The notes under the pieces: model-generated
Seen by the model: only the letters and a program-made list of their open reading frames with translations
Told to the model about the DNA's origin: nothing
Database searches by the model: none
Shown here: piece by piece, positions 1 through 64,000 of the stretch
Layout: every line of letters begins with the position of its first letter
How positions within the stretch are numbered: the first letter of the stretch is position 1
Translations under genes and position numbers: made by a program
Assembly: GCA_964556325.1 (NCBI GenBank)
Contig: CAZKVS010000001.1
Span: 67,133 to 131,132 of the forward strand
Reading direction: 5' to 3'
DNA from: an uncultured Candidatus Saccharibacteria bacterium
GTDB lineage: Bacteria; Patescibacteriota; Doudnabacteria; UBA920
Length of the DNA stretch: 64,000 nucleotides

Positions 1-369
1 AGAGGGAACCCCGGACCGGCAGGCATTGGCGTAGTTATTCGGGATGAATCTGAGACTATTATTTTTGAACATGGCGCGTACATAGGCGACCAAACGAACA
101 ATTTTGCCGAGTACAGTGCGCTCATAAAGGCTTTAGAGACTGCTCGCGACCTAGGCGGGACAGACCTGCTGGTGCGCATGGACAGCGAGCTTATAGTGAA
201 GCAAATGCAGGGCCTATATAAAATAAAAGAACCAACCCTCCAAGGATTGGCCAGCCAGGTGTTAAAGCTCAAAAGTAATTTTAAGAGTGTAGTTTTTACT
301 CACGTGCGGCGCGAGTTCAACAAAGACGCCGACCGTATGGTCAACCAAGCCTTGGACGCCCAGATGTAA
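1..369 (+). CDS. rnhA: Ribonuclease H (RNase HI-type), 5' partial
   Basis: Frame 1 is open from base 1 and reads RGNPGPAGIGVVIRDE...NNFAEYSALIKALE...DSELIVKQMQG, ending ...MVNQALDAQM* at 369. This matches the RNase H fold (conserved E-Y motif and DSxLV). Confidence 0.6.
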   Translation, partial: RGNPGPAGIGVVIRDESETIIFEHGAYIGDQTNNFAEYSALIKALETARDLGGTDLLVRMDSELIVKQMQGLYKIKEPTLQGLASQVLKLKSNFKSVVFTHVRREFNKDADRMVNQALDAQM

Positions 370-502
370 ATAATTATCTGAATACGAAAAAGACGAAGTG
401 TATCGGAGCGCTGAGATGCTCCACACTTCGTCTTTTTGCTTTTGACTTTGAAATCCTCCCTGTTGATTGTTTCGCAGAGCGCTGATACGCTCCGTGTTTG
501 GA

Positions 503-1021
503 TTAGTGGCGGATGTCAATTTGGACCATCCGCCGACGTCTTTCTGCTGGTACGTTGTCCCAGCAGCTCATCGTATAATGAAGTAGTTTCTCCGCTCCTC
601 GGATCTGAAACCATGACTTCTTGTCGCCTGGCCCTTTGACTCGGTGGATATATGGGTTACCCAAGAGTGGGGCCTGCGCCGTACATACGACTGGCATGTC
701 CAAGGGAAGATAAAGCTCTTCCGTGACTTCGCTGGTGTCTTTATATACCAGTAGTACGACATCATCCGGTGCGTCTGGATTACCGTCGGCGTCATCTGGC
801 CACTCGTGGAAAACGCTTTCCGGAATCAGGCAGGACTCGCCGGGCTGCATAGCCCCGAGTGTGGTGCGGTAACCCATCGCTGAGTTCTCGGAAGTAAAGC
901 TTACTTCTACCGAAGGGGTTGATTGGTTGGGGCTAAAATCCCTGCCCAACGTGAAACCCCACACTAGCACCCCGAACAGGACGATGAAGCAAAGCGCAAT
1001 TTTGAGAAAGGTGTTACCCAT
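503..1021 (-). CDS. Membrane-anchored S26 signal-peptidase-I-like protein (paralogue A; catalytic residues look divergent)
   Basis: N-terminal TM helix. LGAMQPGESCL resembles the GDSMxPT box. YIHRVKGPGD resembles the YVKRIIGLPGD box. Ser is replaced by Ala and Lys by His. Confidence 0.35.
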   Translation of the reverse strand: MGNTFLKIALCFIVLFGVLVWGFTLGRDFSPNQSTPSVEVSFTSENSAMGYRTTLGAMQPGESCLIPESVFHEWPDDADGNPDAPDDVVLLVYKDTSEVTEELYLPLDMPVVCTAQAPLLGNPYIHRVKGPGDKKSWFQIRGAEKLLHYTMSCWDNVPAERRRRMVQIDIRH

Positions 1022-1186
1022 TTGCTCAAAGGTTTTGAAGATTTGTCTGACGCCCGCCAGATGTTTTTTTTGTCGAGTATTTCATGCCTTTTTCCTCCAA
1101 TGTAGCATGAGACGGTTCTTGGTCTGTCACCGTACTTAGCCCACATAGTGCTAGTTTTCGGTGACTGATTGGTTTTGGTTTTCGAT

Positions 1187-1741
1187 TTAGTTGTCTTCGC
1201 CCCACATGCCGTCATCAACGGCAATGAGGTTTGACTTTTCGTTCTCAGGCATGCCTGCCAAGGCTCTGATACGCGTCTGCGTGTTCCCGGGTACATAGAT
1301 CCTGTACCAAGGCTCACTGTCCGTAGGTCCTTTAATCTTCCGGATATAGGACAGCCCGAACTTCGGAGCCTGCGGGGTACACAAGACCGGTGCACCTGCC
1401 GGGATGAATTCCTTGCCGTCTTCCGATTCAATTACCGGCAGAGCATCCGGTCCAAGCTTGCCTCGTCCTGCTTGCAGGAACATGTTCTCCGGTAGAACAC
1501 AGCGGTCGCCGGGTTGCATTGTTGCCACGGTTTTGAGTTGACCCAAGCAGCAAACCACCGGCGCCTGCTGGATGTGTTGAATCAAGTTGTTTTGTCCAGC
1601 CGCGGTGGGTGGTTTAAGGAAGTTTTGGTAGGCCCCCCAGCCTAAACCAAACCCAAAGAAAATAGCTGCAAGCAACATGAACGTTGCGGCAACCGGATCA
1701 TTAACCATGCTTTTTCTCAGATTAGCGAAAAAGGTCTTCAT
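1187..1741 (-). CDS. Membrane-anchored S26 signal-peptidase-I-like protein (paralogue B)
   Basis: Tandem paralogue of 503..1021. N-terminal TM helix. Motifs TMQPGDRCVLPE, SYIRKIKGPTD and VDDGMWGEDN. Confidence 0.35.
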   Translation of the reverse strand: MKTFFANLRKSMVNDPVAATFMLLAAIFFGFGLGWGAYQNFLKPPTAAGQNNLIQHIQQAPVVCCLGQLKTVATMQPGDRCVLPENMFLQAGRGKLGPDALPVIESEDGKEFIPAGAPVLCTPQAPKFGLSYIRKIKGPTDSEPWYRIYVPGNTQTRIRALAGMPENEKSNLIAVDDGMWGEDN

Positions 1742-1898
1742 TTCATTTACCTCCGATTTTTTGCGATTGATTTTTGGTCACCCCATAGCTGAGCACATGT
1801 AGTGCTGCTTTAGGGTGGCGAGTGTTGGTTCTTGTGAAATGCCATGCAAAAAAGCCTTATAATTAAGGCTTTTATTGCGTATATATTATACTATAAAA

Positions 1899-3185
1899 CT
1901 AGCGTAATGTCAATATGCGTAAAGAGGTACCGGTGAGATAAACCAGTGTAGTATCGTTGAGGTATTGCAGGTGAGTGAACTGGTCTCCATTATCTAACAC
2001 GTACCTATTTTGTTCACCTCGGTCGTCTAACTCAAGGGCCACAAGTTGTTTGCCTTGGGCAAAGAGCGCGTATTGGAGGCTGGGTTGCACAATGTTTCCG
2101 GTAAATCCTTCGCCGCTCCGGGAGACTAATCGGCCGGTATTGCGACTGCTGTCATACCACCAGAGTTCACCGGCAGCCGTATAACTGAGAGTACCGGTTT
2201 GGTCAGAACCGGTTGTAACGCCGGTAGCTATAACTTCCGGTTGAGCGTTTACGCGATACAATGTTTTGTTGCTGAGCACAAACACTGCTTTTTCGCTATC
2301 TATGTAGAGGTGTGCGTCTTGTGTGGGGATGTTCTTTGTAAGCAGTTGGTCGTTGCTTAGCCCGTTCGTAGTTATGGTTGCGTGGTGTAGGTCACCTGTT
2401 TCTATCTCTTTTTCTATGTAGTATAGGTCTGCCTCACGGACGCGGAGTGCATATACGTTAGAGGCGAGCACAAGCGGCTTAGCGGTGAGTTTTTCAAACG
2501 AAAGCGCAAGTAGTACATGGTCGGGTGTGAGGACGAGCGCTACATTTTCAGTAAATAGTACTTGCGCAAGGGTAGGCACTTGTTTTGTAATATCAGTGAG
2601 CACAAACCCATCGGGGTTTAGTACTAAGAAAGAGTGAGCAGTGCGAATGCCTATAAAAGCATTAGTGGGGTTGGTTATAAGTTCTATAGGCGTTTCGGGA
2701 AGTGTCGTGCGAGTCGTCCGATCAGGCTCATCTAAGTTTGGTATGAGTGTAAGGGTGAGACCGCTCGCGTATACCAGCCCTTTGCTGTAAGCAGCGTATG
2801 AAGTAACTTCTGGGGCCAACTCCTGTGGCGTTTCGCGTTTAAGCAAAATTTGTTTTTCCGGGTTAGGGTTTGTGTACGTGACGTGGCCTGCCACCACAGG
2901 AAGTCGCTTTTGCCAATCCCAGTAGCCGTTTTTGTGCAGCTGGATAGTATAGTCCCCAGTGGGAACAAAACGAACAGATGCCGGAGTGGTGTCTTCCAGT
3001 TCGCCGTCTACAGAGACTTCCGCACCGCTCGGGTCGCTGGTTACAGAAATTATACCTGTTGGTTGCATGCGTCGGTTTCCTGCGAGTGGTAATTTACCCT
3101 GTACGTACAGGACTAAAGCGGGGGCAGTAACGGCAAAAAAGAGAATGCCTAGTACGAGTAAGGTATAACGAGGTTTTCGGGTCAT
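1899..3185 (-). CDS. PEGA-domain membrane/surface protein
   Basis: N-terminal TM helix followed by a PEGA-like segment (SVTSDPSGAEVSVDGE...TIQLHKNGYWDW). The rest is large and beta-rich. Confidence 0.45.
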   Translation of the reverse strand: MTRKPRYTLLVLGILFFAVTAPALVLYVQGKLPLAGNRRMQPTGIISVTSDPSGAEVSVDGELEDTTPASVRFVPTGDYTIQLHKNGYWDWQKRLPVVAGHVTYTNPNPEKQILLKRETPQELAPEVTSYAAYSKGLVYASGLTLTLIPNLDEPDRTTRTTLPETPIELITNPTNAFIGIRTAHSFLVLNPDGFVLTDITKQVPTLAQVLFTENVALVLTPDHVLLALSFEKLTAKPLVLASNVYALRVREADLYYIEKEIETGDLHHATITTNGLSNDQLLTKNIPTQDAHLYIDSEKAVFVLSNKTLYRVNAQPEVIATGVTTGSDQTGTLSYTAAGELWWYDSSRNTGRLVSRSGEGFTGNIVQPSLQYALFAQGKQLVALELDDRGEQNRYVLDNGDQFTHLQYLNDTTLVYLTGTSLRILTLR

Positions 3186-3385
3186 ATAAATGCAGAAGTC
3201 AGAATTTTAGAATGCCTAATAAAATCAGTGCACTTTCTTGTATTTTAGCGGTTTTTTTGGCCTATTACAATGAGCAGCATTTTGGTATACTAAAGACCAG
3301 TAATGAGAAATGAGGCTTGAGGTATGAGTCTGCTAAAAGCGAGTTTTACTCATTACTCACGGCTCATTACTCACTACTATTTTTT

Positions 3386-4402
3386 ATGGCAAAGTGGTTG
3401 CAAAACAAGATTGGGATAGACTTAGGCACAGCCAATACATTGGTGTTTTTGCCTCAGAAGGGAATTGTAATAAATGAACCCACGGTAGTGGCTATTACAT
3501 TGGATGACAATCGGGTTTTGGCGGTTGGCCAGGAGGCAAAAGATATGCTCGGTCGGACGCCAGAAACAATCGTAGCCCGCCGTCCTATGCGAGATGGGGT
3601 TATAGCAGATTACCGCGTAACCGAGGCTATGCTGCGGTATTTCATCAATAAGGCGCTCACAGGCTTTCGGCTCATGCGGCCTGAAGTAATGATTAGTGTG
3701 CCTGGCGGTGTTACTTCGACTGAACGAAGGGCTGTGCTTGACGCTGCTCGTGCTGCTGGTGCTCGGCAGGCTTTTGTAATTAAAGAGACGGTGGCGGCGG
3801 CTATTGGGGCAGGTATACCTATTGGCAGCGCTGCAGGGAACTTGGTTATAGATATTGGCGGCGGCACAACCGATGTAGCAGTGCTTTCTCTGGGAGGTAT
3901 TGTAACTTCTACTTCAGTGCGAGTTGCAGGAAACCGTTTAGATCAAAGCATTGTAGATTATGTTCGGAAAAAGCATGGTTTAACCATCGGAGATAGAACC
4001 GCAGAAGAGATTAAAATTAACATAGGTAGCGCACTCCGCCTTCCAGAAGAAGAAGTTATGGAAGTAAAGGGTCGCGATGTTATTTTGGGCTTACCTCGGA
4101 GTATTACTGTTTCCACCAACGAGGTTGTAGAGGCCATTCAGGAAGACTTAATTGAAATGGTTCGGGCTATCAAGACCGTCTTACAAGAAACGCCACCTGA
4201 GCTTATAAGCGATATTATAGATAAAGGCATGGTTATGACCGGGGGTACTGCCTTACTCAGGAATTTAGACCGGTATATTACTCAGGCTATTAGTGTGCCG
4301 TGTTTTGTGGCGGAAGACGCGCTTTTGTGTGTAGCGAAAGGCACGGGCGTGGCTTTGGATAACTTGGACAGCTATAAGCGCAGTATATTGAGTATAAAAT
4401 AA
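3386..4402 (+). CDS. mreB: Rod shape-determining actin homologue MreB
   Basis: KIGIDLGTANTLVF, DIGGGTTDVAV and the C-terminal GTG motif. Start moved to the internal Met (MAKWLQNK) of the 3317 ORF. Confidence 0.9.
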   Translation: MAKWLQNKIGIDLGTANTLVFLPQKGIVINEPTVVAITLDDNRVLAVGQEAKDMLGRTPETIVARRPMRDGVIADYRVTEAMLRYFINKALTGFRLMRPEVMISVPGGVTSTERRAVLDAARAAGARQAFVIKETVAAAIGAGIPIGSAAGNLVIDIGGGTTDVAVLSLGGIVTSTSVRVAGNRLDQSIVDYVRKKHGLTIGDRTAEEIKINIGSALRLPEEEVMEVKGRDVILGLPRSITVSTNEVVEAIQEDLIEMVRAIKTVLQETPPELISDIIDKGMVMTGGTALLRNLDRYITQAISVPCFVAEDALLCVAKGTGVALDNLDSYKRSILSIK

Positions 4403-4554
4403 ACGTAGTGCTTACAGGGCGCTCATACATGTAAAAGTTTTAAAACTTTTACATGTATTTTTTTATCCACTAGTAAATTAGTTTTTTTGTTGACATGTAC
4501 TGTGGTATACTTAAATAAATATTGAGTTATTAAAATTGAGAAACAAAAATTAGT

Positions 4555-5076
4555 ATGTCAGAAACTACACGGAAATCTTTTTATATTTTTCTGTCTACAT
4601 TTCTTGGGGTGTTATTGTTTTTAATGTTAGATAGAGCCGCGTTTTTAATAGCGTTTATTGCCGGGGCAGACATTACCTCTTTGCCTGTACTTGCCTTAGA
4701 GTACGTAACTTCCATGATAGCTGTCGCCTTTGGGGCGTGGTATGGTATTTGGCTCGGTCTTGTTTGGTATGCTGCGGTATACGAAGAGAAAACTACTCGA
4801 GGAGTGTATGGGTGGATAAGGGGTTTTCGTGGTGGGGCAGTGGGCGCCGCTCAGGACGGTTCTTGGGAAATAGACGACTTAGTTACGGTAACCTCCAACG
4901 ACTCAAAAGGACGAGAGAAGCTAGATTATTTTGAAGCAAACACGGTTAAATTTGCTGGTGGTTCTCCGGTTGCCTCTAGTAGGTTGCAACTTGCCCCGGA
5001 AGACGAAATGCCCAAACCGCGAGTGGTAGCAAAGCGTGCGCCTCGGAAGACGGCGGTAAGAAAAACAGTCTCTTAA
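4555..5076 (+). CDS. Hypothetical membrane protein with basic C-terminus
   Basis: Several predicted TM helices. The C-terminus is Lys/Arg-rich. Confidence 0.4.
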   Translation: MSETTRKSFYIFLSTFLGVLLFLMLDRAAFLIAFIAGADITSLPVLALEYVTSMIAVAFGAWYGIWLGLVWYAAVYEEKTTRGVYGWIRGFRGGAVGAAQDGSWEIDDLVTVTSNDSKGREKLDYFEANTVKFAGGSPVASSRLQLAPEDEMPKPRVVAKRAPRKTAVRKTVS

Positions 5077-5169
5077 ATGTAGAAGTTAGAATGCAGAATT
5101 CAGAATGAATTATGCGCTGGGTGGGCTCTGCATTTTCTATTCATAATTCTACATTCATAATTCTGCATG
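5077..5169. repeat. Word-built intergenic palindrome (GAAT/AGAAT words)
   Basis: gtagaagttagaatgcagaattcagaatgaattatg ... cattttctattcataattctacattcataattctgcatg. Confidence 0.6.
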
Positions 5170-5553
5170 TATATGACCTACGCTAAACTGCTTGGTTTTG
5201 GATTTATTTTAGCCGCTGTCTTAGTTGTACTGAAAACTATTTTTTTCGGGTATTTTACGTGGGAAGATACTTCAGCGTTGCATTATGTGTATTGGGGTGT
5301 AGCTGCATTGCTAACGCCTGCATTAGTTCGGCGTTTGGGTGTTATTACTATTTTGGAGGCCATGGTAGTGGCTGTACTCTGGCTCGTAATGGAAATAATA
5401 GGGGATTTAATAATTGCCGCGCCCATTGCGGGTTGGCGAGTGTTGGTTGACTCCAATTTTGCTATCGGCTACCTTATTCCTTCTTTAGTTATATTTATGT
5501 TTCATAAAAAGCGTCACGTGCACGTGCGGAAGCAGCTCGCGGCGGCAAAATAG
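5167..5553 (+). CDS. Hypothetical membrane protein
   Basis: 128 aa with about four hydrophobic helices. Confidence 0.4.
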   Translation: MYMTYAKLLGFGFILAAVLVVLKTIFFGYFTWEDTSALHYVYWGVAALLTPALVRRLGVITILEAMVVAVLWLVMEIIGDLIIAAPIAGWRVLVDSNFAIGYLIPSLVIFMFHKKRHVHVRKQLAAAK

Positions 5554-5649
5554 TGGACAAGCATTGGAAGCGCCTCTCATCAAGGCGTTTTTTTTGTTAT
5601 TGACTATAGGTGTACGGTCGTATACTATACAAGAAATGACCACATAACA

Positions 5650-5737
5650 AATGTCTAATACCTAATTTCTAATGTCTAGTCGAAATGCACAAGACTGTCC
5701 GGACCATTAGGAATTAGATATTAGAAATTAGGTATTT
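5650..5737. repeat. Word-built intergenic palindrome (CTAAT words)
   Basis: aatgtctaatacctaatttctaatgtctag ... cattaggaattagatattagaaattaggtatt. Confidence 0.65.
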
Positions 5738-5749
5738 CTTTCTACCTGT

Positions 5750-7219
5750 ATGCAACGCATAATCATGCATATCGATATGAATAGCTACTTTGCTTCTTGC
5801 GAACAGCAGGACAATTTGGCGTGGCGCAATAAGCCGTTGGGAGTATGCGAGCATTTAGGGGGGATAATTATTGCGCCATCGGTCGAGGCGAAACGATGGG
5901 GGATTAAAACCGGGACGCCAGTGTGGGAAGCGCGAAAGCTGTGCCCTCAAATTATTTTGACTAAAACAAATCCAGATCGCTATCGATATTACACTGCCAA
6001 GTTTTTAAAAGTTTTTGAAGATTACACAGCAGATATTGAACGGTATAGTATAGACGAAGCGTTTTTGGATGTGACAAAAGTTTGCAATGTCCGGGCCTGT
6101 TCTCCCCCTCATGAGGGGGAGTTAGAGGGGGTCGTAGAACATGTCAATAATTCTCACATTACTATGACCTCCCTCAGCCCCTCCTCAAGAGGAGGGGGGC
6201 AGGAGAAAAGCTTGCCCTCAAGCGGGGGAGGACCGGATTTGGTTGACCCTTATGAAGAAGCAGCGCGTATTGCGAAAGAGATAAAGCAGCGCATGGAGCG
6301 GGAAGTGGGGGATTACCTGCGTTGCTCTGTGGGAATTGGCTGGAGTAAACTTATTGCAAAAATTGGCTCTGATATGCAGAAGCCCGATGGACTTACTGTG
6401 TTGCGCCCTATAGATAAGGCTTGGCTCTATAAGAAGTTGCAGTTGACGGATATGCCAGGTATTGGCACACGAATGGCTAGTCGTTTGCGAGAACGGGGTA
6501 TACGAACATTGGTGGACTTGCAGAAGTGTTCGGCTACTAGCCTACACAGTTGGTTCGGTATTATGGGCTATCATTTATGGTCTATGGGTCAGTTGGAGGG
6601 GCTGTGGCACGAAGATTTTTCCGAGCTTGCCCCTATAAAGTCGGTGGGGCATATGTATACCATTGCGGCAGAGTTTCGTAACCAGGTGGGTGTGGGAGAG
6701 CGAGTACTCTACAGGCTTTCAGAAATGGTTGCACGGCGGTTACGCACGCTGGGGGTAGGGGCAGTTGGACTGTCTGCACATGTGGCAGATAAAGAATATA
6801 ATTTTTTTGGCGGCCAACGACAGTTGGGTATCCCTACGGCAACAGGGCAGGATATTTTTCATGCTGCGAAACACGCCATAGTGGGAGAATTAGGCGGGGC
6901 GTGGCCAGCGACTATTTATCGCGTGGGGGTGACTGCGTTTGGCTTGCAGAGTAGCCAGCGCGTGCAGCTAAGCTTGTTTCCGGAAGTAAATAGACGCTTG
7001 CGTGCCGATGCGGCTTTGGACGCTATTAATCGAAAATATACCAAAGACGAGTGGCAGGAGGCACGAGAAAGAGCCTCTTTGGGGCGTACGCCTAGCAATA
7101 GAGGTGCTGACGCTATTTTGCCGGCTCCCGCATTTTTTGCCCAACGGGTTATTCGTGACTCCGCTGGGTTTGGTCGCATGCGGGAGTTTTCCGTTGCTGA
7201 TTATAAACGCGGCGATTAG
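5750..7219 (+). CDS. dinB: DNA polymerase IV (Y-family) carrying an in-frame ~48 aa insertion
   Basis: MHIDMNSYFASCEQ, IDEAFLDVT and LIAKIGSDMQKPDGL motifs. An extra GC-rich segment lies between the LDVT motif and the palm continuation (see findings). Confidence 0.85.
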   Translation: MQRIIMHIDMNSYFASCEQQDNLAWRNKPLGVCEHLGGIIIAPSVEAKRWGIKTGTPVWEARKLCPQIILTKTNPDRYRYYTAKFLKVFEDYTADIERYSIDEAFLDVTKVCNVRACSPPHEGELEGVVEHVNNSHITMTSLSPSSRGGGQEKSLPSSGGGPDLVDPYEEAARIAKEIKQRMEREVGDYLRCSVGIGWSKLIAKIGSDMQKPDGLTVLRPIDKAWLYKKLQLTDMPGIGTRMASRLRERGIRTLVDLQKCSATSLHSWFGIMGYHLWSMGQLEGLWHEDFSELAPIKSVGHMYTIAAEFRNQVGVGERVLYRLSEMVARRLRTLGVGAVGLSAHVADKEYNFFGGQRQLGIPTATGQDIFHAAKHAIVGELGGAWPATIYRVGVTAFGLQSSQRVQLSLFPEVNRRLRADAALDAINRKYTKDEWQEARERASLGRTPSNRGADAILPAPAFFAQRVIRDSAGFGRMREFSVADYKRGD

Positions 7220-7223
7220 CAAG

Positions 7224-7326
7224 GCAGAATTATGAATCATGAAGTATGAATCAAGAGATAGACCACTCTTTTTCTAAAAGAAAAAGAGTGGTCTCCATAA
7301 TTCATAATTCCACATTCTTGATTCCG
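7224..7326. repeat. Word-built palindrome (TGAAT words) around a terminator hairpin
   Basis: cagaattatgaatcatgaagtatgaatcaag | agaccactctttttctaaaagaaaaagagtggtct | ccataattcataattccacattcttgattc. Confidence 0.65.
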
Positions 7327-7377
7327 TGCCTCACTTTGCTGTGGTATACTAAAAGTACTGTGATTAAGCAAAAAAGT

Positions 7378-7647
7378 ATGGCAGACGAAACAGAAAATTA
7401 TAAAAAAATGTTGTCCGACTTAATCAAGAAGCAAATGGTTATGCTCGGCCCCAATATTGCGCTCGATAAAGCACGTAAAGTGCCCGGCTTAAAGTTGGAC
7501 GATAGTGGTGAAGTGTTGGAAATGGACGGCGATCCTCGTATGGTTTTAAAGGGTGTGGCCAATGAATATATGACACTTTCAGGCCAAATTGCTCAAATGA
7601 CTCTCAATACTTTGTTAGAAAAATATCCTGGGGTACAGAACATCTAA
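7378..7647 (+). CDS. Small hypothetical protein
   Basis: Internal ATG at 7378 (MADETENYKKMLSDL...). The upstream part of the 7246 ORF lies inside a terminator-like palindrome. Confidence 0.4.
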   Translation: MADETENYKKMLSDLIKKQMVMLGPNIALDKARKVPGLKLDDSGEVLEMDGDPRMVLKGVANEYMTLSGQIAQMTLNTLLEKYPGVQNI

Positions 7648-7650
7648 AAC

Positions 7651-7752
7651 CGATGCGAAACTACGAATGATGCGAATCAACGAATGTCCTACGAATGCAA
7701 TTCTCCGTAGCTGGTTCGTAGATTCGCATGTATTCGTATATTCGCATCGCAT
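7651..7752. repeat. Word-built intergenic palindrome (CGAAT words)
   Basis: gatgcgaaactacgaatgatgcgaatcaacgaatg ... cgtagattcgcatgtattcgtatattcgcatcgcat. Confidence 0.65.
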
Positions 7753-7764
7753 ATAAAATAAACA

Positions 7765-9429
7765 ATGTTACTCAACATAATTTTAATTGTAGACTTGGTC
7801 CTGCTGGCCATTATGGTGGGGGTGTATATTCATTACACCTTGCGTGAGCGTTATTTGCTGCAGGGTCAGGTTGGTCAAGCATATGAGCTCCAGCAGCGTA
7901 TATACCAAATTCAGGTGCTTAAGGAGATTGGGGAGCGTATTGGGTATTCGTTGGATACAAATAAAATCGTAGAAATTATTACCAGCAGCCTTGGGAGTTT
8001 ACTGGAGTACGATACCGTGTCGTACATGGTCTTGCAGGGACAGGGTGACCAGCTGGTGTTTAAGTGCCATGTCAATAACACCGTGACTCACGCGTTTTTG
8101 GGTGAAGTGCGGGAGAAAATGTTGTTGTCGGTAAGCGCTATCTTGGACCGGGATTTTAAACCGGAGCTGGTAGATGAAAGCGTGACGGGGAATATTTTAG
8201 ACGATAACCTCAAAGTAAGTCTAAAGTCCTATTTTAACTTGCCGGTTGTTATAGGCGATAAATTAGTAGGGCTTATTAATGTAGGTTCGCAAGTGCCCGG
8301 TCAGTATGGGGATGCACAGGCGTCTATTTTGTATTCTATTACCAACCAAGCCTCTACGGCTGTATCTAAGTTGCAAGCAGTGCTGGAGAGTGAAAAGGGT
8401 AAATTGGTTGCTGTCATAAACTCTATGACCGATGGGGTAGTCATGGTGGATATGCGTAACCAGGTGTTGGTATCTAACCCAGCTGTGCGAAGTCTGCTAG
8501 AGATTGCTGGTGGGCAAGACACAACTATGTATGATGTGGTGGACGCGCTGGCCGGCAAAGTAGATGTGCGGACTAAGATTGAGCAGGCCATTGGCACTAA
8601 GTCGCCCATTGTGATTAGTGGGGTACAGTTGAAAGACCATATGGTAGAGCTGACCATAACACCAGTACGAAGTCAACAAGGGGATCAGTTAGGTGCGGCG
8701 GTGGTGTTCCATGATATTACGACGGAAAAAGACTTAGAAAAGCTTCGTCAGGACTTTACGGCTATGATGGTGCACGAACTCCGTGCGCCATTAACTGCCG
8801 TACGCTGGTCCAGTGAGTCGTTGGGCAAAATGGCCGTACCCGGCGCGGCTATAGAACCTAAGAAAATAGAAGAAACAGCCCTCACTATAAGCTCAGCTTC
8901 TCGGAACATGCTGGAGTTGGTCAATGACTTGCTGGATGTAGCTAAAATTGAGGCTGGTAAGTTTGATTTGAACCTGCAAGAGTACGATATTGTCGCTATT
9001 ATTAAAGACCAGCTGCTTACCTTTAAGGCTTTGGCTGAGCAAAAGCGGCTGCAGTTGAGTGATACGCTTCCAGATAAATTTATGGTAAAATGTGACAAGG
9101 TTCGCATTTCTCAGGCTTTGGAGAACCTGCTGTCTAACGCTATAAAATACACGGACAGCGGCCAGGTTATGGTCACTCTCACTATAGACCAGCAGAACAA
9201 AAAAGCGACCGTGGCGGTGAAGGACTCTGGGGTGGGCGTCAGCCGAGAAGATATTTCGCAGCTGTTCTCCAAGTTCCGCCAGCTCAAAAATACTGATAAT
9301 GCTCGCAAGGGTACTGGTCTTGGGCTGGTGGTGAGTAAAGGTATTGTGGAGGCGCACGGCGGTCAAATTTGGGCGGAGAGCGCGGGCGACAACATGGGTA
9401 CGACTTTTTACTTTACATTACCATTATAA
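7765..9429 (+). CDS. Sensor histidine kinase (TM-GAF-PAS-HisKA-HATPase)
   Basis: N-terminal TM. H-box HELRAPLTAV. N-box LLSNAIKYT. G-boxes DSGVGV and GTGLGL. Confidence 0.85.
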   Translation: MLLNIILIVDLVLLAIMVGVYIHYTLRERYLLQGQVGQAYELQQRIYQIQVLKEIGERIGYSLDTNKIVEIITSSLGSLLEYDTVSYMVLQGQGDQLVFKCHVNNTVTHAFLGEVREKMLLSVSAILDRDFKPELVDESVTGNILDDNLKVSLKSYFNLPVVIGDKLVGLINVGSQVPGQYGDAQASILYSITNQASTAVSKLQAVLESEKGKLVAVINSMTDGVVMVDMRNQVLVSNPAVRSLLEIAGGQDTTMYDVVDALAGKVDVRTKIEQAIGTKSPIVISGVQLKDHMVELTITPVRSQQGDQLGAAVVFHDITTEKDLEKLRQDFTAMMVHELRAPLTAVRWSSESLGKMAVPGAAIEPKKIEETALTISSASRNMLELVNDLLDVAKIEAGKFDLNLQEYDIVAIIKDQLLTFKALAEQKRLQLSDTLPDKFMVKCDKVRISQALENLLSNAIKYTDSGQVMVTLTIDQQNKKATVAVKDSGVGVSREDISQLFSKFRQLKNTDNARKGTGLGLVVSKGIVEAHGGQIWAESAGDNMGTTFYFTLPL

Positions 9430-9433
9430 ATTA

Positions 9434-9568
9434 ACGCGATCCGAAATTACGAATACATGCGAATCTACGAATAAACTACGAGTGAGACACAGGTGTGTTT
9501 TAGTTCGTTGCTTCGTAGACTATTCGCAGATTCGAATCATTTGTAGTTTCGCATCGGATACATTCGTA
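9434..9568. repeat. Word-built intergenic palindrome (CGAAT words)
   Basis: cgcgatccgaaattacgaatacatgcgaatctacgaataaactacgag ... cttcgtagactattcgcagattcgaatcatttgtagtttcgcatcggatacattcgtat. Confidence 0.65.
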
Positions 9569-9569
9569 T

Positions 9570-9950
9570 ATGCCAAAGATTGTTATAGCAGAAGACGATA
9601 AGTTATTGTCCGGTTCTCTCGTAGGTGCCTTTACCGACGCGCATTTTGAAGTTTTTCCTGCCTACGACGGTGAGGAAGCCATAGCAAAAATTAAAGAAGT
9701 AAAGCCTGACGCAGTACTGCTCGACGTCATGATGCCGAAGCTAGACGGTATTGGCGTGCTCTGGGAGCTTAAGGCAAACCCTGATACTTCTGGAACACCT
9801 GTGGTTGTGCTGACTAACATGGCCGACATGGACACTATAGCCAAAATTATGGATGCGGGTGGAACCGACTACTTGCTGAAGAGTGACCAGTCCATAGATA
9901 AAATTATAGAAAAAGTGCAGCAGGTCATGGCCCGCGCAGCCGCTAAATAG
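9570..9950 (+). CDS. Stand-alone response-regulator receiver domain
   Basis: IVIAEDD ... LLDVMMPKLDG ... K near the C-terminus. No output domain. Confidence 0.8.
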   Translation: MPKIVIAEDDKLLSGSLVGAFTDAHFEVFPAYDGEEAIAKIKEVKPDAVLLDVMMPKLDGIGVLWELKANPDTSGTPVVVLTNMADMDTIAKIMDAGGTDYLLKSDQSIDKIIEKVQQVMARAAAK

Positions 9951-10040
9951 TGAACAGGGGACAGTGGAAAGTGAACAGGTATAATCCTGTCTTTCCTGAT
10001 TGGCTGTAAACTGTTCACTAGTCACTATCCACTACACTAT
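9950..10040. repeat. Word-built palindrome (GTGAACAG words)
   Basis: agtgaacaggggacagtggaaagtgaacagg ... actgttcactagtcactatccactacact. Confidence 0.5.
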
Positions 10041-10566
10041 GGATGTATTTTCTCACGGATTATGGGGATACGCTTTGGCTTACCCGAGTGCGCAAAAGCA
10101 ACAAAAGCCTAAAAAGGCTTTATGGGGCTTAGTGTTAGGTATGTTGCCGGACGTTATTCCTTTTTTACCGGTTCAATTATATTTTTTATTTCATCGGGTA
10201 TCGTTTGATGCTGGACTCTTCTTTCCTGTGCCCCAACATTGGGTTTTTTCGTGGGCAATTGAAAGTTACAATTATACGCACAGTTTAGTATTGTGGGCTG
10301 TTGTGTTTGCGCTGGTTTTGATTGTGCGAAAAGGGAAAGTATGGATTCCGCTGTATGCGTGGGGATTGCACGTGCTTATGGATATTCCAACTCATCCAGA
10401 TTTTTTTCAAACTCCATTTTTATTTCCGCTATCGAGCTTTAAGCTGGTTGGCTTTGGCTTGTCGTGGGCGCATCCCCTTATTTTCTTCACCAATTGGGCC
10501 GCATTGGCGGTCATCTACGTGTTTATATTTCGAGATATTCGTAAGAGCAAGCGGGCTAATTCTTAA
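10039..10566 (+). CDS. Membrane-bound metal-dependent hydrolase-like protein (DUF457/YdjM-like)
   Basis: MDVFSHGLWGYAL start and His-rich TM helices. Assigned from overall pattern only. Confidence 0.35.
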   Translation: MDVFSHGLWGYALAYPSAQKQQKPKKALWGLVLGMLPDVIPFLPVQLYFLFHRVSFDAGLFFPVPQHWVFSWAIESYNYTHSLVLWAVVFALVLIVRKGKVWIPLYAWGLHVLMDIPTHPDFFQTPFLFPLSSFKLVGFGLSWAHPLIFFTNWAALAVIYVFIFRDIRKSKRANS

Positions 10567-10569
10567 TTC

Positions 10570-11046
10570 GTGATTCGTAATTCCAACTTCTTCGTTCTCG
10601 CGCATAACATTCGGAGCCTGCACAATGTGGGGGCTATTTTTCGTACAAGCGACGTATTTGGGGTCTCAAAGCTTTATTTAAGTGGTTATACCGGTCATCC
10701 GCCAGATGCAAAGCTAGAAAAGGTGGCGCTGGGGGCGGATAAAACCGTGCCCTGGGAGTACAATAAGTCTGCGGTACGAATTGTTAAGAAATTAAGATTG
10801 CAATATCCCGAACTTGTCGTAGTTGGGTTGGAAAATAACATAAAGGGTCGCACCATTCAGTTACTCTCAAAGTTCAAACCGCAGTTCCCTGTGTTATTGG
10901 TATTGGGCGAAGAGGTGAAGGGGATTCCCAAGCCGGTACAAGCGTTATGCGATGCATTTGTAGAAATTCCCCAATACGGGCAAAAAGAGTCGCTTAACGT
11001 CTCGGTCGCCTTTGGCATAGCTGCATATGCCCTAAAAACCCAGTAG
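10570..11046 (+). CDS. SpoU/TrmH-family RNA 2'-O-methyltransferase
   Basis: NIRSLHNVGAIFRTSD ... LVLGEEVKGI ... ESLNVSVAFGIAAY motifs. Confidence 0.75.
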   Translation: MIRNSNFFVLAHNIRSLHNVGAIFRTSDVFGVSKLYLSGYTGHPPDAKLEKVALGADKTVPWEYNKSAVRIVKKLRLQYPELVVVGLENNIKGRTIQLLSKFKPQFPVLLVLGEEVKGIPKPVQALCDAFVEIPQYGQKESLNVSVAFGIAAYALKTQ

Positions 11047-11470
11047 GGTTTAGACTGGTTTTACATCAAATATCATAACTAAGGGGCTCGCATATCCCTC
11101 ATACAAGTAGGTGTGGATTATGTTATTGTGGTACAGTAGTACCGCTGGTGTGGTACAGCGGGGGTTATCCACTGGCGACGGTTCGGCAGCGCTGTTATAC
11201 TGGTTGTAGACAAGTTGCTCCACACCGAAATAAATCACAAATACCTCAGCTAGAATTGCTATATTAAGATTTTGACAAGACTGTCAAATCAAGTTAGGAT
11301 ATGCTTCTGCTGAGATTTCTACAATAAAACACCTCCATAGGAGGTGCAGTATTTATTCTCAAACTCCGTGGCTACAAGGGGGTTACTGATTAACTACTTT
11401 GCGCTACAAACCTTCAAACTATAGTACTGACAACCTAAGATCGGCCGATCTTGGAAAGCCTTAAGCGTTC

Positions 11471-11623
11471 TTACCGCTTTCGGCTTTTTTTCTTAGAGGT
11501 TTTTGTATAGGCGGGGAACTTCCACCATCCGCCGTCTTTGCGGTAAACGGCTTTGCCGTTGCGCATCACGTATGGACAGTAAATGTATCCGTCTTTTAAG
11601 AAGCAATGATTTGGCGAAGCCAT
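11471..11623 (-). CDS. Possible small protein (50 aa) missing from the ORF track
   Basis: Read by hand: MASPNHCFLKDGYIYCPYVMRNGKAVYRKDGGWWKFPAYTKTSKKKSRKR*. GGA lies about 8 nt upstream. It sits in a 1.1 kb stretch without long ORFs. Confidence 0.2.
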   Translation of the reverse strand: MASPNHCFLKDGYIYCPYVMRNGKAVYRKDGGWWKFPAYTKTSKKKSRKR

Positions 11624-12137
11624 ACATCATCCTTTCTGTTGCCGTTTCCGACATACAACCCTTGCAGCCGAAATTTGTAGCCACGGAGTCTGCTAACAAA
11701 ACAGTCTACAAAAGGTAACAAAAAACTTGTACCTTACCTATAGTGCAAGGCGCAAAACCCTTTCGGGAAAATACGCTTGATATAGCGCATGGACTTTTTA
11801 GTTTCCTTACACTATAGGTATGACACAAGTATAAAAACTTATTGCGTGCCGGTTTTGCGTTTTATGAGGGGGTCCAGCCCTATTTATTAAACTACTATAT
11901 AAATTATACCATGGCTTCCTTATTTTCTTCCTGTGGAAAACTTAAAAGTATCAGAAAAAGGTTTTGTATTTTTTTATGTTTTATAGTCGGTCATTTTTAT
12001 AATCCTACAGTACGAGGAGATAAGGCTAAGTTGTAGTAATGTGAATAAAGCCTAACATACGTTTTGCTCATTTGTTTATATAAAAAAGAAAAGGTGTCGC
12101 TGGCACACCTATTCTTTGATTTTTGGACGATGACTGT

Positions 12138-13571
12138 TTAGCCTAGAGCCGTTGCATCTGCAAAATCTGCGATTTGCAGGGCTTTTTGCGTTGCTAGGCC
12201 CGTATACTGCTCGGGGTGGTGAAGTAAGGCTATTACTTCTGCGGGGATTTGTTTCCAGACTTCGCCAAATATTTCGTCTTCGAGCGCATATTCTGCGGCG
12301 ACCTCTACGAGGAGTCTGCCGCTCTTTTGTGCCCTGGGAACGAGTGTGTGGTTCACCAGTTCATGTCCGTCTTGCATGTATCCTGCCATTTGGATGGCAA
12401 TGTACAATGGTTCGGACAGAATGAGGTGGGCATTCATTTGAAAGTTTCGGCTGCAGTTATCGGCGTTTACTGTCATGCGTTCCAGGAAAGGTACGCCGCT
12501 GTCATTTTCCCGCAAGAGGGTATTGAGTTGGGTTACAAGATTCACGAGTATAATTGGGAAATCGCGGGCAACTGCACTGCCTACGAGGTCCCGTTGATGC
12601 TCGCTTAAAAGTGTATCCAGTACTTTGCCAAATTCGTTTTTGGTGCGAATCCACATAGCCTGCAAGTTTTCCCAGTTAATTGGGTTGCGCTTGTGGGCCA
12701 TGGTAGAGGAGCCGCCTTGGCCTACTATAAACTCTTCGGCAATTTCCGCAATTTCCGTTCGCATGAGTTGCCGACAGTCCAACCCAAGTTGGGCGAGGCT
12801 GGCTGAAAGCATGCAAGCGGAGTGGAGGTAGTAAGCAAGAGGTTCAGGGGGGAGGATTTGAGTGCTAATTCGAGCTGGTTTTAAACCCAGCTTGGAAAGC
12901 AGGCGTTCCTCATAGGTTTGGGCGCTGGCTTGGTTTGCCTGTTGTGCTCCAAGCCCAACTTGGGCATTGTATGCACCCACTGCGCCGGATATCTTGCCAA
13001 CCAGTTCCGTGTGGTGTAGCTCCATTTTCTGAAAGTTGTAGATAACGCGGTTGAGGACTGTTGCTAGCCAAAAACCGACCGTTATAGGCAGCGCATGCTG
13101 TCCATGTGTTCGTCCAATCTGTAATTGGTCTGCATAAGTGCGCACTAACCCAGACATGACTTGTATGGTTCGTTGCGTGGCAGGTCTTACGACTTGGCGG
13201 TGTGCCCGACTGAACTGTAGGATTCTGCCCGTGTCCAGAGGGTCGTAGCTCGTAAGCATGACGTGCAGCAGAGGAGCCATGTCGGGTGGTACAATCTTTG
13301 TCGCATTTGTAACCCAGGCGCGTATGTCGTGTTTGGTTACTTTGCGTTCAGTCTCCTCAATTTGGGTGGTGGTCAAGCTCAGGACTCTCGCCTGAACTTC
13401 TGGTGTTAAAAGAGCAATAACCTCTGCTGGAATCAGTCCAACTTCAGCCATTGTTTGTAGATTGGCAATTTCAACCTCTCCGACGGTCCGGTATAGATTG
13501 TCGTAACCAAACATATCGAAAAGCTGTTTTGGTTGATACCTGGGGTTTCCAGGCAGTATAAGATTGGTCAT
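12138..13571 (-). CDS. purB: Fumarate-lyase-superfamily enzyme, most likely adenylosuccinate lyase
   Basis: GSSTMAHKRNPI signature (SSxMPxKxN) plus the family's helical core. Subfamily is inferred. Confidence 0.6.
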   Translation of the reverse strand: MTNLILPGNPRYQPKQLFDMFGYDNLYRTVGEVEIANLQTMAEVGLIPAEVIALLTPEVQARVLSLTTTQIEETERKVTKHDIRAWVTNATKIVPPDMAPLLHVMLTSYDPLDTGRILQFSRAHRQVVRPATQRTIQVMSGLVRTYADQLQIGRTHGQHALPITVGFWLATVLNRVIYNFQKMELHHTELVGKISGAVGAYNAQVGLGAQQANQASAQTYEERLLSKLGLKPARISTQILPPEPLAYYLHSACMLSASLAQLGLDCRQLMRTEIAEIAEEFIVGQGGSSTMAHKRNPINWENLQAMWIRTKNEFGKVLDTLLSEHQRDLVGSAVARDFPIILVNLVTQLNTLLRENDSGVPFLERMTVNADNCSRNFQMNAHLILSEPLYIAIQMAGYMQDGHELVNHTLVPRAQKSGRLLVEVAAEYALEDEIFGEVWKQIPAEVIALLHHPEQYTGLATQKALQIADFADATALG

Positions 13572-13840
13572 CGTTTTTCCTCCGGTTGATTGTAGAAAGA
13601 GCAGTGTGTTTCAGCAATAAGCCATTCTAGCTAAGCTTTAAAACTTTGTACAATAGACAACCCGCTTCTACTTCGGAGATTAAATCCTGGGAAATTACAT
13701 CAAATACCATAACTTACCAAGGGGTGTGGATTGTTGTGAATCTTATATGAATAAAAGTATATATACCGCTGGGTCAAGCGGTATTTTTTATTTGTGGAAC
13801 TTTTGACCCGGTAGGGAACGGTGGGGTATACTGGTTATGC

Positions 13841-13893
13841 AGTGGTAGAAAGTGGATAAAAGTGGGGATAAGTGGTAGATAAAGTGGATAACC
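13841..13893 (+). promoter_or_regulatory. Five tandem AAAGTGG-type direct repeats about 10-11 bp apart, upstream of mraZ (putative MraZ operator)
   Basis: The run agtggtagaa agtggataaa agtggggataa gtggtagataa agtggataacc. It resembles MraZ-binding direct repeats (GTGGG / AAAGTGG) described in E. coli and Mollicutes. Confidence 0.5.
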
Positions 13894-13920
13894 TAACAAG
13901 AGTTACCAAGGGTAACTCTT

Positions 13921-13995
13921 ACCGCTGATCCTTGTATCCTTAATCCTTAACAAAATACACAATCGAGAATCGATTGTGTGAGTCAAGGATTAAAC
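13921..13995. repeat. Word-built palindrome (CCTTAAT words) with a central hairpin
   Basis: ccttgtatccttaatccttaac aaaatacacaatcgagaatcgattgtgtgagtcaaggattaaac. Confidence 0.55.
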
Positions 13996-13999
13996 ATTA

Positions 14000-14455
14000 A
14001 TGATTAGGGATGTACCCCCGCCTATGTTTATTGGTGAATACGATGCTTCAATAGACGATAAAGGTAGGGTTGCAGTGCCTACTAAGTTTCGAGCTGCCTT
14101 AAAAGGCAAGGTCGTGGTCACTCGCGGTCTTGATCAGTCGCTTTTTTTATACCAAAGTCCCGAGTGGAAAGTCATGGCGGAGAAGCTGGCTAGTCTCCCA
14201 ATTTCTACTGCAAATACTCGGGCCTTTTCCCGGCTGATGTTAGCCGGTGCGGTAGAGTGCGATATAGATAAACAGGGGAGAATTATCTTACCCAGCTATC
14301 TACAGGAGTTTGCCGGCATGTCTAAGCGGGTCATATTTGCCGGACTCTACAATCGTATAGAAATATGGAGCGAGGATCGGTGGAAAGCCTATAAGACTGA
14401 GACCGAAAAAGAAAGCACTGCCATAGCTGAGCAGTTGGGTAGTTTGGGAGTATAA
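14000..14455 (+). CDS. mraZ: Transcriptional regulator MraZ
   Basis: MFIGEYDASIDDKGRVAVP and a second DxxxR half-domain (DKQGRIILP). The true start may be the Met at 14024. Confidence 0.85.
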   Translation: MIRDVPPPMFIGEYDASIDDKGRVAVPTKFRAALKGKVVVTRGLDQSLFLYQSPEWKVMAEKLASLPISTANTRAFSRLMLAGAVECDIDKQGRIILPSYLQEFAGMSKRVIFAGLYNRIEIWSEDRWKAYKTETEKESTAIAEQLGSLGV

Positions 14456-14542
14456 GAAATATCTAATTTCTAATACCTAATATCTAATAAAAATACAAAG
14501 AATATTCTGTCATTAGAAATTAGTAATTAGGCATTAGAAATT
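14456..14542. repeat. Word-built intergenic palindrome (CTAAT words) between mraZ and rsmH
   Basis: aaatatctaatttctaatacctaatatctaat ... cattagaaattagtaattaggcattagaaatt. Confidence 0.65.
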
Positions 14543-15484
14543 ATGGCCGTCTACTCCCATACACCAGTTCTTTTACAAGAGGTTTTGGAATATTTGCAGC
14601 CTAAAGCTGGTGGCGTTTTTATAGACGCAACGCTTGGCGGCGGCGGGTACACAGAAGCAATTGCCACCAAGGTTGGCCAAAAAGGCAAGGTGCTATCGTT
14701 GGACCTAGATGCCGACGCAATCCAGGCATTTAAGGATAAACCTCGAATCTTGAAGCTCGAACCTGTCTTGGTTCAGGGAAATTTTAAAGACATCGCAGCT
14801 ATCGCTCAAGAACAAGGTTTTACCGGAGTAAATGGTATTGTGGCCGATATTGGCCTCTCAAGTTATGAACTTGATGACGCAGGGCGCGGCATTAGCTTTA
14901 AACACGATGAGCCGCTTGATATGCGTTTTAATGCCCAGTCCGATGGTGTGACTGCTGTGAGTTTACTCGCAGAAAAAACAGAATTAGAGCTGTCCACTTT
15001 GTTTACAAAATATGGTGAGGAGCGATACGCGCGTCCCATCGCCCGGAATATTGTTCGTACACGTACGGAAGAACCCGTTACGAGAACCACTCAGTTGGTG
15101 GATATTATTACGAACAGCATTCCGCGCGCTGTTAGACATAAAGCCCAAGATTCGTGCAGACGAATTTTCCAGGCTTTACGAATAGCCGTGAACGGAGAGT
15201 TGGACAATTTACAAGAGTTTCTACCAAGTGCGTTAAGTCTTCTTGCGCCAGGCGGTAGATTGGTTGTGGTATCTTTTCATTCTCTTGAGGATAGAATTGT
15301 AAAGCAATTCTTTGTTAAAGCCGCCACAGGGTGTATATGTCCGTCGAGTTTTCCCCAGTGTGTGTGTGGAAAGAAGCCACAAGTGCAAATTTTAACGCGG
15401 CGTCCTATTACGGCAGGTGAAGGTGAGCTTGCGCAGAACACACGGAGTCGCCCTGCAAAGCTGCGGGCAGCGCTTAAATTATAA
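14543..15484 (+). CDS. rsmH: 16S rRNA (cytosine1402-N4)-methyltransferase RsmH/MraW
   Basis: HTPVLLQEVLEYL, DATLGGGGY, SFHSLEDRIVK. Confidence 0.9.
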   Translation: MAVYSHTPVLLQEVLEYLQPKAGGVFIDATLGGGGYTEAIATKVGQKGKVLSLDLDADAIQAFKDKPRILKLEPVLVQGNFKDIAAIAQEQGFTGVNGIVADIGLSSYELDDAGRGISFKHDEPLDMRFNAQSDGVTAVSLLAEKTELELSTLFTKYGEERYARPIARNIVRTRTEEPVTRTTQLVDIITNSIPRAVRHKAQDSCRRIFQALRIAVNGELDNLQEFLPSALSLLAPGGRLVVVSFHSLEDRIVKQFFVKAATGCICPSSFPQCVCGKKPQVQILTRRPITAGEGELAQNTRSRPAKLRAALKL

Positions 15485-15514
15485 TATTAATTAGTAGTTT
15501 AAAATAAAACAAAA

Positions 15515-15952
15515 ATGTCAGCACCTCATGTAATGTCAGTTGTTACGCACCTACCCGGGATAGAAAGGTCCAGTGGAGCCTTAGCGGATAGAACTGCGCC
15601 ACACGCTCATGCCGGCAAGGTAGTTCGCGCAGCGTCTAAAAAAGGAGTTCGTAAAGTAGCTATTCCGTGGACCGCCTATGGGACGCTAGTGCTGGTGGGA
15701 ATAAATGTTTTGTTCTTTGGTTGGTACTTAGTCGGCGTAAACAATTTTGCGGGTCTGGGGTACGATATGAATCAGGCGCGCAAGCAGCTTATGAAGTCTA
15801 CGGAGGCTCAGAGGCAACTACAAGTATCTGTGGCCGAGCGGAGCGCCGTGGTGCGCATGCGTGAGCAGGCTGTTGCGGAACAACAATATGTTGCGCAGGG
15901 TATTCCTGAATTTATCCCGTTTGCTGCGCCTATGCAGCTTTCCATGCGTTAA
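15515..15952 (+). CDS. FtsL-like cell-division protein (TM + coiled coil)
   Basis: Sits between rsmH and ftsI. Single TM helix then a helical segment. Confidence 0.45.
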   Translation: MSAPHVMSVVTHLPGIERSSGALADRTAPHAHAGKVVRAASKKGVRKVAIPWTAYGTLVLVGINVLFFGWYLVGVNNFAGLGYDMNQARKQLMKSTEAQRQLQVSVAERSAVVRMREQAVAEQQYVAQGIPEFIPFAAPMQLSMR

Positions 15953-16015
15953 TACGGTTATTTGATATACATTGACTGCCTCGGCTATTTACTAATTACT
16001 AGGAACTAAGTACTG

Positions 16016-17764
16016 TTGCGTATGAAGCGGTCTACTACTATCACACCATTCACCGGTCGGATTAAGCTCGTTACCGGTGTTTTTGTATTTTTATTTACTA
16101 TATTAATTATTCGTCTCGCTGTGTTGCAGGTCGGTTCTGCTGCGTACTATAAAGATCAGGCAGCTGGCCAGCATGCTTTTTTTGATCAGCTGGCTCCCAG
16201 TCGGGGTGAAATTAAAGTAGCAGATAAAACCAGTGCGGAGAATTTACCTGTGGCTACAAATATTCACGTGCCTTTGGTATACGTGGTGCCAAAATCAGTA
16301 GTCGACCCTCTGCGAGTGGCTCAAGGACTTTCGGGGGTACTTGGTATTCCGGAGGCAGACATCTTGCCCAAGTTAAATAGTAAAAATAAGGCCTATGTGC
16401 CCATTAAACGAAGGCTGAGTCAGGACGAGGTAGATAAGCTAAAAGCTCTCAATTTACCCGGAGTTGCATTTGATGATGAGTTGGTGCGGTATTACCCAGA
16501 GCATTCATTTTTAAGTCACGTTATTGGTTTCTTGGGGTACAAGGAAAATTCAGGTAGTGACCGCGTGGGGTTATATGGCATTGAAAAAAGTTTTAACGGT
16601 GCCTTGTCGGGGCAAGCAGGTTCGTTAGATACTAATAATTCGGGTACCGGTTCGTGGTTGTTTGGTGTAAAACAGGCCTTCCAGAGTGCGACAAACGGGA
16701 GTCAGCTGCTTTTGACCATAGATCGTTCTGTCCAACTTACCGCTGAGCAAGTTCTAGCGAGTGCTGTAGAAACTCATCAGGCAGACGGTGGGTGTGTGAT
16801 AGTTATGGATCCAAAAACGGGTGCTGTACTCGCCATGGCGAGCAATCCGGCCTACGATCCAAACGAGTACAATAAGGTTGCTAATCAGGCCGTGTTTTCT
16901 AATTTATGTACCACTGGCTCGTATGAGCCAGGTTCGGTTTTTAAAGCGGTGACTATGGCGGCAGCAATCGATAAGGGTGCTATCACGCCCGATACTACCT
17001 ATGTTGACTCTGGACAGGTAGTGGTTGATGGATACACCATAAAAAACTCCGACAATAAAAGCCATGGAGTTCAAACCATGACTCAGGTACTGGAAGAGTC
17101 TTTAAACACCGGAGTAATATATGCTAAGAATAAAATTGGCAATAAAGCCTTTTTGGACTACGTGCAGCGCTTCGGATTTGGCAAGCTCACAGGCTTAGAC
17201 ATTCCGGAGATTGGCGGAAGTATAAAGAACTTAAATGGAAACGTAGAAGTAAACTACGATACTGCCAGTTTTGGGCAGGGGATACTGGTCACGCCTATAC
17301 AGATGGTAAAGGCCTATGCCGCTATTGCCAATGGCGGCAAAATGCCTGTTCCTCATGTGGTGGGCGCGCAAATAAGTCCCGATGGAAAGATAGCTGAAAC
17401 TCCTATTAGCCTCGGACAGCAAATTATTTCTCAAAAGACCGCTGAGAGTTTGGGGGCTATGTTAGTCAGTGTAGTTGAAAATGGTCACGGAAAACGGGCT
17501 CGAGTACCTGGGTATTACGTAGCAGGTAAGACAGGGACTGCGCAAGTAGCAAAACAAGATAGCGCGGGGTACGATCCGAATAATAACATTGGAACCTTTG
17601 TAGGCTATGCTCCGGTGGAAGATCCGAAGTTTGTTATGCTTGTACGTATAAACCATCCACGAACAGTGCAGTTCGCGGAGAGTACTGCTGGACCGGCCTG
17701 GGGTCAAATAGCAAAGTTTATTTTGTCTTACTACAACGTGCCACCGAATAGACCGCTTAAATAG
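16016..17764 (+). CDS. ftsI: Penicillin-binding protein (FtsI/PBP2-type transpeptidase)
   Basis: N-terminal TM. Motifs SVFK (SxxK), SDN and KTGT. Confidence 0.85.
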   Translation: MRMKRSTTITPFTGRIKLVTGVFVFLFTILIIRLAVLQVGSAAYYKDQAAGQHAFFDQLAPSRGEIKVADKTSAENLPVATNIHVPLVYVVPKSVVDPLRVAQGLSGVLGIPEADILPKLNSKNKAYVPIKRRLSQDEVDKLKALNLPGVAFDDELVRYYPEHSFLSHVIGFLGYKENSGSDRVGLYGIEKSFNGALSGQAGSLDTNNSGTGSWLFGVKQAFQSATNGSQLLLTIDRSVQLTAEQVLASAVETHQADGGCVIVMDPKTGAVLAMASNPAYDPNEYNKVANQAVFSNLCTTGSYEPGSVFKAVTMAAAIDKGAITPDTTYVDSGQVVVDGYTIKNSDNKSHGVQTMTQVLEESLNTGVIYAKNKIGNKAFLDYVQRFGFGKLTGLDIPEIGGSIKNLNGNVEVNYDTASFGQGILVTPIQMVKAYAAIANGGKMPVPHVVGAQISPDGKIAETPISLGQQIISQKTAESLGAMLVSVVENGHGKRARVPGYYVAGKTGTAQVAKQDSAGYDPNNNIGTFVGYAPVEDPKFVMLVRINHPRTVQFAESTAGPAWGQIAKFILSYYNVPPNRPLK

Positions 17765-17828
17765 CCTCTGAGGCTATTTAAGACATCTCTAATCCTTGAT
17801 CTTTAATCCTTAATCAAATACGAAAGCT
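17765..17828. repeat. Left arm of the inverted repeat around the four-helix-bundle gene (CCTTAAT words)
   Basis: ctctaatccttgatctttaatccttaatc is mirrored at 18198..18245 as ggattaagcattacagattagagattaaatc. Confidence 0.6.
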
Positions 17829-18197
17829 ATGGATAAACATGGGTTTCGATTTCGTGATTGGCCAGTATATAAAGATGCTCGAATATTTCGAACTCAAATA
17901 ATGCTTTTGGCCAAAACATTTCCGAAAGAAGAGTTATATGCGCTTACAGATCAAACGCGACGGGCACTTAATTCAATATTGTTAAATTTAGCAGAAGGCT
18001 CTAACAAAAACACTGATAAAGATACACGGGTATATATAAACCGTGCACAAGGGTCACTCGATGAGGTTGTTGCCTGCCTTGATTGTGCAATCGATGATAA
18101 GTACATTACTGAGGCTCAGCAAAAAGAGGCGCTGGAAATTGCAGAGTCTCTGGCGAAACAACTTAAGAGCTTTACTGCGTACCTATCTTCTCGTTAA
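17829..18197 (+). CDS. Four-helix-bundle protein (23S rRNA intervening-sequence protein family)
   Basis: Typical length and heptad pattern of TIGR02436-like proteins (LNSILLNLAEGS...). Flanked by inverted word-repeats. Confidence 0.6.
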   Translation: MDKHGFRFRDWPVYKDARIFRTQIMLLAKTFPKEELYALTDQTRRALNSILLNLAEGSNKNTDKDTRVYINRAQGSLDEVVACLDCAIDDKYITEAQQKEALEIAESLAKQLKSFTAYLSSR

Positions 18198-18245
18198 GGA
18201 TTAAGCATTACAGATTAGAGATTAAATCGCGCTCCTGCGCGATTT
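18198..18245. repeat. Right arm of the inverted repeat around the four-helix-bundle gene, with a short GC hairpin
   Basis: ggattaagcattacagattagagattaaatcgcgctcctgcgcgatttg. Confidence 0.55.
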
Positions 18246-18446
18246 GCCCCAATGCACGGTATTCCAAAAACGTTCATGAACAAAGTATAGGATAGTGCTG
18301 GCTATATTAGAAAAAACAATTACCTGCAGCGTGGTATCGTAGCGGTGGGTAATAGTAAAGATAATCAGTCCGTCTGAAATAAGGATAACAAAGCGATAGG
18401 TGAGTGCTTTCAACAGCGACCGCTTGGCGTGTTCGTGAAAAGCCAT
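18222..18446 (-). CDS. DUF2061-like small membrane protein
   Basis: KALTYRFVIL...HERFW pattern. Confidence 0.4.
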   Translation of the reverse strand: MAFHEHAKRSLLKALTYRFVILISDGLIIFTITHRYDTTLQVIVFSNIASTILYFVHERFWNTVHWGKSRRSAI

Positions 18447-18457
18447 ACGATGTATAT

Positions 18458-19345
18458 TTATTCTGTTCTGTCTGCTCGCTTACCGTGTACGACAGTTTTT
18501 TTAATGGGTGGTAAATGAGTAGGGCCGTAGTCAGACATAACTACACCCGCGGGATTGTGCTCAAGGCTAATGGCTCTTGGCTGTTGAAACGCGCCGTTTA
18601 CTAATAGCTTATTTATATAATGAAAGGCTGCATCTGCATGCTCTACCAGATGGTACAATTGCGTGTCTTCTGGAGCAATTGCTTGGTGTTCTTTCAAAAC
18701 TACTTTGTCAATCCACTTTAAGAGAGGTTGCCAGAAGTCTTTGTCTATAAGCACGACATACACACCGCTCATTTTTTTCGTTTGAATGAGTGTCAGAATT
18801 TCAAAAAGTTCGTCAAGCGTACCAAAGCCGCCCGGGAAAAATATGTATATTTGGGAAACTGAGGCAAGCATTACTTTGCGGGTAAAAAAGTAGTGGAACG
18901 ATTCGCTTTCGCTGACGTATCGGTTTATGCGTTGCTCTGAGGGGAGTTGTATATTTAAACCAACCGATTTACCTCCGGCCTCTTTTGCGCCTTTGTTGCC
19001 GGCTTCCATTATACCCGGTCCGCCGCCTGTGACGACTGCAAAGCCCTCTTTGGCCAGTAAGTAGCCAAGTCGTTGTGCGTCCCGGTACACCGAGTGTTCC
19101 GCGCCCCAGCGAGCAGAGCCAAAAAAGCTTACCGCATGTTCGAATTGGTTTATAAACCTGTACCCGGCCATAAACTCAGAGACAATGCGCCAAAGTCGCC
19201 CAGGAGAAAATAAGTTTTCCCGGACTGTCATGAGTTTGTCTACTTGTCGTTTAGTCAGCTGCCCGTTGTGAATAGTTATCTTTTTCCTGTTTTGCTTTTC
19301 GGGTAGGACGATGTGGATCTTTTTATGTGGGTGTTTGTCTGTCAT
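18458..19345 (-). CDS. LOG-family protein (cytokinin riboside 5'-monophosphate phosphoribohydrolase-like)
   Basis: [27 protein letters not shown] and [12 protein letters not shown] motifs. The N-terminal extension is longer than usual. Confidence 0.75.
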
Positions 19346-19390
19346 GATAAAAACTATTTGTATAATGCTTTTATATTATACCAGGCCATT

Positions 19391-19466
19391 GTAGAATTAC
19401 GAAGTATGAATCATGAATTATGAATTATTAATCAAAAACTCTCTGCAAAGCAGAGAGTTTTTTTCG
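19391..19466. repeat. TGAAT word repeats followed by a terminator hairpin
   Basis: gtagaattacgaagtatgaatcatgaattatgaattatt, then aaactctctgcaaagcagagagttttttt. Confidence 0.55.
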
Positions 19467-19488
19467 CGCATGATTTATATCCTTTGTT

Positions 19489-20121
19489 TTATGCGGACGT
19501 GCCAGGCTTGTTAGCTTCTTCGACAATTATTACTTCGGTGTTTTCTGTTACTGTAGTTGTTCGGGATAGGGTAAGCATATTAATAAACCAAATCAGGAAG
19601 AGGGAGAGTAGCATGAGGGCGAGCCAGGTGAGTCCGGCCATCTCGGTAAGCTGTTTTTCTCGCTGTTCTACTTCGCGGAGGCTACGGCCGGCGAGTACAA
19701 AGGTAGTTTTATCGCCTTTTACTTCTTGCATAACCGCTGCTACGCGTACCCCTGGTTGAGGTTGCCAAGTGAAGCGAATGTGTCCTTTTTGTTTTACGGT
19801 ATCAAACACGCCACTTGGAGGAACTGGGTTTTCGTTGTTGAGCTTGCCCGAGGTACCTACAACTTTGGCATTTTCGTCATATATAGCTATAAAAGGGGAG
19901 AGGCTGGTGCCCATGTCCACACTGCCGGTAGATCCCACTATTTGGTCTCGAGGAATACCTTTTTGAATGGCAGCTGCAACTTCTTGAGTTATTTCCACCT
20001 GAGGGTCATTGGCATTTTGGCGGTAGGTTTGTTGAACTGCGACCGTGGGAAAGCCGACTACCCCGGTAATCATAATGGCTAAAATAAGCCAAACTCCAAA
20101 TAGTTGTCCTTTTCTATTCAT
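19489..20121 (-). CDS. Hypothetical exported protein with N- and C-terminal TM segments
   Basis: Signal/TM at the N-terminus and a TM helix near the C-terminus. No recognisable motifs. Confidence 0.4.
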   Translation of the reverse strand: MNRKGQLFGVWLILAIMITGVVGFPTVAVQQTYRQNANDPQVEITQEVAAAIQKGIPRDQIVGSTGSVDMGTSLSPFIAIYDENAKVVGTSGKLNNENPVPPSGVFDTVKQKGHIRFTWQPQPGVRVAAVMQEVKGDKTTFVLAGRSLREVEQREKQLTEMAGLTWLALMLLSLFLIWFINMLTLSRTTTVTENTEVIIVEEANKPGTSA

Positions 20122-20223
20122 ATATTTATTCCTTACGTTACTCTTCTCAATATGATAGCAGGCCTGCCAGAAAACCCAAAATAAGCCAGTATATGTGGAG
20201 TATTATACAATGAGTCTGTCATA

Positions 20224-21636
20224 TTACTGGTGTTGCTGGCGCACTTCTTCAAGTATACCCGCAAGCTGCTCACTTGTGTGTACTGGATATTCAGGCGGTT
20301 CGTAGGTGAGTTTGTATGGTTCTGGTAAACTTGCCAATTGTGCCTTCACGCGAGCTTTGACGCCGTCTATATTTTCGAATGATACTGCGTGTTTTCCGTT
20401 ATCAACGAACTTTTGGAGTAAGGGTTCGCCGAGTTGCTCTGTTTCTAGGCCGATTATATCTTCGACCATCATTCCCGCTTGGTCGAATACTCGGAATATC
20501 TGCTTTCTACCCGGCAGGCTACCTTTGCCTTGAGCGAGTTTTGCTTTGTATTCTATGGTACCGTCCTCATGGCGGAGTTCAGCCATTTTATATACTGCTT
20601 CGAACTTAGGATTATCCGTAATGTTTGCTACCTCTGTAGAGCTAATAAAGCAATCTATGGGTGCTTTTTCGTCCATCAGGTATTTGATTTTATATTCGTC
20701 CAAGTTGGAGAATACTTGTATGCGCACGTCCGCAAAGCCAACTTCGTCAAGCCTGCTTCGAACATATCGAGATTCTTCCAGTATGTCGCCACTGTCTATG
20801 GTTACCATGAACTGCTTTTGTTGAAATTCAGATTTTTTTGCTTCAGTTATAAACACTTCTAACCCATGGCGTAGTCCATAGGTATCTATCATGACCAAGA
20901 ATAGGTCGGCTTTGGTTTGTAAAACATCAAATACATACCGAAAAGCTTCTGGCTCTGTGGGAAAAGACTTAATAAACGCATGGTTAATGTTTGCGGATAG
21001 TTTTCCAGTCGGCTTAATCTCGGGGAATTTTCTATATGACTGCGGGGTAAACTGTGGCATGGGGCTATCAAGTAAATATGGTGCGCGAGTGCCTATCCAT
21101 ATGCCTTGTTCGAAACCTGCCAGTCTGACCGTCGCCCCAGCAACAATCATTTTTTCGCGAGCCGATATCTTAACGCGAGCCACTTTGGTGGTGAGGCGTA
21201 CTACATAGCCAAAGGCATTCATGGTAAAAGCCGTAATCATGTTTGCTTCTGCGAGTGGGGCCGTTACTCGCACAATTGGTTCCCCTGGGAAGAAAATAGT
21301 CCCTTCTGCAAGTGCATGAATGTCACCACTAAACGCAAAAGTGCGGTAAAAGTTTTCTGTTTCGGGTGAGTCTATAACCCCAATCATTTTTAGAGTTTCT
21401 ATGGCGTCGTCATCAAACCTCAATCGTAGCAAGTAATCCACATAACGCTCTAGTCCGTCAAAAATATAAAAACCCCAGTTAGCAGGTTTTTCACGAACTA
21501 CTAAGTCATAGGTGGCGATAGACTTGTGAATTCCACGGTTAATCCACGCCATATTTCCAACGTAGATATTGGTATATTCGATAAACGGTATATCCGAGAT
21601 GTCTACATCGTAATACTTTCGTTGATGTTGGGTCAT
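20224..21636 (-). CDS. pncB: Nicotinate phosphoribosyltransferase-family enzyme
   Basis: Size and layout fit NAPRTase (DSGDILEESRYVRSRLDE region). Subfamily is uncertain. Confidence 0.5.
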   Translation of the reverse strand: MTQHQRKYYDVDISDIPFIEYTNIYVGNMAWINRGIHKSIATYDLVVREKPANWGFYIFDGLERYVDYLLRLRFDDDAIETLKMIGVIDSPETENFYRTFAFSGDIHALAEGTIFFPGEPIVRVTAPLAEANMITAFTMNAFGYVVRLTTKVARVKISAREKMIVAGATVRLAGFEQGIWIGTRAPYLLDSPMPQFTPQSYRKFPEIKPTGKLSANINHAFIKSFPTEPEAFRYVFDVLQTKADLFLVMIDTYGLRHGLEVFITEAKKSEFQQKQFMVTIDSGDILEESRYVRSRLDEVGFADVRIQVFSNLDEYKIKYLMDEKAPIDCFISSTEVANITDNPKFEAVYKMAELRHEDGTIEYKAKLAQGKGSLPGRKQIFRVFDQAGMMVEDIIGLETEQLGEPLLQKFVDNGKHAVSFENIDGVKARVKAQLASLPEPYKLTYEPPEYPVHTSEQLAGILEEVRQQHQ

Positions 21637-21945
21637 AGATGAGAAGCCTAATTTTCTTAACTCATCATATATCTATACGAATTAAAATAAAAGGCTTGTG
21701 GGCGCGGGTGCGGGGTTGTTGGACATAAGTAGTATTTTATGGTAGAATGATAAATAAATTTACACTTTTGAGTAATAGCGCTTATTTGTAACTAGTTATA
21801 AGTTATAAATAGAGCGCTGTTACTTACACTAACAGTAAAGTACAAGGGATACCGTTTGTCTTGATATATACATAATTGAGACGGTAGTGCCCAGAAGCGT
21901 ATTTTAGATTGAAACTGTCAGAAAAAATCAAGGGAGGGAAAAACC

Positions 21946-22509
21946 TTGTTTATTTCATGTTTTGGAAGCGGAAGTGGCCAGCCGGGGGAGCTGGTATATG
22001 ATGCCATGTTGAGCGTGGGGCGTCTGCTAGCGCAAAGGCGTCACACCGTGGTTACCGGTGGATTTGGCGGCTCGGGCATGCAAGCACCAGCGCAGGGAGC
22101 AAAAGAAGCGGGCGGTGAATCTGTTGGCCACACGCTTTTGGGTCTTCCGCCAAACCAGTTCCTAACTCGTTTCTTCGATTACGGAGTTATGTTTCGTTCG
22201 CCTGAGCTGCAATTTGGCACTCGTCTTGGGCGCATGCTCGAGAGCGATGGTTTTATCATCGGCGCGGGTGGCGGGCCTGGTACTGCCGTCGAATTTTTCT
22301 CCATCGTCAATATGGCCTATAAAGGCTTTTCTAACAATCCACAAAAGCGATGCGCAATTTTGTGGCCCAGCGGGGCGAACGTCCCAGGTTGGGATAACGC
22401 TATGTTGGAACAACTAACGAAGTGGGGCCTTTTTCCTGCAGAGGCTCGAAAATACATCAAGGTATGCACAACGCCTGAAGAGGCGGTTGTCTGGGCTTGC
22501 GGTGAGTAG
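21946..22509 (+). CDS. LOG/TIGR00730-family Rossmann-fold protein (second, divergent paralogue)
   Basis: GGFGGSGMQAPAQGAKEAGGESVG and GAGGGPGTAVEF motifs. Confidence 0.55.
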   Translation: MFISCFGSGSGQPGELVYDAMLSVGRLLAQRRHTVVTGGFGGSGMQAPAQGAKEAGGESVGHTLLGLPPNQFLTRFFDYGVMFRSPELQFGTRLGRMLESDGFIIGAGGGPGTAVEFFSIVNMAYKGFSNNPQKRCAILWPSGANVPGWDNAMLEQLTKWGLFPAEARKYIKVCTTPEEAVVWACGE

Positions 22510-22591
22510 CCGAAAGTCTGGAAATTTAAAGAAGCCGGTAGTGTGTCACTGACACACTACCGGCTTCATTGTTTATAAACTTATTATAATT

Positions 22592-23053
22592 TTACGCCCG
22601 GTGGTGGTCGGCGCGCCAGTCTTTTATAGCTTCTTTAATTTGGTCGTTCGTCAGGTTTTCATCTACCGCTCGTTTGGCTAGTGCCAAGAACTCCGCGTCG
22701 CTCGCAAAACGGAGGGCAATTATTTGTGGCATGGTGAGTTTAGAATCAAACGGTTTGCCGGTCATGACAAAGTGACGAAGGTTTTCCTCGGACCGGATAG
22801 CACGGTCTTGCACTTTGGCTGCAAACAATCGGCTAAAGAAAAACTGCATAATAGCGGCAATGCTCAAACCGAATAGTATAACGGGCTCAATCCAGTTTGT
22901 AAGGCCGCAGCCGCCAGTATGCACATAGTGCCAACGGACGTTGTACACACTTGCAAAAAGAGCGAGGACAAGGAGTCCGAGTAATACGATGTGGTAGAGG
23001 GGAACAAGCTGCCTATGGTTTTTATAGTTCTGTTCTTTCATAGTACGAAGCAT
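22592..23053 (-). CDS. Hypothetical membrane protein
   Basis: Three predicted TM helices and a charged C-terminal domain. Confidence 0.4.
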   Translation of the reverse strand: MLRTMKEQNYKNHRQLVPLYHIVLLGLLVLALFASVYNVRWHYVHTGGCGLTNWIEPVILFGLSIAAIMQFFFSRLFAAKVQDRAIRSEENLRHFVMTGKPFDSKLTMPQIIALRFASDAEFLALAKRAVDENLTNDQIKEAIKDWRADHHRA

Positions 23054-23451
23054 AATGATTATGAATATATATTTATAATACCATACCCCTCAAGGCTTAT
23101 ATTTTTATAGCCTGTTTATATCCTAAATCTTCTACTTTGCCATATATTTTACAGGTAAAATGAAGTATTTCCCTTGTTTATGCAGGTTTAATGTATTGAC
23201 TTATATTAATATTTATGCTATAGTATTTGGTATTTTACAACAGCAGTTTGGGTGTGTATAAAAACTTACGTACGCAAGCTGCTATTGTAAAGGTCGCTTT
23301 TACATTAGTCAGAGTGGACTGTGAACGTCACAGCTCTTGTTCTGGTTCTGTTGCTAAATTTTTGTAAGAAAGCAACTAAACACTACCGACTTGTGCCCTC
23401 AAGCCCAAGTCAGCGACAAACTTCAGCACAAGTTTTTGGAGGAATGAATCA

Positions 23452-23847
23452 ATGCCGAGTAAGAAAAGATATCACCAACCCGCCAAGGTTTCCCAAGGGG
23501 CGCCCAAAGGTCCTAAAGCTCAGAATGATCTGGTGTCGCAGATGCAAGTCGGCGCGAGCATGTTCGTTGAGCGCACGGCAGTCAAGGCTGACATTAGCAA
23601 GCTGCCCCAAGCCAAAAGGGGGGAGGAACACCGGATTGAGATTGGTCAAATTGACGCAAACGCAAAGGTCAAGGTCGCCGGTCCCATCAAGATCAAGCGA
23701 TTGAACATCACTGACTATCTCATCGTCGGATATACGCCGAAAATGGCGATTCCCGCGCGGAGTGATACGGAAGGCGCGAAGAGGTGGCAATCTATCCAGC
23801 GGAGAGTGCAGGGCCACGCCCTGCTCAAGCTCGCGGTGAAGCTCTAA
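23452..23847 (+). CDS. Hypothetical protein in a compositionally atypical (GC-rich) island
   Basis: 131 aa, basic. Followed by a GC-rich hairpin and T-run at 23856..23886. Confidence 0.4.
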   Translation: MPSKKRYHQPAKVSQGAPKGPKAQNDLVSQMQVGASMFVERTAVKADISKLPQAKRGEEHRIEIGQIDANAKVKVAGPIKIKRLNITDYLIVGYTPKMAIPARSDTEGAKRWQSIQRRVQGHALLKLAVKL

Positions 23848-24177
23848 CTTTTACCGCCTCGACAATACTAGGACCACGTGCACGCTGTTCGCACGTGGTT
23901 CTTTTGCATGTACGTAACGGTATGACGGTAAACATGGCGGTGGGTGTGGCGGTTGCATAAATCGCTTATATATAATACAATTTTAGGTATTTTACTTTAG
24001 CAGACTACCTGTCTAGTTCTTAGGTGTTTAGTCTGCTGATGTGAAGTCGTGTGCACGGCAGGTACGTTATTGGTTTTAGTCCATAGCGTACTTGAGAGCT
24101 ATCCTCTCGTTCTTGATGGTCTTCCATTAAGAAAAGCGGCGGTTATTATTCGTAACTCTAACTATTGAAGGGGGAAT

Positions 24178-24471
24178 GTGGTGGTTAATACACCGGTTGT
24201 GGGCGTGCGTGTCCATTCCATGCAGTTTGGGGTTGAATATCATTTACCAATTGTCGCGCTTACGGCGGCAACAAAGAAACTCGACCGTAACGCCCTTACT
24301 ACGGCGGACGGCGAGCTTGTGGTAACTCGACGAGTCGGTTATGGATTCGTAGTGGTGCGCGCGCCGCAGGCGCTTGCGTATCTTGCGGAAACTAAGCCTG
24401 TCCCAAGGCCGCAAACTGGCACAATGCCAAAACACGTATTGACTTTAACTCGCGAACCCAACCAACATTAA
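24178..24471 (+). CDS. Hypothetical protein (GTG start) in the same GC-rich island
   Basis: GAAGGGGG Shine-Dalgarno about 8 nt upstream of the GTG. Terminator hairpin gccgcagcgatg...atcgctgcggc at 24495..24535. Confidence 0.35.
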   Translation: MVVNTPVVGVRVHSMQFGVEYHLPIVALTAATKKLDRNALTTADGELVVTRRVGYGFVVVRAPQALAYLAETKPVPRPQTGTMPKHVLTLTREPNQH

Positions 24472-24561
24472 TGGTGGCGTTCGCAGCATAAACAAGCCGC
24501 AGCGATGCATTTTATCGCTGCGGCCTTTTCTTTCAGTTCGAAATTATTTTTTGTAGGTATG

Positions 24562-25239
24562 CTATTGTTTACCGTTCATGGCGGCGAGGCATTGGGTCTT
24601 GGCTGGTTCTTGGAGGCCGGCGCACATTGCTTCCATGCTTTGTCCCTGTGTTGGCATGGTTTGGGTTTGACCGTTTAGCTGCATCTTTTGCATGTCCTGC
24701 ATCATTTTGGTCATGTCAGTAAATTCTACACCTGCGGGCAGGGTAAACTTGCTGCTATCTGGCGTCCAGTTGGAACACTTAAAGTTGAACTGTTTGTTGG
24801 GGTCTATGTTGGCTTGGCCGGAGTTGCCCACATCACCCTTTGTGGTGTTGCCTTGCATGGCTTCAAAGTCCATCTTATAGCCGGTCTTTTGGCCATCCAT
24901 CCAGCTATAACTGGTTTTACCGTCCATAATCATGTGCGAAGTAATGCTTGTAGAACCTGTTCCAACCATGGTCTCCATGCTCATTTTTCCACCACTTATG
25001 TATACAGTGCTGGTACCGAGCCCTTCACCCACGGTGTAGGTACAAGTTTGGGACTGTCCTAGGCCAAGTAGTCCTTTGAGGGTATTTTGCATACCTTGTG
25101 GCTGCATGGCTTCTTTTTCAGGTGTGGGCTTCATCATTTCATCCTTTACTTCGGCAGTATTCTTGCTGCGCATGAAGAACCCGGCGAGCAGGGCGATAAC
25201 TATTATGGCCCCCACTCCTATTGCAATTTTTTTGTTCAT
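24562..25239 (-). CDS. Secreted Met/Gln-rich protein
   Basis: N-terminal signal/TM. About 11% Met, in clusters (MTKMMQDMQKMQ). Four Cys. Confidence 0.45.
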   Translation of the reverse strand: MNKKIAIGVGAIIVIALLAGFFMRSKNTAEVKDEMMKPTPEKEAMQPQGMQNTLKGLLGLGQSQTCTYTVGEGLGTSTVYISGGKMSMETMVGTGSTSITSHMIMDGKTSYSWMDGQKTGYKMDFEAMQGNTTKGDVGNSGQANIDPNKQFNFKCSNWTPDSSKFTLPAGVEFTDMTKMMQDMQKMQLNGQTQTMPTQGQSMEAMCAGLQEPAKTQCLAAMNGKQ

Positions 25240-25292
25240 AAAGTGTCGTTACTTATTCTTTGACTAAGTATAGCGGTAAATGAGGTCTTTGT

Positions 25293-25733
25293 TTAGCTGA
25301 GGTTTAAGGGCCGAGTCGGTGCAATAATGCTTCTGGGGTCGGTTTTCCAGATATCCGAGACATCCGCGTAGAGTTCTAGCTCGTTACCGTCGGGGTCGGA
25401 TATGTAGATACTGTGGGTTACGGTATGGTCAGCGAGGCCGGTAATAGCTACACCCTTTGCAACTAATTCTTTATATACAGTTTTTAGCTCGTCGTGTGAG
25501 TTGGCTACTTTAAAACCAATATGGTATAGACCTGGTTCCGGGTTGTGGGGTGGCCTTGGGGCACCTCCAATTTCTATTAGAAGCATTTCATGGTGCGTCC
25601 GTCCGGAGGAAAACAGTGCGATTGGTCCTTCGCGGTGGATTTCCGTAAAGCCAAGCGTGTCACGGTAAAAATTTGCTACACGTTCTAAGTTGGTGACGTA
25701 GAGGACTACATGTCCGAGTTCAAGTATTTTCAT
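25293..25733 (-). CDS. VOC/glyoxalase-family protein
   Basis: MKILELGHVVLYVTNLERVANFYRDTLGF and a second beta-alpha-beta-beta-beta module. Confidence 0.65.
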   Translation of the reverse strand: MKILELGHVVLYVTNLERVANFYRDTLGFTEIHREGPIALFSSGRTHHEMLLIEIGGAPRPPHNPEPGLYHIGFKVANSHDELKTVYKELVAKGVAITGLADHTVTHSIYISDPDGNELELYADVSDIWKTDPRSIIAPTRPLNLS

Positions 25734-26310
25734 GGTGCATAAAAGGGTTTTCCATATCAAAAACAATTTTTGGAGTATGGTTGTTTATTATATCTTCGTC
25801 TAAATTATATTTTTCGCTATAGAGTGTACCCACTACGCAGAATTTTGCTGCAGACCACTGAAAGCCGACTTTTTCCGCTACGGCTTTAACAGCTGCTTCC
25901 GATGTTCCCTCTATTTCTACGAATGGTTCCAAGAACGGCCATTCATCTATAGTAATTTCCACGTCATCAAGCATCTACAACTCACGCTTGGTTTCTTGGT
26001 AGGCTTTTTCCTGGCAGCCAAGCAGCCGCAAAAACTCTACGCCTTCGTTGAAGCTGTTAATAGTGAGGCAAGATTCTTTTTGGTCGGTAATAGTTGTCCC
26101 GTCCACCACTTTTACACTCATGGTAATTTTATTACCTTCGTCTCGCACCCGAGCCCATCCACCCTTCACCTCGTGGCCGCTGGGGAGCTTAAAGGTAGTA
26201 CGCTTTTGGAGAAACTCAGGCCGCGCAAGGGTGGCTCCTGCGGCTGTGAGCTTGTGGCGAATAGACTCCTTATCTATATGTGGAAACGTAGCTTCGTATT
26301 CTATGTCCAT
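25720..26310 (-). pseudogene. CYTH-domain triphosphatase / class IV adenylate-cyclase-like gene interrupted by an in-frame TAG
   Basis: ORFs 25975..26310 and 25720..25974 share a frame and are separated only by TAG (plus-strand cta at 25975..25977). The N-part has the EYExxF signature. The C-part has EIEGTSE. Confidence 0.5.
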
Positions 26311-26452
26311 AGTCGGGTTTTTAAATGTTAGGCTTTGGTGTAGGGGCGAGCTTTAGCCGCCCGAAAACGATGCGCTGAGCGGGCGGGCAAGCCTCGCCCC
26401 TACTATTCTGATTTTATGATGGATTTTTTATAGAGTGGTATACTTATAGTAT

Positions 26453-26851
26453 ATGATAGGTTTTACGTTTGAAAGTAAGCAGCCGGCACCGGATAAGCTC
26501 TGGCTCAAAGTTTCGGGCGGTTTAAGCGCTGCCAGTGCAGATGACTTAAAAGCTTGGATGGTGCAAATAGAGGCCATTATTGCTGCCATGCATACAGCTG
26601 CAGGTGTAGGTATTTCTTGCGTGTTTGACTTGGTGGACTTGGTCGAGGCAAATGACCCCGTGGTTATAACTTCTTTGGTTGAGTTCCAAAAGCAGAATAA
26701 GCCGCACATTCGCCGCACAGCTTTGGTAATAAAAGACCCGCAAGTGAGGCTTGCTATGAGCATTGTGGGTGCTTTAGCTGATCGCTACAACATCCGTTCT
26801 TTTGCTTCTAACCAAGAAGCCGAGGGGTGGGCCTATTCCGAACAGGCTTAA
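26453..26851 (+). CDS. Hypothetical protein (possibly STAS/anti-sigma-antagonist-like)
   Basis: 132 aa with an alpha/beta pattern. Weak resemblance only. Confidence 0.3.
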   Translation: MIGFTFESKQPAPDKLWLKVSGGLSAASADDLKAWMVQIEAIIAAMHTAAGVGISCVFDLVDLVEANDPVVITSLVEFQKQNKPHIRRTALVIKDPQVRLAMSIVGALADRYNIRSFASNQEAEGWAYSEQA

Positions 26852-27414
26852 CGCGTGTTAGCTTTTTGTAAACGTATATGCTGCACCTTTGTGTAGGTTT
26901 TTGAGTTCGGATTGCGTTGGTATATATCGACACGGCTTGCAATAAAATGAAGCGGGGGTGCAAGTTTTTTTAATTGCTGTTTCGTGGTGGCAAATATTTT
27001 TGTGGATAAGTGTTCCGCGATGGTTATATGCGGATGGCCGGGATGTGCAGTTGCATACCCGGTGTGGGTATCCGACATGCTCCCTTGCAAAGCTCGGAGT
27101 GTTTTCGTGTGTACCAATTTTAGAAATTTGGCTGACTCGGTGTTTGGCTTAATGTAAAGTACATTGTTTTTTCCTTCAAATGTTCCGTAGGAGTCCCACG
27201 TAAGCTGCTTTGCTTGTACTGTTTTAAGTTTCTTACCGAGGAGCTCAGCAATTTCCACTAGCGATAGTTTGGAGTTAAATGGCGGACACACAGTCACATG
27301 GACAGGCAAGTGGTATGGTCCTGTTTTGTGGTACGTGGCCTGTGCTCTTTTAATTCTCTTTTGAACTCTCGCTGGCGGAGTTATGGCAATTATGTAGGTT
27401 TCTATCATGGGCAA
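26848..27414 (-). CDS. 2H phosphoesterase (LigT-like 2'-5' RNA ligase / cyclic phosphodiesterase)
   Basis: Two H-x-T-x motifs (HVTVCPPF and HITIAEHL) at the usual spacing. Confidence 0.6.
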   Translation of the reverse strand: MPMIETYIIAITPPARVQKRIKRAQATYHKTGPYHLPVHVTVCPPFNSKLSLVEIAELLGKKLKTVQAKQLTWDSYGTFEGKNNVLYIKPNTESAKFLKLVHTKTLRALQGSMSDTHTGYATAHPGHPHITIAEHLSTKIFATTKQQLKKLAPPLHFIASRVDIYQRNPNSKTYTKVQHIRLQKANTR

Positions 27415-27436
27415 GGTATATATGGGTAGTATACCA

Positions 27437-28312
27437 CTACGCGGTGAACAGCTGCGCCGGGAAGTTTGGAGACATGGTTACTGTAAAGTCGGATTGCAGA
27501 ATAAGATACTCAAAAGTGTAGTGTTTGAGCAGGGTGGCGGGTGGCACAAAAAACAAACAAGTCGAAAGCGCGTCGGCTAGTAGGGTGGTGTCGGCTATGG
27601 TCCAGAGTGCGGCTATGTGTGTGGGTGAGGTGAGGGAGTGCGGGTCAAGGATGTGATGAAAGTTGCCCCACGCTCGTCTGTTGCCAGCAGAACCGCAGAG
27701 GCTTTGGTTCATGATGTGCGCAATACCAATTACCTGACTCGTGTCTGCAGGGTTTTCTAAACCAACTTTCAGTGGTTCTGGCGCTTCGGTTCGGTGGCGC
27801 ATGTCTCCGCCGGCGTCTACGGTGTAGGTTTGTATCCCTGCTTGTTCTATGAGTTCGCTTACTATATCTATTAAATACCCCTTGCCCGCTGCACCCACAT
27901 CAATGAGCACGGGAAGTTTGGTTATAAGCGTGGGGTAGTTGTATATAAGTGCTTCATCCCAGGTGGGCGGAGCACTAAGCTTTTTTCCTTGAAGTGAATA
28001 GTGTGCGTCGTAGCCAGCGTCGCTTAATGCTTGGCCAATGAGTGGAGTAAACGCGCCGTTGGTAATGCGGTAAAGTGTGTGGTACAAGCCCAGCATGGGC
28101 TCTGCATCGCTCGGTAGCTGGTAGCTGCCCGGCGTGCGGGCCACTTCACTAATTAGCGAGTCAGGTCGAAAGCGGGAGTAGTGGGCGTCAAAAAGAGCAA
28201 TCCGCTCCATAATTTGTGTGTGCAAATTATCGGACTGCTCTTTTGTTATGACGTCGTGTATGTCTATGACCCAATGCGTGCCAATTGCTTCAAATGTATA
28301 TTGGGTTGGCAT
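27437..28312 (-). CDS. apbE: FAD:protein FMN transferase (ApbE family)
   Basis: ApbE-like fold with GAAGKGYLIDI and TYTVDAGGDM motifs. Confidence 0.7.
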   Translation of the reverse strand: MPTQYTFEAIGTHWVIDIHDVITKEQSDNLHTQIMERIALFDAHYSRFRPDSLISEVARTPGSYQLPSDAEPMLGLYHTLYRITNGAFTPLIGQALSDAGYDAHYSLQGKKLSAPPTWDEALIYNYPTLITKLPVLIDVGAAGKGYLIDIVSELIEQAGIQTYTVDAGGDMRHRTEAPEPLKVGLENPADTSQVIGIAHIMNQSLCGSAGNRRAWGNFHHILDPHSLTSPTHIAALWTIADTTLLADALSTCLFFVPPATLLKHYTFEYLILQSDFTVTMSPNFPAQLFTA

Positions 28313-28354
28313 TCCTGTATTATCTAATAACTAAGTACCCCGCCGAAGAGGCGA

Positions 28355-28843
28355 CTAAGCACTAATTTTTGCCTGAGTTTTAATTTGCTCTACGGCGTCA
28401 TTGAAACCTTTTGGTGTAAGCGAGGATCCGGATACTTTATCGAGTGTGACCTCGTTAATATTTTTTCCAACAACCATGCTTGTAAAGTTTTGGCTAAAAA
28501 CCAGTTGCATTTTTTTGGATATTGGCTGTACTGTTTGGGGTTGGGCGGTCGCGTTGGTTACTATACCGTCTTTTAACGTAAGAGTAATTTCAATAGTTTC
28601 AGCTCCGCCGGGGGAGTTATAGCTACCCATGGCCGTATAGGTTCCGTCTTTGTAGGTAGCGGTAGAGGTTGTGGTAGTTTGTTCGTTTGGAGTAGGTGTC
28701 GTGGTGTCCGTCGTTGTTGCAGTATCCTCTTCTTTACCGGAAAACTTTACTACTGCAAGTATGACAAGTACGACTACTACGCCCGCGGCTATAGCGAGGC
28801 CTGCTTTGCTGCTTTTTGGGGTTTCGGGTGTTTGTTCAGACAT
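28355..28843 (-). CDS. Membrane-anchored FMN-binding-domain protein (likely ApbE substrate)
   Basis: N-terminal TM, Thr-rich linker, FMN_bind-like domain with DKVSGSSLT, a Dxx(S/T)G(A/S)(S/T) flavinylation-type motif. Confidence 0.55.
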   Translation of the reverse strand: MSEQTPETPKSSKAGLAIAAGVVVVLVILAVVKFSGKEEDTATTTDTTTPTPNEQTTTTSTATYKDGTYTAMGSYNSPGGAETIEITLTLKDGIVTNATAQPQTVQPISKKMQLVFSQNFTSMVVGKNINEVTLDKVSGSSLTPKGFNDAVEQIKTQAKISA

Positions 28844-28915
28844 AATGTATTTTTACTAATGTTCGTGTATTTTACCATAATTACTACAATAAAAAAAGAG
28901 AATTATTTCATGTAG

Positions 28916-29428
28916 CTACATCATTTCCCCGGTTTTTATTTTTTCAATCAGTGGACCCGGTGTGCAGCGGAATAAGAAACCCTGGCCCATATCTATATCT
29001 TGCGTAGAGTGGTGTATGCGGTCGTGGGGTATGAGCGTCTCGGTTGCGGCAAAGGACTGCACAAAACTTTCGTACGATTCCGCCAACGGGTAGGCCTCTA
29101 TATGTTCAAACTTATCTGTTTGAGAGTGGTCGGGTTTTTGGTCAGAGAGTTCGAGCAGGGTAATGGGTCCTAGTGCTGTGGGTATACTGCGTCGGAGTTT
29201 TATGAGTGCAATGCGTCGGTTGGAAATAATGGACTGGTATATGTACTCACTATCGTGCTCAAACAGTGCGCGTATATGTTCAAATGTTTCCGCGCTGTCA
29301 CATTTGTAGTTTATGTGGTCTACCGCGGCTTTACCTGCTAGGGCGTGCTTAGCCACAAATGCATTAAAAAGTGAAATGTACGGCTCCGTTTTTGTGTAAA
29401 AGTCTTCAAGGGTGCTTATCTCAATCAT
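28916..29428 (-). CDS. Hypothetical protein
   Basis: 170 aa. No confident motif. Confidence 0.35.
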   Translation of the reverse strand: MIEISTLEDFYTKTEPYISLFNAFVAKHALAGKAAVDHINYKCDSAETFEHIRALFEHDSEYIYQSIISNRRIALIKLRRSIPTALGPITLLELSDQKPDHSQTDKFEHIEAYPLAESYESFVQSFAATETLIPHDRIHHSTQDIDMGQGFLFRCTPGPLIEKIKTGEMM

Positions 29429-29438
29429 AGGGTGTAGG

Positions 29439-30092
29439 TTATGCGTTTATATATTTTTTAATTGCCTGAAAAGTTTTGTTATCTTCCACTATGCGCGTAT
29501 GGCCAATTACAGGTATTTCTATATTCTGTGCTCCCGGGAGTAGGGCGTTTTTATTGGGTAGGATATGGTTATCTCTGTGAGCATATAAGTTTAGCAACCT
29601 GCCGGGTGCGGGCGGTTTTTGAAGAAGATTGGTTATGAGTGAGGAACCCGGGCACAGCTCTTGTAAGTTGCATATCCAGAGTTTTCCTACCCATGTACCC
29701 TGGAACGGTGCGCTGAGAGTAATTACTTTTCCGACTTTTTCGGGATGTGCATCCAAATACCCTTTGGCCACCAAACCACCTTTGCTATGACCAATGAGCA
29801 ATACGTGTTCTAAGGAGTGGGTTTGTATATATTCATGTAAAATTTCCACGCATGCTGCTACTGGTTGGGTGTTGTAATTTAGTTCGGGCACGGTATGAAC
29901 GTGGTACCCCAGAGTGTTGAGTTGCTCCGCTATGGTAGTCAAAAAAATCCACGGCTCAGCAAAACCCGGTATAAGTAGCACGTCTCCCGCGTTACCTTTG
30001 TTCCATGCAGCCGGTGGGCGTTGCCAGAGCGCCCGGAAGTGCAGGCGTACTATAAGCAAATATTCCAGCAGCATGTAGTGCAGTGTTTTCAT
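29439..30092 (-). CDS. Alpha/beta-hydrolase (lipase/esterase-like)
   Basis: GHSKGG nucleophile elbow (GxSxG). Confidence 0.55.
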   Translation of the reverse strand: MKTLHYMLLEYLLIVRLHFRALWQRPPAAWNKGNAGDVLLIPGFAEPWIFLTTIAEQLNTLGYHVHTVPELNYNTQPVAACVEILHEYIQTHSLEHVLLIGHSKGGLVAKGYLDAHPEKVGKVITLSAPFQGTWVGKLWICNLQELCPGSSLITNLLQKPPAPGRLLNLYAHRDNHILPNKNALLPGAQNIEIPVIGHTRIVEDNKTFQAIKKYINA

Positions 30093-30161
30093 ACTAGCTC
30101 TAGTATATCAAATAAAAATACCATGACTCTTTCAGGAGCCATGGTATTTGGATGCATATAC

Positions 30162-30968
30162 CTATTGATTTGTCTGTGTGCTGGTAGTGGCAGAGGCTTT
30201 TACTTTTACATTTTTGAGTGCTTTTACAATGGTGCCTGCATCCTTTCGAGCAGTTTGTAAGTCTTGTGTTGCGAGCTTTATTTTTGCCCGTGCGTCTTTC
30301 AGGGCTGCTTGATTGGACTGGAATACTGTCTGGTCACCGTTATCGGGTTGTAGGTTTGCAATCAAGGTAATCGCTGCGTTGGCTTGCACTGTGGCGTCGG
30401 CAGTTTTTGCGTTCATGTCTACTAGACTTGCATTCATCGCGGTGACATCCTGTCCTGCAGTTTGTGCAGCGGTAATGCGAGTTTGCAGCTTCGCGCTTAA
30501 GTCGTTCATGAGTCCGACGGTGGTTATAATTCTATCCGCTGCCGCAGTAATACGGCCTTGAGGAAGAACGAGTAAATAAATGCGATAAGACTTGGTTATA
30601 GATTGTATATCAGCTTTTAAAGTTGTGCCGTCGGTATCCGCATCAATTTTTGCCTTGAGCGCATTCATCTCACTTATAGCTGCTTGTAGCGTGGCGGTTA
30701 GACTGGCTTTTTGGTTGGTAGAGACTCGTTGCATTTCGTTTATGCGGGTAGAAAGTGCAGTGAGGGCTTTTACGCGTGCGTTTATTTGCGCATCGGCTTT
30801 GGTCCGACCGGCGGTGTCTAGTCGGATGCTCATGCCCGTTGTTTTACCATCGGTCATGGTGTTGGCTTTTAGGTCATCGCGCATGAGCGCTGCAGATGCA
30901 GGGAGTGTGGATGCGCCAATGATGGCCGCGGCGGCAAGAGACGTGCCAAGTAGTTTTGAGAGTTTCAT
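30162..30968 (-). CDS. Secreted Ala/Thr-rich coiled-coil protein
   Basis: Signal peptide. Long helical Ala/Thr/Gln-rich repeats. Confidence 0.45.
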   Translation of the reverse strand: MKLSKLLGTSLAAAAIIGASTLPASAALMRDDLKANTMTDGKTTGMSIRLDTAGRTKADAQINARVKALTALSTRINEMQRVSTNQKASLTATLQAAISEMNALKAKIDADTDGTTLKADIQSITKSYRIYLLVLPQGRITAAADRIITTVGLMNDLSAKLQTRITAAQTAGQDVTAMNASLVDMNAKTADATVQANAAITLIANLQPDNGDQTVFQSNQAALKDARAKIKLATQDLQTARKDAGTIVKALKNVKVKASATTSTQTNQ

Positions 30969-30984
30969 ATAAGTAGAGGATTAA

Positions 30985-31284
30985 TTATTTAGCAGGTGCT
31001 TGCTGCTCATTGAGGCTAGAGTCTATGCTGGCTGAGTCGTTGCTGAGTCCGGCCATGTTGGTGTCTACTGCCTTGAGCGATGCATCTAAGTCTGCATTGG
31101 TGTTGGCACTGGCTGCGTTTGGTGTAGTTTGAGTTTGCGGAGGTACTTCGGTGGGAGTTACTGCAGTAGGTAACTGCGATGTGGTTGGAGGGGTGTCATC
31201 TACAGGAGTGTTTACAGTAGTCTGACTACTGCATCCTGCTGCGAGGAGGGTAATGAGACCCACAGCAAAAAAGACTTTTTTCAT
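30985..31284 (-). CDS. Lipoprotein (Pro/Thr-rich)
   Basis: MKKVFFAVGLITLLAAGCSS signal with an LAAGC lipobox. Confidence 0.5.
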   Translation of the reverse strand: MKKVFFAVGLITLLAAGCSSQTTVNTPVDDTPPTTSQLPTAVTPTEVPPQTQTTPNAASANTNADLDASLKAVDTNMAGLSNDSASIDSSLNEQQAPAK

Positions 31285-31372
31285 AATGTATTTCGTTTAA
31301 TAATCTGCTTCAGCGGACCCGCTGAATATATACCATAGTATACAACGCCCACATGAAGGGGCTGTTACACGG

Positions 31373-31861
31373 CTATAGGTTCACTATATACTGGGGTACA
31401 ATATGCGTGTTTTTGTATTTTTGCTGTAACCCAACAGGAAGCTTGGAAAAGTTTCTAATTATTTTTCTGCAGGTAGCCGCACCGCAGTTGCAGCGCATGG
31501 TCCATATGTCGTCGCTTGCGGTAATGGTGGAATAGTCTATTAACACTTCTGCACCCTTGGGTAGGTGGGTAATTGTATACACAAAAAGTTTCTGTCCATT
31601 TTTTACAACTTTCGCGTTTGGCTCACAGGAATGGTTTAAGTACACGCCTATATGCCCTTCAGGGCTGAGATAATAGTTTTCAGATATACGAAAGCAGTTG
31701 TCTAAAAAAGTACCCCCTCGCTCAAGTAGGGTAGTATAGTGTTTGCGCACGCCAAGGATAGCAAAAACAATCTGTTCAGGTTTAATATCGTGCGTAGTAA
31801 ATATGCCTTGACCGTTGCGGGTATGTGCAACAGTAAGACCTTTATAATGCGTGTCTTGCAT
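31373..31861 (-). CDS. SET-domain protein lysine methyltransferase-like
   Basis: NHSCEPN motif, ELxxDY-type motif (EVLIDY) and a post-SET Cys cluster (CNCGAATCRK). Confidence 0.7.
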   Translation of the reverse strand: MQDTHYKGLTVAHTRNGQGIFTTHDIKPEQIVFAILGVRKHYTTLLERGGTFLDNCFRISENYYLSPEGHIGVYLNHSCEPNAKVVKNGQKLFVYTITHLPKGAEVLIDYSTITASDDIWTMRCNCGAATCRKIIRNFSKLPVGLQQKYKNTHIVPQYIVNL

Positions 31862-31864
31862 GGT

Positions 31865-32416
31865 TTAGTTTTCTATAGCATGAAAAGCAGAGAGTAACTC
31901 TGGAAAAGTAGTATACCCTGCATCCGTATTTAAGTGGCCGCCGTTGTGTATGACTGTAGGCGCCACATCGAGTTTGGCAGCTAGGTCGGCGAGTACGTCT
32001 TGAGGTACATAGGGATCATTGTTCCCGTAAAAGACAAAAGACTTTCCCACTTTTTGCCGGACTTTTATAAAATCTATTACACGCTCACGCATAAAGTAAC
32101 TATTGAGCTCAGCACCATAGTCTTTGCCAAAACCCGCAACCGAAACTAAAGCACGCACATCGGTAGGTGAGTGTTCAATAAAGTCTAAGGCAGTAACCAC
32201 CCCCAACGAGTGGCCAACTAGCACTAGTTGGTCGGTTGGTGTATTGACTACCACGCGCTGCGTAGTAGAAAGCCATGTTGCTCTATCAGGGTGTTCAGCG
32301 TCCGGTAAGTTGGGCATGAGTACCGTGTGGCCTTGGCTCGTAAGTTGGTCGTGTAGCCACTGTTCCCAGTGCGCACCCGCGTGGCTGCCTATAGCGTGGA
32401 GTATTAAAACAGTCAT
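31865..32416 (-). CDS. Serine hydrolase of the YdeN/RBBP9 alpha/beta-hydrolase family
   Basis: MTVLILHAIGSHAGAHW ... VGHSLG nucleophile elbow. Confidence 0.55.
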   Translation of the reverse strand: MTVLILHAIGSHAGAHWEQWLHDQLTSQGHTVLMPNLPDAEHPDRATWLSTTQRVVVNTPTDQLVLVGHSLGVVTALDFIEHSPTDVRALVSVAGFGKDYGAELNSYFMRERVIDFIKVRQKVGKSFVFYGNNDPYVPQDVLADLAAKLDVAPTVIHNGGHLNTDAGYTTFPELLSAFHAIEN

Positions 32417-32418
32417 GG

Positions 32419-32700
32419 TTATTTGTCCGCTTTAGGAGTCTTACCCCACTGCCAGCGAGGCTTTTCGCCGGTTCTGTAACAAATAACTATAACCAACGCT
32501 ATAAGCACTATTTCTCTCACAAAGAACCAAACGAGCATGCTCGGAGTTGGTTCGGGTGTTGTGATAAGTCCCAGAGCGTTGACGAGGAGCATGAGTATAA
32601 ACACAGCTAACACTACCCAGCCTTGCCAACTTGCCGGGTACCATCCCCAGCCGTACGTTTTATTTCTAAACCAAAGTGTTTTCATAATTGTATTATACAA
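32419..32700 (-). CDS. Small membrane protein
   Basis: Two TM helices. Confidence 0.35.
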   Translation of the reverse strand: MYNTIMKTLWFRNKTYGWGWYPASWQGWVVLAVFILMLLVNALGLITTPEPTPSMLVWFFVREIVLIALVIVICYRTGEKPRWQWGKTPKADK

Positions 32701-33775
32701 TATTTGGCTCAGAAAAAATTATATCTGCAATGTCTCTCCGTACTTCGTTTATAAGACTTGCATCGGGCTTACGCTTTGGGTGTACAAAATTGGAAAGCAT
32801 GGCAAAGGCAAGTTCTTTTTGTATGTCACACACAACTAAGCAGCCAGTAAAGCCTGTTTTGCCAAATGTATGTGGAGTTGCGTACTGGCCCATATATCGG
32901 GGTTGATTCAGCTCCCAGCCTAAACCGGTACTCTGACCAAGCTTGGCAATTTGATTTGTGTGCATAAGCTTTACTGTCTCCGGTTTAAAGTACTGATGAC
33001 CTTCCAGCGAGCCGTAATTTAATAGCATGCGCAAGAAGCGAAGTAAGTCAGGTACTGTGGTAAATAGGCCGGCATTGCCCGGGTAAAATTGTTTTTGTAA
33101 CGCATGCGCAGACTCATCATGTACGGTGCCATGCAGCAAGCCGCCTCGCTCTTCATCTATTTCGGTAGGCACAACTCGTTGTAGGTCTTGCGGTTTAAAC
33201 GAAGTATCAACCATACCCAGTGGTTGAAAAAAGAGTTCTGCTGCTAGTTCCGGCAAAGAACGGCTATATATTTTTTCCACTACTAACCCAAGCAATATAC
33301 TGGGGGTGTTAGAGTACGCGTAGTGCGCGCCCGGGTCGTGACGCAGCTTGGTAGTGTAAATGAGCTTGAGTATGTCCTCCGGGGCATCATGTTTGTGTGA
33401 AGATAGGGGAGACTCTAGGTCTAGGAGTATGGTAAAGGTAAACAAGTGCCAAATAAGTATTTGTTCACGGTGTGGGTTCTGCAAGTCGGGAAGATAGTCG
33501 CATACTTTGTCGGTAACGCTCAATCGCCCGGACTCAATAAGTTTCAGTGCTAAACAAGCTGTGGGTATGGACTTAGTAACTGAGGCAACGTCAAAAATAC
33601 TATTCGCATGCACCTGTTTCGCGTCAGCATTGTACGTAGTAGCGCCTTCGGCAATGAGCTGCGTTGCACCTAGCGTATTAACAACTCCTACAACACAACC
33701 CGGAAACACTTTTTCCTGAATAGCTCGCTGAATTCGATTGCGAATTTTTGTTTCAGTGGAATTATGCATAGCCAC
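32693..33775 (-). CDS. Beta-lactamase-fold serine hydrolase (class C / PBP4*-like)
   Basis: SVTKS (SxxK) near the N-terminus, YxN-like region. Length fits. Confidence 0.6.
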   Translation of the reverse strand: MAMHNSTETKIRNRIQRAIQEKVFPGCVVGVVNTLGATQLIAEGATTYNADAKQVHANSIFDVASVTKSIPTACLALKLIESGRLSVTDKVCDYLPDLQNPHREQILIWHLFTFTILLDLESPLSSHKHDAPEDILKLIYTTKLRHDPGAHYAYSNTPSILLGLVVEKIYSRSLPELAAELFFQPLGMVDTSFKPQDLQRVVPTEIDEERGGLLHGTVHDESAHALQKQFYPGNAGLFTTVPDLLRFLRMLLNYGSLEGHQYFKPETVKLMHTNQIAKLGQSTGLGWELNQPRYMGQYATPHTFGKTGFTGCLVVCDIQKELAFAMLSNFVHPKRKPDASLINEVRRDIADIIFSEPNIV

Positions 33776-33817
33776 AGCATACCAAAAAACCGCCTGCAGG
33801 GCGATTTGTAGGAAATA

Positions 33818-34084
33818 CTATTGTTGGGTAGGGGCGCAGGTTAAAGTGTTATCTGCAGACATTCCACAAATGCCCGCAACTGTCTCGCCGTTTGTAAGTG
33901 CAAAGTCGCACATTTCAGCCCGTGCTTTGCCCTCGCAGGCATCTTGAGTTGCATCGGTTGCGGCACCTTTTACTTCCGCGCTTGCGTTGGCAGTTTGGGC
34001 ATGGAGTTCAGGTGGGCGAGTGTTGGTTCTGGTAGCAATGGAGTATCCGGCTATGCTGAGAGGTATGCTTACAAGGACTATTAT
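33818..34084 (-). CDS. Small secreted Cys-containing protein
   Basis: Internal Met followed by a signal/TM (MKPKFLIPIIIVLVSIPLSIAG). Four Cys. Confidence 0.35.
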   Translation of the reverse strand: MIVLVSIPLSIAGYSIATRTNTRPPELHAQTANASAEVKGAATDATQDACEGKARAEMCDFALTNGETVAGICGMSADNTLTCAPTQQ

Positions 34085-34200
34085 AATTGGTATTAAAAAT
34101 TTTGGTTTCATACATATAGTAGTTATTTGTACTATTATATCACCTCTGGAAGTAAATGCGGGGGCGTGTATGCCAGTTTTAGGTTTGATATAATTCATGC

Positions 34201-35235
34201 ATGAGCAGATTATTTCAAAAACATGTACAGGTACGGTTGGTTTCCTACTCGCTGTTAGTTGTAGCGGTTATAGTTGGTTTTGTGTTGGCCGGATATTTTT
34301 ACTATAAGAGCGAGCAGGGCGACATTCCTATGTTTACCAGAATCCGCGCGGACCGGCAGGACTTAAAATACACCAACCCACTCATAGCTTCAGATTTAAT
34401 AGATAAAAAACAGCTAACCGAGTATAAACCTTTGGAGAAAAAAGTTGCAGACTACATACATCAAGTTAAAACGTCCGGCACTGCCAAAGATGTAGGCGTG
34501 TACTATCGGGAGTTTACCAGTGGTGCGTGGACTGGAGTAAACGAAGACGCCTTGTTTGCGCCGGGAAGCTTGCAAAAAGTGCCGCTCATGGTGGCGTACT
34601 ATAAAATTGCAGAAACAGCCCCAGCAATTTTAAACGATAAACTTCCCAACACCATGCAGGGCGATGCAAATACAGCCCAAGCAGTTAAGCCTGCCAAAAC
34701 CATAGAGTACGGCCAGGAAGCCTCGGTATTGGATTTGCTCAAGCTCATGATTGGTTATTCCGACAACAACGCAACTAACGTGTTGTTCAATCATTTAGAT
34801 CAAGATTCCCTCAAAGAAGTTTTTTCCGATTTAAATCTCGTCTTCAATGACCCATCAGCACACACCAATTCTATTTCCCCAAAACAGTACAGCTTGTTTT
34901 TCCGGGTACTCTATAATGCCTCGTACTTAAGTTGGGCGTACTCTGAGCAGGCTTTAAGCTTGCTTACTCAAAGCGACTTTAAAGACGGACTAGCCGCGGG
35001 TGTGCCTCAAGGTGTGGAGGTGGCGCACAAGTTTGGCGAGAGCTATAACCAAGCGGAAATAAAAAACGGCATTACCCCTCTTGAGCAGTTTCATGACTGT
35101 GGGGTGGTGTATTACCCTAATCACCCATATATTTTATGCGTCATGACTAGGGGAGAAGGATTACAGCCACTTGCGAAAGTTATCCAAGACATTTCTCGTC
35201 TCGTCTACCAAGACGCCGAAAGCCGGTATCACTAA
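34201..35235 (+). CDS. Class A beta-lactamase-fold serine hydrolase-like protein
   Basis: N-terminal TM, SLQK (SxxK), YSDNNATN (SDN). The KTG box is replaced by HKFG. Confidence 0.5.
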   Translation: MSRLFQKHVQVRLVSYSLLVVAVIVGFVLAGYFYYKSEQGDIPMFTRIRADRQDLKYTNPLIASDLIDKKQLTEYKPLEKKVADYIHQVKTSGTAKDVGVYYREFTSGAWTGVNEDALFAPGSLQKVPLMVAYYKIAETAPAILNDKLPNTMQGDANTAQAVKPAKTIEYGQEASVLDLLKLMIGYSDNNATNVLFNHLDQDSLKEVFSDLNLVFNDPSAHTNSISPKQYSLFFRVLYNASYLSWAYSEQALSLLTQSDFKDGLAAGVPQGVEVAHKFGESYNQAEIKNGITPLEQFHDCGVVYYPNHPYILCVMTRGEGLQPLAKVIQDISRLVYQDAESRYH

Positions 35236-35243
35236 TGCCCCCC

Positions 35244-35277
35244 TGTCATTCCGAGCGAGTCTTCGAGTCGAGGAATC
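35244..35277. repeat. Short copy of the TGTCATTCCG... palindromic element
   Basis: tgtcattccgagcgagtcttcgagtcgaggaatc. Confidence 0.4.
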
Positions 35278-35360
35278 TAAAGGTCAAACTGAAAATCTTG
35301 CTAATTTATGCGTTTATTGTATAATACCTGAGCAATTTAGAAGCCGTATTTATAGTATAT

Positions 35361-35378
35361 TGCCCGGTAGCCAAGTGG
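35361..35378 (+). repeat. Duplicated 5' 18 nt of tRNA-Gln (tgcccggtagccaagtgg)
   Basis: Identical to 35711..35728. Confidence 0.7.
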
Positions 35379-35450
35379 TCCCGATCAATATACGGGATCT
35401 GCGATAAGGCATCCCGATGCCGCATCGGGACATTCGAAGGTTCGAATCCT
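35372..35450. repeat. Structured repeat R, copy 1
   Basis: caagtggtcccgatcaatatacggg...aaggcatcccgatgccgcatcgggacattcgaaggttcgaatcc. Two hairpins and a T-arm-like end. Copies at 35799..35872 and 35944..35981. Confidence 0.55.
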
Positions 35451-35693
35451 ATGTACCATACGTATATTTTGGAGAACCCTGAAGGTCGGTTATATATTGG
35501 TCAAACTGATAATGTTGGGAATAGGCTATTGCGGCATAATTCTAACATGGTAAAATCAACAAAGAATAAGGGGCCTTGGAAGCTAATATATAGTCGCGAG
35601 TTTGTCGCTCGGAGTGAGTCGGTAGCGTTCGAAACTTATTTAAAATCTCTAAAAAGTTCGAAGTACATTAAATCTTATATAGTTGGTTCTTAA
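35451..35693 (+). CDS. GIY-YIG nuclease family protein (UPF0213/YhbQ-like)
   Basis: YILENPEGRLYIGQTDNVGNRLLRHN ... PWKLIYSREF ... E. The start codon directly follows repeat R. Confidence 0.7.
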   Translation: MYHTYILENPEGRLYIGQTDNVGNRLLRHNSNMVKSTKNKGPWKLIYSREFVARSESVAFETYLKSLKSSKYIKSYIVGS

Positions 35694-35710
35694 TTGGCTG
35701 CCCGTCATAG

Positions 35711-35784
35711 TGCCCGGTAGCCAAGTGGTAAGGCAGAGGACTCTGAATCCTCCATCCTAGGTTCGAATCCTAGCCGGGCAGCCA
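35711..35784 (+). tRNA. tRNA-Gln (anticodon CUG), CCA encoded
   Basis: Folded by hand. Acceptor TGCCCGG/CCGGGCA, anticodon stem GAGGA/TCCTC with loop CUCUGAA, T-arm CTAGG-TTCGAAT-CCTAG. The D-arm GCCAAGTGGTAAGGCA is close to E. coli tRNA-Gln. Confidence 0.8.
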
Positions 35785-35798
35785 ATTAAGAATCTAAA

Positions 35799-35872
35799 TC
35801 AAGTGGCCCCGATTAAGATGCGGGGTCCTCGATAAGGCACCCCGATGCTGCATCGGGGCATTCGTAGGTTCG
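35799..35872. repeat. Structured repeat R, copy 2
   Basis: caagtggccccgattaagatgcgggg...aaggcaccccgatgctgcatcggggcattcgtaggttcg. Confidence 0.5.
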
Positions 35873-35943
35873 CCCGTCTCGGCCGAGGAGAGGGCTGCCG
35901 AGCCGAGGTCGGAAATCCTTCCACCCCAGCCAAATAAATATAA

Positions 35944-35981
35944 AAGGCATCCCGACTCCGAATCGGGGCATTCCTAGGTTC
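35944..35981. repeat. Structured repeat R, partial copy 3
   Basis: aaggcatcccgactccgaatcggggcattcctaggttc. Confidence 0.4.
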
Positions 35982-36042
35982 TCCCGACCCCGCTATTATT
36001 TATAATATGACGTCGGGACCCCGACGTTGCGTCGGTGGGAAC

Positions 36043-36059
36043 CCTAGCCGGGCAGCCAA
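36043..36059 (+). repeat. Duplicated 3' 17 nt of tRNA-Gln (cctagccgggcagccaa)
   Basis: Identical to 35769..35785. Confidence 0.65.
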
Positions 36060-36061
36060 CC

Positions 36062-36086
36062 AAAATCGCCGAACAGGCGGTTTTTA
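36062..36086 (+). terminator. Intrinsic terminator (AAAATCGCCGAACAGGCGGTTTTTA), member of a 3-copy motif
   Basis: Stem cgcc/ggcg extended by A/T pairs, then a T-run. Near-identical copies at 37317 and 47845. Confidence 0.6.
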
Positions 36087-36121
36087 TATTATGCCTTTTA
36101 TTGTAGTGCTATCATTAAAGT

Positions 36122-37009
36122 ATGCATATTTTAGTTATTACCGGGGGTTCGTCTTCCGAACGGAAAATTTCTTTGCTTTCGGCAAAGGGGGTTAAGGGCG
36201 CGTTAGTTGCCAACGGGCACGCGGTAACTATGTTTGATTTTAAACGGGGGTATGACCAACTACGGAGTGCGCTTGAGAAGTGTGATATGGTTTTTCCGGT
36301 CATGCACGGCAAAGAAGGGGAGGACGGCACGTTGTATAAGTTTCTCCGCTCTGCTAAAAAGCCGTACGTAGGCTCAGAGCCAAAGGGGGCAAGGGTTGCG
36401 TTTGATAAAATTCTATTTAAAAAGTATTGCGACGCCAAAGGCATTCTTACTGCGCCATGGAAGGTTGTTAAAACCAGAGAAGATATTACTCGGTTTGGGT
36501 TGCCGTGTGTGTTGAAGGCTACCTATGGAGGCTCTTCGCACGAAGTGGCGCTCTTGCACACTGAAAAAGACCTTGCGAGTATTCGCGTTAAAAAAATACT
36601 TGCACTACCGTGCCGCTGGTATGTAGAGAGGCTACTGCAGGGCGTTGAAATTACCGTTGGGGTTCTGAACGGCAAGGCGTTACCGGTAATAGAAATTGTA
36701 CCGCCAAGTGCCGGTTGGTTTGACTATAAAAGTAAGTATTCAGGTGAGTCCCAGGAAATTCCTTTTGCACCGTCGGTAAGTAGTAAAGTTCAAAAACAGG
36801 CGCAAGCTCTCGCACTACGCATACACAAAGACCTTCGCCTAGGTAGTTATTCCCGAACAGACTTTATTGTACAAAATAGTAAGTTGTACATCCTGGAAAC
36901 CAACACCCCCGGCGGTGTCGGGCTTACTTCCGAGAGCCTGCTCCCAAAAGCTGCCAAGGCCATGGGAATGAGCTTTGAAAAACTTATTCAGCAAATGTTA
37001 AAGCAATAA
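36122..37009 (+). CDS. ddl: D-alanine--D-alanine ligase
   Basis: MHILVITGGSSSERKISLLSAKGV N-terminus, ATP-grasp core, C-terminal LYILETNTPGGVG. Confidence 0.85.
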   Translation: MHILVITGGSSSERKISLLSAKGVKGALVANGHAVTMFDFKRGYDQLRSALEKCDMVFPVMHGKEGEDGTLYKFLRSAKKPYVGSEPKGARVAFDKILFKKYCDAKGILTAPWKVVKTREDITRFGLPCVLKATYGGSSHEVALLHTEKDLASIRVKKILALPCRWYVERLLQGVEITVGVLNGKALPVIEIVPPSAGWFDYKSKYSGESQEIPFAPSVSSKVQKQAQALALRIHKDLRLGSYSRTDFIVQNSKLYILETNTPGGVGLTSESLLPKAAKAMGMSFEKLIQQMLKQ

Positions 37010-37316
37010 CGTTTTGGCAAAGGCACCCTATACAAAGGTGACCATTGTGTGGGGGAGTTTTTTGGAACAGTCTGGATTCTGTGATTCAAACCAGCCTGTG
37101 GATATGCGTTTGCGGGCAACGTTTTGAGGAGTGTATAATATATACAGATTTCAAAAGGTACGGTATAACTCCCTGTGAGTTACCGGTAGGCACAGTTGGA
37201 ATACATTCCTGCGTCAAATTAAATGAACTTCTGTCCATACGAGTTCAACTGCTAGGGGAACTGCAGAACCTTAAAGGACAGCCCACGTTATACTGTGCCT
37301 CTTGAAATCTCCCAAA

Positions 37317-37341
37317 ATCGCCAAATAGGCGGTTTTTTATT
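37317..37341 (+). terminator. Intrinsic terminator, second copy of the shared motif
   Basis: aaaatcgccaaataggcggtttttt. Confidence 0.55.
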
Positions 37342-37411
37342 TATTAGAATAAATAATGTTCTTATGATACAATTATATTAAATTTGATCCTTTTCCGGTT
37401 GTAATAAGTTT

Positions 37412-37780
37412 ATGTTCCATGTTTTAATTGCCGAGGATGAAAAGCCGATGGCCCATGCCCTTGTGTTAAAGTTGGCTAAGGCCGGTTTCCATTCCACTGT
37501 AGCGGAAAATGGTCAGATAGCCTTAAATTTGCTGCGCGACGGCCGTTATGACTTATTGCTTTTAGACATAATTATGCCACTCGTGAATGGCTTTTCTGTT
37601 CTGGAACAGTTGAAAAAAGATGGTGAGCATGCCATGCCCATTATCATGACTACCAATTTGGGACAGGAAGAAGACCGAAAAAGAGCCATGGATTTGGGTG
37701 CTGTTGACTACGTTATTAAGTCAGACACGCCAATAGCTCAAATAGTAGAAAAGATTCAGGTTATTTTAAACCCAAAGTAA
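37412..37780 (+). CDS. Stand-alone response-regulator receiver domain
   Basis: VLIAEDE ... LLLDIIMP ... K. Confidence 0.8.
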   Translation: MFHVLIAEDEKPMAHALVLKLAKAGFHSTVAENGQIALNLLRDGRYDLLLLDIIMPLVNGFSVLEQLKKDGEHAMPIIMTTNLGQEEDRKRAMDLGAVDYVIKSDTPIAQIVEKIQVILNPK

Positions 37781-37820
37781 ACAGTATGAGTCGGTTGTGG
37801 GTGGATTGGGTTAGTTTCTT

Positions 37821-38303
37821 ATGCATATGGATGTAGCAAATTATGTAAACGATAAAAAGCATACCCCTGGGTACCGTTGTAATAAGTGTGGCAAACTCTT
37901 GACTGAAGGTGAAGAGCACAAGGTTGAAATACGGTGTAATCGTTGTGGGACACTCAATAAAATATTGGAGAAAATGACCGAGCAAGTAATTGTTACCGAT
38001 GTAAGAGGTACTATACTATTTGTAAACGGAGAAGTTGAACGAATAACCGGTTATAGTGCGGAAGAAGCTATAGGCAAAACGCCTTCTTTGTGGGGCGGGC
38101 AAATGCCGCCGGAATTTTATAAGACTATGTGGTCTACGCTGGTAGACGAGAAACAAGGAGTTTCCGTAAAAGTTACCAATCGGCATAAGTCAGGGTATTT
38201 GTACGACGCGCTTCTCAGAGTTTCTCCGGTGTTGGATAGTCAGGGAAAAATAGAGTTATTTGTTGGTTTTGAGTCTTTGGTTGCCAAGCATCCGCCCCAA
38301 TAA
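37821..38303 (+). CDS. Zn-ribbon + PAS-domain protein
   Basis: CNKCGKL...CNRCG ribbon followed by a PAS-like fold (ITGYSAEEAIGKT...). Confidence 0.55.
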   Translation: MHMDVANYVNDKKHTPGYRCNKCGKLLTEGEEHKVEIRCNRCGTLNKILEKMTEQVIVTDVRGTILFVNGEVERITGYSAEEAIGKTPSLWGGQMPPEFYKTMWSTLVDEKQGVSVKVTNRHKSGYLYDALLRVSPVLDSQGKIELFVGFESLVAKHPPQ

Positions 38304-38380
38304 CTGCTCAAAAATATATATGTCGTAGCTCTTGTAGCTCACTTTTTACTAGGTGAGTTTTTATTTTTTTAGAAAACAAA

Positions 38381-40024
38381 ATGGACGAAATAAAAATACG
38401 AGAAATATTGCTAAAAGAAGACTATGTTTCCGCAGCCGATTTAAAAACTGCCGAGGAGTATGCTAAAAGTCATAAGACCACTTTACTCGATGGTCTTCTG
38501 TCTTTGCAGTTAATTACCAAAGATTTACTGCACCAAGCAATTGCCGAGTTTTTGGGCATGGCTTTTATAGACTTGACTGCAAAGCCGCCGGATAAAAAAG
38601 ATATACTCAGTATTCCGAAAGCTTTGGCGGAAAAAGAAAAAATAATTTTGTACAAGCAAACTTCCAAAGAGGCTACCATCGTTTCTGGTGGGGTTGTGTC
38701 TCCCGAAGCCTTGGCAGAACTGCAGAACCTTTTTGTAAATAAAAAAATAAGTGTTGTCTACGCTGATCCAGAAGCAATTGCACTCGCGATGATGCAGTAT
38801 CGGCCGGCACTTGAAACTCGATTTGGCGAAATTATCAAAGCCGGTGGAAAGGTTGCTCCGGAAATAATCGATCAAATTCTAGACGACGCACTTGCTTTGC
38901 GTGCGTCCGATATCCACTGCGAGCCGCAAGGTGCTGACGTACTTATTCGTTTTAGGATTGACGGAGTATTGCATGAAGCTGGACGAGTACCGAAAGAACA
39001 TTACGAAAACATTGTGAACCGGATTAAGGTGCAGGCCAAGCTGAGAATTGATGAACACTTGGCGAGTCAAGACGGTGCTATCCATTTTAGTGGCACACAT
39101 CATCAGGCAGACCTGCGGGTTTCAATTGTACCCACACTAGACGGTGAAAAAGTGGTTATTCGGGTTTTGGCAGAGTATGTTCGAGACTTTTCTCTCACAG
39201 ATATAGGGTTATCGGCGGAGGATCAACAAACGGTTGTGGAGGCCGCTCATAAACCGTTTGGTATGGTATTGGTGACTGGTCCTACTGGCAGCGGAAAGAC
39301 TACTACGTTATATTCCTTAGTCAAACTGTTAAACGACACGCAAGTTAACATAACCACTATTGAAGACCCGGTTGAGTATAAAATTACCGGCATAAACCAA
39401 ATTCAGGTAAATACTGTAAGCAATTTAACTTTTGCCAAAGGTCTGAGGGCAATAGCCAGGCAAGACCCCAATATTATTTTGGTGGGTGAAATCCGAGATT
39501 TAGAAACGGCGGATATAGCGGTCAACGCAGCGTTAACTGGTCACTTATTACTTTCCACTTTTCACGCCAACGACTCTGCTGCTGTAATGCCAAGGCTTTT
39601 AAACATGGGCATTGAGCCATTTTTACTTTCATCGACTCTGGAATTGATAGTGGCCCAGCGCTTGGTAAGGAAGATATGTGAAAGTTGTCGGTTCACTCAG
39701 AGCGTTACTCTGGACGACATTATAAAGTTGCTGCCACGTGCGAAAGAATATTTTTCAGAAAGTTCCGTAACGCTCTATAACGGTAAAGGGTGTGGTGCGT
39801 GCTCTCAGACTGGCTATAAAGGTCGTTTGGGTTTGTTCGAGTTTTTAAAAGTCACGCCAGAAATGTCCGACTTAATTTTGGCTAACCCTTCGAGTAAACA
39901 AATTTGGCAATTAGCAAAATCCCAAGGCTGTCGAAGTTTGTTTGAAGATGGTATACAAAAAGTTAAAGCGGGACACACGACGTTGGAAGAGTTATTGAGA
40001 GTGGTAAAACCTAAAGATTTATAA
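38381..40024 (+). CDS. pilB: Type IV pilus assembly ATPase PilB (GspE family)
   Basis: N-terminal GSPII_E_N repeats, Walker A VLVTGPTGSGKTTTLYS, Asp/His boxes, C-terminal tetra-Cys (CESC...CGAC). Confidence 0.9.
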   Translation: MDEIKIREILLKEDYVSAADLKTAEEYAKSHKTTLLDGLLSLQLITKDLLHQAIAEFLGMAFIDLTAKPPDKKDILSIPKALAEKEKIILYKQTSKEATIVSGGVVSPEALAELQNLFVNKKISVVYADPEAIALAMMQYRPALETRFGEIIKAGGKVAPEIIDQILDDALALRASDIHCEPQGADVLIRFRIDGVLHEAGRVPKEHYENIVNRIKVQAKLRIDEHLASQDGAIHFSGTHHQADLRVSIVPTLDGEKVVIRVLAEYVRDFSLTDIGLSAEDQQTVVEAAHKPFGMVLVTGPTGSGKTTTLYSLVKLLNDTQVNITTIEDPVEYKITGINQIQVNTVSNLTFAKGLRAIARQDPNIILVGEIRDLETADIAVNAALTGHLLLSTFHANDSAAVMPRLLNMGIEPFLLSSTLELIVAQRLVRKICESCRFTQSVTLDDIIKLLPRAKEYFSESSVTLYNGKGCGACSQTGYKGRLGLFEFLKVTPEMSDLILANPSSKQIWQLAKSQGCRSLFEDGIQKVKAGHTTLEELLRVVKPKDL

Positions 40025-40025
40025 C

Positions 40026-41162
40026 ATGCCTCAGGTAAAAATTCGTAAACGTCAGATTGAAGAAGACTATGAAGCACAACCGCCTTTTGCGTTTCATTCG
40101 GGCTGGCCGTACTTTACTGTTGGCTTTGGTGACGAGATAGACTACTTTGTGGAGAATTTGAGCATTATGATAGCTTCGGGTATGGGTGTAACCGCGGCTT
40201 TGGCTGGCATTAAAGTCGGTACTAAAAACCGGAGTTTAAAAAAGAACATAGCAGTCATAGAACAAATGATTGCCGATGGTTTTCCGCTTTGGAAAGCCTT
40301 TGAGCGCACTCAATTTTTACCCTCTCGAATAATTGCCTTAGTAAAATCGGGTGAAGAATCGGGTCGTTTACCTGAGCACCTCAATTTAGTTACTATCCAA
40401 CAGCATAAAGAACGAATTTTTGTTTCCCGTATACGCTCCGCATTGCTGTATCCGGGTATTGTGCTCGCGTTGGCCTTTGTGGTTGCGGTGGGCAGCGCGT
40501 GGGTCACGCTCCCACGGCTAATTACAGTTTTTAATGAAATTCACACGAGTTTGCCACCCACCACTAGAATGATTATTTGGTTGGGGAATTTTTTGGCCCA
40601 CTACGGCAGTTTCGCAGTTCCCCTCACTCTGTTCGGGGCTGGAGTACTCGTATATGCAATATTTTTTTATACTAAAACTAAAATTGTAGGGGAGTATATT
40701 ATATTATTTTTACCGGGAATAAATAAGCTCATCCAAGGTGTAGAGTTGGCGCGCTTTGGCTATATATTTGGCGCCTTGCTTTCTGCGGGTATTCACATAG
40801 AGGAAGCCATGAGTTCCGTTCGTGAGGGGACTAGCTTTGTATCGTATAGAAAATTCTACGTATTTTTGCAAGACGGCATAAGCCAAGGCAATTCATTTAG
40901 TACCATCTTTGCCGGATATGCACACTCAGATCGCTATATTCCGGCGCCTATGCAAAAACTTATTATTGCTGCTGAGCAAAGTGGTAAATTGCCGGAGACC
41001 TTACTAAAAATTGGCCAAATTTTTGAAGAAAAAACTGAAACCATGAGTCAGGATTTATCTACTATTTTAGAGCCAATAGTTTTAATTGTTGTAGGAATTT
41101 TTGTAGGCTTTATTGTATTAGGTTTAATTAGCCCAATATATGGACTTTCAAGCCAGATATAA
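40026..41162 (+). CDS. pilC: Type IV pilus platform protein PilC (GspF family)
   Basis: Two T2SSF-like repeats and three TM segments. Confidence 0.85.
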   Translation: MPQVKIRKRQIEEDYEAQPPFAFHSGWPYFTVGFGDEIDYFVENLSIMIASGMGVTAALAGIKVGTKNRSLKKNIAVIEQMIADGFPLWKAFERTQFLPSRIIALVKSGEESGRLPEHLNLVTIQQHKERIFVSRIRSALLYPGIVLALAFVVAVGSAWVTLPRLITVFNEIHTSLPPTTRMIIWLGNFLAHYGSFAVPLTLFGAGVLVYAIFFYTKTKIVGEYIILFLPGINKLIQGVELARFGYIFGALLSAGIHIEEAMSSVREGTSFVSYRKFYVFLQDGISQGNSFSTIFAGYAHSDRYIPAPMQKLIIAAEQSGKLPETLLKIGQIFEEKTETMSQDLSTILEPIVLIVVGIFVGFIVLGLISPIYGLSSQI

Positions 41163-41589
41163 CACGCAGGGTTTTAGTCTTATCGAAGTTATGGTTGTGG
41201 TCGGGCTTTTAGCGTTGTTCGCTGGAGCTGTTGGGCCCGTGTACCGAACAGTACAAACCAAGACAAATTTAGATATTGCTGTTGCGGGGGTAGCTTCAGC
41301 GTACAGGCGGGCACAGGCAGCGTCTCAGTCGGGCAACGCTGATGCTAATTGGGGAGTAAAATTTTTTACGACTCATACTGTTGTATTTGCGGGGAACAGT
41401 TATGCAGTAAGGCAAGCTTCCTATGACGAAAAACTAGATTTCCCGGATGACACAACTGTTTCTGGAAATACTGAAGTTGTGTTTACTAAATTTACCGGAT
41501 TACCACAAGCTACTGGAACTACAACAGTAACGAACTCTTTTGGCAGTAAAAACCTCATTGTAAATGCACAAGGAACTGTTACGTACTAA
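41140..41589 (+). CDS. Type IV pilin-like protein (prepilin N-terminal methylation domain)
   Basis: Leader MDFQARYNTQG then FSLIEVMVVVGLLALFAG (G|F, with E5). Confidence 0.7.
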   Translation: MDFQARYNTQGFSLIEVMVVVGLLALFAGAVGPVYRTVQTKTNLDIAVAGVASAYRRAQAASQSGNADANWGVKFFTTHTVVFAGNSYAVRQASYDEKLDFPDDTTVSGNTEVVFTKFTGLPQATGTTTVTNSFGSKNLIVNAQGTVTY

Positions 41590-43747
41590 AAAAGAAACTG
41601 GTTTTTCTGTGGCCGAGGTGGTTATTGCCGCGGCCGTGTTGACTATTTTCATTACGGGGATTACTTCTGCTTTGGTTGCTCTGGGCAGAAATATTAACTC
41701 CTCTGGCCACAAAGCACAAGCAGTGTTGTTGGCTGAAGAAGCCTTGGAAGGCTCGCGTAACATTCGCGACGCGGCTTTTTCTAATCTTATTGACGGAACA
41801 TATGGTATGGCCACGGCTAGTAACCAGTGGAACTTTTCCGGCAGCTCAGATGTAAACGGCATTTATACAAGGCAAACAACTGTTTCTACAGTCAGCGCCA
41901 ACCAAAAACAAATATCATCCACCGTTTCTTGGCGACACGGTGCAGCGTTAAACCGCAGTGTTACTGTATCAACGTACCTAACTAACTGGCTTACGAGCCT
42001 GGCAAGGGGAGGATTATTAGCCTATGGTAATGGCGGCACAACGCTCGACAGTATTTTTTATCGTGTACTAAATAACACCGGTAATTGGTCAGCTGCAGCC
42101 CAAGCAGCAGATATAGATGCTGGTACGAGTAATCGGGCTTTGCGTGCTGTGAGGGTTTACGCGTCGGCTACTCGAAATGAAAAAGTCTTAATTTCCCGAC
42201 ATTACAACGGGACTACTCAATACGTGTACGCGCAAGTGTATAACGGCTCCAGTTGGGGTAATGTGCAATTGCTTTCAAGCTGGACAGCCGGAACTTTTCT
42301 AGATGTGCAAAATTTTGACGGCACATATTTAGCAAATGGCAGTTTCATGGTAATTTTTTCTGATAATACAATTATTCCTAAAATGAGAACCTGGAATGGG
42401 TCTGTGTGGTCTGCTCAAAGCTCTCTCACTACCTTAGGCGCCGGCGCTATACCAAACTATGTAGTGGCTAAAGCTCGTTCGGGTAGCAATGAAGTAATGG
42501 CGGCATTTTTTACACAAAATTCTAGAACAATTAGTGAATATTATAACGGTAGCGCCTGGTCGGCAATTACATCACATGCGGCAGCTGCGCCGGTTAATAC
42601 AACTAGGTTTGTAGATTTTGCCTGGAGTCCAAACAATGCTTTAAAAGGCGGTTTGGTATATTCCACCGGAGCTGCCGACAGGGCTTTGCATATAAAAATT
42701 TGGACAGCGAATGGTTTGGGTAGTGGGAGTTGGAGTGCTGTAGCCAATACTGCGAATCAAGGAGTTGGGTCAACGAGGCTGGGGGCAGTGTCTATTGTGG
42801 GTCGGCCGGGAGCAGATGAATTTATTGCCTGTAACAAAAATACCAGCCTGCAAATTATCTGCTACAAAAGTACTTTTACCCCTACGTGGACTAACCCAAC
42901 TAACCAAAGCCTAACCGCGACCACCAATGCAGGAATACAGCGTCCATTTCATATGGGTTTTGAATCGGTGTCCGGTGACCCCGCTATTGGCGTTTATTCC
43001 GACGCGACTGCTACGCCAAAACTAAAAAAGTATACAGCTTCAAGCTCCACGTGGGACGCTTCCGCTACCAGCTTAAATACTTTATTAGCTTCTTTAGCTT
43101 CGGTAAAAGTAATACCCGCTCCAACCACCAATGATATTTTGGTGTTGCTTGGAGACACAAATGCAGATCTCTATTCCACTATTTGGGATGGAACCAATAA
43201 TGTAATATATTCGCCACCCTTGGGAAATACTTCCATAGAAAGTAACTTGGATTCCAATACAGTTGGGAGAGCTGAAAGCTTTTTTGCTACTGCTACTGCC
43301 AGTGGCACTATAAATAGTATCAGTGTGTTCCTTGAATCAACTTCTACATCAACAAATTTAGTAGCTGGATTATATACAAACTCTGGGGGGAGCCCAGGAA
43401 CCCTGCTCTCACAAGGGAGTAGCTCTACTTTGATAAATGGAGCATGGAACACTATTGCTATTCCTTCAGTTACTCTAACTTCCGGTACAAGTTATTGGAT
43501 ATCTATTTTAGGCACGGCTGGCGGAGTTCCTAGATTTAGGGACAGAAGCGGGGGCCCTTGTAATAGTGAAACAAGTGCCTCTACAACGTTAACTTCATTG
43601 CCGGCATCCTGGACCACTGGCACTGTATTTACGACTTGTCCTTTGTCAGCTTATGTCAGTGGGAATGGTAATTCTTTTACACCTCACGGTATCAGTGGCT
43701 CCGCTACTACTGATTATTGGTACGATTTTGCTTGGGACGTATTTTAG
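41564..43747 (+). CDS. Giant pilin-like protein (prepilin N-terminus + ~690 aa Ser/Thr/Gly/Asn-rich beta-rich domain)
   Basis: Leader ...KKETG then FSVAEVVIAAAVLTIF. The rest is low in charge and rich in S/T/G/N/W, like an adhesin. Confidence 0.65.
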   Translation: MHKELLRTKKETGFSVAEVVIAAAVLTIFITGITSALVALGRNINSSGHKAQAVLLAEEALEGSRNIRDAAFSNLIDGTYGMATASNQWNFSGSSDVNGIYTRQTTVSTVSANQKQISSTVSWRHGAALNRSVTVSTYLTNWLTSLARGGLLAYGNGGTTLDSIFYRVLNNTGNWSAAAQAADIDAGTSNRALRAVRVYASATRNEKVLISRHYNGTTQYVYAQVYNGSSWGNVQLLSSWTAGTFLDVQNFDGTYLANGSFMVIFSDNTIIPKMRTWNGSVWSAQSSLTTLGAGAIPNYVVAKARSGSNEVMAAFFTQNSRTISEYYNGSAWSAITSHAAAAPVNTTRFVDFAWSPNNALKGGLVYSTGAADRALHIKIWTANGLGSGSWSAVANTANQGVGSTRLGAVSIVGRPGADEFIACNKNTSLQIICYKSTFTPTWTNPTNQSLTATTNAGIQRPFHMGFESVSGDPAIGVYSDATATPKLKKYTASSSTWDASATSLNTLLASLASVKVIPAPTTNDILVLLGDTNADLYSTIWDGTNNVIYSPPLGNTSIESNLDSNTVGRAESFFATATASGTINSISVFLESTSTSTNLVAGLYTNSGGSPGTLLSQGSSSTLINGAWNTIAIPSVTLTSGTSYWISILGTAGGVPRFRDRSGGPCNSETSASTTLTSLPASWTTGTVFTTCPLSAYVSGNGNSFTPHGISGSATTDYWYDFAWDVF

Positions 43748-43759
43748 AAATGGAAAAAT

Positions 43760-44287
43760 ATGAATCCTAAATTAGGAATACATCGCACACATACGCAGGT
43801 TGGTTTTACCCTTATAGAAATGCTGGTCTATACCGCACTGTTTGCGTTAATGGTTTCGGCGTTGGTGGCGTTTATGAGTACGTTGTCTCAAAGTCGGATA
43901 CGTAACCAGGCCGTGCTGGAGGTGAATGACCAGGCTGCGCAGGTTATGCGGGTTATTACTCAAAATGTACGCAATGCCACGTCTGTAAGTTCCCCCAGCA
44001 TTGGCACTTCGGGGAGCTCGCTTTCTGTTAATACAGTTTTACCCGCTACTACTCCTACCACGTTTACGGTGTCGGGCGGTACTTTATACATTACCCAGGG
44101 TTCAGGTGGGGCTGTGGCGCTGACTAACAACAGAGTAGCCGTAAGTAATGTATTATTTTCCAATTTGTCGAGGGCTTCAACGTTCGGTACGGTGAGAGTG
44201 AGCTTTACTCTACGGAGCGTCTCTTCTGCAACTCAGGCGCAATATAACTATTCAGCAAATTTTTATGGTACGGGTACTCTACGATAA
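43760..44287 (+). CDS. Type IV pilin/pseudopilin
   Basis: MNPKLGIHRTHTQVG then FTLIEMLVYTALFALMV. Confidence 0.7.
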   Translation: MNPKLGIHRTHTQVGFTLIEMLVYTALFALMVSALVAFMSTLSQSRIRNQAVLEVNDQAAQVMRVITQNVRNATSVSSPSIGTSGSSLSVNTVLPATTPTTFTVSGGTLYITQGSGGAVALTNNRVAVSNVLFSNLSRASTFGTVRVSFTLRSVSSATQAQYNYSANFYGTGTLR

Positions 44288-44669
44288 AAGTTATACAGGA
44301 TTTGTAACGCTCTATAGCGTGATAATTTTGGGCTCGATTGGTTTAGTCCTGGTTGCAGCATTGGCCGCTACAAGCATATGGGTTATTCGTACGAGTGGTG
44401 ATGACAAAAATTCTGCTCAGGCACGCAAGGCTGCGGATAGTTGTGTGGAACTAGCCTTGCAAGCTATGCACGATAGCAATAGCTTTACTGGCAGTGGCAA
44501 TGCTTCCGTTGGTGGCGCAACGTGTACTTATGTAGTGACCAACACCGGTGGGAATAACCGCACTGTGGGTGCTACAGGCACAGTTGGTGCCCTGGTACGT
44601 AGAGTTTCTGTTACAACTACTGCCTTTACTCCTTCCCTTACTGTTTCTAGCTGGCAAGAAGTGCCTTAG
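44265..44669 (+). CDS. Minor pilin-like protein (PilX-like, lacks E5)
   Basis: Hydrophobic N-terminus (GFVTLYSVIILGSIGLVLVAALA), then an S/T/G-rich domain. Overlaps the previous gene by 23 nt. Confidence 0.4.
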   Translation: MVRVLYDKSYTGFVTLYSVIILGSIGLVLVAALAATSIWVIRTSGDDKNSAQARKAADSCVELALQAMHDSNSFTGSGNASVGGATCTYVVTNTGGNNRTVGATGTVGALVRRVSVTTTAFTPSLTVSSWQEVP

Positions 44670-44699
44670 GTATTAAATTATTTTCTAGCGTTCAAAAAT

Positions 44700-46958
44700 A
44701 TGAAACAATTCCCTAAAAAAATATTTACCACCACCGTCCGAGAATCGGAACTAGTTGCCCAAGGTGTTAAGAAGCTCACTCTGCAACCAGCTGAGGATTT
44801 CTCCTTTACTCCCGGGCAATATGTGTGGGTGGAAATTCCTACACTTAAAATTGGTGATCCTGCGGGTAACAGAAAAGCATTTTCTATTTGCAGTCTTCCA
44901 AACTCTCAAAACACTTTTTCGGTTGTAGCCAGAGAAAGTGCAAGCGGTTTTAAAAAAGCGTGGTTTGCGCTGAGCCCCGGGGATACGGTAATAACTCATG
45001 GTCCATTTGGTTCAAGCTTTGGTATACATGAGCACTTTCCAAAGAATATAGTTATGATTGCCGGAGGGGTGGGCGTCGCGCCTTTCTTGCCAGTCATTGA
45101 GCTAATACAAAAACGGGCCTTACCCATACGGTGTATTCTTATCTATCTTGACAAAACAGAAGAATCTACCCCGTTTCTCTCTGAACTTGAGCAGCTACAA
45201 AATACAAACAGTTTTTTTGAATATCGTGCAGTGTATGACTATTTTTCATGGGGGTATATAAAAACTAAGTACGAAAATCTAACAGGCGCTACTGAGTGGT
45301 GGGTGTCTGGTTCACAGAAGATGGTTGAGTATGTGTATGCCGAGTTGTCAAAAGGTGGGGTGGCGCGGGAACACATGGTTTTTGAAAATTATTACCCAAG
45401 TTCAAAAGACAACTTAAACATAGAGCAGGTGAGAGAGCAAATGCAGAAAGAGGGTTTACTTACCCAGGCCATACAAAACTCCACTAACCATACAATAATT
45501 ACCGACTCCAACGGTATTGTGTTGTTTGCAAACAAAGCTGCTGAAAAAATAACTGGTTATTCGCAGGCCGAAATTTTGGGGAATACCCCCCGGTTGTGGG
45601 GCGGTATGATGGATCCGGCTTTTTATAAAGATTTTTGGCAGAAAAAGAGGTCCGGCCAGTCGTTTGAAGGTGAGATGACTAATCGTCGAAAAAACGGCGA
45701 GCTGTATCATACCATAGCCCACATTGCGCCAATTTTCGGAACAAGCAAAGAGATTATTGGTTTTATTGGCACCGAAGAAGATGTCACCAGTCTAAAGAAA
45801 CAGGAAGAAAAAATACTTCAGGATAAATTAAAAGATGAAGCTATTTTAAGTAGCATTGGAGAAAGCGTTATAGCAACCGACAATACGGGTAAGGTTGTGT
45901 TTGCAAACCAAACTGCTCTAGACTTGTTTGAGCAGCCTGAAGAAATAGTATTTAATAAAAAAATTTGGGACATTCTTATTTTAGTCGATGCTAAGGGAGG
46001 GTTAATTACAGAAGCGAGTCGTCCTATGAAGTTGGCATTAACTACAGGAAAGAAGATTATAACTTCTGAGTATTGTTTTTACAACGAAAACAACAAAAAG
46101 AAAATTGTAGTGGCTATTACTGCGACTCCTGTAATTTTAGATGGCTCTATTATTGGAGCAATAGAAATTATCCGCGATATTACAAAAGAAAAAGAAATAG
46201 ATCAAGCCAAAACTGAATTTGTCTCTCTAGCTAGTCACCAACTGCGTACGCCGCTTTCGGCAATAAATTGGTATACAGAAATGCTCCTTGCCGGAGACGC
46301 AGGAAAACTAAATGATGAGCAGGAGAAATATCTTAAAGAGGTGTACACAGGTAATCAACGCATGGTGGAATTGGTTAACGCACTGCTAAATGTGTCTCGC
46401 TTAGATTTGGGAACCTTTGTCATTGAACCAAAGCCGACTGATGTTTTAGCGTTGGCAAAAAGCGTACTTGGCGAATTGCAGCCGCTCATTACGCAAAAGC
46501 AATTAACTGTTACAGAACATTTTAGTCAAGGCATTCCCCAGTTCAATGCAGATGAAAAATTACTTCGCATGGTGTTCCAAAACTTGTTGTCTAACTCTGT
46601 AAAATACACCTTACTTAAAGGTTCTGTAACGGCTGACGTTACCGTGGTATCTAAAGATGAAATGTTTGGTGGTAAAAAAGTTGCGGTGGACAGCTTGGCT
46701 ATTTGTGTATCCGATTCCGGTATGGGCATTCCCACTGCGCAGCACGCTAAAATTTTCTCAAAGTTATTTCGAGCCGACAATGCTATGGAAACAGAGGCTG
46801 AGGGCACGGGGCTAGGTTTGTATATTGTAAAATCAATCGTTGACCAGTCAGGTGGAAAGATTTGGTTTAAGTCGGAACAAGATAAAGGAACTGAATTTTA
46901 TGTATTATTTCCCATAACTGGTATGAAGTCAAAAGATGGTTTAAAGAAGCTTGAATAA
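44700..46958 (+). CDS. Hybrid sensor histidine kinase with an N-terminal FNR-like FAD/NAD(P)H-binding oxidoreductase domain, PAS repeats, HisKA and HATPase
   Basis: RKAFSICS (RxYS-type FAD motif), MIAGGVGVAPFLP (GGxGxxP NAD motif), two PAS segments, H-box LASHQLRTPLSAI, G-boxes DSGMGI and GTGLGL. Confidence 0.75.
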   Translation: MKQFPKKIFTTTVRESELVAQGVKKLTLQPAEDFSFTPGQYVWVEIPTLKIGDPAGNRKAFSICSLPNSQNTFSVVARESASGFKKAWFALSPGDTVITHGPFGSSFGIHEHFPKNIVMIAGGVGVAPFLPVIELIQKRALPIRCILIYLDKTEESTPFLSELEQLQNTNSFFEYRAVYDYFSWGYIKTKYENLTGATEWWVSGSQKMVEYVYAELSKGGVAREHMVFENYYPSSKDNLNIEQVREQMQKEGLLTQAIQNSTNHTIITDSNGIVLFANKAAEKITGYSQAEILGNTPRLWGGMMDPAFYKDFWQKKRSGQSFEGEMTNRRKNGELYHTIAHIAPIFGTSKEIIGFIGTEEDVTSLKKQEEKILQDKLKDEAILSSIGESVIATDNTGKVVFANQTALDLFEQPEEIVFNKKIWDILILVDAKGGLITEASRPMKLALTTGKKIITSEYCFYNENNKKKIVVAITATPVILDGSIIGAIEIIRDITKEKEIDQAKTEFVSLASHQLRTPLSAINWYTEMLLAGDAGKLNDEQEKYLKEVYTGNQRMVELVNALLNVSRLDLGTFVIEPKPTDVLALAKSVLGELQPLITQKQLTVTEHFSQGIPQFNADEKLLRMVFQNLLSNSVKYTLLKGSVTADVTVVSKDEMFGGKKVAVDSLAICVSDSGMGIPTAQHAKIFSKLFRADNAMETEAEGTGLGLYIVKSIVDQSGGKIWFKSEQDKGTEFYVLFPITGMKSKDGLKKLE

Positions 46959-47382
46959 ATTAATGAGTAAACATATGTCTATGTCAAACGAAGATAAGGT
47001 GGTATTAGTGCTCGAAGACGAGCGGCCTTTGCTAGAGGCTATAAAATTAAAACTAGAAAAAAATAGTTTTGAGGTGGTAACGGCTCGAACTGTGGAGCAG
47101 GCAAAACAGTACGTTGACGATTTAGTAAAGGTAGATGTTATTTGGCTGGATCATTACCTCCTTGGTAAGGAGAACGGGTTAGATTTTGTGGCTTGGTGCA
47201 AGGAAGAAAATAATGCTAAGTGCAAAAACATTCCTATATTTGTAGTTTCAAACACCGCCAGCGCAGATAAAGTTTCTACGTACATGCGTCTCGGTGCAAA
47301 AGAATATTTTGTGAAGTCAAACCATCGGCTAGATGAAATTGTAAAAGCAATTGCTGACTATTTAAACAAGGGGATTGAATAA
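46951..47382 (+). CDS. Stand-alone response-regulator receiver domain
   Basis: VVLVLEDE ... IWLDHYL ... K. Confidence 0.7.
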   Translation: MNKLMSKHMSMSNEDKVVLVLEDERPLLEAIKLKLEKNSFEVVTARTVEQAKQYVDDLVKVDVIWLDHYLLGKENGLDFVAWCKEENNAKCKNIPIFVVSNTASADKVSTYMRLGAKEYFVKSNHRLDEIVKAIADYLNKGIE

Positions 47383-47391
47383 TAACTTATT

Positions 47392-47784
47392 ATGGAAAAT
47401 AAAAAGACAATTTTGGTGGTGGAAGTTGTAGAAGATGAGGCACCACTCCGAAATGCACTTGTAGAAAAATTATCTCGTGAAGGATTCTCAGTCTTAAACG
47501 CAAAAAATGGCGAAGAGGGATTACAAACAGCTTTGTCTAATCACCCGAACTTAATATTGCTTGACATTATAATGCCAAAAATGAATGGATTAGAAATGTT
47601 AGAAAAGTTGAGAGCCGATGCCTGGGGTAAAACAGCACACGTGATAATGCTTACTAACCTAAGCGACAACGAAAAAATTGCCGAAGCAATGCATAGCCAC
47701 GCCTTTGATTATTTTGTGAAGTCTGATATTAAAATTCAAGAAGTAGTAGATAAAATAAAAGAAAAGTTATTGCATAAAGCATAG
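47392..47784 (+). CDS. Stand-alone response-regulator receiver domain
   Basis: ILVVEVVEDE ... LILLDIIMPKMNG ... K. Confidence 0.8.
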   Translation: MENKKTILVVEVVEDEAPLRNALVEKLSREGFSVLNAKNGEEGLQTALSNHPNLILLDIIMPKMNGLEMLEKLRADAWGKTAHVIMLTNLSDNEKIAEAMHSHAFDYFVKSDIKIQEVVDKIKEKLLHKA

Positions 47785-47844
47785 TATATAAGTTGGTTTT
47801 ATTAATGAAGTAGTATACTAAGGCGTCGTATAGGGGAGTTTGTC

Positions 47845-47871
47845 GGAAAATCGCCGAATAGGCAGTTTTTT
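47845..47871 (+). terminator. Intrinsic terminator, third copy of the shared motif
   Basis: ggaaaatcgccgaataggcagtttttt. Confidence 0.5.
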
Positions 47872-47907
47872 GATATGCTGAATTGAGAATTTGCTATAGT
47901 CGTTATC

Positions 47908-48537
47908 ATGACAGCAGAACGCGAGTTTTTTGTAGTAAAACCAGAGCTTGTGCAGTCAGACCCATGGGTTGAACTTGTGCGCAGGGAGCGGGAGTTGGGA
48001 GAGGTGCACGAGCGGATGCTTTTGGCTTTGCAGTATGTGAAGGGTGAGAGAGATGCTGCGCTTGTTTTGGGTGATGCTTCTAAGGTGCAGGCTAAATATT
48101 TACTAGAGCAAGCTGGTTTTGGATTGGTGACAGATGTAGATATAAGTCCCAGCTTAGGGGATGATGAAGTAGTGCCCCTTTCGGAAGAGCGACTAAAACG
48201 AATTGTTTCTCCGTTTGATGGATACATGCCGCCGGAAGAAAGTTTTAATTTTATATATGGCAAGTCTTTAGCTTTTAACCCAAAAGAGACTACACCGGAA
48301 GTTTTGCTCCGTATGCAGCTTGCTTTAACTGAGGGTGGTATATTTTCGGCTGCGTGGGCAGGGGAGTACGACGAGTTCCGCTCCAAACATTATTCCCAAG
48401 AAGAGCTTGAACAACTGTACATTCAGAGCGGGTTACACATCCTACATATGGATAATCGAACCCCTGAGGAAGTGCGGGGACTCAATTCAACTCGAGTTGC
48501 GCATTTAATAGATATTATTGCCGAAAAGAGTAATTAA
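47908..48537 (+). CDS. Hypothetical protein
   Basis: 209 aa with balanced composition. The overlapping minus-strand ORF is Ser-rich and low-complexity, so it is likely spurious. Confidence 0.45.
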   Translation: MTAEREFFVVKPELVQSDPWVELVRRERELGEVHERMLLALQYVKGERDAALVLGDASKVQAKYLLEQAGFGLVTDVDISPSLGDDEVVPLSEERLKRIVSPFDGYMPPEESFNFIYGKSLAFNPKETTPEVLLRMQLALTEGGIFSAAWAGEYDEFRSKHYSQEELEQLYIQSGLHILHMDNRTPEEVRGLNSTRVAHLIDIIAEKSN

Positions 48538-48551
48538 AGTAGTTTAAATAT

Positions 48552-49307
48552 ATGGCTGTTGCTGCAACTGAAAAATATTTTACAGAGACAGGTGAGTTCT
48601 CCGAGCAAAAACGGACAGAGTTTTTGTCGGGTTTAAAAGATGAAACATCTGACGCATTTGAGCATATTGACTTGGGTGATTTCTTGCGTTTCGCAGGAGT
48701 GCCAAATCAACTTATTATTGATGAAATAAATACCGTGCCTGTAGACCAGCGACTTGCTAAGGCTGTGGAGTTAGGTATTTTGGCGAGTCCAGAAGGATAT
48801 AGTTGGTCCTTTAGCGGTTTGCGACCAATTGTTTTTGTAAAAGTGGGCGGTCAGATGATGCCTTTTTATCGAAGCAGTAAGGGCACAGGGGGTGTAAAAA
48901 CCGCGGGGGTGTGGTACCCATTCTTTGGATTCGGAGAAGACGAGTGGTTAATAAAAGGCGGTGGGGATAATTTTGAAACGAGCTATAACAACTCCGCTTT
49001 GCAGAAAGCCCAAGCTATATTAAACGCTGCGTTGAATTGGGATCATACCTTGGACTTGGTGGGGATGGATATTCAGGGGTATCCACTGCACGAGTTGGAA
49101 AACTTTTGCCCCCCGAGCGAACTCAACCAGCTAGTGTATGGCGAAAAAGAGTTGCCTTATCATCCCGATAGGCACGACGGCAAGTCCGGCGAGCGAATAA
49201 CTAAAATAATAATGGCCATGTACGAAAAGTATCCCGTTGAAGTGGTTAAGGGAGTGGTGGAGGCAAATCGTAGTAGATTAACAGAGCTCGGGTACAACCC
49301 GTCCTAG
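48552..49307 (+). CDS. Hypothetical protein
   Basis: 251 aa. No confident motif. Confidence 0.4.
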   Translation: MAVAATEKYFTETGEFSEQKRTEFLSGLKDETSDAFEHIDLGDFLRFAGVPNQLIIDEINTVPVDQRLAKAVELGILASPEGYSWSFSGLRPIVFVKVGGQMMPFYRSSKGTGGVKTAGVWYPFFGFGEDEWLIKGGGDNFETSYNNSALQKAQAILNAALNWDHTLDLVGMDIQGYPLHELENFCPPSELNQLVYGEKELPYHPDRHDGKSGERITKIIMAMYEKYPVEVVKGVVEANRSRLTELGYNPS

Positions 49308-49312
49308 ATTTT

Positions 49313-49840
49313 ATGAAAACATACGTCGCGCTGTTGCGCGGGATAAATGTGGGTGGAAATAAGAAAGTGGAAATGGCCAAGCTGAAGCAAGTGTTTGAGA
49401 AGCTTGGCTTTGAGCATGTGTCTACTTATATAAATTCGGGCAATGTTATTTTTTCCAGCAAAGGTGTACCTGTAGCTGTGGATCTGGAAAAAGTGCTCAA
49501 AAAATCTTTTGGGTTTGCTATTGCGGTGGTGCTGCGTGACGCAGCAAGTATAGCTAAAGTCGCTAAGGCTATTCCGAAGGGCTGGGAAAATAATCCGGAA
49601 GTAAAAACAGATGTCTTGTTTTTGTGGGATGAGTACAACAAGAAAAGCTCTCTTGGTTTAATTAGCGTGCACCCCGAAGCGGATAAGTTGAAGTATGTAG
49701 ACGGTGCCATTATTTGGCATGTAAACAGAAAGTTTTACACGAAGAGTGGTATGCGAAAGTTTATTGGCACCCCGCTCTACAAAAACATGACCGCCCGCAA
49801 TGTAAATACCGTGCGTAAGTTGGTCATCTTAATGAAATAA
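49313..49840 (+). CDS. DUF1697-family protein
   Basis: MKTYVALLRGINVGGNKKV N-terminal signature. Confidence 0.65.
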   Translation: MKTYVALLRGINVGGNKKVEMAKLKQVFEKLGFEHVSTYINSGNVIFSSKGVPVAVDLEKVLKKSFGFAIAVVLRDAASIAKVAKAIPKGWENNPEVKTDVLFLWDEYNKKSSLGLISVHPEADKLKYVDGAIIWHVNRKFYTKSGMRKFIGTPLYKNMTARNVNTVRKLVILMK

Positions 49841-49843
49841 TGT

Positions 49844-51040
49844 ATGCGTAAAAAAGTTCCTTCGGCGGTGTGGTTTCTGGGAGTGGTGAGTTTTTTAAAC
49901 GATACAGCCTCGGAAATGTTGTATCCTATTATGCCTATTTTCCTTACCCAAGTATTGGGTGCGCCAGTGTTTGTGGTGGGTATTATAGAAGGCATAGCAG
50001 AAGGCGGAGCGTCATTTTTTAAAACCGTGTTTGGCTACTGGTCGGACCGCTTGCAAAAACGTAAAGTGTTTGTAGTGGCGGGGTATGGCGCTAGTACCAT
50101 TTCTAAAGTTATAATTGCCCTGGCCTATACCTGGCCCATTGTTTTGCTCGGACGCATAGTAGACCGTGTGGGGAAGGGCGCCCGGACTGGTGCTCGGGAT
50201 GCATTGCTACTGGAAGCCACGGACGAAACCAACAAAGGGTTTATTTTTGGTTTTCACCGAACTATGGATACGGCCGGTGCGGTAGTGGGACCGCTGTTGG
50301 CCTTAGTCTTGCTGTGGGTTTTTCACAACAACATTCGATTAGTCTTGTACGTTGCGGTAGTGCCGGCGCTGGCGGCACTCGTCTTTTTTGCCTGGGTGAA
50401 GGAAGCGAAGAAACAGTATCAAACTACAAAGACTAAACTCACGTTAGCGGTGAAGGGGTTTCCCCCCAAGCTCAAACTCTTTTTGGTTGGCTTGTGCTTG
50501 TTCTCGCTTGGTAACTCGTCCGATAGTTTTCTCATTTTGCGAGCGAAAGACCTGGGCCTAAGCCTAACTATGGTTATAGCTGCGTACATTGTGTACAACA
50601 TTGTGTACGCCGCGGCCTCAGTGCCAGCGGGATTGTTGGCAGATAAAATTGGTCCGAAAAAAGTCTTTATTGCCGGTATACTTATTTTTGCCTTGGTGTA
50701 TTTAGGTTTTGCCTACAACACCCATGCAAGCACGGTGTGGGTATTGTTCGCAGTCTACGGTTTTTACATAGCTTTAACCGACGGCGTGTCTAAGGCGCTC
50801 GTTGGTCACTTTACCCCGCCGGAACAAGCAGGGGTCGTGTACGGCGTGCTGGGTACGGTGACTAGTTTGTTTACCTTGCTTGCCTCCGTACTGGGTGGGT
50901 TTTTGTGGAGCAGTGTTTCGCCAACTGCGACTTTCTTGTTTGCAGTAGTGTGCGCATTGCTCTCCCTTGTTATTTTCTTATTTTTAAAAACAGATTCTCC
51001 GGTGCTGATTGAAGTTGCCCGTCCAGGACAAAACAGGTAA
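49844..51040 (+). CDS. MFS transporter
   Basis: About 12 TM helices. GRIVDRVGKG loop motif between TM2 and TM3. Confidence 0.7.
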   Translation: MRKKVPSAVWFLGVVSFLNDTASEMLYPIMPIFLTQVLGAPVFVVGIIEGIAEGGASFFKTVFGYWSDRLQKRKVFVVAGYGASTISKVIIALAYTWPIVLLGRIVDRVGKGARTGARDALLLEATDETNKGFIFGFHRTMDTAGAVVGPLLALVLLWVFHNNIRLVLYVAVVPALAALVFFAWVKEAKKQYQTTKTKLTLAVKGFPPKLKLFLVGLCLFSLGNSSDSFLILRAKDLGLSLTMVIAAYIVYNIVYAAASVPAGLLADKIGPKKVFIAGILIFALVYLGFAYNTHASTVWVLFAVYGFYIALTDGVSKALVGHFTPPEQAGVVYGVLGTVTSLFTLLASVLGGFLWSSVSPTATFLFAVVCALLSLVIFLFLKTDSPVLIEVARPGQNR

Positions 51041-51144
51041 AATTTAAAAAGAGGTACGTTTCTAGTCGATTACTTTAGCTGGTTGACTATTAATGTGGCA
51101 TTCAGTGGGTTATTTTTTGCGAAGCAAAAGCGTAACTTGATTTA

Positions 51145-51807
51145 ATGAATTATTGTACGTTGTCTATGGCTATTATAAATGGAATGAGAGATACAATACA
51201 GTGGTATGATGAGAACGCTACTGAATATGCTACTGCGGGCAAAGACTTAACTTTCCATACAGGAATTGAAAAGTTTACCTCTTATTTATTGCCCGGTTCT
51301 AAAGTTCTCGATGCTGGTTGTGGAGCAGGTAGGGATTCGCAGGTTTTACATGCAATGGGTTTGCATGTTACTGGAGTTGATCTTTCTGAGGGCTTGCTTA
51401 AAGAGGCGCGCAAGCGATGCCCAGATGTTAATTTCGTACTTGGAGACTTGCTTGACTTGCCTTTTGAAAACGAATCCTTTGATGGGGTGTGGGCGCACGC
51501 TTCTCTCGTTCATCTGGAAACAATTCAACAGGCACAAAAAGTATTGCTTGAATTTCATAGAGTATTAAAATCTAACGGAGTTGTATACATGATGGTAAAA
51601 CAACAGATGGGTAGTGATAAAACTGCCGTTGTTTCAGACACGCTCTCAAATCATGACAGATTTTTCCAATATTATAATAAGGAGGAACTTGTGGCCTTAG
51701 TAGAAAAGGCGCAGTTGACTACTTTATTCATCGTAGATGATGTAGACGATAGGGCGGGTCGGTCTGATACCAAGTGGATATGGTTAATAGCTAGAAAGAC
51801 AACATAA
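51145..51807 (+). CDS. Class I SAM-dependent methyltransferase
   Basis: VLDAGCGAGRDS (motif I) and later DGVWAHASLVHL. Confidence 0.75.
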   Translation: MNYCTLSMAIINGMRDTIQWYDENATEYATAGKDLTFHTGIEKFTSYLLPGSKVLDAGCGAGRDSQVLHAMGLHVTGVDLSEGLLKEARKRCPDVNFVLGDLLDLPFENESFDGVWAHASLVHLETIQQAQKVLLEFHRVLKSNGVVYMMVKQQMGSDKTAVVSDTLSNHDRFFQYYNKEELVALVEKAQLTTLFIVDDVDDRAGRSDTKWIWLIARKTT

Positions 51808-51823
51808 TTTATTTCTGATAACT

Positions 51824-52252
51824 ATGTTTGAGGAAAAAACAATCGTAACGGTGCAGGTGCATGTAGCTGCGCCTATAGAGAAAGTCTGGGAGTATTGGAC
51901 TAACCCTGAACACATCACTCATTGGAACTTTGCGTCAGATGACTGGGAGTGCCTGGGTGGAACAAGTGACCTGCGCGTAGGCGGTACGTTTACTTCCCGC
52001 ATGCAGGCGAAAGATGGCAGTAGTGGTTTTGATTTTAGCGGTATATATACGGAAATAGTTCCTCAAGAGCGGATATTCTATGTCATGTCAGGAGAGGACG
52101 AGCGGAAAGTAGACGTGACGTTTACCGACGTTGGTGACGGTATCCTTGTAACTGAATCGTTTGAAACCGAAACGGAAAATCCGCCGGAAATGCAACAAGA
52201 GGGCTGGCAGGCTATACTCGACAACTTTAAAAAGCACGTAGAAAATGCATAA
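51824..52252 (+). CDS. SRPBCC-superfamily protein (AHSA1/activator-of-Hsp90-ATPase-like)
   Basis: VHVAAPIEKVWEYWTNPEHITHW pattern. Confidence 0.6.
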   Translation: MFEEKTIVTVQVHVAAPIEKVWEYWTNPEHITHWNFASDDWECLGGTSDLRVGGTFTSRMQAKDGSSGFDFSGIYTEIVPQERIFYVMSGEDERKVDVTFTDVGDGILVTESFETETENPPEMQQEGWQAILDNFKKHVENA

Positions 52253-52339
52253 CTTCTAAACAGCAATTGCAAGTGCACTATATTAATTATTATATAAGCT
52301 CATTAGCTAGCCAGCTAAGAAGCTAGAAAGCTACTATAT

Positions 52340-52585
52340 ATGCCACAACAAGCAGGAACCTATTGTGAAAGTTGCATGATGCCGTTTGCCAAAGATCCGG
52401 GCAAGCGTGAATCAGATAAGTACTGTAGTCTCTGTTTTAAAGACGGTAAGCTGCAGTATGAAGGTAATGACCTAAAAGAGTTTCAACGAGTCGCTTACGA
52501 AAGCATGATTAAGCGCGGCACGAACAAGTGGTTGGCAAAGCTTTATACTTTTATGATTCGCTTTGCCCCTCGCTGGAAGAAATAA
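52340..52585 (+). CDS. Zinc-ribbon small protein
   Basis: CESC...CSLC pair. Confidence 0.45.
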   Translation: MPQQAGTYCESCMMPFAKDPGKRESDKYCSLCFKDGKLQYEGNDLKEFQRVAYESMIKRGTNKWLAKLYTFMIRFAPRWKK

Positions 52586-52592
52586 TCTCTCC

Positions 52593-52748
52593 TGTCATTC
52601 CGGAAGCTACCCACCTACGCCAAGGCTTCGGCGGGCAGGCGAGTCAATCTCCAACCAAGCAAGGGCTACTTGTCCGACGTAGCTTTAGCGAAGTTGGGTC
52701 CGGAATCCATCTTAACACCTGGATCCCGGCTCAGAGGCCGGGATGACG
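52593..52748. repeat. MITE-like element with TGTCATTCCGG / CCGGGATGAC terminal inverted repeats (copy A, 156 bp)
   Basis: Starts tgtcattccggaagc and ends ggccgggatgacgg. Internal sub-palindromes tccggaatcc and ggatcccgg. Confidence 0.6.
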
Positions 52749-52769
52749 GCTACTTTTGGAAGAAATATA

Positions 52770-53012
52770 ATGCATAATCAATCCAACGACCCACTACACG
52801 GAAAGACGCTACAAGCAATTGTAGAGTTTTTGGTAGCGGAGTATGGGTGGGAAAACTTAGGCACACGGATAAAGATTAAATGTTTTCAGGTAAACCCCAG
52901 TGTAAAATCCAGCCTGACCTTCTTGCGTCGTACCTCTTGGGCGCGCGAGCAAGTAGAAGCGTTGTACGTGGGTGCTATTCGTGAAAAGCCCACAGATATG
53001 TCGTTTGAGTAA
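52770..53012 (+). CDS. DUF2132 (VF530-like) small protein
   Basis: LHGKTLQAIVEFLVAEYGWENLG...KSSLTFLRRTSWAREQVEALY. Confidence 0.55.
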   Translation: MHNQSNDPLHGKTLQAIVEFLVAEYGWENLGTRIKIKCFQVNPSVKSSLTFLRRTSWAREQVEALYVGAIREKPTDMSFE

Positions 53013-53075
53013 ATATGGAAAAACATCCCCGCATATCGCTGGCGTAATTAGCAGGCCTCTCACATTGCCCACTCT

Positions 53076-53182
53076 CTGTCATTCCGGTTTCCACGAGGTC
53101 TTCCGAGGGAATACCGGAATCCAGTATTTCTAAGGCGTGGATCCCGGACAGCCCGCGAGGGCTTGTGGCTTCCGGGATGACA
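53076..53182. repeat. MITE-like element, copy B (107 bp)
   Basis: tgtcattccggtttcc...ggcttccgggatgaca. Confidence 0.6.
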
Positions 53183-53219
53183 AGACAGGGGGGGGCGCAA
53201 GAGGTTAAATATTTATAGT

Positions 53220-53786
53220 ATGAAAAGAATTTTTATAATACACGGATGGGCGGGGAGTCCGATTGGAGACTGGATTGCCTGGGCCAAACAAGCGTTTGAG
53301 GCGAAAGGTTTTGAGGTGGTGGCGCCGGAAATGCCGGACACCTTGCATCCAAACATTGACGCATGGGTGAGTCACTTGCGAGACTTAGTAGGGAAGCCTG
53401 ATTCCAATACATTTTTTGTGGGCCACAGCATTGGCTGCCAAACTATCTTGCGGTATTTGGAAACTATAAGCACCCAAGTGGGCGGAGCAGTCTTTGTTGC
53501 GGGTTGGTTTGGTTTGGAAAATTTGGAAAATGCGGAAGTAGAGGAAGTAGCAAAGCCCTGGCTAACCGTGCCGATTAACTTAGAAAAGGTGCGGGCGGTG
53601 CTTCCTAAGTCCGTGTTGCTCATTTCCAGTAACGACGACTACGGCGCATATGAACTGAACGTTAAAAAATTTACTGAGCTTGGCTCGAAAATAGTTGTGC
53701 TCCAAGACGCAGGCCACATAACCGGCGGTGATGGTTTTATTGAGTTGCCTCAGTTGATAGAAGTGTTCGACTCCATCTTTCACTAA
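53220..53786 (+). CDS. Serine hydrolase of the YdeN/RBBP9 alpha/beta-hydrolase family (paralogue of 31865..32416)
   Basis: MKRIFIIHGWAGSPIGDW ... VGHSIG. Confidence 0.55.
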   Translation: MKRIFIIHGWAGSPIGDWIAWAKQAFEAKGFEVVAPEMPDTLHPNIDAWVSHLRDLVGKPDSNTFFVGHSIGCQTILRYLETISTQVGGAVFVAGWFGLENLENAEVEEVAKPWLTVPINLEKVRAVLPKSVLLISSNDDYGAYELNVKKFTELGSKIVVLQDAGHITGGDGFIELPQLIEVFDSIFH

Positions 53787-53819
53787 TTTTTTTTTCGCTA
53801 GCTGTTTATTATAATTTTT

Positions 53820-53863
53820 CCAAATACCACGTTTTTCGCGGCCGCGAAAAACGTGGTATTTGG
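53820..53863. repeat. Perfect 44 bp palindrome (22 bp arms, no spacer, GCGGCCGC core)
   Basis: ccaaataccacgtttttcgcgg|ccgcgaaaaacgtggtatttgg. Confidence 0.8.
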
Positions 53864-53940
53864 CAGTATGTCTATGTGGGCTAGAGTCGCTTAAGTGCTA
53901 GTTTTTTGGTATGCTGTAAGCAATATTAAACACAACAAGC

Positions 53941-54444
53941 ATGTCCGAAAATGTATCTCACGATAGTGAAACGCCAGCAATCGGTCAACAGGTCATTACT
54001 GCATGTGCATTTATACATCAGGAATTTGAAGGTGTCGAAAAAGTCTTTTTACCCAAACGAGCGGAGACTAAAAAGTTTTTGCCCGGTGTGTATGAGTTGC
54101 CTGGTGGGCATATAGATTATGCAGAAGATATTGTAGCTGGTTTAAAAAGAGAAGTTATGGAAGAGTTTAGCATGAGCATAAGTGTGGGTGACCCGTTTGC
54201 GGTGTTTACATATACTAATGAAGTGAAAGGTTCGCATTCCATAGAAGTAATTTATTTTGCGCAGTTCACCGACTCCCTTGGGCAGATTGTGTTGCATCCG
54301 GATGACCATTCCACCTTTGGATGGTTTGCAGAAGACGAACTTGACCAAGTCGCAGACGCAAATAAACGTGGCGACGACCCAGAAATACTAGCTATTAAAA
54401 AAGGCTTTGCTTTGTTAAATGGTGGCAATCCTGCTTTTAAATAA
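53941..54444 (+). CDS. NUDIX hydrolase
   Basis: Nudix box GGHIDYAEDIVAGLKREVMEEFS. Confidence 0.75.
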   Translation: MSENVSHDSETPAIGQQVITACAFIHQEFEGVEKVFLPKRAETKKFLPGVYELPGGHIDYAEDIVAGLKREVMEEFSMSISVGDPFAVFTYTNEVKGSHSIEVIYFAQFTDSLGQIVLHPDDHSTFGWFAEDELDQVADANKRGDDPEILAIKKGFALLNGGNPAFK

Positions 54445-54446
54445 TT

Positions 54447-54893
54447 ATGCCGGATATACAGTTTATTAAATATCTTAAAACTTTACCCGCGGAAGATTGG
54501 GAGAAAAAAGTCACAGCGGACTGGGATGTCAAAAATGTGGTAGCACATATGATTGGTTGGGACCGAGGCGATGTGAATGCAATAAAAACTATATGGGAGA
54601 CTAAACAGCCGCCTGTGTGGAAGCTCTCTGGATGGGGGAAAGCAGACGACGATGCGTATAACGCAAAGTGGGTGGAGCACTATAAAGATTACACTCCTGA
54701 TGAGCTTATCTTGGAGTGGGAGAAGTGGCAGGTAGAGGTACGGGCGCTGGTGAGTTTTTATGGAGAAAAAAATCTTCGAGCTCGTCCTGATTTATTTGAC
54801 TGGCTTTTTGAGGGGGTTGAGGATAATAGAAAAGACAGCACCCCCGGACATTATAAACATCATTACAATCAACTTAAACAAGTTTTAGGATAG
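54447..54893 (+). CDS. Hypothetical protein (DinB/ClbS-like four-helix-bundle, DUF1706-like)
   Basis: WDVKNVVAHMIGWDR pattern. Confidence 0.35.
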   Translation: MPDIQFIKYLKTLPAEDWEKKVTADWDVKNVVAHMIGWDRGDVNAIKTIWETKQPPVWKLSGWGKADDDAYNAKWVEHYKDYTPDELILEWEKWQVEVRALVSFYGEKNLRARPDLFDWLFEGVEDNRKDSTPGHYKHHYNQLKQVLG

Positions 54894-54900
54894 AACAAGT

Positions 54901-55368
54901 ATGCCCGACGCAAACATAGACCAGAAAGACCCATATTTTGTAGCCGTAAAAGTTTTTTTAGAACTTGACGGTAAGTTTTTGGTGATGAAAGACAATTTTG
55001 GTCAGTGGGACTTGCCGGGTGGACGTATAAAGAAAGATGAGTTTGCTGTACCGCTAGAAGACATCGTAAAACGGAAGATGTTTGAAGAGGTGGGAGAGGG
55101 CGTACAGTATGTATTAGGTAAGCCTATAGTCTTTATGCGGCATGAGCGAGTAGAGCACGCGCCGGGTAACCCCACAGTGCGCATATTTGCCATTGGCTAC
55201 CAAGCTACCTGGCAGAGTGGGGAAGTGAGTTTCTCTGAGCGTCATACCGAGCTGCTGTGGGCTGACCCTGCCACATTTAAACCCGCAGATTACTTTACCG
55301 GCGGCTGGTTGAAGGGTGTGCAAGAATATATAGCTTTACAAACGGAGCCTCAGGCACCCCTTGAGTAA
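54901..55368 (+). CDS. NUDIX hydrolase
   Basis: Nudix box GGRIKKDEFAVPLEDIVKRKMFEEVGE. Confidence 0.75.
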   Translation: MPDANIDQKDPYFVAVKVFLELDGKFLVMKDNFGQWDLPGGRIKKDEFAVPLEDIVKRKMFEEVGEGVQYVLGKPIVFMRHERVEHAPGNPTVRIFAIGYQATWQSGEVSFSERHTELLWADPATFKPADYFTGGWLKGVQEYIALQTEPQAPLE

Positions 55369-55381
55369 TATTTGTTGAAAT

Positions 55382-56848
55382 ATGATGAATAAAAATCAAT
55401 CTCCTTGGTTGGATCAAATGGTTCGGACTAGACCAGGCATACGTCTTGCGCAAAATATGGAAGTGGATACAGCCATTATTGGTGGGGGTATTGCGGGTGT
55501 GGCAACGGCGTACTTTACCTTGGCGCATACGGACCACACGGTTGCTTTGCTGGAAATGGGGAAAGTGGCACATGGCGCTACGGGGCACAACGGCGGGTTT
55601 TTGGCTACGTACTTTGAGCGGAGTTTTATTAGTATTGTCAGAGAATTTGGTTTGGAGCTGGCTACTCGAGGGCAGCGCGACGTTGAATCGGCGTGGGAGT
55701 TGTTGGAGGATATGCGGGACACTGCTCAACTGAAGACGCCCATTTGGATTTTTACCGGGTACGCTGCCATTGCTACGGAGGAAGAACTTTTAATTCACTT
55801 GCGAAATTTAGCTCTCCGGGCGAAGGCAGGGTTGGAGGTTATACCACTATTGGTGGCTGAGGACGCTCTGTATATACCCCATATTCCGGATGTGTATCAA
55901 GACTTGTATAGACTTATTCCCCGTGTAGAGTTGGCGGAGCTCTTAGAAGTTAAAGACTCCGCTTATTTTGCGGCTTTGCCGGAGAAGAAAGGTTGTATGA
56001 ATAGTGCGGCATTTTGCGAGGAGCTGGTGCAGTATATGTTAGTTACTTATCCGGACCGGTTTACGTTACTTGAGCATACACCAGTGGAAGAAATTCGGCT
56101 GCAGGCAAACAGTGCTGTGGTATATGCCGGCGAGTTTACTGTTCAGTCCAAGCGGGTAGTGTTATGTACGAATGGTTTTGAGAATGTGCGCATAGTAAAT
56201 ACAGTAGGGCCAGACATAAACAAAAAGTTCCATCATTTAGTACGAGGTATAGTGGGCTATATGGCTGGTTACGTAGAGGCTTCCGAACGACCGCCTGTAG
56301 AAATTAGTTTTTTGCCAAAAAGCGCCCGTAAGGGGGACGATGTATTCTCCGAAGAACCCTATTTTTACTTGACTCGTAGACCATTTGGACAGGTAGATGA
56401 GAAGCCGCAAAACTTAATATCTATTGGCGGGCCGGAAGCTTTAATGGATGACACCAATGACTATACGTTGGACCATGACTATCCAGCACAAGCCAAACAA
56501 GACATAGACACATTCTTACAGACTACATACGCGCAAGCTCACCCGGAAGGAGAGGAGTATAAGTTTCTATGGCATGGGCTTATGGGTTTTACGCCAAATG
56601 GTATTCGCTTAGTCGGTCCAGAGCCGTTAAACCCTGTGCTGCTTTATAACTTAGGTTGTAACGGTGTGGGGCTTATGCCTTCCATCTTTGGCGGTCGCAA
56701 AATAGCTCGGTTTCTCGCCGGAGAAGTTTTGCCTCCTTCTATGTTTGACCCTGTAGACCAGCGTACGTCTGAAGCACGGCCAAGCATCCCATTGCGTACG
56801 GTGCAAGATCGATCTAATAATGCAGCGCGCCAAGGGCGTAACGTGTGA
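55382..56848 (+). CDS. FAD-dependent oxidoreductase (DAO family)
   Basis: DTAIIGGGIAGVATAY dinucleotide-binding motif. C-terminal GCNGVG. Confidence 0.7.
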   Translation: MMNKNQSPWLDQMVRTRPGIRLAQNMEVDTAIIGGGIAGVATAYFTLAHTDHTVALLEMGKVAHGATGHNGGFLATYFERSFISIVREFGLELATRGQRDVESAWELLEDMRDTAQLKTPIWIFTGYAAIATEEELLIHLRNLALRAKAGLEVIPLLVAEDALYIPHIPDVYQDLYRLIPRVELAELLEVKDSAYFAALPEKKGCMNSAAFCEELVQYMLVTYPDRFTLLEHTPVEEIRLQANSAVVYAGEFTVQSKRVVLCTNGFENVRIVNTVGPDINKKFHHLVRGIVGYMAGYVEASERPPVEISFLPKSARKGDDVFSEEPYFYLTRRPFGQVDEKPQNLISIGGPEALMDDTNDYTLDHDYPAQAKQDIDTFLQTTYAQAHPEGEEYKFLWHGLMGFTPNGIRLVGPEPLNPVLLYNLGCNGVGLMPSIFGGRKIARFLAGEVLPPSMFDPVDQRTSEARPSIPLRTVQDRSNNAARQGRNV

Positions 56849-56950
56849 AATGTATGACCATTAATATTATATGAACCAAGATATTTTAAATTATAGTTGA
56901 CAGGCTTCGTATTTGATATATACTTGATTAGTCAACTATATATCAAATAT

Positions 56951-57367
56951 ATGAAAAACATGCACAGTGGAGTAGGGTTTTTATTGCAGCTCGCAAAAGT
57001 AAATGCGGTCTTTACCCGTAAGCTGGACGCGCGACTTGGCGGTATAGGTTTTACGGAGTTTGTACTTATGTACCACATAAGCCAAGCCGAAGGTGGTCGC
57101 ATGCGCCGTACCGACTTGGCCGAAAAGTTGGGTTTAACAGCGTCGGGCGTCACTCGGCTGCTCTTGCCTATGGAAAAAATTGGTTTGGTTAAGCGCGAGG
57201 CGGACAAAAACGACGCACGGGTGAGTTACGTGACTCTTGGTGCCGGCGGCAAACAAAAATTGGCTGAAGGCATGGAACGCGCAGAACTTTTTGTGGAGGA
57301 TGTGATGCCTACGGGTAAATTAAAAAAGTTAGAAGACTTGACTCAGTTACTTGCAGAAATTGTTTAA
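56951..57367 (+). CDS. MarR-family transcriptional regulator
   Basis: Winged-HTH pattern (RTDLAEKLGLTASGVTRLLLPMEKIGLVKRE...D). Confidence 0.7.
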   Translation: MKNMHSGVGFLLQLAKVNAVFTRKLDARLGGIGFTEFVLMYHISQAEGGRMRRTDLAEKLGLTASGVTRLLLPMEKIGLVKREADKNDARVSYVTLGAGGKQKLAEGMERAELFVEDVMPTGKLKKLEDLTQLLAEIV

Positions 57368-57408
57368 ACAGTGATGCATGGAGAAAGCCATCCAAGAAGG
57401 GTGGCTTT

Positions 57409-58143
57409 TTAAGTTAGCTTGCTAAAAAGTAGTTTATATATCTGTCTTTGAAATTGCGCGAATTTAGGACTTTCAATTAAGCTTGCGGTTTCTGTGTCGT
57501 AGTCAATTATTGCCACGTAGTCTCCATAAATTATATTGGTAATATTGTATTCAAAGGAGTCATAACTTCGCGGGATGGCTTTGGAATAACGCTCAATCCT
57601 GTTTCTGCGCTTTTTTTGAGTTGCTTCATTGGTTATAACAAATTTTTGCATGTCCCAGTTCGGCCCGGCGGCCCGGCGCCAGTATGATTTAGAGTAGTAC
57701 TTTTTGTGTTTTGTGTAATCGGCTGATGATTCGTACCGATACAATGTCTCACCTTTTTTGGTGTGGCTGACTAAATAGTCAAACACATACGCAATACCAT
57801 CCCGACCCTGGAAGTAGCGAATGGCAGGCTTCTTGCTTGCATGTTCAAACTGGTGTTGAAGTACTGGCAGTCGTTCCTGAAATTCAGCTTGGAGCTCTTC
57901 AAGTACCGCCTGTAAATTGGATGGGTTTTCAGCTGTATAGATTGTGCGTTTGCCTAGTTTGCTTTCGGAAATTAAGTTTTTTTCCAAGAGCAGGGGAAGT
58001 TGGCGATAGAGTAGCGGGCGGTAGAGTCCGGTCGCTTTGGCTAAGCCTGCTAGGGTGGTGGGCCCGCCTTTGAGGAGTATCTGATATATAGTCTCCGCTT
58101 GTGCCGGAAGCCCGAGTTTGGCGAAGAGGGAAATCTTTTTCAT
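57409..58143 (-). CDS. TrmB-like HTH transcriptional regulator
   Basis: N-terminal wHTH (IYQILLKGGPTTLAGLAKATGLYRPLLYRQL). C-terminal domain unknown. Confidence 0.45.
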   Translation of the reverse strand: MKKISLFAKLGLPAQAETIYQILLKGGPTTLAGLAKATGLYRPLLYRQLPLLLEKNLISESKLGKRTIYTAENPSNLQAVLEELQAEFQERLPVLQHQFEHASKKPAIRYFQGRDGIAYVFDYLVSHTKKGETLYRYESSADYTKHKKYYSKSYWRRAAGPNWDMQKFVITNEATQKKRRNRIERYSKAIPRSYDSFEYNITNIIYGDYVAIIDYDTETASLIESPKFAQFQRQIYKLLFSKLT

Positions 58144-58331
58144 AGTTTTAAGTGTATTACAAGTAGTACACTTTTTATCTTACCTAGAAGCCCTAAAACA
58201 AACAAGTGTTAGGAAATTATAGTCTATATGTTACAAACCTTACCATTTGGAAAGCACTTTTTGCATTGTCTATAGTACGGTATAAGTAGCACAAGATAAG
58301 CAGAACATTCACAATTTTTTAGGGGGTTACC

Positions 58332-58610
58332 ATGACGGGAGTAAAGATTCTTGAAGCGGTTGAGACTTATGAGCAGTTATTTGCGGAACGGGGTATGCAG
58401 CGCGTTAAAGTGTCACATGATATGGTGCCGCAAAATGCCGGCGAGCAATTGGGACATGCATATGCCATGCTGCCGCAATTACGAGAATTTGTAGCTGAAG
58501 GTAGACTGGAAAAAGCTTTTAGGTGGCTTGGGTTTATCCAAGGTGTACTCTGGGCGAACGGTGTGTTCGTCTTGGAAGACCTCAAGAACCATAATCGGCC
58601 GGTTTCTTAA
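58332..58610 (+). CDS. Hypothetical small protein
   Basis: 92 aa. Hairpin terminator at 58620..58660. Confidence 0.35.
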   Translation: MTGVKILEAVETYEQLFAERGMQRVKVSHDMVPQNAGEQLGHAYAMLPQLREFVAEGRLEKAFRWLGFIQGVLWANGVFVLEDLKNHNRPVS

Positions 58611-58748
58611 TCCCAGATCAAAGAATGTCTAGTTACACATACTCGACATTCTTTTGGGCGACCACTTTTTTTATATGTGATGGTGTATTGATTTATTCGT
58701 GTTTTCCTAGTATCCTTATGCGGCTTTACATCACTTTTCAAGGAGGCT

Positions 58749-59507
58749 TTGAAAGACATGGGACTGGTAGCATCTGTCCGTCCTAAAGCGAGTGTCACTA
58801 TGGCAGTGTTTGTACTGGCCGGCATGCACTTTTCCCGTCAACCTATTTCTTGGTTTGTGGTTTGCATGGTGTTGTTCATCGCTATGTTTGCGATGAGCTG
58901 GAATGACCTTTATGATCGGGCGGCAGACCGGCAAAAAGGAAAAATGTATGCATGGGAACATCCCAAACGACTGACCGCATTGGTTTCAGTTCTAGCCGTC
59001 ATTTCGTTCTCAATGACACTATTTGCGTTTACTCTCAGGACAGGGTTCGGATGTCTTGGCGTGGCTATATGGTTTAGCTCGGCCATATATCCATTTTTGC
59101 AAACCCGACCATGCATAAAGAATGTGACTGTTGCGCTTACCGTTGGGGCAACTGTCCTTTTCCCACTGTGTGTACAATTTTCTGCTGCTCAGTGGTTACT
59201 GTTTTGTTCCTTATGTTTATTGACGTCTGCTCGAGAGTTTTTGGGAGATGTTGATGGCGTGCGTGTTGAACAGTTCTACAAACGAACTGCCGCGATGGTA
59301 TGGGGTGTTCCTCGCTCCAAGAACGTTGCAGCAACGTTACTCATTGCATCATCGTTGGTGGCCTTTTTGTGGCCAGCCTTTTTGCTCGCCGCTATTCCGA
59401 CTCTTGTAGGAGCAGTTCTGCTCCTTGTTAACAAGAACTATGCTGTGGCTCGGTTGTTGTTAGAGCTTTCCCTGGTAGGTTGGGGAGTGGCGGCCTATAT
59501 GTCTTAA
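58749..59507 (+). CDS. UbiA-family prenyltransferase-like membrane protein
   Basis: NDLYDRAADRQKGK (NDxxDxxxD). Seven to eight TM helices. Confidence 0.55.
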   Translation: MKDMGLVASVRPKASVTMAVFVLAGMHFSRQPISWFVVCMVLFIAMFAMSWNDLYDRAADRQKGKMYAWEHPKRLTALVSVLAVISFSMTLFAFTLRTGFGCLGVAIWFSSAIYPFLQTRPCIKNVTVALTVGATVLFPLCVQFSAAQWLLFCSLCLLTSAREFLGDVDGVRVEQFYKRTAAMVWGVPRSKNVAATLLIASSLVAFLWPAFLLAAIPTLVGAVLLLVNKNYAVARLLLELSLVGWGVAAYMS

Positions 59508-59553
59508 ACAAAAAGCGCCAGGTTTCTGAATAGAAACCTGGCGCTTTGACGAT

Positions 59554-59928
59554 TTACACACTTAGTAGCTTTATTAAGTTGGCGTGCAGAGCAGCTACGG
59601 CTTCGTCTTTTTTGAGTGCTTCGGTGTAGTTAGTGCCAAAGGCGCCGTTGCCGCCGCCGGTGGTAGTGAGGGTGGTTTTGGTGTATTTGGCTATTTGGTT
59701 TATCTCGGCTTCGGTTTTGGCTTCCTTACTCTCTAAGAGTTCGTCCATGCTTATAACTAGAGCACTTAGGGTTTTGAGCCAGGCAAAAGACTCATCGTTC
59801 ACCACTAGCTGGTAGTAGTGGTTGGGGTTTTGAATGGGGCCAACGGTGGACTCATATGTGCGTTTTTGGTACTCCATCAGTGCCTTATGAAGCAGTAGAA
59901 GCTGCTCTCGAATTTCGCTTAAGTTCAT
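59554..59928 (-). CDS. Hypothetical protein
   Basis: Start moved to the internal Met (MNLSEIREQ). Confidence 0.35.
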   Translation of the reverse strand: MNLSEIREQLLLLHKALMEYQKRTYESTVGPIQNPNHYYQLVVNDESFAWLKTLSALVISMDELLESKEAKTEAEINQIAKYTKTTLTTTGGGNGAFGTNYTEALKKDEAVAALHANLIKLLSV

Positions 59929-60050
59929 AAATTTTACAACAATTGAACAATGTAACAATGAAACAATAGAACATTAGTATACCAAAATTAAGAAAAGAAC
60001 GTGATATAATACCCGTGCTTTGTTAAGTAGGCTCTAATTTCTTTTTCCGT

Positions 60051-60887
60051 ATGGCTGAATATTATAAAAGTTATAAACCCCGGACTTTTGACCCGGCGAG
60101 CAAAGAAGCCTTTAAAGTCTCCAGGAGTAAGATTGATTTTTTTGTAGATTGTCCGCGCTGTTTTTACATGGAAGCCCGACACGGGGTCAAACGGCCTAGC
60201 ATGCCTTCGTTTACACTCAATCTTGCCGTGGATGCTTTGCTTAAAAAAGAGTTTGATGTACATCGAACAAAAGGCAGTGCTCATCCTCTCATGGAAAAGT
60301 ATGGGTTGGACCTTGTGCCATTTAAGCATGTGCAAATGGACGAGTGGCGAGAGAACTTTGTGGGCGTGCGGACTTTACACCAGCCTACCAATTTGCTGGT
60401 GTTTGGAGCGGTAGATGACATTTGGGTGAGTAAAATGGGGGAGCTATTTGTGGTGGACTATAAAGCTACTAGCAAAGACACTGCCGTAACTGAGTTGGAG
60501 AACACAAAATGGCACGACCAGTATCGTCGGCAAATGGAGGTCTACCAGTGGTTGCTCCGTCAAAATGGTTTTACTGTTTCCAACACTGGTTATTTTGTAT
60601 ACGTAAACGGCAGGAAGGACTTAGCTGCCTTTGATGGCAAGCTTGAGTTTGAAGTTAATCTTATTTCGTACACGGGTAGTGACGCGTGGGTAGAGCAAAC
60701 ACTTTCGCGCATGAAAACGTGTTTATTGGGCGAGTTGCCGAGTATAAGCGACACCTGCGAATTTTGTGTGTATCGTAAATCTGCTCAGGGTTTTGAGGTT
60801 ACGGAGCAAAAGGCTAAAGTACCGGTGCAAGTGGCTAAAGCTGCTAAGAAAGTCCGTGCCACACCCATTGGCGAGCCGTTGTTTTAA
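60051..60887 (+). CDS. PD-(D/E)XK nuclease with Cas4-like cysteine pattern
   Basis: DDIWVS...VVDYKAT (D...D/ExK) and QxxxY. One N-terminal Cys (CPRC) and three C-terminal Cys (C-x11-C-x2-C), as in RecB-family Fe-S nucleases. Confidence 0.5.
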   Translation: MAEYYKSYKPRTFDPASKEAFKVSRSKIDFFVDCPRCFYMEARHGVKRPSMPSFTLNLAVDALLKKEFDVHRTKGSAHPLMEKYGLDLVPFKHVQMDEWRENFVGVRTLHQPTNLLVFGAVDDIWVSKMGELFVVDYKATSKDTAVTELENTKWHDQYRRQMEVYQWLLRQNGFTVSNTGYFVYVNGRKDLAAFDGKLEFEVNLISYTGSDAWVEQTLSRMKTCLLGELPSISDTCEFCVYRKSAQGFEVTEQKAKVPVQVAKAAKKVRATPIGEPLF

Positions 60888-60974
60888 TGTATAAGCCCGC
60901 ACATCGCACGCGTTGCCTTTTAAGCCGAAAAAACCTATACTAAAGTATAGGTTTTGTCTTTAAAATAGATACAT

Positions 60975-62135
60975 ATGCGGAGAATTATAGTTAGTATGTT
61001 AGGGCTTATGGGGGTGGGTCTTATGTTGTTGCCTTCAGTGAGTTTGGCAGCGGAGTTTGTAAAACCCTCAGACGATTCGGGCAACTTGGTTTTAAGTACC
61101 ACGGAAACACATAAGAACTTGTACACTGCGGGTGGAAATGTAACCGTGAATAGCGAAACAAAAGGCGATTTGTACGTAGCTGGCGGAGTTATTACCATAG
61201 ACGGTGCAGTGGAACAAGATGCTGTAATTGCCGGTGGTACGGTATTTGTAAACAGCAAAGTAGGTGGCGATGTTCGCGTGGCCGGTGGTACGGTTACTGT
61301 AAACGCAGATATTGCCGGTGATGTAGTGGCAGCCGGTGGCACACTCGTTATAAGCGAACGAGCTAAAATTGGTGGAGACTTAATCATGGCCGGTGGTACG
61401 GTAACACTCAGTGCGCCGGTAGCCGGTAAAGTGTGGGCAACAGGTGGCCAAGTGACAGTAGATAGCACAGTCGCTGGTGCAGTCACTATTAAGTCCGCTC
61501 GCATGGTGACTTTTGGCTCCCGTGCAAATGTGGCTGGTTCAGTTACCGTGACTGGCGAGCAAGAACCTGTGGTTCGTGACGGTGCCAAAGTGGGTACCAT
61601 TAACTACACCAAGTCCATGGAAAGTGCCACGGCTGGACAAGTTGCTCGCGTGTTGGTGCTTGGTAGCTTGGTCTGGGTGTTGGCCTCTATAGTTACTGCT
61701 TTGGTGTTTGCATGGTTGGCTCCTCGCCGAGTAGAAAACTTTGTGGCTGCTGTACAACGGAAGTTTTGGGTTAACGCTGCTATTGGGTTAGCTGCTTTAG
61801 TGGTTACGCCTGTCGTAATAATTGCTTTACTCTTCTTACTTGTGGGTTACCAGCTCGCTCTGCTGTTGCTAGTGGGGTATATATTTGCCTTAAGCATAGC
61901 CTGGGTTCTCGCTGTATTATGGACCGGTGTGCAAACCTATCATCTCATACAAAGGAAGGCCGCGGTGCCTATGGGCTGGCAAGTAGCGGTGCTAGGTGGT
62001 GTCATTTTCACCCTTGTTCGCTTTATTCCAGTAGTCGGCATGCTATTCTGTTTTGTAGTACTTATGGCTAGCTTTGGCGGGTTATTGGTCCAGGCAAAAC
62101 AGAGCTTAATTGAGCGACACAGCGAAGAAAAATAA
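60975..62135 (+). CDS. Bactofilin-like protein (polymer-forming beta-helix repeats) with C-terminal multi-TM domain
   Basis: Signal peptide. Repeated GGxVxVxxxVxGDV units. Four TM helices at the C-terminus. Confidence 0.55.
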   Translation: MRRIIVSMLGLMGVGLMLLPSVSLAAEFVKPSDDSGNLVLSTTETHKNLYTAGGNVTVNSETKGDLYVAGGVITIDGAVEQDAVIAGGTVFVNSKVGGDVRVAGGTVTVNADIAGDVVAAGGTLVISERAKIGGDLIMAGGTVTLSAPVAGKVWATGGQVTVDSTVAGAVTIKSARMVTFGSRANVAGSVTVTGEQEPVVRDGAKVGTINYTKSMESATAGQVARVLVLGSLVWVLASIVTALVFAWLAPRRVENFVAAVQRKFWVNAAIGLAALVVTPVVIIALLFLLVGYQLALLLLVGYIFALSIAWVLAVLWTGVQTYHLIQRKAAVPMGWQVAVLGGVIFTLVRFIPVVGMLFCFVVLMASFGGLLVQAKQSLIERHSEEK

Positions 62136-62246
62136 TTAATTTCCTCGGATGCACGGATAACACGGATTGCGCAGATTATGGAGCAGTGCCTTTCGTATTC
62201 TGTATTGCAATCTGTGATATCCGTGTAATCCGTAATCTGTGAACAT
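62136..62246. repeat. Word-built intergenic palindrome (CGGAT words)
   Basis: gatgcacggataacacggattgcgcagattatg ... caatctgtgatatccgtgtaatccgtaatctgtg. Confidence 0.65.
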
Positions 62247-62525
62247 ATGGGTATTTTAGACAAACTAAAAGACGTAAATGAAATGCGCAAGCAAGCCAAG
62301 CAAATAGAGCTGCTTCTTGGGCAGGTAGATGTAACTGGTAAGTCCTCCGGTGGTAAAATAATCATTACCATGGACGGAAACCAGGTCGTAAAAAGTGTAC
62401 AAGTGGACGACTCTATAGTAGGAGACAGGGGAGAAATAGCGCGTAACATTCGGGCCGCTTTAGACGATTTATTTAAAGAGCACAAGAAAGTGTTGCAGTC
62501 CAAGTTTGGTAGTATGATGCAATAG
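62247..62525 (+). CDS. ybaB: Nucleoid-associated protein YbaB/EbfC
   Basis: Length and pattern MGILDKLKDVNEMRKQAKQIE... Confidence 0.7.
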   Translation: MGILDKLKDVNEMRKQAKQIELLLGQVDVTGKSSGGKIIITMDGNQVVKSVQVDDSIVGDRGEIARNIRAALDDLFKEHKKVLQSKFGSMMQ

Positions 62526-62640
62526 TCGCAAAGAAATTTCCAATTTCTAATTACTAATTTCTAATGTGAAGTACAAAAACCTTATTGTATTCATAATTAG
62601 AAATTAGATATTAGGCATTAGATATTTGAGTCAAAACTAA
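62526..62640. repeat. Word-built intergenic palindrome (CTAAT words)
   Basis: ccaatttctaattactaatttctaatgtg ... cataattagaaattagatattaggcattagatattt. Confidence 0.65.
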
Positions 62641-62641
62641 A

Positions 62642-63508
62642 ATGAGAACATATCTAAAAATACTTTTTGCTGGTATTACCACACTGCTGTTACCGTCGCA
62701 GGTTTTTGCCTTAACTATTTACGACTTGCAACCTCGGGTGGAAGCGGCTTCGGTTACAGCCAAGTCTGTTGTGGTACTTAATCAAACTAACGGAGAAGTA
62801 TTATATGAGCTGGGTGGGGGAGATGTTCGCACGCCGGCTAGCTTGGTAAAACTTACTACTGTATTGGTCGCACTTGATGTAATTCCAGATTGGAACGCAA
62901 CCTGTACCGTTGGCATTGCCGACCGTGTGGGTGGAGTTCAAATAACTAAGGCAGACCAGGCTATAACATATACTCTGAACAGCATGCTCCGTGCAGTGCT
63001 TATTCCTTCGGCAAACGACGCTGCAACTGCGCTTGCTCGGTGTACGGGACTTTCGCATGCAGGCTTTTTAGCGCGCATGCAAAGTAAGGCCATGCAGCTT
63101 GGCGCAACACAAACTGCGTTTGCAGACACCTCCGGCATATCAGGTGCAAATAAAACCACGGCGCTGGACATGGCCCATATAGCCAACGCAGCATTTAGCA
63201 CGGAGATTGTCCGAAGTATAACTCGACTCTCCAGCTACCGTCTATGCAGTGTGCAAAAGCAGTGCCAAACGCTGGCCAATACTAACCAGTTGTTGAAAGA
63301 TAAAGATTTAACCACAATAGCAGGTAAAACAGGGACACTCGATGGCGCATATAACTTTGCGGGTAGCTTTCGCGATGTCCACGGCCATTATTTTGTAGTA
63401 GTAGTACTTGGTGGTACGACTAAGGATGCCCGTTTTGCTGAAGCTAAAAAGCTAGTCAGTTTTGCCTCCGTTCGTGCTGACTGGTCTGACCAGTTTGTTG
63501 TAAGATAG
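62642..63508 (+). CDS. D-alanyl-D-alanine carboxypeptidase (PBP5/DacA family)
   Basis: Signal peptide. Motifs SLVK (SxxK), SAND (SxN) and KTGT. Confidence 0.75.
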   Translation: MRTYLKILFAGITTLLLPSQVFALTIYDLQPRVEAASVTAKSVVVLNQTNGEVLYELGGGDVRTPASLVKLTTVLVALDVIPDWNATCTVGIADRVGGVQITKADQAITYTLNSMLRAVLIPSANDAATALARCTGLSHAGFLARMQSKAMQLGATQTAFADTSGISGANKTTALDMAHIANAAFSTEIVRSITRLSSYRLCSVQKQCQTLANTNQLLKDKDLTTIAGKTGTLDGAYNFAGSFRDVHGHYFVVVVLGGTTKDARFAEAKKLVSFASVRADWSDQFVVR

Positions 63509-63577
63509 ATGCTGATATACGCAGATTGCGACGCGGATAAACGCGGAGTGTTTCGGTTGCTCTTCAGTAACCTCCTT

Positions 63578-63637
63578 TGTCATTCCGGACGCTACAAGTC
63601 CCGATGCCGCATCGGGATGCGGGCGATCCGGAATCCA
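63578..63637. repeat. MITE-like element, short copy C, containing the TCCCGATGCCGCATCGGGA core
   Basis: tgtcattccggacgctacaagtcccgatgccgcatcgggatgcgggcgatccggaatcc. Confidence 0.55.
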
Positions 63638-63648
63638 TCTTTATTTAT

Positions 63649-64000
63649 ATGCGAAAGAATATTTTACAGGTCGAAATAAATATACCTGCAGGAAAAGTGT
63701 TTGATTTTACTTTAAACCCAGAGAATACTCCACTTTGGGTTGATAGTATTTTGCACGAAGAAATTGACACGTCCATCCCTCAACTGGGTACGCATTATAG
63801 AAATAAGTCTAGGAGCGGGGTGTGGAATGAGTACGAAGTTACGGAATTTGTGTCCCAAAAAACTTTTACATTTAAGCAGCTAGGTAGCTCTTATGCGGTT
63901 CGATATGATTTTGAGATTGTATCTGATAGTGTGACTAAGCTTACGTACACTGAATGGATGGAGGCGGGGGACCTGGAATCTCCTTTTGATACCCTTCCCC
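63649..64000 (+). CDS. SRPBCC/polyketide-cyclase-like protein, 3' partial
   Basis: MRKNILQVEINIPAGKVFDFTLNPENTPLWV... Runs off the window end. Confidence 0.45.
   Translation, partial: MRKNILQVEINIPAGKVFDFTLNPENTPLWVDSILHEEIDTSIPQLGTHYRNKSRSGVWNEYEVTEFVSQKTFTFKQLGSSYAVRYDFEIVSDSVTKLTYTEWMEAGDLESPFDTLP

What the first reader, a model, noticed from the sequence alone, without database searches (positions are those of the whole stretch)
23300..24540. Compositionally atypical two-gene island
The ORFs 23452..23847 and 24178..24471 are visibly GC-richer (about 55%) than the surrounding roughly 45% GC genome. Each is followed by its own GC-rich hairpin terminator. They are preceded by a 400 bp AT-rich region and have no recognisable homology. 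This likely reflects recent horizontal acquisition, such as a phage or plasmid remnant or an addiction/defence module.
Basis: seen in the sequence. Interest (0 to 1): 0.5.

Follow-up and report, generated by a model that had tools for sequence, protein, structure and literature searches.

The report
Two stand-alone small-protein gene cassettes
The GC-rich "island" is two tandem, self-contained genes for small, very basic proteins found only in one group of Doudnabacteria-like (CPR) bacteria; both start with the same conserved RNA hairpin, the first gene is swapped for a different one in sister strains, and nothing links them to a phage, plasmid, toxin-antitoxin pair or defence system.

Summary
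ORF1 (23452-23847) is 55.1% GC and ORF2 (24178/24181-24471) 53% GC in a 45.1% GC window. Each ORF has its own terminator hairpin. A 398-nt AT-rich stretch lies upstream. Neither protein matches any library searched. The GC excess is not unique: 18 separate peaks of 54% or more occur in the window. Only ORF1 is atypical at synonymous sites (GC3 0.67, the highest of 75 ORFs). ORF2's excess comes from its amino-acid composition.

Each gene is a monocistronic unit: sigma70-like promoter, a conserved 18-bp stem-loop starting about 3 nt after the predicted transcription start, a structured leader of about 200 nt, a strong Shine-Dalgarno site, a small basic protein (pI above 10) and an intrinsic terminator. 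The stem-loop covaries and occurs nowhere else in the window.

All available relatives carry the array between the same two genes. In two of them, cassette 1 is replaced by a 176-aa paralogue of ORF2. The HGT reading is therefore partly supported, as gene turnover at slot 1 only. The phage, plasmid, addiction and defence readings have no support. Protein function remains unknown; nucleic-acid binding is my low-confidence guess. This is a new but fairly ordinary lineage-specific accessory locus.

The parts
23196..23224 (+). Promoter P1: TTGACT, 17-nt spacer, (TG)TATAGT
   Evidence: Consensus scan gives 10 of 12 matches with an extended -10 TG. It is conserved in L002, L032 and L007. It is a prediction; no transcription start has been mapped.
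23230..23297 (+). 5'-terminal stem-loop 1. The 18-bp stem begins 3 nt after the predicted transcription start.
   Evidence: MFE fold. Across 9 sequences, 93% of cells are paired, against 33-47% in slid controls, and 5 pairs show compensatory changes. Covariance model R1 scores 75 bits.
23230..23451 (+). Structured leader 1 (222 nt), with the SD GGAGGA at 23438-23443, 8 nt before the ATG
   Evidence: Fold z-score -3.95, with 0 of 200 shuffles folding as well. The SD is read directly from the sequence.
23452..23847 (+). ORF1: a 131-aa orphan protein, pI 10.4, with a K/P/A-rich N-terminal tail and a conserved beta-rich core
   Evidence: 24 of 42 substitutions against L002 fall at third codon positions. 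dN/dS is 0.18-0.21, with dS like that of the neighbours. The only homologues are alleles at 89-91% identity. GC3 is 0.672.
23870..23905 (+). Intrinsic terminator T1
   Evidence: 12-bp stem, -19.9 kcal/mol, z -4.8, followed by a U run.
23953..23981 (+). Promoter P2: TTGCAT, 17-nt spacer, TACAAT. The spacing to GTATTTTAC is the same 5 nt as in P1.
   Evidence: Read from the sequence. Direct repeat D1 covers P1 and P2 with 757-nt spacing, and the two align. The -35 matches the consensus at only 3 of 6 positions, so the scan did not list it.
23987..24050 (+). 5'-terminal stem-loop 2
   Evidence: R1 scores 80.6 bits. It shows C-G to U-A and A-U to G-C or G-U exchanges relative to stem-loop 1 and among alleles.
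23987..24180 (+). Structured leader 2 (194 nt), with the SD AAGGGGG at 24168-24174
   Evidence: Fold z -4.32. The consensus fold of 5 alleles has 4 compensatory pairs.
24181..24471 (+). ORF2: a 96-aa orphan protein (97 aa if counted from GTG 24178), pI 10.1
   Evidence: It is 36% identical (E 1e-14, shuffle z 20) to the C-terminal half of the 176-aa protein in slot 1 of L007 and L036. L007 carries an in-frame 3-nt indel. The profile search of 1.84 billion representatives found only these two clusters.
24496..24533 (+). Intrinsic terminator T2, shared with the convergent gene 24562-25239(-)
   Evidence: 12-bp stem, -22.5 kcal/mol, z -6.2.

Best explanation
Shown or strongly indicated:
- The locus is a tandem pair of autonomous expression cassettes in a Doudnabacteria-like CPR bacterium.
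- Each cassette has a predicted sigma70-type promoter followed by a conserved, covarying 18-bp stem-loop.
- Each then has a structured leader of about 200 nt, a strong Shine-Dalgarno site, a small very basic protein restricted to this lineage, and an intrinsic terminator.
- ORF1 and ORF2 are real protein-coding genes.
- ORF2 belongs to a two-member family with the 176-aa protein that replaces ORF1 in sister strains.

Inferred:
- The transcript begins 0-3 nt before the stem-loop.
- The 5'-terminal stem-loop shields the mRNA from 5'-end-dependent RNases, in the manner of the ompA and aprE leaders. Because all three cassette types share it, it may also serve as a common regulatory handle.
- Together with the strong SD, it would give high and stable expression.
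- The products most likely bind nucleic acid, for example as nucleoid-, ribosome- or RNA-associated proteins.
- Slot 1 is exchanged between strains by homologous recombination. The left anchor would be the shared promoter and stem-loop sequence. The right anchor would be P2 and ORF2. This would account for the ORF1-to-paralogue swap and for ORF1's foreign-looking GC3.
For: Architecture:
- Promoters, SD sites and terminators.
- P1 and P2 form a direct repeat.
- Stem-loop: 93% of cells paired against 33-47% in slid controls, 5 compensatory pairs, and 0 of 500 shuffles reaching the observed covariation score.
- About 19% of stem-loop cells are G.U pairs. The + strand scores 75-81 bits and the - strand 26-37 bits, which points to an RNA on the + strand.
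- Model R1 hits only the two cassette starts in the 64 kb window. In the relatives it hits only the equivalent positions.
- Leaders fold with z -3.5 to -4.3, whereas the ORF bodies give z about -1.

Coding:
- ORF1 has a third-position excess of substitutions and dN/dS of about 0.2.
- ORF2 and A7 are homologous as proteins, and L007 has an in-frame indel in ORF2.
- All three proteins have pI 10.1-10.7.

Turnover:
- L007 and L036 carry a different leader, ORF and terminator between window-equivalent positions 23254 and 23953.
- ORF1 GC3 is 0.67 and A7 GC3 is 0.61, against a genome mean of 0.455.
- The sequence mosaic shows that recombination occurs in this region.

Precedent:
- Protection of mRNA by 5'-terminal stem-loops is established; see the references collected in PMC3997798.
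Against: - No transcription start, expression or protein data exist, so the 5'-terminal position of the hairpin rests on promoter prediction.
- P2's -35 matches the consensus at only 3 of 6 positions.
- Both AlphaFold models are unusable (pLDDT 39 and 44). Basic charge is therefore the only clue to biochemical function.
- ORF2 has dN/dS of 0.3-1.25 with unusually low dS. A simple picture of purifying selection on a protein does not explain this.
- ORF1 shows no significant similarity to ORF2 or A7, so a common origin for the three ORFs is unproven.
- All relatives are close (83% protein identity or more). The age and origin of the array are unknown.
Confidence: 0.55

Rival explanations
1. The two genes form a recently acquired island, either a remnant of a phage or plasmid or a two-gene addiction or defence module.
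For: - ORF1 has the highest GC3 in the window.
- Slot 1 differs between sister strains.
- Each gene having its own promoter, its own terminator and deviant GC is the textbook description of a phage moron (PMC3594210).
Against: - No phage, plasmid, integrase or transposase genes lie within +/-10 kb.
- No tRNA or att-like repeats flank the locus.
- There are no hits in PHROGs, PADLOC, 50,697 phage records, 72,556 plasmids or IMG/VR.
- The genes are two separate transcription units and both products are basic.
- ORF2 stays in place while slot 1 swaps.
- ORF2 has normal GC3.
- Every relative covering the site carries the array.
Confidence: 0.12
2. These are ordinary, vertically inherited lineage-specific genes. 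The GC excess reflects only amino-acid composition and expression-linked codon choice, and there is no island or mobility at all.
For: - ORF2's excess lies in GC1, not GC3.
- Eighteen comparable GC peaks occur in the window.
- Other orphan genes in the window (503-1021 and 1187-1741) also have GC3 of about 0.60.
- The array sits at the same position in all relatives.
Against: - Slot 1 holds two unrelated genes in haplotypes whose flanks are 84-91% identical.
- ORF1's GC3 stands well clear of the next highest value (0.67 against 0.60).
- Leader 2 is 63-70% identical between the two haplotypes, while the 3' part of ORF2 is 99% identical. That pattern indicates recombination.
Confidence: 0.25
3. 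The GC-rich segments are structured non-coding RNAs and the ORFs are accidental.
For: - GC-rich islands with their own promoter and terminator in an AT-richer genome are a classic ncRNA signal.
- The leaders are strongly structured.
- ORF2 has low dS and high dN/dS.
Against: - No Rfam family matches, even at E up to 10.
- The ORF bodies fold no better than shuffled sequence (z -1.1 and -1.0).
- ORF1 has dN/dS of 0.2 and a third-position excess of substitutions.
- ORF2 and A7 are 36% identical as proteins with no detectable DNA similarity.
- Both ORFs have strong SD sites at the correct spacing.
- L007 has an in-frame indel in ORF2.
Confidence: 0.05

Closest known systems
Phage morons (for example HK97 gene 15)
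   Same: Each is a single small gene with its own promoter and its own intrinsic terminator. Its GC content differs from that of its neighbours, and it is present or replaced between otherwise similar genomes (PMC3594210).
   Different: The surroundings are housekeeping-type chromosomal genes, not a prophage. No phage record or IMG/VR contig carries the proteins or the hairpin. Morons are not known to share a conserved 5' RNA hairpin.
5'-terminal stem-loop mRNA stabilisers (E. coli ompA and papA leaders, B. subtilis aprE leader; structured hbs 5' UTR)
   Same: There is a long, stable hairpin within a few nucleotides of the predicted 5' end. It is followed by a long leader and a strong SD, upstream of a small basic protein, as in hbs (PMC3997798; PMC5737220).
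   Different: There is no sequence relationship. The 5' end and any effect on stability are untested. Here the same hairpin is shared by three different ORFs and is confined to this locus. That suggests a specific recognition element rather than a generic stabiliser.
Integron gene cassettes
   Same: Tandem single-gene units occupy the site, and its content differs between strains.
   Different: No integrase gene was seen. No attC-like element follows the ORFs; plain terminators do. Each unit carries its own promoter.
Type II toxin-antitoxin modules
   Same: Two adjacent small genes.
   Different: They are not an operon. Both products are basic. Neither matches a family in Pfam or PADLOC. The partners do not co-vary.

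Membership tests
Phage moron | Independent transcription unit with its own promoter and terminator | tested here: met
   Predicted promoters and intrinsic terminators flank each ORF. This is a sequence prediction only.
Phage moron | Nucleotide composition differs from that of neighbouring genes | tested here: inconclusive
   ORF1 has GC3 z +3.3. ORF2 has normal GC3. Eighteen similar GC peaks occur in the window.
Phage moron | Inserted between genes of a phage or prophage | tested here: not met
   The neighbours are NAPRTase, a LOG-like gene, DUF6526, glyoxalase, ApbE, YecM and similar genes. No phage genes lie within +/-10 kb. No match was found in phage collections.
Horizontally acquired genomic island | Absent from the same site in close relatives | tested here: not met
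   All 7 distinct relatives that cover the site carry the array. Slot 1 is replaced, not empty, in L007 and L036. The more distant relative L008 is cut off 24 nt short of the site.
Horizontally acquired genomic island | Mobility signatures: integrase or transposase, tRNA target, flanking direct repeats | tested here: not met
   The only tRNA is 12 kb away. There are no flanking repeats. No mobility genes were seen.
Type II toxin-antitoxin / addiction module | Two co-transcribed genes with products from known toxin and antitoxin families | tested here: not met
   A terminator and a second promoter lie between the genes. There are no Pfam, NCBIfam or PADLOC hits.
Known anti-phage defence systems (PADLOC) | Match to a defence-protein model | tested here: not met
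   No family matched ORF1, ORF2 or A7 at E up to 1.
5'-terminal stem-loop mRNA stabiliser | Conserved base-paired stem | tested here: met
   18 pairs, 93% of cells paired, 5 pairs with compensatory changes, and slid controls at or below 47%.
5'-terminal stem-loop mRNA stabiliser | Stem begins within about 4 nt of the actual 5' end, and its removal shortens mRNA half-life | not testable with these tools
   Only the promoter geometry is available: the -10 ends 5 nt before GTATTTTAC in all 9 sequences.
Any Rfam RNA family | Score at or above the gathering threshold | tested here: not met
   Only a tRNA at 35711 passes in the whole window. At E up to 10 the locus gives only chance hairpin matches.

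The most novel reading that the evidence does not exclude
The shared promoter and 5' stem-loop could be a dedicated handle that defines a family of interchangeable expression cassettes in CPR bacteria. A specific RNA-binding factor, possibly the basic cassette proteins themselves in an autoregulatory loop, would recognise the hairpin. The same sequence would act as the recombination anchor that lets strains swap cargo genes. Cassette exchange of this kind, without an integrase, has not been described.
Probability: 0.1. Interest if true: 0.6.

Novelty: new member of a known kind. Interest (0 to 1): 0.3.

Why it matters
CPR (Patescibacteria) genomes are full of unannotated small genes, and few have any handle for study. 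This locus offers three.

1. There are two orphan protein families with evidence that they are really coding.
2. There is a covarying RNA stem-loop that is not in Rfam. It marks these cassettes specifically and could be used to find more of them.
3. There is a clear case of cassette replacement between strains, at a site within a larger strain-variable region.

If the hairpin proves to be a regulatory or recognition element, it would give a small, testable model of gene regulation and gene turnover in organisms that cannot yet be cultured. If not, this is a routine lineage-specific accessory locus.

Tried and rejected
- **Library searches for ORF1, ORF2 and A7.** Pfam, PHROGs, NCBIfam and PADLOC gave nothing at or below E = 0.01, and all weak hits lay far below family cut-offs.
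- **PDB sequence profiles.** No match at E up to 10.
- **Word-indexed search of 5.8 billion proteins.** It returned only alleles at 83% identity or more.
- **Exhaustive HMMER profile search with ORF2 plus A7 against 1.84 billion representatives.** It returned only the two input clusters and one spurious hit, an Ig-like tandem-repeat protein whose score accumulates over 9 repeats.
- **Other collections.** GTDB genomes, JGI metagenomes, IMG/VR, and phage and plasmid records gave no relatives.
- **AlphaFold2 on both proteins.** pLDDT was 39 and 44. I ran no fold search because matches to such models are meaningless.
- **ORF1 as a divergent member of the ORF2/A7 family.** By eye there is a suggestive pattern (MQxG ... 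D.NA ... G ... [AT]P ... H.L.L). However, hhalign gave probability 0.8% and shuffle z-scores were 1.7 and 0.5. Rejected as unproven.
- **RNA structure inside the ORF2 coding body as the cause of its low dS.** The fold z-score is -0.98. Not supported.
- **The hairpin as a general 5'-UTR style of this genome.** A loosely similar inverted repeat lies upstream of the LOG-like gene. The covariance model nevertheless finds no further copy in the window.
- **Site occupancy in a more distant relative.** The only one found (L008, a Candidatus Doudnabacteria MAG) ends 24 nt short of the site. The JGI hits for DUF6526 are at most 55% identical and carry none of the three proteins.

Full report
**1. Observation**

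The window averages 45.1% GC. ORF1 (23452-23847, 131 aa) is 55.1% GC and ORF2 (24178-24471, 97 aa) is 53.1% GC. In 400-nt windows ORF1 lies at the 99.4-99.9th percentile. In 300-nt windows ORF2 lies at about the 96-97th percentile. Eighteen separate stretches of 54% GC or more occur in the 64 kb. The highest (58.7%) is the LOG-like gene just upstream.

Splitting GC by codon position shows that the two ORFs differ:
- ORF1 has GC3 = 0.672, the top value among 68 to 75 ORFs (z +3.3).
- ORF2 has ordinary GC3 (0.49). Its excess lies in GC1 (0.68, z +3.1), so it reflects amino-acid composition.

Both terminator hairpins are real. The first (23870-23902) folds at -19.9 kcal/mol and the second (24496-24524) at -22.5 kcal/mol. 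Each is followed by a U run.

The "400-bp AT-rich region" is 398 nt at 33.9% GC. It consists of 176 nt of intergenic DNA (25% GC) and a 222-nt leader (41% GC).

**2. Anatomy**

Each ORF is a separate transcription unit.

- P1 is TTGACT-17-TGnTATAGT at 23196-23224.
- P2 is TTGCAT-17-TACAAT at 23953-23981. I read it from the sequence. Its -35 matches the consensus at 3 of 6 positions, so the scan did not list it.
- P1 and P2 form a 37-nt direct repeat 757 nt apart.
- In both, the -10 ends exactly 5 nt before the sequence GTATTTTAC.

From that point each leader forms a long hairpin. I tested an 18-bp stem on nine distinct sequences: P1 with ORF1 from 3 alleles, P2 from 5 alleles, and P1 with the alternative gene from L007. 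The results were:
- 93.2% of cells are paired, against 33-47% when the partner column is slid.
- Five pairs carry changes on both sides.
- 0 of 500 shuffles reach the observed covariation score.
- About a fifth of the cells are G.U pairs.
- A covariance model of the element scores 75-81 bits on the + strand and 26-37 bits on the - strand.

These figures fit an RNA structure on the + strand rather than a DNA palindrome. The model finds no other copy in the window. In the related contigs it finds copies only at the equivalent positions.

The whole leaders are strongly structured (z -3.95, -4.32 and -3.53). Leader 2 keeps several stems through compensatory changes. The ORF bodies are not unusually structured (z -1.1 and -1.0). 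A control gene gives z -1.2.

The SD sites are strong:
- GGAGGA lies 8 nt before the ORF1 ATG.
- AAGGGGG lies 6 nt before GTG 24181.

The start at 24181 is the likelier one for ORF2, because L032 has GCG at 24178.

**3. Are the ORFs genes?**

ORF1 appears to be a real, fairly fast-evolving protein gene. Against L002, 24 of 42 substitutions fall at third codon positions in the ORF1 frame. The figure for the neighbouring DUF6526 gene is 31 of 38. dN/dS is 0.18-0.21, with dS (0.27-0.32) like that of the neighbours. The amino-acid changes cluster in the basic N-terminal tail, and residues 44-131 are almost invariant.

The evidence for ORF2 rests on a paralogue. In L007 and L036, slot 1 holds a 176-aa protein (A7, P0004). 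Its C-terminal 86 residues are 36% identical to ORF2 (E 1e-14, shuffle z 20), with no detectable DNA similarity. L007 also has an in-frame 3-nt indel near the ORF2 start.

One feature of ORF2 is unexplained. Its dS is 3 to 9 times lower than in flanking genes in every comparison, and its dN/dS is 0.3-1.25. Its 3' two-thirds are 92-99% identical even to haplotypes in which leader 2 is only 63-70% identical.

All three proteins are strongly basic, with pI 10.1-10.7.

**4. Homology**

There were no hits in Pfam, PHROGs, NCBIfam, PADLOC, PDB sequences or Rfam. The 5.8-billion-protein index returned only alleles at 83% identity or more, all from Logan or NCBI metagenome contigs.

An exhaustive HMMER search with an ORF2 plus A7 profile against 1.84 billion representatives returned the two input clusters and one spurious repeat protein. 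GTDB genomes, JGI metagenomes, IMG/VR, phage records and plasmid records gave nothing.

AlphaFold models were unusable. ORF1 is not significantly similar to ORF2 or A7.

**5. Organism and context**

The nearest named genome is a Candidatus Doudnabacteria MAG, whose DUF6526 protein is 74% identical. Genes within +/-10 kb are of housekeeping type: NAPRTase, a LOG-like gene, DUF6526, glyoxalase, a 2'-5' RNA ligase-like gene, ApbE, YecM and a hydrolase. No mobile-element or phage genes are present. The only tRNA is 12 kb away. No repeats flank the locus.

**6. Relatives**

Seven distinct related contigs cover the site. All carry the array between DUF6526 and the 225/229-aa gene.
- Four haplotypes have ORF1 followed by ORF2.
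- Two haplotypes (L007 and L036) have A7 followed by ORF2. Homology to the window breaks at 23254, inside stem-loop 1, and resumes at 23953, the -35 of P2. The replaced block is therefore exactly one leader, ORF and terminator unit.

A7 has its own terminator. That terminator resembles T2. A7 also has high GC3 (0.61).

The region is a recombination mosaic. L007 is 100% identical to the window across the NAPRTase gene and then about 80% identical.

**7. Interpretation**

My best explanation is that these are two autonomous cassettes for small basic proteins restricted to this lineage. They share a promoter and a 5'-terminal stem-loop.

I infer that the stem-loop acts as an mRNA stabiliser, as in the ompA, papA and aprE precedents listed in PMC3997798. 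The structured hbs 5' UTR of B. subtilis is a further parallel (PMC5737220). The stem-loop may also serve as a common regulatory handle.

I infer, with low confidence, that the proteins bind nucleic acid.

Slot 1 is exchanged between strains, probably by homologous recombination anchored in the conserved flanks. The architecture matches the textbook description of a phage moron (PMC3594210), but the phage context, which defines a moron, is absent.

The toxin-antitoxin, defence, integron and ncRNA-only readings each fail at least one tested defining feature.

**8. Verdict**

The finding is real, and it is richer than "two GC-rich ORFs". It is still an ordinary kind of thing: a strain-variable accessory locus of orphan genes in a CPR genome. 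The undescribed covarying hairpin and the clean cassette swap are the points worth keeping.

I score interest at 0.3 and rate novelty as a new member of a known kind.

Noticed in passing
window 20163-22592: This is a strain-variable segment immediately to the left of DUF6526. The window, L007, L036 and L037 carry NAPRTase (20224-21636, -) plus a 187-aa LOG-like gene (21946-22509, +), which is the highest GC peak of the window at 58.7%. L001-L004 carry an epimerase gene there instead. L032 and the Doudnabacteria MAG L008 have only a spacer of about 150 nt. All versions diverge right after ...TCTCAATATGATAGCAGG (window 20162).
   Followed up: partly
window 20200-21600 vs L007: L007 is 100% identical to the window across the NAPRTase gene. 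Identity drops to about 68-85% from 21700 onward. This could be recent recombination between strains or a chimeric metagenome contig.
   Followed up: no
window 503-1021 (-) and 1187-1741 (-): These are two paralogous orphan genes of 172 and 184 aa. Each has an N-terminal transmembrane helix and a shared '(A)MQPG..C.(I/L)PE ... C(T)(A/P)QAP ... YI(H/R)(R/K)(V/I)KGP' core. They are GC-rich (53%, GC3 0.60) and have no Pfam hit. Elevated GC3 may be a general trait of this genome's lineage-specific genes.
   Followed up: partly
window 24255-24525 (3' part of ORF2 and T2): Synonymous divergence here is 3 to 9 times lower than in neighbouring genes in every allele pair. The stretch is 99% identical to haplotypes in which the adjacent leader is only 63-70% identical. 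There is no excess RNA structure. The cause could be a gene-specific sweep or an unseen constraint.
   Followed up: partly
window 22531-22567: A perfect 17-bp GC-rich hairpin lies between the convergent LOG-like and DUF6526 genes. It looks like a bidirectional terminator.
   Followed up: no
window 21720-21860: A long imperfect inverted repeat (GTAATAGCGCT ... AGCGCTGTTAC) lies in the AT-rich region upstream of the LOG-like gene. It is superficially like the cassette hairpin, but the covariance model does not detect it.
   Followed up: partly
window 25720-26310 (-): Two abutting ORFs of 84 aa and 111 aa have no Pfam hit on record. They could be one gene split by a stop codon or frameshift. I did not examine this.
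   Followed up: no

Follow-up and report, generated by a model that had tools for sequence, protein, structure and literature searches.

Two adjacent genes on the minus strand of the window, by which the whole 64-kb stretch of analysed DNA is meant, encode a small FMN_bind-type protein (28355..28843, 162 aa) and an ApbE-family FAD:protein FMN transferase (27437..28312, 291 aa). The small protein is membrane-tethered, has a single NqrC/RnfG-like domain and is the predicted ApbE substrate. Both open reading frames were recovered in an ORF check of the window exactly at the positions given in the preliminary description of this DNA. There, the ApbE gene had been placed first and the FMN_bind gene second; their adjacency is correct but the order has to be reversed on the minus strand, where the small FMN_bind-type gene comes first and is followed after a gap of 42 nt by apbE. 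The intergenic spacer (28313..28354, minus strand) carries an AGGA Shine-Dalgarno-like sequence 5 nt 5' of the apbE ATG and a weak terminator-like hairpin (28352-28337), which represents no excess over shuffle expectation. A promoter-like site (28920..28947, minus strand) is found about 77 nt 5' of the FMN_bind start. It was recognised by its consensus match alone and, since the number of promoter-like sites is no greater than shuffle expectation, it is regarded as a candidate only. The two co-oriented genes probably form one transcript.

Judged by its sequence, the 291-aa protein is an unambiguous member of the ApbE family, as had been proposed. The HMM check against PF02424 gave 126.7 bits (E 1.5e-36) at a cut-off of 25.6, with an alignment comprising residues 11-262 and profile positions 2-252 of 266, and PDB ApbE structures were matched at E 4.5e-11 and weaker. 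Alignment to the E. coli and Pseudomonas ApbE structures locates the catalytic residues at Ser208, His220 (27653-27655, minus strand), Asp247 and Thr251, all of them conserved to at least 97% among 121 clade sequences. Ser208, His220 and Asp247 correspond to the Ser-His-Asp centre known from V. cholerae ApbE (Ser241/His257/Asp285) and Listeria FmnB, the roles of the residues being those given there (PMC12052999), and the A-D-A-x-x-T Mg-binding region is present together with this centre. FMN transferase activity on the neighbouring protein is predicted.

The 162-aa protein starts with a hydrophobic helix of the signal-anchor type (about residues 13-33, 28745..28807, minus strand), which is also a helix in the structure model, and continues with a disordered linker rich in Thr, Pro and Ser (about residues 34-62, 28658..28744, minus strand; pLDDT <50 in the structure model). 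The TM anchor and the Thr-rich linker noticed earlier are both present, and they are family traits: all of the 120 small-protein homologues possess the N-terminal hydrophobic segment (mean KD19 2.66), and the linker has a median length of 33 residues with 20% Thr. The family comprises 922 clusters at 90% identity, and a profile search returned 3,333 clusters when the identity level was set to 50%; E <=1e-10 was reached by 2,674 of these. Its members occur in at least 376 GTDB species representatives from many CPR lineages.

The FMN_bind-type domain had also been part of the preliminary description. In a strict Pfam test this assignment narrowly fails, the window protein reaching 18.0 bits (E 0.0047, profile positions 4-74 of 77) against a PF04205 gathering score of 22 bits, but tests at the level of the family and the fold support it. 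PF04205 was matched at E <=0.01 by 25 of 43 aligned homologues (best 6.6e-6) and no other family recurred; a precomputed PF04205 annotation exists for 7 of the 120 homologues. The three-stranded sheet and helices of the FMN_bind fold, with the acceptor residue ahead of the last helix, are found in the protein. Matches to the NCBIfam PplA model, Pfam DUF2953, New_glue and similar entries were of low complexity or borderline and were disregarded, and a full-length profile searched against PDB sequences produced only spurious TM and linker matches (C99, FliL). With a domain-only profile the top match was 8p2a at a non-significant E of 0.21. On its predicted features, the small protein is therefore best described as an FMN_bind domain whose acceptor motif deviates from the canonical form, carried by an N-terminal helix and a Thr-rich tether.

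The DKVSGSSLT motif, for which a flavinylation-like character had been suggested, lies at residues 135-143 (D135-K-V-S-G-S-S141-L-T143; 28415..28441, minus strand), and its predicted FMN acceptor Ser141 (codon 28421-28423) is invariant in 43 homologues, as are K136, V137, S140 and L142. In comparison to the canonical D-x-x-[S/T]-G-A-[S/T] the Asp, the Ser at −3, the Gly at −2 and the acceptor Ser are kept, and position −1 is Ser instead of Ala. Of 120 homologues, 114 have SGSS and only 61 have kept the canonical Asp at −6. The domain-only profile alignment pairs DKVSGSSLTPKGF with DAVSGATYTSAGY of 8p2a; since SGSS is aligned there on the SGAT of 8p2a_A, the invariant Ser141 sits on the flavinylated Thr. 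The site is located 18-21 residues from the C-terminal end, and its alignment and invariance make Ser141 the putative FMN acceptor.

For a comparison of gene order, GTDB species representatives were scanned with two narrow family-specific peptide patterns, which yielded at least 376 loci. The records of the best 80 of these 376 are labelled as CPR/Patescibacteria groups or generically, for example as 'uncultured Gammaproteobacteria', with one Kapaibacterium among them, and the closest one belongs to a Candidatus Doudnabacteria MAG. In 78 of these best 80 loci the next gene downstream is apbE, on the same strand and at a distance of −13 to +198 nt, and because the loci are independent the pairing cannot be attributed to chance. 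The ApbE and the FMN_bind-type protein are very probably an enzyme and its substrate. Clustering of the neighbouring ORFs disclosed one more recurrent gene. Its product, about 505 aa long, is a fusion of an NqrB/RnfD-like membrane domain (PF03116) and an FNR-like NAD(P)H reductase part (FAD_binding_6 and NAD_binding_1). Of 76 evaluable loci, 50 have this third gene immediately behind apbE and four have it at another place in the locus; in the remaining 22 it is absent within about 8 kb. An alignment of 50 of the encoded proteins shows a TEPxTxP motif and the FNR-type motifs RxF(T/S) and GGxGxxP; a conserved [ST]G[AS][ST] site is missing. The designation of the pair as an 'orphan' in the preliminary description can thus not be maintained: it is the conserved core of a published NQR/RNF-like system, and the third gene accompanies it in 54 of the 76 related loci.

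In the window itself this third gene is absent. When the 64 kb were searched by tblastn with five fusion proteins, nothing was matched except the N-terminal part of a PAS histidine kinase (44700-46958), which is FNR-like there. About 50 window ORFs were scanned against Pfam and no Rnf/Nqr subunits, cytochromes, DoxX or DsbD were identified, tblastn likewise detected no homologues of DoxX or DsbD_TM in the window, and a CxxCH motif was not found among the checked window ORFs without Pfam coverage. No other membrane redox protein was recognised among the window ORFs scanned. The earlier statement that Rnf/Nqr genes are missing nearby accordingly holds for the entire 64 kb, and the search for partner reductases or cytochromes which had been recommended with it came out negative within this window. 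The third gene is also absent from stretches of about 20 kb of four close relatives (L081-L084), and it was not found on contigs that carry the exact window ApbE (10.4 kb and 2.1 kb, among the matches listed). SRR12762285 and GCA_020047435.1 include contigs with this identical ApbE.

Relatives with an ApbE of 80-91% identity preserve the local order of alpha/beta hydrolase, YecM, FMN_bind, ApbE and LigT. In an ApbE tree the window clusters with loci that contain only the pair (L001, L048, L069 and L036); further pair-only loci are scattered elsewhere in the tree. Comparison with a 91%-identical relative, in which the third gene is missing as well, gave dN/dS ratios of 0.12 (FMN_bind gene) and 0.10 (apbE) at dS 0.39-0.48. 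Values of about 0.1 for both genes rule out a decaying remnant; selection on both is purifying, with no membrane partner encoded next to them.

The likely explanation of these data is a dedicated ApbE-substrate couple which represents the core of a CPR NQR/RNF-like electron conduit; the gene for its membrane reductase would lie elsewhere in the genome, or the reductase would have been replaced. ApbE would take the FMN moiety of FAD and esterify it to Ser141, the last Ser of SGSS, a variant of [S/T]-G-A-[S/T], in the small NqrC/RnfG-type FMN-binding domain, and this domain would be held at the outer face of the membrane by the N-terminal helix and a Thr-rich tether of about 30 residues. In most relatives the NqrB/RnfD-like::FNR protein, with its cytosolic FNR-like FAD/NAD(P)H domain, would let electrons from NAD(P)H cross the membrane to the covalent FMN, from which they would pass to an external acceptor. 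In the organism studied here, the third gene would reside elsewhere in the genome or another partner would have taken its place. Dispersal of this kind has a precedent: on CAZDOJ010000001.1, a contig of 1.3 Mb, about 140 kb separate the FMN_bind gene from apbE and an NqrB-FNR gene, which form a pair there, so that the components can be distributed within one genome. The link to extracellular electron transfer drawn in the preliminary description derives from family membership, and the window contains no electron acceptor, quinone-linked dehydrogenase or cytochrome.

A rather unlikely alternative is that the pair works here without any NqrB/RnfD-FNR protein, as a modular plug-in family which uses another membrane partner or reductants provided by the host or the environment. 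The 22 of 76 evaluable loci without the third gene within 8 kb, the position of the window in a clade of such loci and the purifying selection on both genes in the absence of an adjacent partner would fit this explanation. Candidates for other partners exist as well: a gene for a DoxX-family membrane protein is located directly upstream of the pair in the sister loci L048, L069 and L036, and DsbD_TM together with a secreted thioredoxin-like protein directly upstream in the pair-only locus L013, DsbD-like flavinylation systems having been described before (PMC8238504). However, neither DoxX nor DsbD_TM nor another recognisable membrane redox protein is encoded in the window, and given the documented gene dispersal within one genome an absence from 64 kb says little.

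The location of both proteins relative to the membrane needs separate consideration. The FMN domain is very likely exposed on the outer face of the cell membrane (N-in/C-out), because the orthologues include true lipoproteins: five of them, from the same syntenic pair, possess a lipoprotein signal peptide instead of the anchor, with lipoboxes such as LSGC, LTGC, VAGC and VSGC. The charge distribution around the helix is consistent with this orientation, K/R residues being more frequent on its N-terminal flank (2.60 vs 1.94); among 120 proteins N-in is favoured in 68, the opposite in 25, and 27 are neutral. In contrast, a signal peptide, a lipobox or a TM segment is found neither in the window ApbE nor in 120 homologues nor in the ApbEs of 75 loci. 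The highest N-terminal KD19 among the 120 ApbE homologues is 1.12, and even the ApbEs which partner lipoprotein substrates are devoid of a hydrophobic N-terminus. A longer ApbE hiding a signal peptide could be ruled out, since an in-frame TAG 7 codons 5' of the apbE ATG prevents any extension of the N-terminus in the window and the gaps are short in 78 loci. According to a 2025 review the enzyme is typically a periplasmic lipoprotein, and leaderless ApbEs are cited there with cytosolic substrates only (PMC12052999). A leaderless ApbE conflicts with flavinylation outside the cell. The 'extracytosolic flavinylation' of the preliminary description is thus insecure in this form: the outer location of the substrate domain is very likely in view of the lipoprotein orthologues, but the enzyme has no export signal.

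One tentative way to reconcile these observations, for the CPR clade as a whole, is that the leaderless ApbE may act in the cytoplasm and load the C-terminal SGSS with FMN before the precursor is exported by Sec. Export of a pre-folded flavoprotein by the Tat pathway was considered too, but a twin-arginine motif occurs in 0 of 120 substrate N-termini, which makes this route unlikely for a protein that is already loaded and folded. Other options are that ApbE reaches the outside of the cell in a way not yet recognised, or that the TM-anchored members face inward. If cytoplasmic flavinylation before export were true, a surface flavoprotein would be loaded without export of FAD or ApbE, an ApbE route which is not described in the searchable literature. 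Confirmation that a leaderless ApbE is combined with a substrate that is exported would bear on the question of how FAD and ApbE meet extracellular substrates.

It is very unlikely that the whole system is confined to the cytoplasmic side, with the helix anchoring an inward-facing domain which is flavinylated there by the leaderless ApbE, comparable to the fumarate reductase of Klebsiella pneumoniae. Such an arrangement would account for the complete lack of signal peptides, lipoboxes and TM segments in the ApbEs of the window, the 120 homologues and the 75 loci, and it would agree with the documented cases of cytosolic ApbEs acting on cytosolic substrates (PMC12052999) and with a positive-inside bias of the anchor that is only moderate (68 N-in, 25 opposite, 27 neutral). 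Nevertheless, the textbook lipoprotein signal peptides of five orthologues export the domain, and tethers rich in Thr, Pro and Ser are typical of surface proteins.

The small protein can hardly be something other than a flavoprotein, with a merely generic likeness to the alpha+beta sandwich of IscU/SufU and an SGSS that serves another purpose: Foldseek places IscU/SufU first in the PDB, with all E-values >0.01, and the PF04205 score is below the cut-off, but the family has only 0.07 cysteines per protein, so that an Fe-S scaffold is excluded, the invariant motif matches SGAT residue for residue, and nothing else obvious would explain why apbE is its neighbour in 78 of 80 loci.

The features described above also have consequences for the known distribution of flavinylation. 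In a census of 2021 genes were counted by a Pfam hit together with a predicted signal peptide; 127 genomes were obtained and flavinylation was found to be 'strikingly underrepresented' in the CPR (PMC8238504). By comparison, the two narrow peptide patterns by themselves yielded at least 376 loci in GTDB species representatives. With a leaderless ApbE and a substrate below the Pfam threshold, most of the present family would be missed by these filters, and the under-representation in the CPR is probably in part an artefact of detection. If the cytoplasmic flavinylation suggested above is true, censuses that rely on signal peptides and Pfam would under-count CPR flavinylation. A literature search returned no biochemical test of any family member and no paper naming both ApbE and Patescibacteria. 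Since redox enzymes that can be recognised as such are scarce in CPR/Patescibacteria, a conserved module with a surface flavoprotein is one of the rare candidates in these organisms for a link to external electron acceptors or host-derived redox substrates.

Several known flavinylation systems resemble the pair in part. The cytoplasmic ApbE of Klebsiella pneumoniae, which flavinylates a soluble fumarate reductase (PMC12052999), shares the missing signal peptide with the window ApbE. Its substrate, however, is a soluble cytoplasmic protein, whereas the window substrate has a signal-anchor and its orthologues include proteins with a lipoprotein signal peptide. FmnB and PplA of Listeria monocytogenes are both lipoproteins, PplA having two FMN_bind domains. 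Listeria and the present case have in common an envelope of the monoderm type, a transferase of the ApbE family (FmnB) and an FMN_bind protein tethered to the surface (PplA), but FmnB is a lipoprotein and the window ApbE has no signal. The NCBIfam model of PplA matches the low-complexity linker of the window protein alone (15.8 bits at a cut-off of 325), and the genes of the Listeria-type EET system (Ndh2, EetA/B, DmkA/B and FmnA) were not detected among the window ORFs scanned. SaFMN3 and CbFMN4 (PDB 8p2a and 8p2b) are multi-flavinylated FMN-binding proteins (PMC10339131), in contrast to the single domain of the window protein with its membrane anchor and SGSS motif.

With 162 aa the window protein is much shorter than the NqrC/RnfG subunits of Na+-NQR and Rnf (about 200-260 aa), and it contains SGSS where those possess SGAT. 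Moreover, the genes for NqrA, D, E and F and for RnfA, B, C and E are not present in the window, and the system would mediate a one-way transfer rather than being part of an ion pump. Closest to the pair is the NQR/RNF-like system (Méheust et al. 2021, eLife, PMC8238504; mSystems 2024, PMC11334425). It was defined as a flavinylation cluster with a fusion of NqrB/RnfD (PF03116) and an NqrF-type NAD-binding domain (PF00175), and the CPR were named as one of its two main host groups (PMC8238504). The study of 2024 presented an AlphaFold-multimer model of a two-subunit complex, the membrane subunit of which lacks the flavinylation Thr of NqrB/RnfD (PMC11334425). The membrane-anchored NqrC/RnfG-type subunit and ApbE are shared by this system and the window. 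The PF03116::PF00175 fusion is encoded in 54 of the 76 homologous CPR loci, 50 times directly after apbE, and the CPR membrane subunit is likewise without the flavinylation Thr. Differences are that most FMN_bind domains of the window family fall under the Pfam threshold and that neither the 64-kb window nor the contigs of close relatives contain the fusion gene on which the definition is based. As the available sequence does not include this gene, the window pair is not a complete member of the NQR/RNF-like system as defined; by homology it is the counterpart of the NqrC/RnfG-plus-ApbE part of that system and is predicted to work alike. The system whose core is formed by the pair is already described, and the window adds one further instance to it, with the twist that the pair is under selection without the usual membrane partner alongside. 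Features that may mark a variant of this system are the SGSS motif, an ApbE without a leader and a membrane partner that can be detached.

A strong terminator-like hairpin of 14 pairs followed by a T-run is located on the reverse strand at 30116–30149 of the window, just 3′ of the gene for a 268-aa secreted protein. The transcription unit containing the FMN_bind/apbE pair probably begins downstream of the hairpin, and its start is probably to be sought either at the alpha/beta-hydrolase gene or in the AT-rich spacer preceding the FMN_bind gene.

Among the loci in related CPR genomes which lack an NqrB-FNR gene, those nearest to the window's clade have a gene for a DoxX-family membrane protein directly upstream of the FMN_bind gene (L048, 7430–7915; L069, 7508–7918; L036, 2618–3094). 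In the NqrB-FNR-less locus L013 (6038–7824) a DsbD_TM gene takes this position, along with one for a secreted thioredoxin/AhpC-like protein. DoxX, or DsbD_TM together with the thioredoxin/AhpC-like protein, are possible alternative partners of the flavoprotein. A subclade of the three-gene loci, which include NqrB-FNR, has shared upstream genes as well (L016, L018, L043, L047, L052, L059 and L064): 1–2 kb before the FMN_bind gene there is an ECF-sigma-like gene, together with one gene encoding a multi-pass membrane protein and another for a small secreted protein. As a separate observation, MsrA-like genes, identified like the MsrB-like ones from sequence motifs only, lie at most 8 kb away in six loci, and MsrB-like genes likewise in six. 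That the system's three components can be dispersed within one genome is seen on the 1.3 Mb contig CAZDOJ010000001.1, which carries both L029 and L087: it possesses a lone FMN_bind gene at about 490 kb apart from an apbE and NqrB-FNR pair at about 345 kb.

An FNR-like region does occur elsewhere in the window. A 752-aa sensor histidine kinase (44700–46958, forward strand) has an FNR-like, NAD-binding N-terminal region (Pfam NAD_binding_1, E = 4.9e-5) which shares 23–33 % identity with the FNR half of the NqrB-FNR fusions. C-terminal to this region follow two PAS domains, HisKA and HATPase_c; the kinase may be NAD(P)H- or redox-sensing. Its gene is immediately preceded by a type IV pilus cluster (38381–44669) and followed by two response-regulator genes (46951–47382 and 47392–47784). 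Apart from the pair, only a DAO-family FAD-dependent oxidoreductase gene (55382–56848) and a UbiA-family prenyltransferase gene (58749–59507), both on the forward strand, were recognised as flavin- or quinone-related in the window; no connection of these two genes to the pair was established.

In several CPR ApbEs (L065, L067, L077, P0156, P0175, P0148 and P0239) the signal peptide is replaced by a short polybasic N-terminal extension, e.g. MPSAKSSSKPKPP, which is absent from the window ApbE and might anchor the protein on the membrane's inner face. At L084 (Logan DRR438487), whose ApbE is 80 % identical to that of the window, a frameshift divides the FMN_bind gene (9346–9835) into a TM and linker ORF (9346–9573) and a domain ORF (9626–9835), with a 165-nt spacer between this gene and apbE; either the gene is a pseudogene or the split comes from an assembly error. 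The 440-aa relative P0241, found in the representative search, comprises three domains of the same family in tandem, with GGAS or GQAS instead of SGSS, and may be multi-flavinylated.

Follow-up and report, generated by a model that had tools for sequence, protein, structure and literature searches.

Bacterial SET proteins are usually treated as effectors that act on host chromatin, although prokaryotic precedents with other substrates have been described. Among them, cpnSET, from Chlamydophila pneumoniae, methylates the nucleoid proteins Hc1 and Hc2, and Go1-SET, from Methanosarcina mazei, methylates MC1-alpha (PMC3980110). Another small bacterial SET enzyme, BurB from Burkholderia thailandensis (PDB 9l4t), is a methionine S-methyltransferase that acts on free methionine through the Met-binding residues V130 and M132, and it is located in the bur/DMSP cluster together with BurI, BurD and BurE (PMC12542666). 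The first-pass annotation of the locus described here regarded SET proteins as rare in bacteria, a view that is outdated, since many environmental bacteria with SET genes were already listed in a 2014 review (PMC3980110). Regarding CPR/Patescibacteria, no paper on their SET domains was found in the searchable literature library.

The gene studied here is encoded in a stretch of 64,000 nucleotides (hereafter, the window). The gene and the parts of its product, numbered by residue, are the following:

31373..31861, minus strand: SET-domain methyltransferase gene, a complete ORF with an ATG start, 162 aa plus stop
31805..31813, minus strand: SET-N GxG, the predicted SAM-binding loop (G17-Q18-G19), which aligns with HGRGLF of MLL1
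31616..31636, minus strand: NHSCEPN pseudoknot motif (N76-N82), which aligns with NHSCEPN of MLL1
31532..31549, minus strand: EVLIDY motif (E105-Y110) with the predicted catalytic Tyr110 and an invariant D109
31493..31531, minus strand: family-specific loop STITASDDIWTMR (residues 111-123), between the predicted catalytic Tyr and the post-SET
31463..31492, minus strand: predicted post-SET zinc cluster CNCGAATC, C124-N-C126-GAAT-C131-R-K (CxCx4C), to K133, assigned by alignment
31376..31462, minus strand: C-terminal extension (residues 134-162), with helices 143-151 and 157-161 and an invariant Tyr149

SET is the sole Pfam domain in this protein, and the match to PF00856 is significant and complete (46.4 bits against a curated cut-off of 22.4 bits, E=5.8e-12, model positions 1-105 of 105); a search against NCBIfam matched no named family. 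The top match among PDB sequences by phmmer was the SET domain of KMT2A/MLL1 (E=5e-9), with an alignment that spans the post-SET CxCx4C, and a profile made from 73 family sequences matched MLL1 with E=2e-25 vs 7e-14 for BurB; matches to SET domains of this strength lie well outside what chance would give. The AlphaFold2 model obtained on the family alignment (pLDDT 95, pTM 0.90) predicts a SET beta-fold with its pseudoknot, and the top solved structures retrieved for it by Foldseek were MLL4, MLL3, MLL1 and ASH1L, BurB being structurally almost as close as the Set1/MLL SET domains. In the first-pass annotation the gene had been called a bacterial SET methyltransferase with a post-SET Cys cluster, on the basis of the motifs NHSCEPN, EVLIDY and CNCGAATCRK; all three are present in the translation, and Pfam, phmmer, the family profile and AlphaFold/Foldseek agree on the assignment. 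It is almost certain that the protein is an active methyltransferase of the SET (class V) fold and that it carries a post-SET zinc site, and the gene is an ordinary, readily recognised member of the domain family.

A database search retrieved 79 homologues of around 160 aa, the nearest of them of equal length and 91% identical. The dN/dS of the gene, calculated against four relatives, is 0.11-0.18, which shows that it is under purifying selection. Its GC content (42.1%) and GC3 (42.9%) fall inside the range of the other genes in the window and, as the CPR copies also cluster in a neighbour-joining tree (no bootstrap), a recent horizontal acquisition was rejected. A defence-system or phage origin was rejected too: PADLOC gave zero matches for the SET protein and its five neighbours, and PHROGs gave a single, insignificant match (E=0.009). 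Adjoining the gene, no canonical promoter or terminator was found beyond chance.

Residue conservation was scored on an alignment of 73 of the 79 homologues. G37, N76, H77, C79, P81, D109, C124, C126, C131, R132 and Y149 are invariant in it, while conservation is 90% or higher at G17, G19, P67, S78, N82, E105, Y110, T112, D117, D118, M122 and G127. Both G17 and G19 of the GxG are kept in 72 sequences each, and N76, H77, C79 and P81 of the pseudoknot motif are unchanged in all 73. C79 is predicted to be the fourth zinc ligand, completing a set of four Cys (C79, C124, C126 and C131) found in 73/73 sequences, and the post-SET stretch, in which R132 is likewise invariant, can be aligned with CNCGAKKCRK of MLL1 over its whole length and without gaps. 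This conservation across the 73 homologues means that neither the four predicted zinc ligands nor the catalytic Tyr in the DY motif has been lost.

The active site departs from the canonical one in its aromatic residues, as only one of the three canonical Tyr positions (Y110) is kept and two (Ile108 and Ile35) are not. Y110, which aligns with MLL1 Y3944 (MLL1 residues being counted from its C-terminus), is Tyr in 66 of the homologues and Trp in the other 7. Ile108 aligns with the Phe/Tyr-switch position (MLL1 Y3942), where the 73 sequences have I, F or H and never Tyr. Similarly, Ile35 aligns with the second active-site Tyr position (MLL1 Y3858 / SET7/9 Y245), which is Val or Ile throughout the 73 sequences. 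The conservation of the catalytic Tyr positions, to which the first-pass annotation had tied its assignment, therefore stands for Y110 and does not extend to the second one.

Two further elements characterise the family. In the loop between the catalytic Tyr and the post-SET, T112, D117, D118 and M122 reach a conservation of 90% or more, W120 is Trp in 65/73 sequences, and the pattern S-T-I-x-x-x-D-D-I-W-T-M-R is almost unchanged across phyla, with ‘DDIWTMRC’ nearly identical in CPR, Gemmatimonadota, Planctomycetota and Proteobacteria. This loop is likely a substrate-binding wall, as suggested by the place where the Met-binding V130/M132 sit in BurB. The C-terminal extension, in turn, is modelled at pLDDT 94-97, conserves L141-P142, V155-P156 and Y158-I159, and is also found in archaeal, fused and tandem members of the family.

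The breadth of this family was approached with a profile search over 1.84 billion representative proteins, in which 399 clusters were retrieved at the threshold E<=1e-30 (approximately 400 clusters at 50% identity). Matches in labelled genomes, at 35-47% identity, come from Gemmatimonadaceae, Burkholderiales, Planctomycetota, Chitinophaga and Gammaproteobacteria, and the module of around 155 aa is also present in archaea, kinetoplastids and large viral contigs. In the neighbour-joining tree (no support values), the CPR copies fall into one group, and separate clades contain the other phyla. The viral contigs (IMG/VR, L043-L064, 120-406 kb) carry relatives that are 31-40% identical, C-terminal extension included, and they are probably giant viruses, because one of them carries a GVMAG label. 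The subfamily is widespread in prokaryotes and appears to be uncharacterised.

The module is frequently repeated. Two tandem copies occur in 39 of the 150 best representatives, some of the second copies being degenerate, and the proteins of Trypanosoma brucei (XP_827306.1, 1449 aa) and Leishmania (1479 aa) contain approximately eight, with intact modules alternating with degenerate ones. The clusters P0082, P0086 and P0099 are entries of these Trypanosoma/Leishmania proteins and of the multi-module protein of Mesostigma viride, in which six stretches (module copies) were matched. Fusions to other domains were also surveyed, in 72 multi-domain representatives, but this ‘Rosetta stone’ census was rejected as a guide: the partners (GIY-YIG, DUF2063, HEAT, CxxCxxCC, TM1506, an unassigned multi-pass membrane domain, deoxyhypusine synthase and a saccharopine-dehydrogenase/homospermidine-synthase-like domain) were each counted as singletons, so the fusions give no consistent signal. 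The full-length deoxyhypusine synthase-SET fusion (L042:969-2986) is encoded in a TARA ocean contig of 33% GC, directly followed by a stand-alone SET gene, and the contig is considered archaeal because genes for LSM and ribosomal protein L37e adjoin. In P0102/P0228, the saccharopine-dehydrogenase/homospermidine-synthase-like domain is accompanied by two SET modules. As for GIY-YIG, it is fused N-terminally to the SET module in the clusters P0056, P0061, P0062 and P0091, its gene is located two positions downstream of SET in L007 and L041, which are contigs of Saccharibacteria type, and the window has a stand-alone GIY-YIG gene (80 aa, 35451..35693, plus strand) at a distance of 3.6 kb from SET; a functional link between GIY-YIG and SET is possible but weak.

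The surroundings of the gene contain the following features:

31865..32416, minus strand: upstream gene, an alpha/beta hydrolase of the Ser_hydrolase family (PF06821, Pfam E=7.3e-24)
~30115-31386, minus strand: block of ~1.27 kb with two exported-protein genes, lacking in every syntenic relative
30162..30968, minus strand: protein of 268 aa with a Sec-type N-terminus and no Pfam match
30985..31284, minus strand: lipoprotein of 99 aa, recognised by its lipobox LAAGC, with no Pfam match
38381..41162, plus strand: type IV pilus / type II secretion-like ATPase T2SSE and platform protein T2SSF

Only 3 nt separate the stop of the Ser_hydrolase gene from the start of SET, and with this spacing the two are probably co-transcribed and translationally coupled. 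The adjacency and the 3-nt spacing are retained down to 69% SET identity and lost in more distant relatives, so the Ser_hydrolase is to be seen as a clade-level operon mate and not as a defining partner. Among genomic relatives, MAGs labelled Candidatus Doudnabacteria (70% SET identity) and Saccharibacteria (61%) are the nearest; in the former, four flanking genes are 58-84% identical, and the upstream hydrolase is 83% identical. Every relative at or above 69% identity shows the same arrangement of genes, with beta-lactamase-family, (Peptidase_S51), small membrane protein, (HAD), Ser_hydrolase PF06821 and SET, followed by PGAP1-like hydrolase, YecM, FMN_bind-like, ApbE, 2',5'-RNA-ligase-like, CYTH and glyoxalase. 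HD, Peptidase_S51 and HAD genes are found in relatives and are missing from the window, whose beta-lactamase-family pair near the SET operon (PF00144, 32693..33775, minus strand; PF13354, 34201..35235, plus strand) is less than 1.5 kb apart.

For a wider comparison, the ORFs of 23 genome loci were clustered and 12 annotated contexts were examined. Conserved neighbours were rejected as a guide to function, since synteny holds only within the immediate clade (at least 69% identity); beyond it, the sole recurrence in these 23 loci and 12 contexts is a loose link to small GIY-YIG genes. Distant family members have as neighbours a SPOUT methyltransferase, a class I methyltransferase, DUF1697, an FAD oxidase together with ribosomal protein L25, or other unrelated genes, and, as neighbourhoods are not conserved outside the clade, the context names no target. 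No candidate nucleoid-protein gene is linked to the SET gene of the window. The window also encodes MreB, MraW, a PBP, Ddl (D-Ala-D-Ala ligase, 36122..37009) and a single tRNA, and it carries two genes of the LOG/SLOG family (‘possible lysine decarboxylase’, PF03641/PF18306; 18458..19345, minus strand, and 21946..22509, plus strand), a homologue of which also occurs in the Saccharibacteria contig L038, at 3 kb on the downstream side of SET.

The secreted and lipoprotein genes at 30162..31284, among which the first-pass annotation placed the SET gene, do have export signals, but the block that they form is specific to the window. The corresponding region of the relatives has SET directly before the PGAP1-like hydrolase, and in a contig of 84% nucleotide identity the block has no counterpart, its flanks being just 77 bp apart; the secreted/lipoprotein context was accordingly rejected as a conserved feature. 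Between genomes that are ~84% identical, the region around SET is a hotspot where genes have been gained and lost. A perfect inverted repeat (TTCAGCGG-AC-CCGCTGAA, 31309..31326) is found 47 nt 3' of the SET stop, inside the 88-bp gap that precedes the lipoprotein gene; it has no T-run after it and was not flagged by the terminator scan.

Taking all of this together, the protein would on balance be a cytoplasmic SAM-dependent enzyme that methylates a lysine of the bacterium's own proteins, probably basic and conserved ones, and that likely works as a dimer, a reading to which we give somewhat better than even chances. SAM would be bound on one face, by the GxG and the NH of NHSC, whereas the target amine would enter on the opposite face through a channel lined by Tyr110, the DDIW loop and the C-terminal helices with the invariant Tyr149, in roles that are inferred for these residues. 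Methyl transfer would then proceed via an SN2 attack by the substrate, most likely a lysine epsilon-amino group in a protein of the bacterium itself, which might be, for example, a nucleic-acid-binding or translation-associated one. The strict conservation of substrate-side residues across phyla argues for a conserved and probably basic target, the lack of Tyr at the Phe/Tyr-switch positions (Ile108; Val85/Val86) suggests that, for a lysine substrate, multiple methylation should be possible in the pocket, and the frequent tandem versions with two modules point to a dimer as the probable working unit. Lysine in own proteins is proposed as the substrate because protein-lysine methyltransferases are the closest to it in both sequence and structure and because of the precedents of cpnSET and Go1-SET; the fusion of family members to GIY-YIG and DUF2063, both DNA-linked domains, favours an own protein, and the lack of an N-terminal hydrophobic segment favours the cytoplasm. 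Nonetheless, two observations count against the lysine reading: the position of MLL1 Y3858, a Tyr in many lysine methyltransferases, is Val/Ile in the family, and two family members are fused to polyamine/hypusine-type enzymes.

Those two fusions are also what recommends a small-molecule methyltransferase, similar to BurB, that would act on a free primary amine or thioether, such as a polyamine (homospermidine, spermidine), lysine, ornithine or methionine. BurB offers a precedent on free methionine and, as mentioned, its structure is nearly as close as those of the lysine methyltransferases (PMC12542666). This alternative is nevertheless rather unlikely, given that the similarity to lysine methyltransferases is far stronger in the profile comparison, that the polyamine-type fusions are 2 singletons among the 72 multi-domain representatives, and that neither bur-type partners (PLP decarboxylase, aminotransferase, aldehyde dehydrogenase) nor polyamine genes flank SET in the window or in its relatives. 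Moreover, deoxyhypusine synthase itself acts on a protein lysine, so its fusion to SET fits a protein substrate equally well. From the same fusions, the archaeal one with deoxyhypusine synthase and the one with a homospermidine-synthase-like domain, comes the hint of a more general proposal, which we regard as speculative and put forward tentatively: the module of ~155 aa could be an ancient, unstudied subfamily with a universal non-histone target, be it an EF-P/IF5A-type translation factor or an amine of polyamine type. If that were true, the CPR protein would be a non-chromatin, possibly small-molecule, N-methyltransferase, with relatives repeated eightfold in trypanosomatid proteins.

An effector role, in which the protein would be exported and would methylate chromatin or nucleoid proteins in the partner cell of an episymbiont, in the manner of NUE, RomA/LegAS4 or BaSET, is considerably less probable than a small-molecule enzyme. 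CPR bacteria are often episymbionts, and the first-pass annotation of the organism as a putative episymbiont is reasonable and fits nearest relatives labelled Candidatus Doudnabacteria and Saccharibacteria. In favour of an effector are this CPR affiliation of the closest relatives, the type IV pilus-like T2SSE/T2SSF genes of the window and the two exported-protein genes that adjoin SET. The known hosts of the Doudnabacteria/Saccharibacteria-type group are prokaryotes without histones. It also agrees with an effector role that most characterised bacterial SET proteins are effectors (PMC3980110); against it, every defining feature of such effectors is missing from the SET protein. As the first-pass annotation had stated, it has no signal peptide: the maximum Kyte-Doolittle value of a 15-residue window in its first 40 residues is 0.71, compared with 2.42 and 1.75 in the two exported neighbours, and a search for classical signals found neither a lipobox nor a Sec-type/hydrophobic N-terminus. 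No T3SS or T4SS genes were found within the 64-kb window, only the type IV pilus-like T2SSE/F, a gene group that is typical CPR attachment or uptake machinery; it is followed by a 727-aa ORF with no Pfam match (41564..43747, plus strand) and by a PAS histidine kinase (44700..46958). The hint at host chromatin manipulation is thus not supported, in view of the missing signal peptide, the non-conserved exported neighbours and a family that reaches into free-living phyla and archaea. The weakest alternative, a catalytically inactive SET fold used as a binding or scaffolding module, could invoke the aliphatic residue at the Tyr position equivalent to MLL1 Y3858 and some clearly degenerate repeats of tandem and 8-fold members (in the second module of P0102, for instance, DES replaces DYS), but it is very improbable, with the SAM-binding and catalytic motifs and the zinc ligands intact and invariant in single-module proteins and with strong purifying selection.

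Returning to the preferred reading, of a cytoplasmic lysine methyltransferase acting on own proteins, the wide phyletic spread and the lack of export features support the existence of housekeeping substrates for prokaryotic SET enzymes. Knowing the substrate, be it a protein or a small amine, would widen the known range of SET enzymes and assign a function to a gene that has been kept in the reduced genomes of CPR bacteria.

Compared with the known systems, the protein is closest in both sequence and structure to SET1/MLL (KMT2; MLL1 2w5y/7u5v, yeast Set1 6ven), and its sequence places it in the class with a predicted post-SET zinc cluster (SUV39, SET1/MLL, SET2/NSD, ASH1). Membership of the SET1/MLL orthologous group was nevertheless rejected, as regions for WRAD/COMPASS partners and a Tyr at position 108 are lacking; SET1/MLL is its nearest neighbour and not its own group. 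The protein is a bare 162-aa module that begins at the SET-N strand (the profile alignment with MLL1 starts at residues 3-8), whereas the N-SET/WIN and partner-binding parts belong to SET1/MLL only, and it has Ile at the switch position and at the other position where MLL1 has Tyr3942 and Tyr3858, respectively. MLL1 ends at the post-SET, while here 29 conserved residues follow, and histone H3, the target of SET1/MLL, is missing from the prokaryotic organism of the window. Membership of the BurB/MSMT group was rejected as well, the match to BurB being weaker than that to lysine methyltransferases; no gene of the DMSP/malleicyprol cluster (BurI decarboxylase, BurD, BurE) was found at the locus or in relatives, where the neighbours checked were the beta-lactamase-family, small membrane protein, Ser_hydrolase, PGAP1-like hydrolase, YecM, FMN_bind-like and ApbE genes. 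In addition, the four-Cys site is invariant in the family, whereas the BurB paper mentions neither zinc nor Cys (PMC12542666). Chlamydia NUE, Legionella RomA/LegAS4, B. anthracis BaSET and Burkholderia BtSET have secretion signals, an NLS or ankyrin repeats, and eukaryotic hosts; the protein of the window has no secretion signal, NLS or ankyrin domain, and its family, unlike these secreted nucleomodulins, spans free-living phyla. The favoured functional model is that of cpnSET and Go1-SET, two prokaryotic SET proteins that stand alone and whose substrates are cellular and associated with DNA (PMC3980110).

Follow-up and report, generated by a model that had tools for sequence, protein, structure and literature searches.

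A candidate selfish mini-cassette of a GIY-YIG nuclease gene, a palindrome and partial tRNA copies in a tRNA-Gln transcription unit

Why do the two ends of an intact tRNA gene recur outside it, one upstream and one downstream, around short inserts of which one encodes a nuclease? We addressed this question in the window, by which we mean the whole 64 kb stretch of DNA that was analysed. Its only tRNA is a tRNA-Gln(CUG) that the first-pass annotation had called intact, and ARAGORN and Rfam agree on both counts. The annotation had also reported that the tRNA ends are duplicated, and had said that inexact copies would speak against its reading. On re-inspection both are exact. The 5' repeat, TGCCCGGTAGCCAAGTGG, is found at 35361-35378 and 35711-35728 (chance 0.04 even with 3 mismatches), and the match reaches 23 nt at 96% identity. 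The 3' repeat, CCTAGCCGGGCAGCCAA, is found at 35769-35785 and, 273 bp downstream, at 36043-36059 (chance 0.16), and the match reaches 26 nt at 88%. The locus is indeed not a simple tRNA gene, and the extra pieces are duplicated parts of the tRNA. The features that we refer to below are these:

35298..35325, + strand: promoter-like site TTGCTA-16 nt-TATAAT (10/12 matches), from which transcription would start
35361..35450, + strand: U1, 5' partial tRNA-Gln copy (tRNA*) abutting the ATG (sequence reading, repeats)
35412..35430, + strand: R1, palindromic hairpin TCCCGATGCCGCATCGGGA at the place of the anticodon arm in U1 (its flanks follow tRNA-Gln as far as position ~26 and again from ~44)
35451..35693, + strand: stand-alone 80 aa GIY-YIG nuclease gene, Slx1/UPF0213 type (Pfam PF01541, PDB profiles)
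35687..35704, + strand: leader arm of the helix around tRNA-Gln (perfect 18-nt inverted repeat)
35711..35784, + strand: intact tRNA-Gln(CUG) with encoded CCA (ARAGORN; Rfam RF00005, 67.4 bits, model positions 1-71)
35775..35792, + strand: trailer arm of the same helix, overlapping the tRNA 3' end (inverted repeat, RNA fold)
35800..35932, + strand: U2, first 3' partial tRNA* copy (sequence reading, repeats)
35873..35912, + strand: 40-nt imperfect hairpin of a second type (CCCGTCTCGGCC...GGTCGG) within the T loop of U2
35944..36058, + strand: U3, second 3' partial tRNA* copy (sequence reading, repeats)
36062..36084, + strand: intrinsic terminator-like hairpin and T run, which would end the unit (kept upstream of ddl in L094 and L090)
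63599..63617, + strand: fourth exact copy of the 19-mer R1 hairpin, without tRNA context, in the loop of a larger palindrome (63579-63632)

The tRNA-derived pieces, the nuclease gene and the tRNA are all co-oriented and all lie within the same promoter-to-terminator unit, which has beta-lactamase-like genes and ddl as its neighbours. The sequence around the promoter-like site is near-identical in the relatives L002 and L007. On balance, we read 35298-36084 as a single transcription unit, from promoter to terminator, in which tRNA-Gln(CUG) hosts a selfish mini-cassette. The parts of this cassette, as we are inclined to divide it, are the 80 aa nuclease gene, a companion palindrome of the form (T)CCCGA-short loop-TCGGG(A), and three partial tRNA-Gln copies (tRNA*).

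The sole open reading frame with a family match between the repeats is the GIY-YIG gene. The first-pass annotation had taken its product for an 80 aa YhbQ-like GIY-YIG nuclease, and Pfam PF01541 bears this out (E 1.8e-15, residues 1-72 of 80). The PDB profiles 1zg2 (8.5e-16), 1ywl (1.2e-12) and SLX1 7cq2 (1.6e-7) match as well, so that by sequence profile UPF0213/YhbQ proteins and eukaryotic SLX1 belong to the same domain family. Judging from these matches, the protein is a member of the Slx1/UPF0213 (YhbQ-like) branch of the GIY-YIG superfamily and a predicted nuclease. Among 17 aligned sequences the columns Y5, Y15, G17, R25, H29 and E61 are invariant, and no Asn after E61 is invariant or near-invariant. 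We take Y5, Y15, R25, H29 and E61 to be the core residues of the superfamily (the two Tyr of GIY/YIG, Arg, His/Tyr and Glu) and presumably catalytic. The protein is single-domain, with neither an auxiliary domain nor a separate sequence-specific DNA-binding domain. Compared with L002, dN is 0.061 and dS 0.471 (dN/dS ~0.13), rates that place the gene under purifying selection. In NCBIfam the protein matched only a group I intron endonuclease, below threshold; PHROGs had no match, and PADLOC only weak partial ones (E 4e-4). The bacterial Slx1/UPF0213-like GIY-YIG family to which it belongs is large, with 4,303 cluster representatives at E ≤ 1e-10.

Each partial tRNA copy carries the repeat R, whose core begins at 35406, 35834 and 35944 (0 expected from shuffles). 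R1 and R2 have a stretch of 73 nt in common at 85% identity and R3 has only the 50-nt core, in keeping with the 1.5 further downstream copies that had been described. The supposition that the ATG directly follows the T-arm-like end of R needs a small correction: GGTTCGAATCC is present and ends at 35449, and one T precedes the ATG at 35451. The first-pass annotation did not record that the R core is palindromic. In all three pieces the palindromic hairpin (T)CCCGA-loop-TCGGG(A) takes the place of the anticodon arm. The annotation had also suggested a search for further R copies. The fourth R1 hairpin at 63599-63617 is another feature that it did not record; the DNA fold of the larger palindrome site around it has -18.5 kcal/mol (z -4.3).

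Both duplicated sequences, the 18-mer and the 17-mer, are halves of the acceptor stem that belong to the outermost partial tRNA copies. U1 opens with TGCCCGG (35361-35367) as the acceptor 5' strand and continues through a D arm that has a small hairpin inserted (35380-35405) to the R1 hairpin in anticodon-arm position. Then come CATTC as the variable region, GAAGG (35436-35440) as the 5' strand of the T stem, and the T loop. U1 is without the 3' strands of T stem and acceptor; its counterparts lie immediately 5' of the ATG in L002 and L006-L010. In U2, CAAGTGG remains of the D loop; a small hairpin and AAGGCA precede the R2 hairpin (35840-35858), and a T arm follows it, with CACCCCA as the 3' strand of the acceptor, then G and CCA. 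This acceptor belongs to another tRNA-Gln allele, also seen in L007, and its end at 35917-35932 is a third tRNA-type 3' end absent from the first-pass annotation. The 40-nt hairpin in the T loop of U2 is missing in the strain variant L001 and present in L094, and related inserts occur in the D loop of L009 and also in L007. U3 begins with AAGGCA and the R3 hairpin (35950-35968). After a T-stem 5' strand, its T loop is expanded by ~60 nt of inserted hairpins; CCTAG (36043-36047) then supplies the 3' strand of the T stem and CCGGGCA (36048-36054) that of the acceptor, before G and CCA. U3 has a counterpart in L002 and L094. The three copies are ~90-130 nt long and overlap one another by ~45 nt. 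The small hairpins inside them are gained and lost between strains and between species, and the extra hairpins lie in D and T loops, not in stems. Such specific placement in loops could reflect selection on the RNA fold.

The intact tRNA has a further feature that had gone unreported, the perfect 18-nt inverted repeat (35687-35704/35775-35792) that flanks it on both sides. Its leader arm starts at the GIY-YIG stop codon (TAA, 35691-35693), and the RNA fold of 35680-35800 has -51.9 kcal/mol (z -6.4). Complementarity of leader and trailer is retained with differing sequences in L006, L007, L008, L009 and L010, and also in L080. Because in L080 the nuclease gene is on the other side of the tRNA, we assign the helix to the tRNA and not to the cassette.

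The layout is not peculiar to the window. The nine loci whose proteins are closest (L001-L010 without the window; 59-100% identity, and Patescibacteria wherever a name is given) all share it: the GIY-YIG gene sits 12-19 nt 5' of tRNA-Gln, a hairpin-bearing 5' tRNA piece adjoins its ATG, and a hairpin-bearing 3' piece lies downstream. Beyond these, we examined 80 genome loci of homologues from many phyla. A same-strand tRNA lies ≤150 nt from the homologue in 56 of the 80, against a background of 0.057 tRNA per kb, and is missing in the other 24, many of which are cut by contig ends. The arrangement of 5' piece, gene and intact tRNA also occurs with tRNA-Glu (L075) and tRNA-Met (L036), and the host tRNA genes cover at least 11 different amino acids and many phyla.

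The hairpin accompanies the gene across these loci. It was counted 101 times in the 80 loci, compared with 2.8 in shuffles; 93 of the 101 hairpins lie ≤700 nt from the genes and 8 in 159 kb of background. Its commonest start is 5 nt past the stop codon. In 50 cases its upstream flank ends at tRNA position 26, and in 30 of 42 well-matched cases its downstream flank begins at position 44 (random-22-mer control, 1.3%). Positions 27-43 of the tRNA are thus usually replaced exactly by the hairpin. The next inner stem pair covaries between T-A and C-G (26 vs 24), the stem is kept, and the loops have 3-4 nt. We also considered whether the hairpin loop is a retained anticodon (CUG in L006, GAA in L014) and rejected this, since most loops are 3-4 nt beyond the extended stem.

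Several observations point to a mobile way of life. Other phyla have tandem arrays of near-identical units (four at 99% in L023, six in L068) and, at several loci, truncated cassette copies, many homologue loci lie at contig ends, and proteins 62-65% identical adjoin different tRNAs in different phyla. The number and order of pieces vary widely, even among close relatives. Full cassettes occupy the ddl-linked site in the window, L002 and L007, and close relatives have only hairpin pieces there (L094), a remnant of ~10 codons (L092) or nothing (L090), so that, as read from these sequences, the cassette appears lost or degraded at the same site. Presence/absence polymorphism at this site and degenerate copies are what one looks for in a homing-endonuclease-type element, and both were found. 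We lean towards reading the arrays, truncated copies, contig-end loci, similar proteins at different tRNAs and phyla, and loss or decay at the ddl site as signs of a selfish life cycle. A clean empty tRNA-Gln site was not found in a close relative, and a metagenome scan for empty sites with the conserved promoter 25-mer returned only one unrelated locus (L089). No cassette homologues were matched in phage and plasmid collections (tblastn) or in IMG/VR (scan). Separately, we asked of L023 whether acceptor mismatches betray a chimeric, element-derived 3' half of its tRNA-His, and rejected this because the U6-U67 mismatch is common to the Bacteroidota tRNA-His of the data set.

From the anatomy and conservation that we observe, we infer a mechanism that we judge somewhat probable: a selfish nuclease-plus-palindrome cassette would live in tRNA genes, ride on the tRNA promoter, and spread or persist via break-induced recombination on tRNA homology. 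The nuclease would be translated after read-through from the tRNA promoter, perhaps with GAAGG, the T-stem strand of U1 that is rich in purines, as ribosome-binding site, and the helix beginning at the stop codon would allow processing to release the tRNA from the common transcript. A structure-specific nuclease would then cut DNA at or near the palindrome or folded tRNA-gene DNA. Repair of the break by recombination between tRNA copies, with conserved D-arm and T-arm sequences as homology, could copy the cassette (by homing-like gene conversion or unequal crossing-over), could yield overlapping partial tRNA duplicates and tandem arrays, and could let the cassette move between tRNA species and between genomes. 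Selection would retain one intact tRNA. In the window's clade the intact tRNA lies inside the flanking repeats, so a repeat-mediated deletion of the nuclease gene would remove the tRNA too. Several points speak against the selfish reading: an 80 aa catalytic domain without DNA-binding module is unlike characterised homing endonucleases, close relatives gave no clean empty tRNA-Gln site, 24 of the 80 loci have no adjacent tRNA, and the phage, plasmid and IMG/VR collections yielded no copy.

A broader proposal is more tentative, and we consider it possible at best. The cassettes may be cross-phylum minimal selfish elements of ~0.3-0.4 kb per unit, in which the Slx1-like nuclease targets folded tRNA-gene DNA (a cloverleaf four-way junction or extruded hairpin) and not a long sequence, puts its own palindrome in place of positions 27-43, and spreads by way of the D-arm and T-arm homology that tRNA genes universally share. 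Targeting of folded tRNA-gene DNA would explain why one nuclease family is found at tRNA genes for at least 11 amino acids.

The same anatomy would be just as compatible with an RNA-level role of the hairpin and the tRNA-like pieces. The pieces could be RNA partners of the GIY-YIG protein (substrate, decoy, type III antitoxin or autoregulator), or the protein could be a host factor acting on pre-tRNA transcripts. The shared, co-oriented unit and the confinement of extra hairpins to D and T loops agree with this, as does the covarying leader/trailer helix, which is an RNA-type signal; that helix, however, is also present in L080, where the gene is on the tRNA's other side. In L043 and L029 hairpin-bearing tRNA-like repeat arrays lie upstream of the gene and are followed by a terminator, which resembles ToxI-ToxN, but the window has no upstream repeat array. 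A fusion of a Slx1-like domain with TrmH has been read as a hint of RNA metabolism (PMC1564403). Against this stand the pieces themselves, in which an acceptor strand and often the D stem are missing, so that they would be unable to fold as tRNA mimics, and whose number and order are so variable even among close relatives. The hairpin also occurs away from the gene, inside another palindrome (63599-63617), and to our knowledge the GIY-YIG enzymes characterised so far are DNases. We regard an RNA-level system as unlikely.

The integration scars proposed in the first-pass annotation, left by an integrase at att-type sites in the tRNA gene or by a miniature integrative element, are far less probable. 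Direct repeats of the tRNA 5' and 3' ends do flank the inserts, and in L023 the repeated units are the same as the tRNA's 3' part, which is what integration of an element with a tRNA 3' segment would leave. However, neither the window nor any relative examined has an integrase or other recombinase within the locus or next to it, and the inserts measure only 0.27-0.35 kb. The repeats look less like short att cores than like the ends of long arm-replaced tRNA copies that overlap by ~45 nt, in a layout that recurs in the nine relatives and, in variant form, across many phyla and tRNA species, whereas independent scars would not be expected to keep an architecture over such divergence. What survives of the annotation's idea is the small nuclease-encoding insert tied to tRNA duplicates, which behaves like a selfish element that keeps a working tRNA copy. 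Least credible of all is that the pieces are functional genes, either a conserved multi-tRNA array, which the annotation had named as the case against itself, or a split, permuted or intron-containing tRNA joined after transcription. In L006 the outer pieces match in acceptor (TGCCCGG/CCGGGCA) and T-stem strands (GAAGG/CCTTC) around an inner tRNA-Gln with a different acceptor, and the hairpin there reads as a regular anticodon arm with the 7-nt loop AUCUGAU (CUG). In the window, by contrast, the 5' and 3' strands mismatch, as GAAGG needs CCTTC but the piece with CCTTC has the acceptor CACCCCA, and the loops are mostly of 3-4 nt beyond an extended stem, as noted above. The pieces are tRNA-derived in relatives, so the array case holds that far; but they come and go between close relatives and are truncated, arm-replaced and uncalled as tRNAs by ARAGORN and Rfam, even at E ≤ 10, and so are not a functional multi-tRNA array. 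Rfam found only the tRNA, both in the window at gathering threshold and in 35200-36200 at E ≤ 10, and readings as a group I intron or a known ncRNA were dropped on these grounds. A paper on Patescibacteria tRNA introns (PMC13011429) does not cover the tRNA-Gln cassette case.

Among the known systems closest to the selfish cassette that we favour are the free-standing GIY-YIG homing endonucleases of T4-type phages, above all SegB, which are likewise GIY-YIG genes among tRNA genes without intron or intein. Seg proteins are bigger and bind DNA through separate modules, whereas the cassette protein is a bare 80 aa Slx1/UPF0213-type domain, its gene carries a conserved palindrome that replaces the anticodon arm in partial tRNA copies, and its family is chromosomal in many bacterial phyla and was not found in the phage collections searched. 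SegB lies in the T4 tRNA gene cluster and has been shown to spread when a break induces gene conversion of the tRNA sequence that flanks it, and the segmental amplification of tRNA loci that it drives is similar to the tandem arrays of the cassette family (PMC2330249; PMC13096335). For the tRNA-Gln cassette, break-induced gene conversion is what we infer. Integrative elements that target tRNAs also sit inside a tRNA gene, keep a working tRNA via partial duplication and leave a displaced fragment at the far end; compared with them, our locus has no integrase, is ~100 times smaller, duplicates both 5' and 3' pieces and has a palindrome for the anticodon arm. REP/RAYT, IS200/IS605 and ToxIN arrays likewise combine short conserved palindromes with one small gene, and some cassette loci have upstream repeat arrays, but the cassette lacks a Y1/HUH transposase and its repeats are tRNA-derived. 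Its protein is a GIY-YIG hydrolase, which is incapable of strand transfer by itself.

The minimal single-domain form has been named the 'prokaryotic Slx1-like' branch (PMC1564403). Neither that phylogenomic survey nor the papers found that name the family mention tRNA linkage or a companion palindrome for it. In the literature searched, a set of limited coverage in which absence is not proof, we found neither tRNA-linked Slx1-like GIY-YIG genes nor the palindrome described. The combination of a nuclease gene with arm-replaced, broken tRNA copies beside tRNA genes of many bacterial phyla is thus apparently undescribed.

If our reading is correct, it would give a function to a very large and almost unstudied family, the bacterial Slx1/UPF0213-like GIY-YIG proteins, and the cassette, with an 80 aa nuclease and a 17-19 nt palindrome, would be among the smallest autonomous selfish cassettes known. 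It would also explain recurrent annotation oddities, namely fragments of tRNAs, pseudo-genes that look like tRNAs but have odd 'anticodons', and breaks in assemblies beside tRNA genes. The exact replacement of the anticodon arm would provide a testable handle on a structure-specific nuclease that recognises folded tRNA-gene DNA. For Patescibacteria, it would mean that very small genomes tolerate a parasite within an essential tRNA transcription unit.

ARAGORN and Rfam call a single tRNA in the 64-kb window, tRNA-Gln(CUG), and both place it where the first-pass annotation had. The duplicated tRNA ends described around it also hold up: the 18-nt start recurs exactly at 35361-35378 and the 17-nt end at 36043-36059, far beyond chance, with matches that extend to 23 and 26 nt, respectively. 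The product of the ORF taken for a GIY-YIG gene is indeed a protein of 80 aa with a GIY-YIG domain (Pfam E 1.8e-15), and the palindromic core of repeat R (TCCCGATGCCGCATCGGGA) is present in three copies (R1, R2 and R3, at 35406, 35834 and 35944). Comparison with tRNA-Gln shows that the extra DNA consists of three incomplete copies of that tRNA (tRNA*; U1, U2 and U3), and the duplicated 18-mer and 17-mer are acceptor-stem halves of U1 and U3. The gene's ATG adjoins the T-arm-like end of the R copy in U1, as had been stated, but not directly, with one base between them. A promoter-like site and a terminator-like hairpin form the outer bounds of the whole region.

Features of the tRNA-Gln locus and related repeats (window coordinates)
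35245-35277, 52594-52606 and 63579-63591: second repeat family, starting GTCATTCCG(A/G); three copies, 0.22 expected
35298-35325: promoter-like site
35361-35450: U1; acceptor 5′ strand, D arm, R1 hairpin for the anticodon arm, variable region, T-stem 5′ strand GAAGG, T loop
35451-35693: GIY-YIG ORF
35687-35704 and 35775-35792: perfect 18-nt inverted repeat around the tRNA (repeat search)
35711-35784: tRNA-Gln(CUG), 67.4 bits
35800-35932: U2; D-loop remnant, R2 hairpin, T arm, CACCCCA-G-CCA
35917-35932: third tRNA-type 3′ end, with a different acceptor, CACCCCA
35944-36058: U3; AAGGCA, R3 hairpin, T arm, CCGGGCA-G-CCA
36062-36084: terminator-like hairpin
63599-63617 (in 63579-63632): fourth exact R1 19-mer hairpin, intergenic, without tRNA context

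The palindrome occupies the anticodon-arm site in all three pieces, none of which receives a tRNA call from ARAGORN, or from Rfam even at E ≤ 10. Extra small hairpins lie in the D loop of U1 and U2 and in the T loop of U2 and U3. A second hairpin type (CCCGTCTCGGCC...GGTCGG) sits in the T loop or D loop of tRNA-like pieces, at 35873-35912 in the window and in comparison contigs L094 (2756-2795), L009 (about 1925-1960) and L007 (about 3487-3560); the 40-nt copy in the U2 T loop is found in the window and L094 and not in the strain variant L001. The first-pass annotation had wanted other copies of R looked for, and the window has a fourth, exact R1 19-mer at 63599-63617; a larger palindrome, GTCATTCCGGA...TCCGGAATCC, holds it in its loop (DNA fold z −4.3). 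Small hairpins seem to land inside the loops of other stem-loops. The second repeat family looks like a REP-like intergenic element, and one copy, an imperfect palindrome, immediately precedes the promoter of the tRNA-Gln unit. The 25-nt core of that promoter (TTATTGTATAATACCTGAGCAATTT) has an exact copy on the unrelated metagenome contig L089 (485-509, minus strand), upstream of a protein-coding gene and without a tRNA.

Seventeen database proteins are related to the window protein at E ≤ 1e-3. Contigs of the closest homologues (L001-L008; proteins 64-100% identical by tblastn) were obtained by exact-protein lookup, and L009 and L010 (59-64% identical) were added from a genome scan. In all of these loci tRNA-Gln, with anticodon CUG or UUG, lies 12-19 nt downstream of the GIY-YIG gene; in L002 and L006-L010 a hairpin-bearing 5′ tRNA piece abuts the ATG and a hairpin-bearing 3′ piece follows the tRNA. 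The outer pieces of L006 pair through their acceptor strands (TGCCCGG/CCGGGCA) and T-stem strands (GAAGG/CCTTC) and have a common duplicated segment of about 39 nt, while the inner tRNA-Gln has a different acceptor. The tRNA-Gln allele in L007 has CACCCCA, the end of U2, as its acceptor, which makes the window locus a mosaic of two allele types. A leader/trailer helix of 9-18 bp encloses tRNA-Gln in the window (35687-35792; −51.9 kcal/mol, z −6.4) and in the Patescibacteria loci L006, L007, L008, L009, L010 and L080. Its complementarity is kept in six lineages despite entirely different, lineage-specific sequences. Since L080 has the same helix type with the nuclease gene on the tRNA's other side, the helix is probably part of the tRNA precursor, acting in its processing, rather than of the cassette (nuclease gene plus palindrome).

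Scanning one genome per species gave 80 loci, many ended by contig breaks, in Patescibacteria, Bacteroidota, Ignavibacteria, Verrucomicrobia, Planctomycetes, Chloroflexi, Nitrospirota and other phyla. A same-strand tRNA lies within 150 nt in 56 of the 80, against a background of 0.057 tRNA per kb. Outside the window's clade the gene is usually just downstream of the tRNA, which may be Asn, Pro, His, Phe, Met, Ala, Thr, Lys or Val, among others; loci at tRNA-Glu (L075) and tRNA-Met (L036) share the window's arrangement, in which a 5′ piece, the gene and an intact tRNA follow one another. Tandem arrays are frequent. Downstream of Bacteroidota tRNA-His they comprise 3-6 near-identical units (L023 1582-2907, four units of 342 bp at 99% identity; L068 781-3191, six units; L070 1913-3074), each unit being a GIY-YIG gene plus a hairpin-bearing tRNA 3′ piece, 342-382 bp long and up to 99-100% identical. 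The cassette-adjoining tRNA-His of Bacteroidota loci L023, L034, L039, L049, L065, L068, L070, L073 and L085 has an acceptor-stem mismatch at 6:67, mostly U-U (two mismatches in L023 and L034, one in the others). We considered this as a sign of chimerism and rejected it, as it looks like a lineage feature of Bacteroidota tRNA-His instead.

The motif CCCGA-N-TCGGG has 101 copies in the 80 loci versus 2.8 in shuffles (93 within 700 nt of the genes, 8 in 159 kb of background), and these counts are underestimates because variant stems exist (TCCCGG...CCGGGA in L075, CCCCGCC...GGCGGGG in L080). The stem consensus is T-CCCGA-(Y...R)-TCGGG-A with loops of 3-4 nt, and the next inner pair covaries (T-A 26, C-G 24). 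Hairpins most often start 5 nt past the stop codon; some begin 19-21 nt ahead of it, and homologues P0011-P0016 have recurrent C-terminal tails (VPT.HRD, also SPDGHRD). Both would follow if the ORF reads through the hairpin, and back-translation of the tails suggests that in some homologues it does, the tails appearing to be translated palindrome. For 122 hairpins with a nearby intact tRNA, we compared the flanks with that tRNA. The matching upstream flank stops at position 26 in 50 of the 122; on the other side, 42 downstream flanks agree with the tRNA at no fewer than 18 of 22 nt (control rate for random 22-mers, 1.3%), and 30 of these begin at position 44. The anticodon arm (27-43) is therefore precisely replaced, in His, Pro and Gln tRNA copies among others. 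An array in L043 (1049-1940) holds at least seven tRNA-Pro copies with the arm swapped for TCCCGATGGAATCGGGA, some of which ARAGORN labels tRNA-Ser(GGA). This array probably gives rise to spurious tRNA annotations.

Eukaryotic SLX1 is a structure-specific endonuclease. In profile searches against solved structures, the window protein groups with it and with the bacterial UPF0213 proteins BH0048 and EF2693, and it fits the single-domain 'prokaryotic Slx1-like' branch of the GIY-YIG superfamily (PMC1564403). The GIY-YIG core residues are invariant in the homologue alignment, and the gene is under purifying selection, given dN 0.061 versus dS 0.471 against L002. The family numbers 24,232 50%-identity cluster representatives at E ≤ 1e-3 and 4,303 at E ≤ 1e-10. 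Neither NCBIfam nor PHROG has a curated family for it, PADLOC gave nothing convincing, and searches of phage, plasmid and IMG/VR collections did not find it.

We favour a selfish cassette of nuclease gene and palindrome. The tRNA promoter would drive its transcription, with the GAAGG T-stem strand, 10 nt ahead of the ATG, as candidate ribosome-binding site. Cleavage by the nuclease would fall in or close to the palindrome, or on tRNA-gene DNA that has folded, and the cassette would be copied by repair between tRNA copies on D-arm and T-arm homology; the same repair could yield the overlapping partial duplicates, arrays and mosaics. Slx1-type enzymes act on four-way-junction kinds of structure, and the junctions at 26/27 and 43/44 coincide with the cloverleaf four-way junction, a suggestive link by analogy. 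The nearest known system is SegB, a free-standing GIY-YIG homing endonuclease of the T4 tRNA cluster (PMC2330249) recently reported to amplify tRNA loci (PMC13096335). The cassette family differs from it in superfamily branch, protein size and host range, and is set apart by the companion palindrome and anticodon-arm replacement. A full-text literature search found no description of a tRNA-linked nuclease/palindrome family.

A role at the RNA level is a serious alternative: all elements are predicted to be co-transcribed and some loci have upstream repeat arrays, so the tRNA-like and hairpin pieces could serve as substrate, decoy, antitoxin or regulator. The first-pass annotation had instead read the locus as a scar of site-specific integration into a tRNA gene, which is not supported, as no recombinase was found and the anatomy does not fit. 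Nor is a split, intron-containing or multi-tRNA arrangement supported, given mismatched stems, no Rfam signal for the pieces and rapid turnover.

That turnover is seen upstream of ddl, the gene neighbouring the tRNA-Gln unit, with which we anchored the same site in relatives. Its state differs strongly among these relatives, whose Ddl proteins are 74-90% identical to that of the window.

The site upstream of ddl in relatives
L094 (Ddl 90%): collinear with the window from tRNA-Gln T arm to terminator; a hairpin replaces the tRNA's 5′ two-thirds
L090 (Ddl 80%): scrap and terminator only
L092 (Ddl 74%): tRNA-Gln plus two 5′ pieces with a hairpin at the D-loop position
L092 2655-2700: short ORF-like stretch (ATGCAGCACTTCTTTCATAACAAAATATAG) between the two hairpin-bearing 5′ pieces

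The stretch in L092 may be the remnant, roughly 10 codons, of a heavily deleted GIY-YIG gene (compare ...RLLRHN...). L094 has neither nuclease gene nor intact tRNA. Because the intact tRNA of the window's clade lies between hairpin-bearing repeats, repeat-mediated gene loss would also remove the tRNA, as appears to have happened in L094. Proteins 62-65% identical adjoin different tRNAs in different phyla, as with the window protein (Gln, Patescibacteria) and that of L011 (Pro, Ignavibacteria; 62%). Added to the arrays and truncated copies, these differences give the picture of a selfish gene going through invasion, decay and loss, not of a fixed host function.
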